Shown here: piece by piece, positions 1 through 32,101 of the stretch
Numbering within the stretch: position 1 is the first letter of the stretch
Layout: each line of letters begins with the position of its first letter
Notes under the pieces: generated by a model
Databases searched by the model: none
The model's input: the letters and a program-made list of their open reading frames with translations, nothing else
What the model was told of the DNA's origin: nothing
Made by a program: the position numbers and the translations under genes
Source of the DNA: Chiloscyllium plagiosum
Taxonomy: Eukaryota
Assembly: GCF_004010195.1 (NCBI RefSeq)
Contig: NC_057752.1
Coordinates: forward strand, 2,820,683 to 2,852,783
Direction: 5' to 3'
Length of the DNA: 32,101 nt

Positions 1-1225
1 CCCCCCGAAGAGTGCTAGCAAACCTACCTCCCAGGATATTGGTGCCCTTCTGGTTCAGGTGCAACCCGTCCTGTTTGTACAGGTCCCACCTTCCCCAGAA
101 TGCAGTCCAATTGTCCAAATACCTGAAGCCCTCCCTCCTACACCATCCTTGCAGCCACGTGTTCAACTGCACTCTCTCCCTATTCCTTGCCTCACTGTCA
201 CGTGGCACCGGCAACAACCCAGAGATGACGACTCTGTCTGTCCTAGCTTTTAGCTTCCAGCCTAACTCCCTGAGCTCTTGGATGACCTCCCCACCTCTCT
301 TCCTACCTATGTCGTTGGTGCCAACGTGCACCACGACTTCTGGCTGCGCACCCTCCCCCTTAAGGATTCTGAAGACACGGTCCGAGACGTCTCGGACCCT
401 GGCACCCGGGAGGCAATAAACCATCCGAGAGTCTCGCCCATGTCCACAACCGCCTGTCTGTCCCTCTAACTATACAGTCTCCTATAATAGCGCTCTCCTC
501 CTCTCCCCCTTTCCCTTCTGAATCTCAGAGCCAGACCTCATGCCACAGACCCGGTCACTGCAGCTTACCCCTGCTACCCCAACAGTATCCAAAGCGGTAT
601 ACTTATTGTTTAGGGGAACGACCACAGGGGATCCCTGCACTGCCTGCTTCCTCCCCTTCCCAGCTCTAACTGTTACCCAGCTACCTCTGTTCTCTGGCGT
701 AGCTATGTCCCTGTAGCTTCTATCTATCACCCTCTCAGCCTCTCGAATAATCCTCAGTTCATCCAACTCCAGTTCCAGTTCCCTAACTCGTTCTGTGAGG
801 AGCAGGATCTGACTGCATTTCCTGCAGATGAAGTCGGCAGGAGTATCGGTGGTCACCCCTACCTCGAACATCCTGCAGGAGGAACATTCCACTCCCTGCG
901 CTGCCATTACTCTACACTTCGTCTCTGAAAACAAGAACACTGAGTAGCTTACCTGTGGACTTTAAAATTAGGTTAGAGGAGGAGGATGGGAGGGAGGCCC
1001 TACTATGTAGGGCCTGGGGTCTAGAACACACCCACTCAAATATCAGTCACTTACCTTCCAAACTAGCTCTGCGCTCCAACCTCACTTCCACCCAGCTCGC
1101 GCCGCTCTCTGCTGTGAGAAGACCATTGGCGTCGAGGTAAGGTCTTTATATATCAGTCACTTACCTTCCCGACCAGCTCTGCGCTCCAACCTCACTTCCG
1201 CCTAGCTCGCGCCGCTATCTGCTGT
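1..1225 (-). mobile_element. CR1-type LINE: 5' UTR and frameshifted ORF1 (Cys-rich finger, coiled coil, SGNH esterase); continues beyond the left edge
   Basis: ATG at 907-905 starts MAAQGVECSSCRMF...FICRKC...LLTERVRELELELDEL. After frameshifts near 480 and 450 the minus strand reads IGDCIVRG...LPGARVRDV...VVVHVGTND...DGLHLN, the SGNH esterase typical of CR1 ORF1. The catalytic GDS is mutated to GDC. Confidence 0.88.
1040..1225. repeat. Two ~76-bp direct-repeat monomers (period 110 bp) at the CR1 5' end
   Basis: 1040-1115 and 1150-1225 both read atatcagtcacttaccttcc...agctctgcgctccaacctcacttcc...agctcgcgccgct.tctgctgt with a few substitutions. Confidence 0.9.
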
Positions 1226-1688
1226 TCTTGCTTTCCTCCCATTAACCTTTGATCCCTTTCATTCTAAAACTTATATTTAACTCCTCATTTAAATCTGACA
1301 AAGTAACTGATTTCCAACATTTGCAGTCACCCCTCCCCAATTTTGTATGCTTTGAAGTGAAGATTTCACTTTATTTCTACAACATCCAGTATGAGATCTC
1401 AGCAGTCCACTGATGATAAGTAACTGGAAATTCCCCTTGATTCAAGTGTTCCTCCCTGATAGGTTTATTGTGATGAACTCTTCTATCCATCAGATACAAG
1501 CCATTCGACAAAAAGAAATGATATCCAGTCAGCCAAACACCTACTTACCTCCTGACTGGGCCCAGATGCACCTTTATCTTGATGGAGCAAGATTCCAGTC
1601 TGACTCAACAAACCATTTCAAATGCTCACTCGAGCCTGTATTGTATTAGGCAAAAGTAAATGTTGATTTCCAGAAACCATTAAAAAAG

Positions 1689-2387
1689 TGTTAGGACATG
1701 GGGTAAACCCTCCTGCTTAATTTAAACCAGCAACTTAGAAAAGATTTATCCCGTGTAGTAATCTCTGAAAATTCGAGAGGCCAAGAACTATTCAAAGTAA
1801 AAGTTAACAACTTTATTTCTTAAAGTCTAACCTAGAATAATTAACTAACAACTATTACAACTCCTTCCTCTAACCTATTGTTTACTTTCCCTTCTATAAT
1901 ACTGGTCCGATAAAACCCCCAAGTAAGATTTACCAAAAATTCAAATTCCAAAACCTGGCAGCTGTCGAATCTTCACTTTGTATCTTCCTCTGTACATTTT
2001 CTTCTCAGGATTTCTCTTTCACTAGTCATTGATAGATAAATGTACCTTTAAGAGAGCTAATTTTCCAGGCAGTCTGCAGATGTTGGTGGCTTGGCAGTTG
2101 TCCCTCAAGTGTTCAATCTTCCCCAGTCTTATGCCCCCAAAGCATTGGATTGTGTCATTGGCTTTTAATGTTGTCAATATTCTAAATTCAAACAGGATTG
2201 GAGTTTGGTATTTTTTGGGGTATAATTTAAACTGATTGGCTGAATTCAAATTTCTTTTTGTATCCAGGCAACCAGCTACTCTAGCTGTTGGACCAAATGT
2301 TACAATGTAACTTCTCCAGCACTCTGTGTGCCTCTCTAAGTCCTTCAATCTCTTCAAGGTATAGTACACTTCTACACCTTCATAACA
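1689..2387 (-). repeat. 3' LTR of the Gmr1-like element
   Basis: TGTTA...TAACA inverted termini; near-identical to 7679-8363; minus-strand AATAAA at 1812-1817; abutted by a polypurine tract. Confidence 0.92.
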
Positions 2388-2400
2388 CCTCCTCCCTTAA
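2388..2400 (-). promoter_or_regulatory. Polypurine tract (plus-strand primer) of the Gmr1-like element
   Basis: Minus strand reads ttAAGGGAGGAGG immediately before the TG that starts the 3' LTR. Confidence 0.85.
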
Positions 2401-2711
2401 GAAAAACTAAACCATCATAATGAAAAGATGGCTTCATTTTTCTTTCTATTCTTTAAACACATCACCCTAGCATACCGATAACTTTAATCTAAGTTCACCT
2501 TAACGTCTTCCTATATACCTATATATATAAAACCAATTAAATAAATATAAATCTCATCTAAACTTTATCAGTTAAATCCATGATAATGCATCTGCGATTA
2601 CGTTCTTACAATCCACAACATGTACAATTTTTAATTTAAAAGTCTGTAACATAAGACTCCAATGAAATAATCTCATTTACTTGTCTTTAAAGAGAATGCT
2701 TTAAAGAATGT

Positions 2712-3031
2712 ATTAGATTAGATTACTTACAGTGTGGAAACAGGCCCTTCGGCCCAACAAGTCCACACCGACCCGCCGAAGCGTATACCACCCAGACCCA
2801 TACTCCTACATTTACCCCTTCACCTAACACTACGGGCAATTTAGCATGGCCAATTCACCTAACCTGCACATTTTTGGATTGTGGGAGGAAACCGGAGCAC
2901 CTGGAGGAAACCCATGCAGACACGGGGAGAATGTGCAAACTCCACACAGAGAGTCGCCTGAGGCGGGAGTTGAACCCGGGTCTTTGGCGCTGAGAGGCAG
3001 CAGTGCTAACCACTGTGCCACCGTGCCGCCC
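2712..3031 (-). mobile_element. tRNA-derived SINE (HE1/V-SINE type) inserted in the RNase H region of the Gypsy element
   Basis: Head GGGCGGCACGGTGGCACAGTGG (A box) and GGTTCAACTCC (B box), V-domain-like core, CR1-like tail with (TCTAA)n. Near-identical to 22377-22698. Confidence 0.9.
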
Positions 3032-6000
3032 ATAAATGTAAGCAGATTGTGATCTGTGTACACAACCTTCTCCGACAATTGTTCGTGACATAGACATTAA
3101 AGTGTTGTAAGGCCAGTACCAAACTCAATAGTTATTTTTCGATCGTGGAGTATTTCCTCTGGTGGATGTTGAGCTTCTTCGAAAACCACCTGGCAGTTCA
3201 ATCCCATCCTCATCCTCCTGTATGAGTGCAGCTCCAACCCCTATGTCACTAGCATTGATGGTGATGTTAAAAGATTTTGAAAAGGTTGGTGTAGCTAAAA
3301 CTGGTTTGGTGGTTAATATGGCTTTCAAATGGTCAAATGCCTCCTGTCCACCGGAACTTTGTGTTCTTCTTCAGCAAATCAGTTAACAGTACCACTACAC
3401 TGCTGAAGGTTGGAACAAACGTTTGATAGAATCCGCTGAGTCTGAAGAATCAAAGCACCTCTTTCTTTAAGGTTGGTTGTGGAAATTCCTCGATGGCCTA
3501 TGTCTTTGTGTTCCATGGGGTCAACCTTCCACGACCGATGTTATGTCCCAAGAATGTCACCTCTGCTTTCGCGAATTCAGTTTTATTTAAGTTTATCACT
3601 AGTTTTGCTTCTCGTAGTCATTCAAAGAGCTCTGCCAACTGTACCATGTGATCTTTCCAGGAATTACCAAAGATCACTTCATCATCCAAACAGACTGCAC
3701 AGTTTGTTAACCCAGCCACAACTCTGTTCATAATTCTTTGGAATGTGGCGGGTGTGTCCTTCATTCCAAAGGGCATCACTTTAAACTGATATAGCTCATT
3801 TTGGGTCACAAACGCAGAAATTTCTTTCGCCATCTCTCGTAAAGATACATGCCAGTAACCATGCATTAAGTCCAACTTGGTGATGTAACTGGCTTGTCTG
3901 ACTTTCTCAATACAGTCCTCCAATCTTGGAATTGGATATGAGTCCGATTTTGTAATGGTATTAACCTTCCGATAATCCACGCATAATCATTGAGTACTGT
4001 CTGGTTTGGGAACTAAGGCGATCGGCGAACTCCACTCGCTCTGGCTTGGTTCGATGATATCCTTGTTGAGCATGGCCTCCACCTCCTTCTGGACCTGTCT
4101 GGCTTTGAAAGGATTAAGCTGATTGGGGTGTTGTTTTATTGAAGCAGTATTTCCTATGTCTACTTCATGTACAATAGTATTAGTCCTCCCCATCTAATTT
4201 TTACATATGTCCTGCTACTGCAATAACAAATCTTTCAACTGTGATCTATGCTCATGAGACAGATAGTTTACTAACCTATCCCACTCTTCAAGGAATTCTT
4301 CATTTTTAAATCTATTTTGAGGCACATCAAAATCCACATCATCTGGATTTGATTCCTCGTTCTGTGGGGCAGTATCTCAGACCGGTTTCTCCTGTTCTTT
4401 CTCTCTTGTATAATACACATTCAACATGTTCACATGAAATACCTGATACCATTTTTTTCTCTATCTGACATCTTTACTAGATAGTTCACCTGACTCAATT
4501 TTTTCTCAATTTGGTAGGGACCACTAAACTTGGCTTTGAAGGGATCTCCTATCACTGGTAACAGTATTAACACCTCATCCCCTCGGGAAAATGTCTGAGT
4601 CACAGAGCTTTTATCTGCCACCTGTTTTATTCTATACTGTGCCCTCTTTAGGTGCTATTTGGCTAACTCACCTACTCTATTTAATCTTTCCCTCACCTCC
4701 AATACATAATCTAAGTGTGAGATCTCTGACTTTGGTCCTGACAATTTTTCTTTAATTAATTTCAAAGCACCTCTCACTTCATTCCCTAATATTAACTCAA
4801 AGTGAGTGAACTGAGTAGATTCATTTGGGTCATCTCTATTGGCAAACTATACGAATGGGATACTTTTATCCCAATCATTTGGGTAATCCTGACAGTGTGC
4901 TCTCAAAGTGGTCTTCAAGGTCTGATGTCACCTTTCTAAAGTTCCCTGGGATTCAGGATGATACACACTGGATTTAAAGTGCTGTATACCTAAGCTATCC
5001 ATAACCTCCTTAAACAGCTTAGCAGCAAAAATTGACCCTTGGTCTGACTGAATCTTTCTGGATAGCCCATACCGTGTGAAGAAAGCTACTAACTCCTCTC
5101 TTACCCTTTTTGCCTTGATACTCCACAATGGAATTGCCTCCAGAAATCTGGTAGACACATCCATTAGGGTTAACAAGTACTGGTTCCCATTTTAAGTTTT
5201 TGGGAGGGGACCTATGCAATCAATTACAACCCGCATGAAAGGTTCTTCAAATGTGGGAATTGGCAACAAAGGGGCTGGTTTTATTACCGCCTGTGGCTTA
5301 CCTACCATTTGGCATGTATGACACGTACGGCAAAAGTTAACCACATCCAGCCCAATACAAATGTTTTCGTACCTTACTCTGTGTCTTTCGTACCCCGATG
5401 TGACCTCATACAGGTAGTTCATGTGCTACCGGCAACACAATCTGGTGCACTACGGCCCATTTCTCCTCTGCACTAACCTGCCGTGGTCTCCATTTTTGTA
5501 TTAGGATTCTTTCAGATAACCCTCCAGAATATTCTCTGCCTCCTTTTCAGAGTACGCATTCACATATATGTTTTATCATCTTGTCTTGCTGTTGCAAGTC
5601 CCTTAGCCTTTCAGGACTAAACACTTCTGTCTGACCCTCTGCCTGTTCAGGTTTTTCCTGTACCATTATGTCAAACAGGGTATCTGCTAAGTGAACCTCA
5701 CCTCCTTCATCTTTCTCTTTACTTTTCACTTTGTGCTGTGACTTATGATAGTGGAATCCGGTTACCACACAGTCTGGGAGAATACCAGGATATTTCTGTT
5801 TTAACTCCTCAGTTTCTTGGTCTTCCTTGGGTTTCTCCACAAGGGGTGTCACTCCCACCTTGGATCCTCCCAAATCATTCCCAAGAACAAATTGAATTCC
5901 TGGAACTGACACTCTGCCAATCACTCCCACTGTAACTTCTCCAGTCTTGAGTTGGCACCCAAACCTGATCTTGCATAGGGGAACGCTAAACTTCTGTCCA

Positions 6001-7560
6001 TCTATCCCACAAATTACCACACTCTCGGGTAACAGATCAGAAAGAGTGCATATTCACTCATTCTTTACTATCAATGACTGGTTAGATCCTGTATCTCTCA
6101 AAATTATAGCTTCTTGTCCTTATCCCCCTGTTCTTTCTGAGTACACTTTACCCACAGAGGTGAATTCTTTGTAGAGGTCAGGTACTAACTCTGTACCCAG
6201 CCCTTGCCTAGTGTGTGCACTCTCCTGCAGCTCCTCGGCTCTTCTTGGGGTGTCCTTTACTACCTTCACTCATGCCACTGCCTTAGCTTCCTTTACCACA
6301 TCTTTTCCCACAGTGCCTTTCTTTAACGACCAGCACTGTGTCTTTACATGTCCAACTTTACCACAGTGGAAGCACGTGAGGTCTTTCACCCCCTTTACAC
6401 CATCTTAGGCTTCTTTTTTTATCCTGTGGTAAATTCTTACCAGTGCTCTCTACTCTTGGTTTCGTAGTGTAAGATCTCCCCTTCTCCCAACTTCTATCCC
6501 TCACATGATGAAATTCTGGCAGGAAGCTTGTCTTATGCACCAACATGTACTCATCTGCGAATTCTGCTGCCTTTCTCACTTCCTGAACTTTCTGTTCCTC
6601 CACGTGAATTCTTACCATCTCTGGCAGTGAGTTTTTAAACTCCTCCAGCAGAATAATCTCTCTTAGAGCCTCATAGGTCTTATCTATTTTCAAAGCATTC
6701 ACCCATTTATCAAAATGACTGTTTAATTCTTTTGAACTCAACATAAGTCTGACCTGGTTCCTTCAGTGTTTCTGAACCGCTGTCTCTATGCTTCTGGTAC
6801 CAATTCATAAGCATTTAAAAATAGCGTGTTTAACCTCTTCGTAATTTCTTGACACCTCATCTGACAGTGCGGCAAATACCTCACTAGCTCTGCCTACCAG
6901 TTTAGTCTGAACTAGCATTACCCATAAATTCTTGGACCACTCCATCTACCCAGCCAATTTTTCAAATGAAATAAAGAAGGCTTCAACATCTTTCTCAATA
7001 AAATGTGGCAGAGTTTTGACATATTTGTATATATCACTATCCTGTCTTTTCATTTCCATCCTGTTAATTTGACTTTGTCGACTAAGACGAAACTTCTCAA
7101 TTTCAAATTCTCTCCTTTTGCCTCTCCCTTTCTTCTCTATCTCTTTGCTCAGCTAAGAACCTCTGTCTTTTTTTTAATCTCTCTCTCTGTTTCTCTTTAT
7201 CTTCTGACTCCATTGTAATTTAAGTTTTTCTACCTTTACTGCACTTGTCTGTTTCTCTGATACACATAAGTGTTTGAGTATTTCCTTTACAATTTCAGCT
7301 TTACTTTTGTCCTTGGTTAAACCCAAACCTAATTTCTTTGCCAATTTTAAAAGTATGGCCTTTTTCTTTCCTTCTAAATTTTCTTGGCAAATTTGAGAAT
7401 CATCTTCAAATCCCAGAACCTCCTTTAGGAATTTTAAGAACCATTTTTCTCACTTCTAATTTAATCAACCACAAATCACTGAAAGTAAACAAATTGTCTC
7501 ACCTACGTTTTATTTAAAGATCTAGGACATTAACCTGCAACCTACTGGGCTTTTTCGTAC

Positions 7561-7680
7561 CCCAAATCTATTCAAATCTGTCTAAACCTGTTGAAATCAC
7601 AAATCCAAAACTCAAACTGTTCAAATCGCAGACAAAAGCCCCCCAAACTATTCAAATCCCAGCGATGAATCCCCAAACTG
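7561..7680 (-). repeat. Primer-binding site (tRNA-Pro-like) repeated as a degenerate tandem array
   Basis: Plus-strand units start at 7571, 7591, 7620 and 7651, each beginning TT(C/G)AAATC and ending ...AAAC(C)T(A/G). The two LTR-proximal units resemble the tRNA-Pro 3' end TTCAAATCCCGGACGAGCCCCCA. Confidence 0.7.
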
Positions 7681-8363
7681 TATGACATGGGGTAAACCCT
7701 CCTGCTTAATTTAAACCAGCAACACAGAAAAGATTTATCCTGTACAGTACTCTGTGAAAATTCGAGAGGCCAAGAACTATTTAAAGTAAAAATTATCAAC
7801 TTTATTTCTGAACGTATAACAATAATTAACTAACAACAATTTACAACTCCTTCCTCTAAACTATCATTTACTTTCCCTTCTATAATACTAATGCGATAAA
7901 ACCCCCAAGTAAAATTTACCAAAAATTCAAATTTCAAAACCCGGCAGCTGTCAAATCTTCGCTTTGTATCTTCCTCTGTAGATTTTCTTCTTCTTAGGAT
8001 TTCTCTTTCACTAGTCATTGATATAAAAATGTACCTTTAGGAGAGCTAATTTTCCAGGCAGTCTGCAGATGTTGGTGGCTTGGTAGTTCTCCCTCAACTG
8101 TTCAATTTTCCCTGGTCTTATATCCCCAAAGCATTGATCGTATCATTGACTTTTAATATTGTCAGTATACTAAATTCAAACAGGTTTGGAGTTTGTTATT
8201 TTTGGGGTATAATTTAAACTGATTGGCCGAATTCAAATTTGTTTTTGTATCCAGACAACCAGCTACTCTAGCTGCTGGACCAAATGTTACAATGTAACTT
8301 CTCCAGCACTGTGTGCCTAAGTCCTTCACTCTCAAAGGTACAGTACACTTCTATACCTTCACA
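7679..8363 (-). repeat. 5' LTR of the Gmr1-like element
   Basis: Direct repeat of 1689-2387. The minus strand carries a CCAAT (~8222-8226), a TATAA (8118-8122) and an AATAAA (7801-7806) in U3-R order. The outer end is ambiguous by a few nt; AAAG occurs on both flanks (possible 4-bp TSD). Confidence 0.9.
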
Positions 8364-8489
8364 TAAAAAGGCAATAAGCTGAGACTGAAGGCCCCAACCT
8401 GTGGCATTGTAAGTGTTCAGGTAGGCTTCCACAGATTATTTCGCATCTATTCACCACCTAATAGGCCTGGTGTTCCAGGAGATCATTAA

Positions 8490-9183
8490 GTATATTTAAA
8501 TCTACGATAGACAGATCTTTAATCAGGAAGGAAATCAAGGGGTCTAAGGAAAAGGAAGGCAATTGGAGTTGAGGATAGTCAGATCAGCTGTGATCTTATT
8601 GAATGGTGGAGCAGACTTGATGGGATGAATTGTGCAGTTTTGGTCTCCAAATTTGAGGAAGGATATTCTAGCTATTGAGGGAGTGCAGCATGGGTTCACG
8701 AGGTCAATTCCCAGAATGGCGGGCCTATCATATGTTGAAAGATTGGAGCGACTGGGCTTGTATACACATGAGTTTAGAAGGATGAGAGGGGATCTGATTG
8801 AGACATATAAGATTATTAATGGATTGGACACTCTGGAGGCAGGAAGCACGTTTCCGCTGATGGGTGAGTCCAGAACCAGAGGACACAGTTTAAAAATAAG
8901 GGGTAGACCATTTAGAACAGAGTTGAGAAACTTCTTCACTCAGAGAGTGGTGGGTGTATGGAATGCTCTGCCCCAGAAGGCAGTGGAGGCCAAGTCTCTT
9001 TCAAGAAAGAGATGGATAGAGCTCTGAGAGATAGTGGAACGAAGGGTTATGGGGATAAGGCAGGAACAGGCTACTGATTGTGGATGATCAGCCATGATCA
9101 TAATGAATGTGGTGCTGGCTCGAATGGCCTACTTCTGCACCTATTGTCTATTGAATAATCTACTTCTGTTTGTACGGTTTATG
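8490..9183 (+). mobile_element. Nested CR1 3'-end fragments: younger CR1 ORF2 C-terminus and tail (8631-9151) inserted in an older CR1 tail
   Basis: ORF 8632-9027 reads VQFWSP.LRKDILAIEGVQ...RMRGDLIETYKI...RTRGH...FFTQRVV.VWNALP. The tail ends ctattgtctatt. TGAAT flanks the insert at 8626-8630 and 9152-9156. Confidence 0.85.
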
Positions 9184-9467
9184 CAGATTCTGCATCACGG
9201 AGTGGGAGGTGAAATTTATGGACTTACAGCTGAAAATGATTGCTAGTTACAAAAACATTGATATTAGGGCAAGGCCTGTTTGCTTTTGTCCAAATTAAAA
9301 TTATATAACTCACCTTTGTGCCACATATTTTTTCCATATTTTGGCCACCAGCTCAGGCCAGATAAAGCAACCGGTCGGACAGAACAAGGGTAGAAATCAG
9401 TGTGTGTTGTGTCTGTTTTTCCAGTTTTAAATGGGTGCATTTAACACTGGAAGTACTATGTCTAGTG

Positions 9468-9677
9468 TCGTGGGTGTGGCGCTGGAAAAGCACAGCAGGT
9501 CAGGCAGCATCTGAGGAGCAGGAGAATCAATGTTTCGGGGATAAGCCCTTCATCAGGAATGATTTATGCCTGAAACGTCGATTTTCCTGCTCCTCGGATG
9601 CTACCTGACCTGCTGTGCTTTTCCAGCACCATACCCTCTCGTCTGATCTTCAGCATCTGCAGTCCTCACTGTCTCTA
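9468..9677. mobile_element. Palindromic non-autonomous mini-element, probably derived from a Penelope pseudo-LTR, with a 14-bp TSD
   Basis: Inverted arms ~9474-9545 and ~9564-9634 (gctggaaaagcacagcaggtcagg / cctgacctgctgtgcttttccagc). Flanked by tactatgtctagtg (9454-9467) and tactgtgtctagtg (9678-9691). Confidence 0.8.
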
Positions 9678-10061
9678 TACTGTGTCTAGTGGCCAATTTG
9701 TGGGACAGTCTACATCTGAGTTACACAGACCTTCTCTCCACTGATTTGGGCCCAATTTTCAGGCATCTAGAGTGGCCACCAAAAACAGGAATTGGCTTTC
9801 TATCTGTTAAGCAGGGGCCGATCATTCACTGAGAGATGTCTCTGCTCAGAACTCTTCAGCTGCTGTCAGCTAAAGGCAATTTTTCAGAAAATAAATATGG
9901 TTCTTGGAACTCTCAAAAGTGTTTTAATTCCAGCTTGACAATTTCTACATTAAAACTAATGCAGTTCCCATCTCAGTTCATCTCCTTCGGGACCATCTCC
10001 GGTTATCAGATGACAACCTTGAATATTTATGAGATGAAAAGTCTTTTCGAATTCCACACAA

Positions 10062-10067
10062 TTTATT
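10062..10067 (-). terminator. Candidate polyadenylation signal (AATAAA) of the GPD1-family gene
   Basis: First canonical AATAAA I found on the minus strand downstream of the stop (plus-strand tttatt), followed by TGTGTG. It would give a 3' UTR of about 1.2 kb. No transcript evidence. Confidence 0.4.
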
Positions 10068-10260
10068 AGGACAAATGGTATTGGGGTCTTCAGCTTGACA
10101 TCATCTAGAAAGCCTGCTAGAATTTATACCCCTGCGTGAGCAAGGTAACAATTGGGTTGAAGCAGTAATCCAGTGCTGGAGTTGTGAAAGGTTTTGTTTC
10201 TGGGGCCCTCATTCCATTTTATCAAAGTTCCAGACCCCAGTAATGCAGCACAAACATTTT

Positions 10261-10278
10261 TGTGTGTGTGTGTGTGTA
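10261..10278. repeat. (TG)n microsatellite in the putative 3' UTR
   Basis: About 8 consecutive TG units. Confidence 0.9.
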
Positions 10279-11272
10279 TATATTTATAAAATGAAACACT
10301 CCTATGTTTGTTACTTCTATTTTACTTCATGCTGGTGCTGAATACCATTTGTCAAGTAGCAGAGATATCTTTTACAGAAACGAGTAAAAAGTGGGAGAGG
10401 ATTGAAATGATTAAATATCCAATGCAAAGATCATGAGACTGGGGAAATGGCTAACCAAAAAAAAAGGGACGTGAGAAACCAAAGCACGTGAAAATTAATT
10501 AAAAGTGTGAACCAAAAGCTAAAAATAATTTTCAGAGTTTGGTGGTTAATCAAGTACATTCCTGAAAATAAGTGCTGTCCCTTTACAGGCGAGGCCGTGA
10601 AATTTCAATCATTGATGATTTCCCATTGAGTGTGTCATCCAACTTTGCTGTGTTCTTGCTAGGTTTTGTACTGGGAGTTTCATGTCTCATTTTCTCATGG
10701 AATGTATTATTGAAACATCTTTTTGCTGATGTGCACTATTTGACTACTCTGACCCTGACCCAGCATGAAAAGATAATGAAGTGGCAACTTTCTGATAGTG
10801 AAAGCTGGGTTCTTGAATATATTCAAGGCCATTTTCAGTGATTTTAAAATGAAGTTACTTATCCTGGACATTCTTGGGAAAGTGTCTAACATTTGGTGAT
10901 TTAACACATTGTCCGCTGCATTAGTGAAACTGCACCAGGTTACCACTCTTAACCACACCAAGGAAGACTAGAAAGAAGACTAAATGTATGAATAGTTACA
11001 TTATCAGGCTGGTTCCTGAATGATGATGCAAATACATTTCAGTAGAAACTTTAAGCCTAACCTAAATAGGACACATTTAAGCACATTTTGGCTGCAATTT
11101 CCTGATTCTATCCAAAGCAGAAACTGTGTCCCAAGCACACGTTTTAAATCACAGAGACAACCTGTCTCTGTACAACTGCATGAAAGATCTGTCAGCACTC
11201 GGTATGTGCAACAAGCACCACCTTGATACTTTGCCTAAGGCAGGTCTAGAACAGGTTCCTTAAGATCATGGT

Positions 11273-11369
11273 TCACTTATGTTCTGGATGATCTTGGAGG
11301 CACTTGACAAATTCAGAGACTGGTTTGCGTTCATAACAGATTTGGTACACGGCAGTGAACAAAGGGAAT
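11273..11369 (-). CDS. gpd1: GPD1-family terminal coding exon 8 (to stop codon)
   Basis: tttctttctag|A TTC CCT TTG TTC...CAT AAG TGA; 97 nt including the stop; [31 protein letters not shown]. Confidence 0.95.
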
Positions 11370-11414
11370 CTAGAAAGAAACAGAAAGATTTCACACAGTC
11401 AATGTGTAGATGGT

Positions 11415-11670
11415 AATAAAGTGGTTATGCTACTGGAATAGTAATTTCAACTAATCTGGACACGGAGTTCAAATCCCACTGTGATGGTTGGAAGATAGTC
11501 AACAGATAAAGCAGGAATTTAAAAGCTGTCTTCTATAATGGTAAGTAGACAAGCAGGTAACCATGGAAAAACTATCTGATCACCTTTAGGGAAGGAAATC
11601 TGCCACCCTTAGCCAGTCTGGCCTACTGTCACTATCAATTACTCTCAGAGCCAGCCCAGCAAGCCATTTG
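11415..11670 (+). mobile_element. Degraded tRNA-headed SINE (second family)
   Basis: B-box-like GAGTTCAAATCCC at ~11465. Its body ctttagggaaggaaatctgccacccttagccagtctggcctac is shared with 15305-15531. Confidence 0.6.
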
Positions 11671-11689
11671 TAAAATGATTCCAGCACAA

Positions 11690-11990
11690 ATTGAGGCTAT
11701 TTGGCCCTTCACCTTTTCAGCAAGAGCATCTCAGCTAGTCCCACTTCCTGATCAGCCTGATCCAATTTCCTTTTGAAGCCCATAATGGAATCTGCCATCA
11801 CCTGCATCAGGCAGTGCATGCCAGATCCCAACCACCTGGTGTGCATAAAAACTTTCCCACATCCTACTTGGTTTGTTTGCTAATTACATGAAATTAGGGT
11901 CCTCTGCTTCTCAATCCCTCTACAAACAGGAACAGTTTCTAATCTGTCTATGCCACTCTGTCTAGACCCCTCATGATGTTGTGATTTTAT
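11690..11990 (-). mobile_element. Old CR1 3'-end remnant
   Basis: Reverse complement resembles the CR1 ORF2 C-terminal/3' UTR sequences at 8800-9150 and 30931-31365. Confidence 0.55.
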
Positions 11991-12030
11991 TCAATATGGC
12001 AGTTCCCTACCACCTTGTCCTTTATTTCTT

Positions 12031-12835
12031 ATTCAGTCAGGGGACATGGGTGTCACTGGCTGGGCCCAGCATTTATTGCCCATCCCTAGTTGCCCCTTGA
12101 GAGGGTGGGGGGCGAGCTGTCTTCTTGAACCACTGTAAGTAGACCCACAATGGCATTGGGGAGGGAATTCCAGGATATTGACCCAGTGACAGTGAAGGAT
12201 GGTGATATATTTCCAAGTCAGGATGGTGAGTGTCTTGAAGTTGGTGGGGCTCCAATGTATCTGCTGTGTGTATCCTTCTGAATGAACTATAGTTTGGAAG
12301 ATGCTGTCGAATGAGCCTGGTAGAGTTGCTGCAGTGCATCTTATAGATGGTACACTCTGCTGCGTCGGTGGTGGATGTGGTGCCAATCAAGTGGGGGCTG
12401 CTTTGTCCTGGATGGTGTCAAGCTTCTTGAGTGTTGTTGGAGCTGCCCCCATCCAGGCAAGTGGGGAGTATTCCATCGCACTCCTGACTTGAGCCTTCTA
12501 GATGGCGGACAGGCTTTGGCTCCTTGATGTCAAGGGCTGTCCCTCTCCCCTCCCCTCTGGAATTCAGCTCTTTTGTCCATGTTTGAACCAAGGCTGTAAT
12601 GAGGTCAGGAGCTGAGTGACCCTGGTGGAACCCAAACTGGGTGTCACTGAGCAGGTTATTGCTGAGCAGGTGCTGCTTAATAGAACAGTGGATGACACCT
12701 TCCATCACTTTACTGATGATCGAGAGTAGACTGATGGGGCAGTAACTAGTCAGGTTGGGCTTGTTCTACTTTTTCTGTACAGGACGTACCTGGGGCAAAT
12801 TGCCACATTGTTGGGTGTTGTCAGTGTTGCAGCTA
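12031..12835 (-). mobile_element. CR1/L2-group LINE fragment (RT start joined by an internal deletion to the 3' end)
   Basis: ORF 12418-12708 reads MEGVI...LLSDTQFGFHQGHSAPDL...ALDIK (RT N-terminal motifs). The tail ggggcaactagggatgggcaataaatgctgg is shared with the SINE at 15305-15531. Confidence 0.75.
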
Positions 12836-13101
12836 ACCTGAAGGGCAATTAAGGATGGCCATCCAAATGTGTCCATATTCCATGAACATCATCGTTGGCA
12901 CTCCAAAGGCAGTTCCCAGTTAGGGCAAAAGAAAAACATGGCCTTCACGGTCACTGCCAGTGAGTCCTGGGTCAATTTGTTGCTCTGTTTATTGCAGCTC
13001 AGTGGGTCACACTCTTGCTTCTGTTATTCCTGTCAAACATTCATTTTTAAATCATTGGCTGGAGACAAACAATAGACTTTTTAAAAAAAGGCAGTCTTTT
13101 A

Positions 13102-13430
13102 GGTGGCACAGTGGCTCAGCAGTTAGCACTGCTGCCTCACAGCACTAGGGACCCGGGTTCGATCTCCACCTTGGGCAACTGTCTGTATGGAGTTTGCACG
13201 TTCTCCCTTGGTTTCCTCCAGGTGCTCCGGTTTCCTCCCACAATCCAAAGACATGCAGGTTTGGTGAATTGGCCTTGCTAAATTGCCCCACAGTGTTCAG
13301 GGATGTGTAGGTTAGGTGCATTAGTCAGGGGTAAACATAGGGGAATGGATCTGGGTGGGAAAGTCTTCAAAGGATCGGTGTGGACTTTTGGGCCAAATGG
13401 CCTGTTTCCATACTGTGGGGAGTCTATGAT
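13102..13430 (+). mobile_element. HE1/V-SINE-type SINE (older copy) in intron 7
   Basis: ggtggcacagtggctcagcagttagcactgctgcctcacagc...GGTTCGATCTCC; same core and tail as 22377-22698. Confidence 0.87.
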
Positions 13431-13604
13431 TGAGAGATATTCAACCATGGAATAATGAACAATTCAGAAAGTAATTGTTTGGACAAAAGGTTTTGATCTT
13501 CTGAAGATCACTGTGCAGACCTGAGAGAATCAAAGCTACCTTTTTAGTATAGAATGGATTATTCAACTTTTGATGTCAGATTGAGAAATATCATGTGACC
13601 AACT

Positions 13605-13690
13605 ACTTCGATGAAGGGTCACTGGACCTGAAACATTAACTCTGTTTTCTGCCCACAGATGCGGCCAGACTTGCTGGTGTTTTGCAAAGG
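13605..13690 (+). mobile_element. Penelope-type pseudo-LTR remnant with a degenerate hammerhead-like core
   Basis: tcGATGAagggtcactggacctGAAAcatt followed by cacagatgcggccagacttgctg; architecture similar to the arms at 9468-9677. Confidence 0.55.
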
Positions 13691-13989
13691 ACATTTTTTG
13701 CAGACAACACCAGCTGTGTAAAGGAAACTGCTGATCTCCATGTGTCCGTCTCTCTCTCTTTACCCCCCATCTATGATGGCACTCCATCGTCTGAGTCCTT
13801 TTACCTGGGTCAGATTTAGCTTAATAAAACAAACTCTTTACTTGCTAATGTCAAGGGAACATAGCTAATGTTTTACAAACAGCACGTAAACACACTGATA
13901 CATCTGATTTAAATTCAAAACCTTGCTACAATCAAACAAAGAACGTGAAAAGACAGGGGCCTTTCCACTGGGGCCCACCTGATTGTAAA

Positions 13990-14200
13990 ATCAGGATGTC
14001 ATGAGTTCAAATCTTACTCCAGAGGCACAATCTAGTCTGTACCACCCCAATGCATTGCTGTGGGAGTGCTGCATTGCCGAAGGCGCCATATTGGGAATGA
14101 GACGTTACACCAACACCCCCATGTAGATGCAAAAGATATCACAGCAGAGGTTTCAAAGCAGAGCGAGTGGGGGTGTCCTGGCCAATATTTATCTCACTGG
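13990..14200 (+). mobile_element. DeuSINE-type (SacSINE1/AmnSINE1-like) remnant
   Basis: gggagtgctgcattgccgaaggcgcc...gaatgagacgtta...gtgtcctggccaatatttatc resembles the Deu-domain consensus as I recall it. Confidence 0.6.
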
Positions 14201-14597
14201 GTCAATGGTGGTAGCCATGAGACAGAGATTAAACAGCACTGAGTTGGGGAAACCGAGGAGAATGTTTCGACGCATTGAGTTGATGGGAAATGGCAACAGC
14301 AGAGATTCCCAAGTAACTTTAAACAGGGATTGGGGTAAACACTCAAAGAGGAAAAGAAAACTTGCCAATGTTTTGGGGAAAGAGAAAGGGAGTTGCAGAG
14401 CTCTGATAATGAGTCAGCATGGGGGGGTGGGGGGCATGTGTTAAATGGCCTCTTTCTGTGCTCTGCTGCAGCAGACAGCTGCACCATCTTGTTCACATTA
14501 TCAAAGCATGAGCTGCCCATGGCTGAATAAAAGAGGCCGTTACCCCAGGTAGGTGCATGATGGGAGAGTGGGGAGCTCGGGTGTATGGAGTACTTAC

Positions 14598-14704
14598 TTA
14601 TTGACTAGGTTTTGGACCTTTAGAGTGTGATTGATTTCAATCGCTGTCTGTGGTCCCTGTAGCTTCTGCCCATTCAGCATCTCTTCTTCCAGCTGTTTAA
14701 TAGA
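14598..14704 (-). CDS. gpd1: GPD1-family coding exon 7
   Basis: ccttcctcag|TCT ATT AAA...AAT AA|gtaagt; 107 nt; [35 protein letters not shown](K). Not in the ORF track; read manually. Confidence 0.95.
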
Positions 14705-15304
14705 CTGAGGAAGGATAGAACAGTCTGTCATGAGTTTAGCTGCCAGACTAACAAGTTACTTCAGCTCAGATGGTGGTCTTACCTTGAGTGGAATGAGCAC
14801 CAATGGTGTATCGGAATCAGCAATAGAATGGGACTAGTTCAGTTTGGGAAACCTGGTCCGAATGGATGAGTTGGGTCGAAAGGGTCTGTTTCCGTGCTAT
14901 ATGACTCTATGACACAATGGGCTCCAGTGCCCCTTAACTAGGGTGGGGGAGGTGCCATTGACCACCAGCTCCTGACCCCAGTGGTGTTCCCCTGTGACCT
15001 TTGCTGGAAATGGGTAATGCAGGGACAGGAAAACAGGTACTCAACCACACTGGGCCTGCTCACTCATTCCGTCAGATCATGCCTAATCTGTCCATTAATT
15101 CTATTTAGCAACTTTTTCTCCAGAACCCTGCTCACCCGCCTCCCATTCTTCAAGTGGGATGGGGTTAGATTTTGGATATGATGTGGGTAGCGTGCAGGAA
15201 GGTGGAGTTGAGGTCGATCGGCCAGGATCTACATGAATGGCAAACAGGCTAGAGGGGCTGAATGGTCTGCTCGCATTTCTTATTTTGAGCAACCGTTACT
15301 AGGA

Positions 15305-15531
15305 AACAACCAAATTGTTAGAAAAGCCCATCTGGTTCACTCATATCTTTTCGGAAAGGAAACTGCCATCCTTACCTGGTCTGGTTTACATATGACTCCC
15401 GAACCACAGCAATGTGGCTGATTCTTAACTGCCCTCTTCACTGGTAAAACAAGCCACTCAGATATCACCACCACCTTTAAGGGGCAATTACGGATAGGTA
15501 ATAAATGCTGGCCTTGACACTGACGTCCACA
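15305..15531 (+). mobile_element. SINE 3' part with a LINE-derived tail
   Basis: ggaaactgccatccttacctggtctgg...ggggcaattacggataggtaataaatgctggcc; body matches 11415-11670 and tail matches 12031-12100. Confidence 0.7.
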
Positions 15532-15805
15532 GAGAAAACCAAACCACAGTGCCTAGCATCGATTACAGTGCAAAAGCAGGCCATTCGAACCGTCAAGCCA
15601 ATGCCAGCAGTGTTAGGTGAAGGTTGTTAACGTGCCTCGTGTTTGAAGAAGGACCAATTGGCTGGGAGTCCAAACAAGGGTACTCGTAAAATTTGGTGTC
15701 TACAGGACAGAAGGGCATTCAGGTCATCCACCAGGTTGCTGATGGCAGGGTTGAAGCTCAGGGGTGGGAGTGGGGTCAAGCTGGTCATCATCCCCTTCCC
15801 CCTAC

Positions 15806-16039
15806 CTTGCCTGTCTTTGCAAAGACCTCCGCGATTTTCCTGTTACGGCCTCCGTAGCAGGTGGCGATTAGGTCGGCCACGCCACAGCTCTCGAGGAAGA
15901 TGGAGTCTGGCACCAGGCCCTCGCAGTGCAGCCTCACAAAGGCGATAATTTCCATCAGCCCCAGGCGGATGACTGCAGCCTTTGTGTTGTCACCGTAGCC
16001 CAGTCCGTCACAGAATCCGGCTCCCATGGCAACCACATT
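15806..16039 (-). CDS. gpd1: GPD1-family coding exon 6
   Basis: ttctctttcag|AAT GTG GTT...GGC AAG|gtaggg; 234 nt; [34 protein letters not shown]...[31 protein letters not shown]. Confidence 0.97.
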
Positions 16040-16262
16040 CTGAAAGAGAAAAGAAAGCGAGACGATAACAGGCTGTGCGTTAGCAAACATTCAGAGAAAC
16101 AGGGCAGGCCGGAGGCCTCGATAACTCACAGGACTAATGAACTGACCAAGTCATCGAAAAGAAAGAAACTGCATTTGTATCAGGTCCTACAACACATGCC
16201 GAGGCATGGTTGCCAACACCACTTTGAAAGCAAATGCAGCATCAATTTGCAAGGTTCCAAAG

Positions 16263-16370
16263 ATAGAATCCCTACAGTGTGCAAGCCATTCAGCCCACCA
16301 ATCCTCTGAAGAGAATTCCACCCAGACCCCCTCCCCCCACCCTATGTCATTAACCCTGCATTTCCCATGA
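16263..16370 (-). mobile_element. HE1-type SINE tail fragment
   Basis: atagaatccctacagtgtg...ccacccagaccc...taaccctgcatttcccatg parallels the tail at 2720-2850. Confidence 0.6.
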
Positions 16371-16395
16371 ACAGCAAGAGAAATAACCACATCAT

Positions 16396-17690
16396 GTAAA
16401 GTTTGCTCACTGAGCTGGAAGGTTTGTTTTCAGACGTTTCATCACCATACTAGGTAACATCAGTGACAGTCTCTGGTGAAGTGCAGGTGGTATGTCCCGC
16501 CTCTCTATTTATAGGTCTTGGTTTCTTAACCTACAAACAGGTCAAAGGATCACCCATGGGATCCCCAATATCAGGGCTCATAGCAGAAGCAGGAATGCAG
16601 AGACTTGAACAAGCTGCCCTCCCATCTATCCAACCCAAACTTTGGGCCTGCTACGTAGATGACACCTTTGTCATCACAAAATGGAACATACAACACCATT
16701 AACAATATCCCGACAGGCATAACATTCACAAAAGAGAAGGAGAACAACAACAAATTCCCATTCCTAGACGTGACAGTTGAACGTACAGTTAATAGAGAGC
16801 TTCAAACCAGCGGGTACAGAAAAACAAATACTTAACTTCCGAAGCAATCATCCCAACACCCACTAATGGAGCTGCACTAAGACATTATTTCAATACATCA
16901 TACTGCAGCACCCAAGAACTACAAAAAACAGAAGAAAAATATTTACACAACATTTTCAAGAAAAATGGTTACCCAATAAACACAATCCGCTGATTCCTCA
17001 GAAACAAGCCCAAACAAGCAGACACAACGCAACCAAAAACTATAGCCACATTACCCAACGTCAAAGGCATATCAGGAATGACTTCCAGATTACTCAGATC
17101 CCTTGGTGTCATGGTAGCCCACAAACCTACCAATACACTTAAACAGCGACCAATTAACCTAAAGGATCCATTAGATACTACAAGCAAAACTAGCATCATT
17201 TATAAGATACCATGCAAGAACTGTAAAAAACACTATATCGGACAAACTAGCAGGAAACTTGTCACCAGGATACATAAACACCAGCTGGCCACCAAAAGAC
17301 ACGACTCACTCTCACTAGTTTCTATACATACAGACAAGACGGACACCACTTTGACTGGATCAACACACACATCCTAGGACAGGCGAAACAAAGGCACACA
17401 CAAGAATTCTTAGAGGCATAGCATTCTAACCAGAACTCCATCAATAAACACATCAACTTAGATCCTGTCTACCTTTCCTTGAAAAGAATGTAAAATAACA
17501 TCACCCACCTTAAGAAACTAAGACCTATAAATAGAGAGGCAGGACATACCACCAATTCTTTACCGGGACTCTCACTGGTGACGTTACCTAGTGTGGTGAC
17601 GAAATGTCTGAAAACAAACCTTCCAGCTCAGCAAGCTAACTTATAGACTTATCATGAACCCTGAGCTACAAATCTTCTCAAAAATCGTTA
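16396..17690 (+). mobile_element. Penelope-like retroelement (5'-truncated RT + GIY-YIG endonuclease) with an inverted 5' pseudo-LTR
   Basis: RT motifs YKQVKGSPMGSPISG...WACYVDDTF and endonuclease motif IIYKIPCKNCKKHYIGQTSR. 16396-16529 is the inverted copy of 17510-17642. ACATCAT TSD at 16389-16395 and 17691-17697. Confidence 0.9.
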
Positions 17691-18404
17691 ACATCATCTG
17701 TCTCTTTAGATGTTGGACTCTTTATATTTGTTCATTTAGTGTGCATGCTGTCCATTAAGGGGTTAATGGTGGCAAACGTACCAAAAACAAAGCTTCCAGT
17801 AAAGTCTACGGGATCTTATACATTCCCATGAGTGAGTAAACAGGTGCCTGAGTTTAATGATTCATTTAAAAGACAATGCAGCACTCTCTTCACATTCCAG
17901 TGCATGGACACAGAAATTCATCTCCTCATGGGAATGGTAGTCTCAGTAAGAGTGTCTGGGAGGGAGTCTTTCTCCATCCTGCAGAAAAATGACCATTTTT
18001 GTCTCATTGGTTGCTTCCAGAGTACCAAGTTCAGCTGTTTTGCCTCCAAGTCATTTCCAGCTGAGAGACCACAGTTAAGGAGAAGTGGTATGGAAATCTG
18101 AAATCAAACAACTGTGGGCAGGTTGGGAGCTCTGCACTCTCTAGAAAGAGGATCTGTTTGGTCAACTCCTAAACTCCCTCCTCGCTCTCTGACTGGGAAA
18201 GTAGATTTTAAGTCCTGTCACCACCCTTACCTCAACAGCTCAGGTTGGCGAGCAAACCTGGGAGCCTTGCGGTGTGCCCGGTTCAGTGCCATGCTGCGGG
18301 GGGTGCATTTATGCACTTACAGCACGGCAGGGAGGAGCAACCACTGACGGGCACTGTTCAAAACTTTGCTCCATCATTGTTACATCACATTGTCTTCAAA
18401 GAAG

Positions 18405-18795
18405 GAACAAACTTGTATTTATGAGGCGCCAGGCCCAAACCTCAGGCTCCCTCAGAGTGCTTTACAGCAAATGAAATGAGACTGAAATGCAGTCAATGTT
18501 GCAGCATTGGGAATGTGGCAGTCAATCCATGCACAGCAAGCTCCCACAAACACCAACGTGATAATGATTTTTGCAATGTTGTTTAAGGGACAGGTGACCG
18601 GGAAGAGTTCTAATTGCCCTCTTTCAATAGTCGCACAGGATGTGTTCAACTCAACTGACAGGGGAGGTGGGCTCCTAGCCCACAGTATCTCATCCAGGGC
18701 AGCACCCGCTCAGTACTGGGGTCCTTGTGCTCAACCTCTGGACTGGGACTCCAACCGTCACAAATTTCTGACTCCAAGGTGGGACTGCTAACCAC
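18405..18795 (-). mobile_element. Near full-length, old DeuSINE-type SINE
   Basis: Minus strand shows a tRNA-like head near 18795, a Deu-like centre and a tail ending ...aaatacaagtttgtt. Related remnants lie at ~17805-17905, ~16165-16260 and ~30665-30925. Confidence 0.6.
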
Positions 18796-18949
18796 CTTAC
18801 TCATATTGTGCTTTGAACAGCTCATCACTGTTGTATGTCCACACTCCACCACTGAACTTGCAGGAGGGACACACACAATAACAAAATTCAAAGTTAAAAC
18901 AACGATCCTCAAAGGAAGCAGGGGAACCGGGTGTGAGAGCTTCACAGAC

Positions 18950-19062
18950 CTTTAAGGCCCCGCAGATCTCCACAGCATCTGCCTCCTCCACCACCCTGAG
19001 CCTGAAGTTTCGAGTCTGCAGCAGTTCTTTTAAAATCTTTCCATGTTCAATGTTTGCAGCTC
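18950..19062 (-). CDS. gpd1: GPD1-family coding exon 5
   Basis: ctactgtttag|GA GCT GCA...TTA AAG|gtctgt; 113 nt; AANIEHGKILKELLQTRNFRLRVVEEADAVEICGALK (catalytic K204 equivalent). Confidence 0.96.
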
Positions 19063-19956
19063 CTAAACAGTAGAAGAGGTCAGGCAAAGCTCTATCAAGA
19101 GAATTAACACTGGCAGTGGTAGGCAGCACATACCGGGGGTATATTTATATTGTATGAACAGAAGCCAGAGATTAAGCATTAAGCTCTGTGACCAGCTCTG
19201 ATCGCCAATACAAAAAGGGAGAGGCTGGAGGCCTGACAGTGGTTCCAGATGCTCATGGTTCTTCCAACCACAGACTAGGTCTCCCCCACATTTGCTGTTG
19301 ATGGCTTCACCAGTAAACCTGCAGCAGCACACATGCGAGAGGAAATGGCTTCTCATTGGAGCAGCGGCTCCTTGCAAAATCTTCCACTTACCAGAATTTG
19401 AAACTGCAACTTGGAAAATAAAATACACGTGAAAGAATCAAACATTTCACAAGCCAACAAAAGATCACTGGACATTACGCCTTTCCTGGGTCTGTGCTCC
19501 TTTTGGTGTAAGATAATATAACAATTCATAATGGGAGCCCTCTGAATGAGCTGTAAATTCATCCGCCAGGAAAGCAGGCATGTAGCTCTATGTAATGTTC
19601 TGGACAGCTGTACATGGCCGGCAGGATGTAGGCTAGACACCACTAGGCCAGCTGCATGAAATAAGGTAGGCTTAATCTTCTTCATCTGCTTCTCTTATGC
19701 CTCTTCACCAGTGAAGGTGATATCTAGACCCGACCGTGCCCCTGGCCCCCGGGTTCTCCTCCCAACCCTATAGTCATTGCTGGCACCAGATAGTGTCTGG
19801 GCGCCGACATCATAGATGCCAAATAGTGGCCCTCCCCAGTTTATATCACTACAGGTCTCAGCACCTATGTCCTATACCTGTGTACAGCTATGCAAATACT
19901 CTATACCTTTGGGCATCATACCCAGTACCTCGTCATGGATGACTGTGAGATATTAC

Positions 19957-20095
19957 CAATGGTGGACTCGCAGAACTTCTCAGCCGCTACTTCATTCGCA
20001 AGATTTGCTCCCATCAGCACGCTCACTTCAATTCCAAGTGTCTCCCGAATTACATCAGAGATCAGCTTCAGACCGTACGATCCAACTTCAATACC
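19957..20095 (-). CDS. gpd1: GPD1-family coding exon 4
   Basis: ctttgctgcag|GGT ATT GAA...ACC ATT G|gtaata; 139 nt; [46 protein letters not shown](G). Confidence 0.96.
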
Positions 20096-20550
20096 CTGCA
20101 GCAAAGAACAGTGAAGAGCTTGTTTTTATATTAATTCTTTAGAAATGAAATAATTAGTTCTTAATATTTTTTATGCAATTGAAAATTGCCGAATCTAATT
20201 TGGAAGATTAAACTGATGCAGACTGTACAGGATTGTACAGTTTTATAATAGATATTTGTTCATGGGATGTGGGTGCTGACCAGCATTTATTGCTCACCCC
20301 TAATTGCGAGGCTGAGCTGTCTTCAGGCACTGCTGCAGTCCATTTGGCATGGGTACACCAGGCCAGGAGGAGATTTTGACCCAGCCACGGTGAAGAATGG
20401 TTACATGTTGTCTAAACTCAAGTAATAGTCAAGTCTTGTATAAATGTAAACTCCCAGCTTTGAGCCTAAAATTCTCCATTGTTCACATTCCTTGCACTGG
20501 TGTTGGGTGTGGGGTCGGTGGCAGTGGAGTAGTGAGCCTTCCCCTCACCA

Positions 20551-20571
20551 CCCCCCCCCCCCCCCCCCCCC
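20551..20571. repeat. C21 homopolymer (poly-G on the pre-mRNA strand)
   Basis: 21 consecutive C in intron 3. Confidence 0.9.
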
Positions 20572-21061
20572 AAATTTGGCTCTTTTTCTCATTTAAATGT
20601 TAGAAAGCAGAAAATGGTTTAAGACAGCTGACATTCAGCACCAGGGACAGCAACCAGCAGTGTCATTCTTGGCAGTTCCCAAGACCTGGTCTGGATTTTC
20701 ATCCTTCAAAAAAAATTACTTGCGGAGAAGTTGGGCCCTACTTTTTGCCTTAAAAATTGGTGTCAAAAACCTACATTCTACACAAAGTATATATTCCTAG
20801 TCAGGATGGTGAGTGACTTGGAGAGGAACTTGCAGGGGGTGTTGTTCCCACATGTCTGCTGCCTTTCTAGATGGTTCAGTGTGCAGTTTGGAAGAGTTAC
20901 CCCAGGGGTAAGGAAAGCAGGGAGAACAGAAATAGATGGGCTTGAGGCACAGCGGAAGGACGAAGGGGAGAGGAGGCAGAAAGAGAGCAAGATTGGCAGG
21001 GGGAGGGAGAAGGGAGAGGGAAAAGTGAAGACCCTGCCCATAATTGAGGTTCAGGCTGTAC

Positions 21062-21202
21062 CTTGATAAGAGAGACTCCAATGCTGGAAAGCTTGATCTG
21101 ACCTTTCAACTCATCACAGGTCTCTCTGATGAACTGGTGTGGCATGACAAACACCAAAATATCGGCATCTCTCGCTGCATCCAGCAGCCCAGGCACCGCA
21201 AT
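21062..21202 (-). CDS. gpd1: GPD1-family coding exon 3
   Basis: gtgtttag|ATT GCG GTG CCT...ATC AAG|gtacag; 141 nt; [47 protein letters not shown] (PHQF motif, K120 equivalent). Confidence 0.96.
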
Positions 21203-22376
21203 CTAAACACATTGGATAACAAACACCATGAGGAGACAACACAACCTGGTCCAGAAATAGAAACTTGATGATGGAATCTCCCACTCTTCAGCAATGTCCA
21301 CTGTTCACTTCCCACCATGGCTTTTCGCTTGTTGCAGTAACTCCCCCTTCTTGCTGATCGATATTTTAAACTTTCACACAATTTCAGCCTCAGTTGTAGG
21401 TTTGGACATTTTTTTCTGCCCACGTTTTTCTTTTTGACATTCTTTAACCCTGTACCTGTAACTTTGCTGTCAAGTACGTAGTTCAGAATATTGTTAAGTT
21501 GATGTAAGAAGTCTTAACTGTGCTCCTCAGTCCAGCTTACTGGGTGTAAACAAACCCTTTGTGTCCTTTCCCTTCAGGGATTAAATGTGCTTTGGATGTC
21601 TGATAATCAGCTGCTTCTCATGGGTATTCGATTCAGATTTCCCCCCTTAGCTGACGGGTTTTTACTGCTCTTACTGCTTTTTTAAAAGATTTTTTCCCAA
21701 GTACTGTACTGGCTATGAAAGGTTTTTTTGTTGTGACTTACAGTGATGGTTATTCTGGACAAGGTTTCTGTTCAGAGATGTTTACTTCACAGTAGGAGTT
21801 CAGCCCTATGACCTTATGGTTGTTAGCTGCTGTTAAGGCTGTACCGATCATTTTTTTTTAAAAGGTTACTTTTTAAAGTCCTTCTCTTCTCCACGAGATG
21901 TCAGGTCTGTTTCCTGTCTTCACTGCTGCCGTGATTTTTTTTCAGCAGTGAGTCCCCTTGGTTGCCACCACCGTTTATGGTATGATTTGATGCTACACTA
22001 TGAGCATCAGATCAAGACAGACTGGTCAAAGAGAAGGCAAACTGATGAGCTATCCTCAGGCCTAGACTTCAAAGTAGCACTATTTATTATGTGATAATAT
22101 TAAATCCTGCTATACACGGTAATCAAAGATATACCAGGCTCTGACTTACAGCCACGGTAGGTAAGGATTAGTCCATCTACTTCATGTCCATGGGTCTTCC
22201 AGTCTGTTCAAACGCCACCCATTTATACTCGGTGATGTGCAGCTCTGTGATATCATTGCAAAATTGCTCCAGGGTCTTGAAGCCCTTAAACGTACTTTGT
22301 TTCTGAGTCCAATACTGTGTTATATTTCGAGTGTCTAAAGGTTTCTTTGCCAAGCTGGCTTTAAGAGACAGATTGT

Positions 22377-22698
22377 GGGCGGCACGGTGGCACAGTGGTT
22401 AGCACTGCTGCCTCGCAGCGCCAGAGACCCGGGTTCAATTCCCGACTCAGGCGACTGACTGTGTGGAGTTTGCACGTTCTCCCCGTGTCTGCGTGGGTTT
22501 CCTCCGGGTTCTCCGGTTTCCTCCCACAGTCACAAAGATGTGCAGGTTAGGTGAATTGGTCATACTAAATTGCCCGTAGTGTTAGGTAAGGGGTAAATGT
22601 AGGGGTATGGGTGGGTTTCGCTTCGGCGGGTCGGTGTGGACTTGTTGGGCCGAAAGGCCTGTTTCCACACTGTAATCTAATCTAATCTAATCTAATCT
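22377..22698 (+). mobile_element. HE1/V-SINE-type SINE, young full-length copy
   Basis: A box TGGCACAGTGG, B box GGTTCAATTCC, V-domain-like ctgtgtggagtttgcacgttctccccgtgtctgcgtgggtttcctcc, tail ctgtttccacactg(taatc)n; CpGs retained. Confidence 0.92.
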
Positions 22699-23171
22699 GG
22701 ACTTGTTTTCCTCCATTTAGTTCCTTGCTTAAGATTGATTAAGATCTTTGGATCCAGGCAAATCCCTGGCCATCCATTTGTCTTCTCTCTCACCACAATG
22801 GAACTGAGCCAACCTGTAGGCTCTGGTGATCATCTTCTTATCTTCCATCTCTTGAGCTCTCTTTCAGGCATTTCTTCTGGTTTGATTAGTGTGTTATGTG
22901 GAAGGGGACTCACTGGTCCATCACTGGGTCAACAGTATATTCAAAATCCTCAAAGCCTCCAACTGACTGATCAAAACACTCTGGGTGGGAGGATCCAAGA
23001 TGGCGGTGATCTGAGAAGATCGTACTGCAGAGCTTCGCATCACAGCACAGGCAGAACGGTCCTTTAACCTGCCCAACCCAGGCCATCGAGATATCTTGGG
23101 ACTCCGGAAAGATCGTGGAGTTCCAAGAAACTTCTAAAGATTAACTTACCTGTGTTTCCAGCCATCCAGAG

Positions 23172-23974
23172 ATGCTGAGAAAGGGAGGAGGAGCATCCGA
23201 GGCTGGGCCTGCAGTTCAGCCTGCAACAGCCTCAGAGCCAATTACTCTCCAGGCCCTGGTGAAATCTCGCAAGATGCAGGGGAAAGAGATTGAAGAGAAG
23301 CTGGCTCCAATCTCTCTCATGCTGCAGAAGCATGAGCAGCAGCTGGGAGACCTGGAGAAGAGGACGGATGAGGTGGAGCACAGGGTCACAGTGGTGGAAG
23401 CTGATGCCAGTTCATCCAAGGAGGAGATCCAAGCCCTGGAGACGCAGGTCTGTAATTTGTGCGACCAAGTGGATGATCTTGAGAACAGGGGCAGGAGAAA
23501 AACCATTCAGATCATCGGTCTGCCTGAGGGTAAGGTAGGTGAGCGGCCTGCAGAATTTGTTGAAGACTGGCTTCCGAAATTCCTTGACTTGGGGCTGGCA
23601 TGAGAGGCTTGAAGATAGAGAGGGCTCACCTGGCTGCAGCACGGAGATCGGGTCTGGGTCAATGTCCTCGTCCTCTCCTGGTGCGGTTCCATCATTACTG
23701 GGATAAGGAGAGAGTCATGGAGGCTTCCAGAGTCCAGAGGAAGGGTCCGAAGGCCCTAATTTACGAGGGCTCTAAGATCAAGTTCTTTCAGGCCTTCTCA
23801 GTGGCAGTGATCCAGAAAAGAAAATCCTATGACGGTGTCAAGAGAAGACTGAGGGAGCTTGGGATTCAGACCTCTCGGAGGTATCCAGTGGTGCTTCGGA
23901 ACACCTTAGATGGATCCATGCCTTCTCTGACGTGTCAAAGAGATGTAAGAGACTTTGTGAACAAATTAACCTAA
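23172..23974 (+). pseudogene. L1 ORF1 (coiled coil + RRM/CTD, Transposase_22-like), frameshifted near 23600
   Basis: Coiled coil, then DDLENRGRRKTIQIIGLPEG and IERAH...PRPLLVRFHHY, split over ORFs 23172-23603 and 23600-23974. Confidence 0.9.
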
Positions 23975-24560
23975 TTTGAACAATTGCAGTATGTATAAAT
24001 AGTGTAGTTTGGGTATGTGTTTATTATTCTGTAAAAGAAACGGAGGAAGTCCGGTTGGAGCTTCATCTTTCTTTTTTTCCCTCTATTGATAATAATTTGG
24101 TTTAAACTATGTTTGGCGGCGGTTGAAATGTACGTTTTCTATTTATAAGTTAGGATATACCAAAAGATGGGTGGGGTATTTATTCCCCCTTTTCTGAAAA
24201 AAAATGTTTTTTATTCATATCGATATTCTATGGCGTGTTTATTTTTTTCTGCTTGTGTTTGCAGTGTGGCTCTAGCTGGGAGAAGTGAAGGTGGTTGGGA
24301 TGGTTAGACGCCTACTTAATGGGCAGTTTGGGATGGGTAGTTGCCCTTTCTGGGCAGGGGGTGAGCTCTCCTACTCAGCGCTGTTGGCACTTTATATGTT
24401 GGTTTTTTTTTGGTTTTTGTTGTTTTTAGTTTTCAATAGTTTTGTAGATTTGTTAAATGTAGTGGTTTTAGTTTATGTAGTTTTTATATTTGGTGGATCA
24501 TGTGACACTAAGGGTCAGCAGTTTGTGGTTCAGGGAATTTAACTGTTATTGCAGAAGATT

Positions 24561-27500
24561 ATGGCTAATGATTTGATTAAATGGTGTACCTGGAATATCA
24601 AGGGAAGTCATTCACCAATTAAGAGGAAGAGGGTACTCTTGAATCTTAGAAAGGAGAAGGTGGATATTGTTTTGTTACAGGAGACACATTTGGATGACAA
24701 GAAGCATCTGAAATTACAGCAGAATGGCTTTGACTGAGTTTATTTTTCATCATTTAATACCAGAAGTAGGGGAGGGCTATATTGGTTAGAAAGAATCTCC
24801 CATTTAAGTTGTTGGAGTGTGTTAATGACACACACGGGAGGTTTGTAATTCTTAAAGCCTTGATAAATGGGGAAGAATATAGTGTTTTAAATGTTTATTG
24901 CCCTCCAGCTCATCTCTTTAAATGTTTGGGAGACGCTTTTTCTAAACTGATAGGTCTTGAGTCCCAGCATATCATTATAGGGGGAGATTTTAACTGTCTC
25001 ATGGATCCCACAGTAGACAGGTTGCCCAAAGGTCCCTTGATACCCTCTGTACAAACTAAACAGTTAGTGGGTCTGTGTGGGGAGAGTGAGGGTTGGTGGA
25101 CGTGTGGAGCTGTCTCCACCCTACAGGTAGGGATTTTACTCCAATCCGCACAGACATCACACTAGGATTGATTTTTTTTCTGACCCCTGCGGTAACCCTG
25201 GATTTGGTGGCATCTTGTACGATTGGTAATATTGCCATCTCTGATCATGCTCCAGGGTACCTTATGGTTAAGATTAAGGACATTACAGTGGGTTCGAGAT
25301 ACTGGTTCGAGGTCCTTTATCCTCAAGGATAATAAGTTTGTGGAGTATTTCTCTTGGGAATTTCGGGTGTTCCTAGACATTAACATAGGCTCAGTTGATA
25401 GCTCATCCGTTCTCTGGGAAACTGCCAAAGCTTATGCGAGGGGGTTAGTTACTTCATATTCCGCCAGTAGGAAGCAGCAGAAGGGTAAGCAGCAACGTCT
25501 CCTTGAAGCACGGTTGAAGGCGGCCGAGAAGGCCCACTTTGACAGACTCTCGTTGGTCAAACTACAGAGGATTATGGCGCTGCGGTCTGCATTAAATTCT
25601 GTGCTCACACAGACGGCAAAGCAAAGGTTATATGAACATGGTGACAAGCCAGGCAAATACTTAGCATATCTCGCCAGGAAAAGGAGCGTCCCTCAAGCCA
25701 TTACGGCGATTAGGGAAGAGTCTGGGAACCTAACATGCGATTCTAAAAAGATTAATGTGCCGTTCCAGAGATTTTACTCCAAGTTATACCAATCTGAGGA
25801 TTGCGAGGAGGGGCAGGCCAAAATGGAATCCTTTTTTAGGGATCTGAAGCTCCCGGTGTGATTCCTGAACAAGAGTCCTTTCTCAATGCCCTGTTATCAG
25901 AGCAAGAAGTGCAGAAAGCTGTGAGGCAGCTTCAGAGTGAAAAGGCGCCCGGTCCTGACGGACTTCCTAGTGAATTCTATAAGGAATTTATAAGTATACT
26001 GTCAGGCCCAATGCTGAATATATTTAATGATTCATACAGTCATGTTTGTCTCCCAGCATCTCTGAGAGAGGCCAATATTTTACTTATCTTTAAAAAAGGG
26101 AAGGACCTGTAAGACTATGCTTCATACAGGTCCATCACGCTCTTAAATGTGGCCTTTAAAATCCTCTCTAAGACTCTCACGTTAAGGCTGGAGACTGTGT
26201 TACCTCCTTTTATTAAAGAGGATCTGATGGGTTTCATAAAGGGTCGAAGACCATCCAATAACGTTAGGAGGCTGCTTAATGTAATTCAAGCATGCCAACA
26301 GCAGTCAATACAGGGATTGGTGATTTCCCTTGATGCAGAAAAGGCATTTGACCGAGTTGAGCGGCCATATATTTTCTATACTCTGGAGGGGTTGGGTGAA
26401 TTTGGGCGAAATCTTCATAATATGGGTAAAGGTTCTCTACGATAGCCCTCTCGCAGCGGTCATCACCAATGGGGTATGATCAAGCAATTTTAATATTTCT
26501 AGGGGCAGCCGGCAGGGCTGTCCCCTTTCACCATTACTTTTTACGTTGGTGATTGAACCGTTGGCAGAGGCCATTTGTGGGGTTCCCAATATATCAGCTC
26601 CAGAAGTGGGGTCAAAATTACATCAGATTCCGTTGTATGCAGACAATGTTGTAATTCTTTTTGACAAATCCAGCAGTTTCAGTGCCTCGCCTGATACAGA
26701 GCATTCACGCGTTTGGCGCTTTTTCGGGGTACAAGACTAATTTTGTGAAATCCGCAGCTATGCCTATGGGTGGTCTTACAAAGGAGCTAGGTCTTGCGGG
26801 GTGACTATAGATTCCCATTTAGGTGGTCACAGGGGCATTGTGTGTATTTGGGCATATTCATCACTCCAGTTCTGGATCGGCTGTTCAAAGCCAATTTTAT
26901 CCGATTATTTGGAAAAATTAAACAAGATCTCCAAAGATGGGAGGCACTTCCAGTCTCGTGGTTTGGTCGGATAGCGCTTATTAAGATGAATATTCTCCCC
27001 TGTTCGCTATACCCTATATGGATGCTCCCTCTGATTTTCAATAAGCAAACACTCAGGAGGCTGAATGGCTGGTTCAGCTCCTTTATTTGGCATTGTAAGC
27101 GGCCTCTCATTAAATTAGCTAAACTACAAATGTCTCACAGATTGGGGAGAGTGGACCTTCCAAACATTAAAAATTACCAACTAAGCTCGCTTTTGACCTA
27201 CGTGAGTGTTTGGGTTTATGGGGATCCTTTTTCAATATGGCTAGATATCCCAGGCAAGGTGCCCCCTTACCAGTTTGCTGTTTTTGGACAAAATGAGGAC
27301 AATTAGAGAATATTGCCATAACCCAAGAGTCATCAATACTGTTAAAGCATGGAGGGCAATTTGGCAGAGGGAAGACAATATTGGCAAAACATCTTTGTTT
27401 ACGCCTTTAGTGGGTATGCCAGGTTTTCCACCAGGGATGATAGATTCAGGATTTAAATGTTGGGCAGCGAGGGGTGTGTCTTGCATGGGCGGTTTATTTG

Positions 27501-28319
27501 AGGGAGACGTAATGATGTCCTTCGATTAGTTAGTACAGAAATACGAGTTATACAATAGAGACCTCTTTCTTTTTTTCAAGTTAGGGATTTTATTAAAAAA
27601 AAACACACTTTTGACTGATCCCTACAAATCTGACATAGAGAGGGGGGTGCTAAGGGCTAAGAGTACACTCTCTGTCAGTACTTTATATCATCAGTTGGGG
27701 GGTGCCCCATCAGATGAGTTTGATTGACTCTGCAGGATTTGGGAGAGAGAGCTGGGTGTTGAAGTTTCCTCAGAGGCATGGGAGAATGCAAGGAAGATAT
27801 CGATTTGTAATAGGACCCATGCTTTACAGTTGAAGATTCTCCACCAGGATTCTCCACTTAGCCCCAGACCGTTTGTCAAAATTTAAACCAGGAGTATCTT
27901 CAGCATGTCCCAAGTGCAAGGTCTGTACGGGTACTCTTACCCATTGTCTTGCGATAGGCTTCAAACATATTGGAGCACTGTGGCAGGCACAATGGAGAGG
28001 ATTTTGGGTGTAGGGGTGGAGAAGGACCCTATCTCTCTCCTTTTGGGCCTGCCGACTGTATTTCCTGTAGACGTGCATAAGAAAAAACTTTTCAATATTC
28101 TTACATTCTGTGTAAGGAAGAATATCTTGCTAGGTTGGATATCTGAAAACCCCCCCAGGCCTGTCGGGTTGGCGGAAGATTGTTATGGAGCATATTCCCT
28201 TGGATTTTCTCACAAATATGGTACACCACAAAACTGAGAATTTTTACAAGCCATGGCAACCCTTTTTGGAATACCTGGACACAGATTTATCTGCCACACT
28301 AACAAGGGCTTTAAAATAG
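24561..28319 (+). pseudogene. L1 ORF2 (APE endonuclease, reverse transcriptase, CCHC), multiply disrupted
   Basis: WNIKG, LQETH, GGDFN, SDH (endonuclease); KAPGPDG, SLDAEKAFD, RQGCPLSP, LYADN (RT); CPKC...THC near 27905; ends WQPFLEYL...LK*. Many stops and frameshifts. Confidence 0.93.
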
Positions 28320-30437
28320 CTGTAATGATTGTGTTTTACGAGTCCAATATCCAGGGAGAAGGAACTGTGAACGTATGAGTGTTTTGTTTGGCTGGGCTGA
28401 GTTATTACTATTTATTAGTTTGTTGTTGGTTGTTTATTTATCTAGTTAAATAGCCAGTTTTGGGTTTTTTAAATTCTATATTTTTCTATATATGTTTATA
28501 CATTTGTACATGACGGTAGGTTGGGGATTATTTTAAAATTTATTTTTTATTTGGGTTGTTTTTTTGTACTGTTTTGAATTGTATTGTTTTGTACTTGTTG
28601 TAATATCAAAAAAAACTATTTTTTCAATAAAAATATATTTAAAAAAAAAACACTCTGGGGTCCATTTGTACCAGATCTCCCTGCCCTCAGACTGATGGTA
28701 GCTCTTCAGCGCTCAGTGCCACCTCCTGCTCCCTGTTGCTTGCTAAGATAATCTACGGCTCTCCACAACAGCTCTCACCCGGGATAGCAGGACACCTTGT
28801 TTCAGTATCCCTCTGATTTGGGCTGTTCACAGATAACAAATTGCTGTTCCCCTGTATGCTGTTAGCATGATAACCTTCATTAGCCCCTACTCATGGGGGA
28901 AGATCTTCCGTTATGGTCTGAGTGGGATGCTGCTCCTCTGCATTTCACCTTCAGATTTGTGAAATGGGCTTATTCCTGAGCCTTTCTCCGATTGCTGGAT
29001 TTTTATGACTTTCTTTCCTCTGGATGCTGTTGCATCCTCACATTTCATGCTGTTTTACGGCTTTTAGGGTTTATCGATTGTGTTTTCATTGTTGACACAC
29101 TCTTCCAGAGCTTTCCCACCAGTTGGCAATGCTCATTGCTGTTCTGCTGCTGGCTTTCTCTTGGCTGATCTGAAGGCCAGCAGTCTAGTAGCGTAGTCTC
29201 TTCACCAGTCTGTTCATTGCTTAGTGTCCTCTGTGTCTACAGCCTGAGAAATTGTGAGCTTGTCCTTTCCAATGACTGCTTTCTGTATTTCAGAGTGTGC
29301 AGTAGTTGATCAACTAGCCTTTTGACTCGGTCCTTAAAACTGCATTTACTGGCTGCATTTTTCAATCGTGTTGCAAAGTTGTCTATAGTTTCACCTATAT
29401 CCTGTCTAGAGTCTTGAAATTCATGCCAACATTCAATTTTGGTTGGAGATGGGTGCTGAATCTGTCATAATATCCACTTGGCTTTTTTGTGGCCTCTTCT
29501 GACAGTTCCAGGTTGTTAAATAAATGCAATCCTATATCCCCTGCCCATAGACAGGTAGAGCCATACTCACTTTTTACGATATGTCTTTGAGGTAACTAGT
29601 GAAAGCCAGCTTGCATTTTTACATAAATGGCTTGAATTGCTGTGCATTCAATGCTGTGCTGGAAGACATTTGCTTTTTTAGCCTTCGTCAAATTTACTCA
29701 GTCTACCTTCTGGCACTTATGTGGGTCATTTTTCTGAGAGATCAGCAGTAAATTCAATTTAAAGCGCTTTTGGTTGGTTACCAACATGTACTGTCACCAG
29801 GAAGTGTCAATGCAGCAAGCTTTGTTTTAACCAGCATCTTATGAACTGGTACTTTCAATAACCTGGCAAAAATTATATCCTTGAAATACTGGACATTTAC
29901 TGTAATCCTGCGATGTCTGAGTGGTCAGTTGAGGGTGTGAGTGAGAAGGCTCTCTGCCAGTATTAAGGCAAATTATTTGAGTGATTTATGCTGTAAATCA
30001 AGTATAATAGTGATGTAAAAACCTCCTGCATTACATTTCTATTCCTCATTGCGTATTTTTACATTGATTATATGGACCTCTTGATTATCCGGAATATCTG
30101 ATTAACCACACATTCCTGATCCCATAGGTGCCAGTCAATAAAACGTTTGCTATATATACGTTTTGTGATGTTTGGATAAGCGTGCTTTAAGTAAGGAGAA
30201 CTCTTATCTTGTTGAATCCTTCAGGCAGACTATCCAGGTGAAGGCTTCGTCAGGTCGACCCTACTGGTTCTCTCACAGTACAAGATTACCAGGTGCAGCT
30301 GTGAGAGTGTTCCCTACTGAATCACTTCCACTCATAGCTCCTAGCTCTGACATATAACAGACAGATATACAGCATGATAACCGCTCCCCTTTGCTAAGCG
30401 GTTGCATTGTCTCGAGCCAAAATTGAACAGCACTCAC

Positions 30438-30615
30438 CACATTGGCTGGTAGCTTGCATCCCGGGAGGTACTTCACGTTCTCATGCTCAGTGTTTATGAT
30501 TTCTGTTAACTTCCTGCCGTTTACCAGCTCTTCAAACACCCACATGTAAACAGTGCTGTCAAACATCTTACTTTCAGCCGCATTTTCTCCAATGATTTTT
30601 CCGATGACTGATCCC
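30438..30615 (-). CDS. gpd1: Glycerol-3-phosphate dehydrogenase [NAD+], cytosolic (GPD1/GPD1L family), coding exon 2
   Basis: Minus strand reads ctccacag|G GGA TCA GTC...AAT GTG|gtgagt. It is 178 nt and encodes [59 protein letters not shown], matching vertebrate GPD1 exon 2 in size and phase. The exact paralog is uncertain. Confidence 0.96.
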
Positions 30616-30930
30616 CTGTGGAGTTGAGGGAGGGGGCAGAAAGATGACATTGGTCGGAAAATAACTTGCACTTGATGAAGCGACGTGCATTGACACGGCG
30701 CCTTTCACAACTTTTGAGAGGGCACAAAGCTCTTTACAACAAAAGGATGTTTAAAGGGGACTCACTGCTGTAATTTTGGGTGCAGCAAGATACCATTGGC
30801 AATGAAATAAATAACCAGATCATCAATTTTTACTGGTGTTGATTGAAGTTCAGCATTAGTCAGGTCACCAGGAAGATGCTCCTGTTATTTAACTCATGCC
30901 ACAGGTCTTTCATGCCCACCTGCCTCAGCT

Positions 30931-31365
30931 TAGAGTCATTGAGATGTACAGCATGGAAACAGACCTTTCAGTCCAACTCGCCTATGCTGACCAGATATCC
31001 TAAATAAATCCAGTCCCATCTGCCAGCATTTGGCCCATATCCCTCCAAACCCTTCCTATTCATATACCCATCCAGATCCCTTTTAAATGTTGTCATTGTA
31101 CCAGCCTCCACCACTTCCTCTGGCAGCTCATTCCAGACACGCATCACCCTGTGTGTGAAAACGTTGCCCCTTAGGTCTCCTTTAAATCTTTCCCCTCTCA
31201 CCATAAACCTATGCTCTCTAGTTTTGGACTCCCTTACCACTGGAAAAAGATTTTGGCTATTCACCCCATCCATGCCCCTTATGATTTCATATGCTTCTAT
31301 AAGGTCACCCCTCAGCCTCCAATGTTCCAGGGAAAAATGTCCAGCCTGTCCAGTCTCTCCTCATA
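30931..31365 (-). mobile_element. CR1 (HER1-like) 3' end
   Basis: ORF 30968-31273 reads LFPVVRESKTREHRF...FTHRVMRVWNELPEEVVEAG. The tail ctgtttccatgctgtacatctcaatgactcta resembles the HE1-type SINE tail. Confidence 0.85.
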
Positions 31366-31369
31366 ATCA

Positions 31370-32101
31370 ACAACTGGTGCTGCACGGACATTGCAACCCT
31401 GGGCAGCCATTGCTCCCCAAACGTTGAACTCCCCATCATCAAATGTCGGCCCTTCTATCCACCACAGGAATTTCCCGCTGCTATAGTAACTGCTGTGTAC
31501 ATATCATCACAAGCAAAGGTTGAGGAAGCTCTGGATGTGCTGTACTCCACCACTAACACCCCGAGGCCCTGTTTATTGTAACTGGTGACTTCAATCTAAG
31601 GAAGGTGTTGCCCAAGTACCACCAGAACATTACCTGGCCCACCTGGAGCACAAACATTTTAGACCATTGCTACACGTACCGCTCCACCCCCCACCCTCCT
31701 TTCGGAAACTCCGACCACAATGCCGTATTTCTTCTCCCGGCTTACAGGCAAACGATTAAGCGAGATTCCCCTCGCGGATACAGGTCCAGTGCTGGTCGGC
31801 AGAGGGAGAGGATCAATTCCGGTTATGGCTGGAATCGGCTGATTGGGCCGTGTTCAAACAGGCCGCAGGTACCTTGGACGGGTACACCATCACTGTCACA
31901 GACTTTATCAGCAAGGTGTGTGGAGGACTGCATACCGAGGAAGTCAACCTGGGTGTTCCCCAACAGGAAACCCTGGATAAATCAGGACATACAGAACCTG
32001 CTGATAACCAGGCATGAGGCCTTCAGATCAGGAGACCCACTCAAATATAAGGAATCCAAGTATGACCTTCACAGAGCCATTAAGACAACCAAGGACCAAT
32101 A
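31370..32101 (+). mobile_element. Rex1/Babar-like LINE fragment (endonuclease C-terminus and linker); continues beyond the right edge
   Basis: Manual translation across frameshifts: KCRPFYPPQEF...TAVYI...IVTGDFN...ILDHCYT...FGNSDHNAVFLLPAY...DWAVFK...FPNRKPWIN. Confidence 0.75.

Follow-up and report, generated by a model that had tools for sequence, protein, structure and literature searches.

The leader of a decayed Gmr1-like Ty3/gypsy LTR element, which runs on the minus strand from about 8366 down to 1689 of a 32-kb window (i.e., the whole stretch of DNA that was analysed, 32,101 nucleotides), carries a stack of primer-site modules, the module consisting of a few LTR-end bases followed by a stretch complementary to the tRNA-Pro tail as far as position 54. 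The element itself is an ordinary dead one, and the array is a real, lineage-level and variable feature of it. We consider it plausible, if somewhat short of probable, that this variable-number stack grew by out-of-register plus-strand strong-stop DNA transfer, each transfer adding an LTR end together with an extended tRNA-Pro site.

Gmr1-like Ty3/gypsy retrotransposons are reportedly the subject of Goodwin and Poulter (2002). A first-pass annotation, made from the window sequence, had assigned the element to this group, and the Pfam domain set and order bear this out: stop-free pieces of the minus strand give, in order, SCAN, zinc knuckle, three integrase models, RT and RNase H. The parts of the element are as follows.

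7679..8366, minus strand: 5' LTR, terminating in CA (7680-7679) and with an approximate start; direct repeat of 1689-2387
6273..7449, minus strand: gag with a SCAN domain and a zinc knuckle, interrupted by stops and frameshifts (three-frame translation)
4433..5425, minus strand: integrase remnants, upstream of RT (PF17921; PF00665, E 4.5e-10; PF22938)
2581..4193, minus strand: remnants of RT and RNase H with a SINE inserted (PF00078, E 6.6e-19; PF17919, E 3e-13; tblastn)
2727..3035, minus strand: SINE-like insertion in RNase H, related to copies at 13097-13392 and 22373-22675 (we take all three to be tRNA-headed SINE copies, which resemble SINEs of cartilaginous fish)
2388..2398, minus strand: polypurine tract, recognised from sequence
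1689..2387, minus strand: 3' LTR, TG...CA, without primer-site modules

Within gag, the SCAN domain (PF02023) was found with an E-value of 2e-8 and 34.2 bits against a cut-off of 27, and the zinc knuckle (PF00098) with an E-value of 4e-5; searches made with SCAN fragments returned no matches. A tblastn search with an intact relative was colinear with the window element, and many of its top RT relatives have the same domain set. In the available text of PMC3587641 and PMC4592553, the Gmr1-like group is defined by an integrase placed before RT and by a SCAN-like gag; the window element has its integrase 5' of RT/RNase H and a SCAN-like capsid domain in gag. Two LTRs, a primer site and a polypurine tract are all present, with degradation of the target-site duplication and at the start of the 5' LTR, and the LTRs differ from each other at 60 of 681 aligned columns (K2P 0.094). 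Features of endogenous retroviruses, namely env and an integrase after RT, were not found in the window element: the integrase lies 5' of RT and only about 190 nt separate the end of RNase H from the polypurine tract, which leaves no room for env. Elsewhere the window contains a near-palindrome of 165 nt (9472-9636) and a 1.2-kb stretch with long terminal inverted repeats (16399-17642).

The array begins directly downstream of the terminal CA of the 5' LTR (7680-7679) and a 3-nt spacer. Four to five units had been annotated here, and five strings are indeed present, listed below from the LTR towards gag.

7651..7680, minus strand: unit 1, the LTR-terminal CA, the 3-nt spacer and the LTR-adjacent site complementary to tRNA-Pro 76-54, with a 2-nt insertion; score 29
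7620..7650, minus strand: unit 2, an LTR-end pentamer and a tRNA-Pro complement, 3 nt beyond the length of the tRNA tail; score 28
7591..7619, minus strand: unit 3, a decayed module with the junction motif; score 14
7571..7590, minus strand: unit 4, a short module that retains the T-loop octamer alone, common family-wide; score 16
7540..7570, minus strand: unit 5, scrambled and partial in the window copy; score 12

The units had also been placed inside the 5' LTR, which we reject for the window copy: the LTR repeat ends before the array, and the 3' LTR has none of the units. Scores were calculated with a 23-nt tRNA-Pro complement taken from locus L106 and compared with those of 21,249 background 30-mers. 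The background maximum was 23, which puts units 1 and 2 above all 21,249 windows and upholds the assignment of the two proximal units to the tRNA-Pro 3' end. By contrast, the scores of units 3, 4 and 5 were reached by 4%, 1% and 15% of the background, respectively, and these units are thus not significant singly but are recognisable by their shared junction alone. Specifically, a 14-nt junction motif, allowing two mismatches at most, occurs four times in the 32-kb window, each time within 7565-7658, where chance would give a mean of 0.63 and none of 100 shuffles had as many as four. This was a stronger test than the clustering of a looser form of the T-loop octamer, which was weak (22 of 2000 random placements). 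An LTR-end/primer-site junction had been described for each unit; the four occurrences agree with this, but the junction between units 3 and 4 is not clean family-wide, as at 7589 most of the aligned depth differs from the window copy. Tandem Repeats Finder, at a score of 30, did not report the array, Rfam gave nothing at the gathering score for the window (two weak, irrelevant matches), and ARAGORN found no tRNA gene in the window or in 88 loci of the viral collection.

Compared with the tRNA, units 1, 2, 3 and 4 of the window copy are offset in length by +2, +3, +1 and -8 nt, respectively, unit 5 being scrambled. The insertion in unit 1 lies at a different place from that in unit 2, so neither unit is a plain copy of the other; the insertions in units 2 and 3 coincide. 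The tRNA species is Pro in every recognisable unit. We dropped the possibility that part of unit 1 derives from tRNA-Thr, because other copies of the family differ there in CpG fashion and match Pro. In unit 5, near 7545-7555, a short inverted stretch is complementary to the T-stem part of the primer site and could fold back onto a module.

Modules start at the terminal (C)A of the LTR and end in the complement of the T-loop. The plus-strand sequence is AACTG-T(T)A at the LTR end and AACTG-TTCAAATC at the junction of units 2 and 3, and at full junctions GTT represents the terminal bases of the LTR and tRNA G53-T54-U55 at once, a 3-nt overlap that is likely to be the jump point. The T-loop octamer common to the units corresponds to tRNA T54-C61, numbered from the human tRNA-Pro tail as printed in PMC12217144 and PMC5159642. 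The extension into the T-loop that had been reported is present as far as T54 but can be read one base further, to G53, where it overlaps the LTR-end bases. Pairing past m1A58 had been regarded as unusual; it is seen here but is not exceptional, given that complementarity to the primer tRNA in lentiviruses extends to just before U54, the second RT stop (described in the part of PMC8599865 available to us), and that 6 of 22 other Pro-type sites match the tRNA over 21-23 nt. The extension is also a standing trait of the family, occurring in copies with a short layout as well, which weakens the interpretation first proposed. An exact T-loop octamer found at 7405-7412, at the start of gag, is probably there by chance.

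In the mechanism that we favour, RT would copy the primer tRNA past A58 to about G53, and the minus strand would end a few bases into leftover U5 RNA. The 3' end of the plus strand (...GAAC) would then pair over 3 nt with the end of the minus strand, instead of primer site with primer site, such that a new tRNA-templated module would be written on the LTR side, ahead of the old site. Indel damage to the old site would presumably promote mis-registration of this kind, and none of the inner units here is free of an indel. With its LTR end still valid and a primer site still beside the LTR, the product would be able to transpose and hand the stack down; the absence of modules from the 3' LTR implies that the LTR-adjacent site alone defined the LTR of the window copy. 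Boundaries at the LTR terminus and in the T-loop are what one would expect of a polymerase jumping at a forced stop and not of random slippage. The ingredients have precedents in the available texts: read-through of A58 by HIV-1 RT to a second stop near U54 is documented (PMC8599865), and the A58 methyl group is present on tRNA-Pro (PMC11251516). The differing indel positions of units 1 and 2 also speak for capture from the tRNA. The inner units would likely be tolerated relics.

To examine other copies of the family, contigs of four sequencing runs were aligned to 7400-7850 (451 bases) at 80% likeness. Organism A, with three runs, yielded 5733, 4480 and 5506 such contigs, and organism B, with one, yielded 102. 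Thousands of aligned contigs per organism A run imply that the family is very abundant, although aligned depth does not equal copy number, and low depth over units 1-2 also reflects decay of the window copy. Aligned depth is high at 7560-7591 (units 4-5) in the three organism A runs, and these units are covered in organism B. Among the 12 of 92 between-joint strings listed, 11 were distinct, and in 10 of these 11 a single module stands in place of units 1-3. Read by eye, the 10 short strings comprise three that equal the tRNA in length (one has an additional base), four with an insertion like that of unit 3 and three with an insertion like that of unit 1. A long layout was seen in 6 of the 32 contig pieces listed (out of about 16,050): these span all or most of units 1-4 with few gaps, at similar length and with 14-17% other letters, although one copy may recur across runs.

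The contigs thus show that module number is polymorphic, with the long layout inherited by transposition and the gag-side units common to all copies; the direction of change is unrooted, and short copies could be deletions between identical octamers. Variation in unit number among copies was the very test that had been proposed. The number does vary, and short and long layouts have the gag-side units in common, so the result does not refute the interpretation first put forward. The presence of units 4-5 in both layouts is also what addition on the LTR side predicts. Two further claims hold in part. The fifth unit is partial in the window copy, as annotated, but in each run 62-76 contigs have loose ends at 7540, whose sequence looks like one more octamer of the T-loop kind. 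The rise in decay with distance from the LTR partly reflects the window copy's own decay, since unit-3-type sites elsewhere match the tRNA much better; at 7666-7670, within unit 1, several contigs per run match the tRNA where the window copy differs.

These data bear on a simpler explanation, in which the repeats arose by local DNA slippage in the window copy alone, after its insertion. The copy is old (its LTRs are 9% apart) and the units are short and neighbouring, as slippage would have them. However, contigs about 83-86% alike to the window copy span the same layout, which largely refutes an origin in one copy; moreover, the units are only about two-thirds identical to one another, and their boundaries coincide with the LTR end and the T-loop. 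We regard slippage as very improbable.

The short strings also count against repeated capture from the tRNA. Sites like unit 1 stand alone beside the LTR in 3 of the 10 short strings listed and unit-3-type sites in 4 of the 10 (with joints at 7600, 7606 and 7608 to the LTR); with the same variants found alone in short copies, a stacking of genomic variants fits as well. Unit 1 is itself imperfect, as a fresh copy of the tRNA should lack its 2-nt insertion, and with Pro as the tRNA in all recognisable units no primer switch marks a capture. Repeated capture, the explanation first proposed, is backed by the modules of LTR end and tRNA-Pro and by the boundary and polarity seen in a second family (L003, see below), but sits uneasily with the insertion in unit 1 and the single tRNA species.

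An alternative template would be the genomic RNA. Here, RT at the 5' end of a primer-site RNA fragment would use the GTT/AAC match to jump to a module's T-loop-complement end, either on the same genomic RNA or on a co-packaged one, and would recopy that module, so that the stack would be a duplication or recombination of genomic primer-site variants and read-through of the tRNA would be needed only once, to create the extended site. Such a jump would leave the same junction as tRNA capture, and it accommodates the resemblance of units 1 and 3 to the non-tRNA variants of short-layout copies, the shared insertion place of units 2 and 3, and the T-loop extension already found in short copies. HIV-1 offers a known case of partial primer-site duplication (available text of PMC3185550), and two related loci, L001 and L004, repeat only the 3' hexamer of their site with its flank. 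On the other hand, the difference in indel position between units 1 and 2 means that a heterologous partner RNA would be needed, and in L003 four bases that match the tRNA are present in the LTR-side module but absent from the inner one. We see recopying of genomic RNA as a real possibility, though a rather doubtful one.

For comparison with other families, we started from an alignment of 26 intact relatives and recovered loci from three collections, in which the 79 loci from genome contigs contained one usable relative (L170); a protein search across the full library contributed nothing further. A Pro-type site could be located in 11 families, L006, L020, L022 and short loci being left out as having no locatable site. 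No repeat was found in 9 of these 11 families (seven tested, two by eye). L001 (2967-3030) and L004 (813-880) repeat the 6-nt 3' hexamer of the site together with about 15 nt of flank two to three times downstream, similar to the partial duplication of HIV-1; these repeats were recognised by eye and were not significant in the test. The primer sites of Gmr1-like relatives are often only 13-15 nt long or contain indels; such short or bulged sites count against capture, as they mean that renewal from the tRNA is not routine in the group. As controls, 22 other Pro-type sites from the viral collection, which we take to be retroviral, were examined after exclusion of L108, which shares its contig with L001, and of L129, which lies too close to a contig end, and none had a second module at p < 0.01. 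A search for tandem sites across the viral contigs retrieved two unrelated simple repeats only.

The remaining family, L003, consists of three head-to-tail Gmr1-like copies with shared LTRs, 97.8-99.0% identical, whose primer-site regions (254-420, 6075-6240 and 11799-11965) hold two, one and two modules. The extra module is 31 or 35 nt long and starts at the terminal A of the LTR, and in the two-module copies none of 500 shuffles attains the module score. In one of the copies all 18 nt of the tRNA complement are present in the LTR-side module, against 13 nt in the inner module and 6 nt in a third remnant. L003 appears to provide one independent parallel, supported by the same module boundary and polarity in young copies, although its assembly may be error-prone and the head-to-tail arrangement may represent either a tandem array in the genome or a concatemer from amplification. 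Its modules lack the T-loop extension and contain 11 junction bases unexplained by the tRNA, which tells against capture. With this parallel in mind, we tentatively entertain a broader scenario that we hold to be somewhat improbable as a whole, namely a recurring, polarised renewal of primer sites in Gmr1-like elements: a damaged site and read-through into the T-loop would let the T-loop's universal GTT pair with the AAC-A terminus of the element itself, a fresh site would be written on the LTR side and old ones pushed inward, and the leader would become a time-ordered record of RT errors, in the window element and independently in L003.

It is also conceivable that selection maintains the repeats, as extra boxes pairing with the T-loop, as spare primer sites or as decoys for tRNA fragments, in the manner of multipartite primer sites, and the long form may be ancestral, with the short ones derived from it. 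Survival of the T-loop octamer in four units while the rest decays would fit, as would the occurrence of unit 4 family-wide and in the second organism, and Gypsy, Ty1 and Ty3 provide examples of additional boxes that bind the tRNA (available text of PMC1635307). Yet the octamer contains no CpG and should decay more slowly than the CpG-rich middle of the module, short layouts predominate among the junction strings listed, and the 9 related families mentioned above do without a repeat. The leader of the window copy (7500-7720) also shows nothing unusual in its predicted RNA fold, as 54 of 200 shuffles fold as well (z -0.53). Maintenance by selection is, in our judgement, unlikely.

Parts of this picture are already known from the available texts, i.e., extended pairing in lentiviruses, partial duplication in HIV-1 and extra tRNA boxes in Gypsy, Ty1 and Ty3. 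Within the Gmr1-like group, the window element resembles the fetched relatives in its integrase before RT, SCAN-like gag and Pro-type primer site but differs from the single-site families in its stack and its T-loop extension. As in lentiviruses, pairing passes position 58 into the T-loop; there, however, the site is single and the extension allows in-register transfer, whereas in the window element it also gives the 3-nt match to the LTR end. The MAL-type insertion of HIV-1, a 23-nt partial duplication of the primer site reported for 14% of HIV-1 isolates (available text of PMC3185550), similarly places extra primer-site sequence directly 3' of the functional site and is inherited by lineage. 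It is a single partial copy without an LTR end; by contrast, the window array has whole modules with LTR-end bases, up to five and in variable number, and so does not match that type. The bipartite or multipartite sites of Drosophila Gypsy, Ty3 and Ty1 likewise have more than one tRNA-complementary stretch, but, in the part of PMC1635307 available to us, these boxes are each complementary to a separate part of a single tRNA and may be widely spaced; boxes for different tRNA parts were not found in the window, where all recognisable units match 76-54 and repeat this 3' segment head to tail. Two primer sites in one family are mentioned, without detail, in the available text of PMC3212995. A search of mostly open papers on primer-site arrays, duplication and read-through, with the founding Gmr1 papers and repeat databases outside its scope, returned no tandem arrays in Gmr1-like elements.

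The fidelity of primer-site renewal and the stop of the plus strand on the tRNA are known mostly from a few retroviruses and yeast elements. An abundant family with countable modules would let genomes show both the stop site (from module ends) and its history (from module order), and stacking would explain how an element survives despite a damaged primer site. The stack also serves as a warning that annotation tools may call the wrong primer site. Should it turn out to be no more than a duplication in the genome, it would be a curiosity, little removed from the HIV-1 insertion.

Three smaller observations concern the primer sites of the relatives. A 2-nt insertion between primer-site bases 9 and 10 (tRNA G68/C67) occurs in three unrelated Gmr1-like families (L004:813-836, L170:5968-5990 and window 7620-7650, and also in the junction strings of the window family), with different inserted bases; L001, otherwise 97-99.5% identical to L004, lacks it. 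Such recurrence may mark a frequent end of the plus strand with untemplated additions. L015 (56-79) has a single 18-nt Pro site followed, after a 1-nt insertion and with one mismatch, by a near complement of the T-loop. Finally, the L170 contig as a whole is a full-length Gmr1-like element; it is catalogued under a bacterial metagenome-assembled genome, where it most likely represents contamination from a host.
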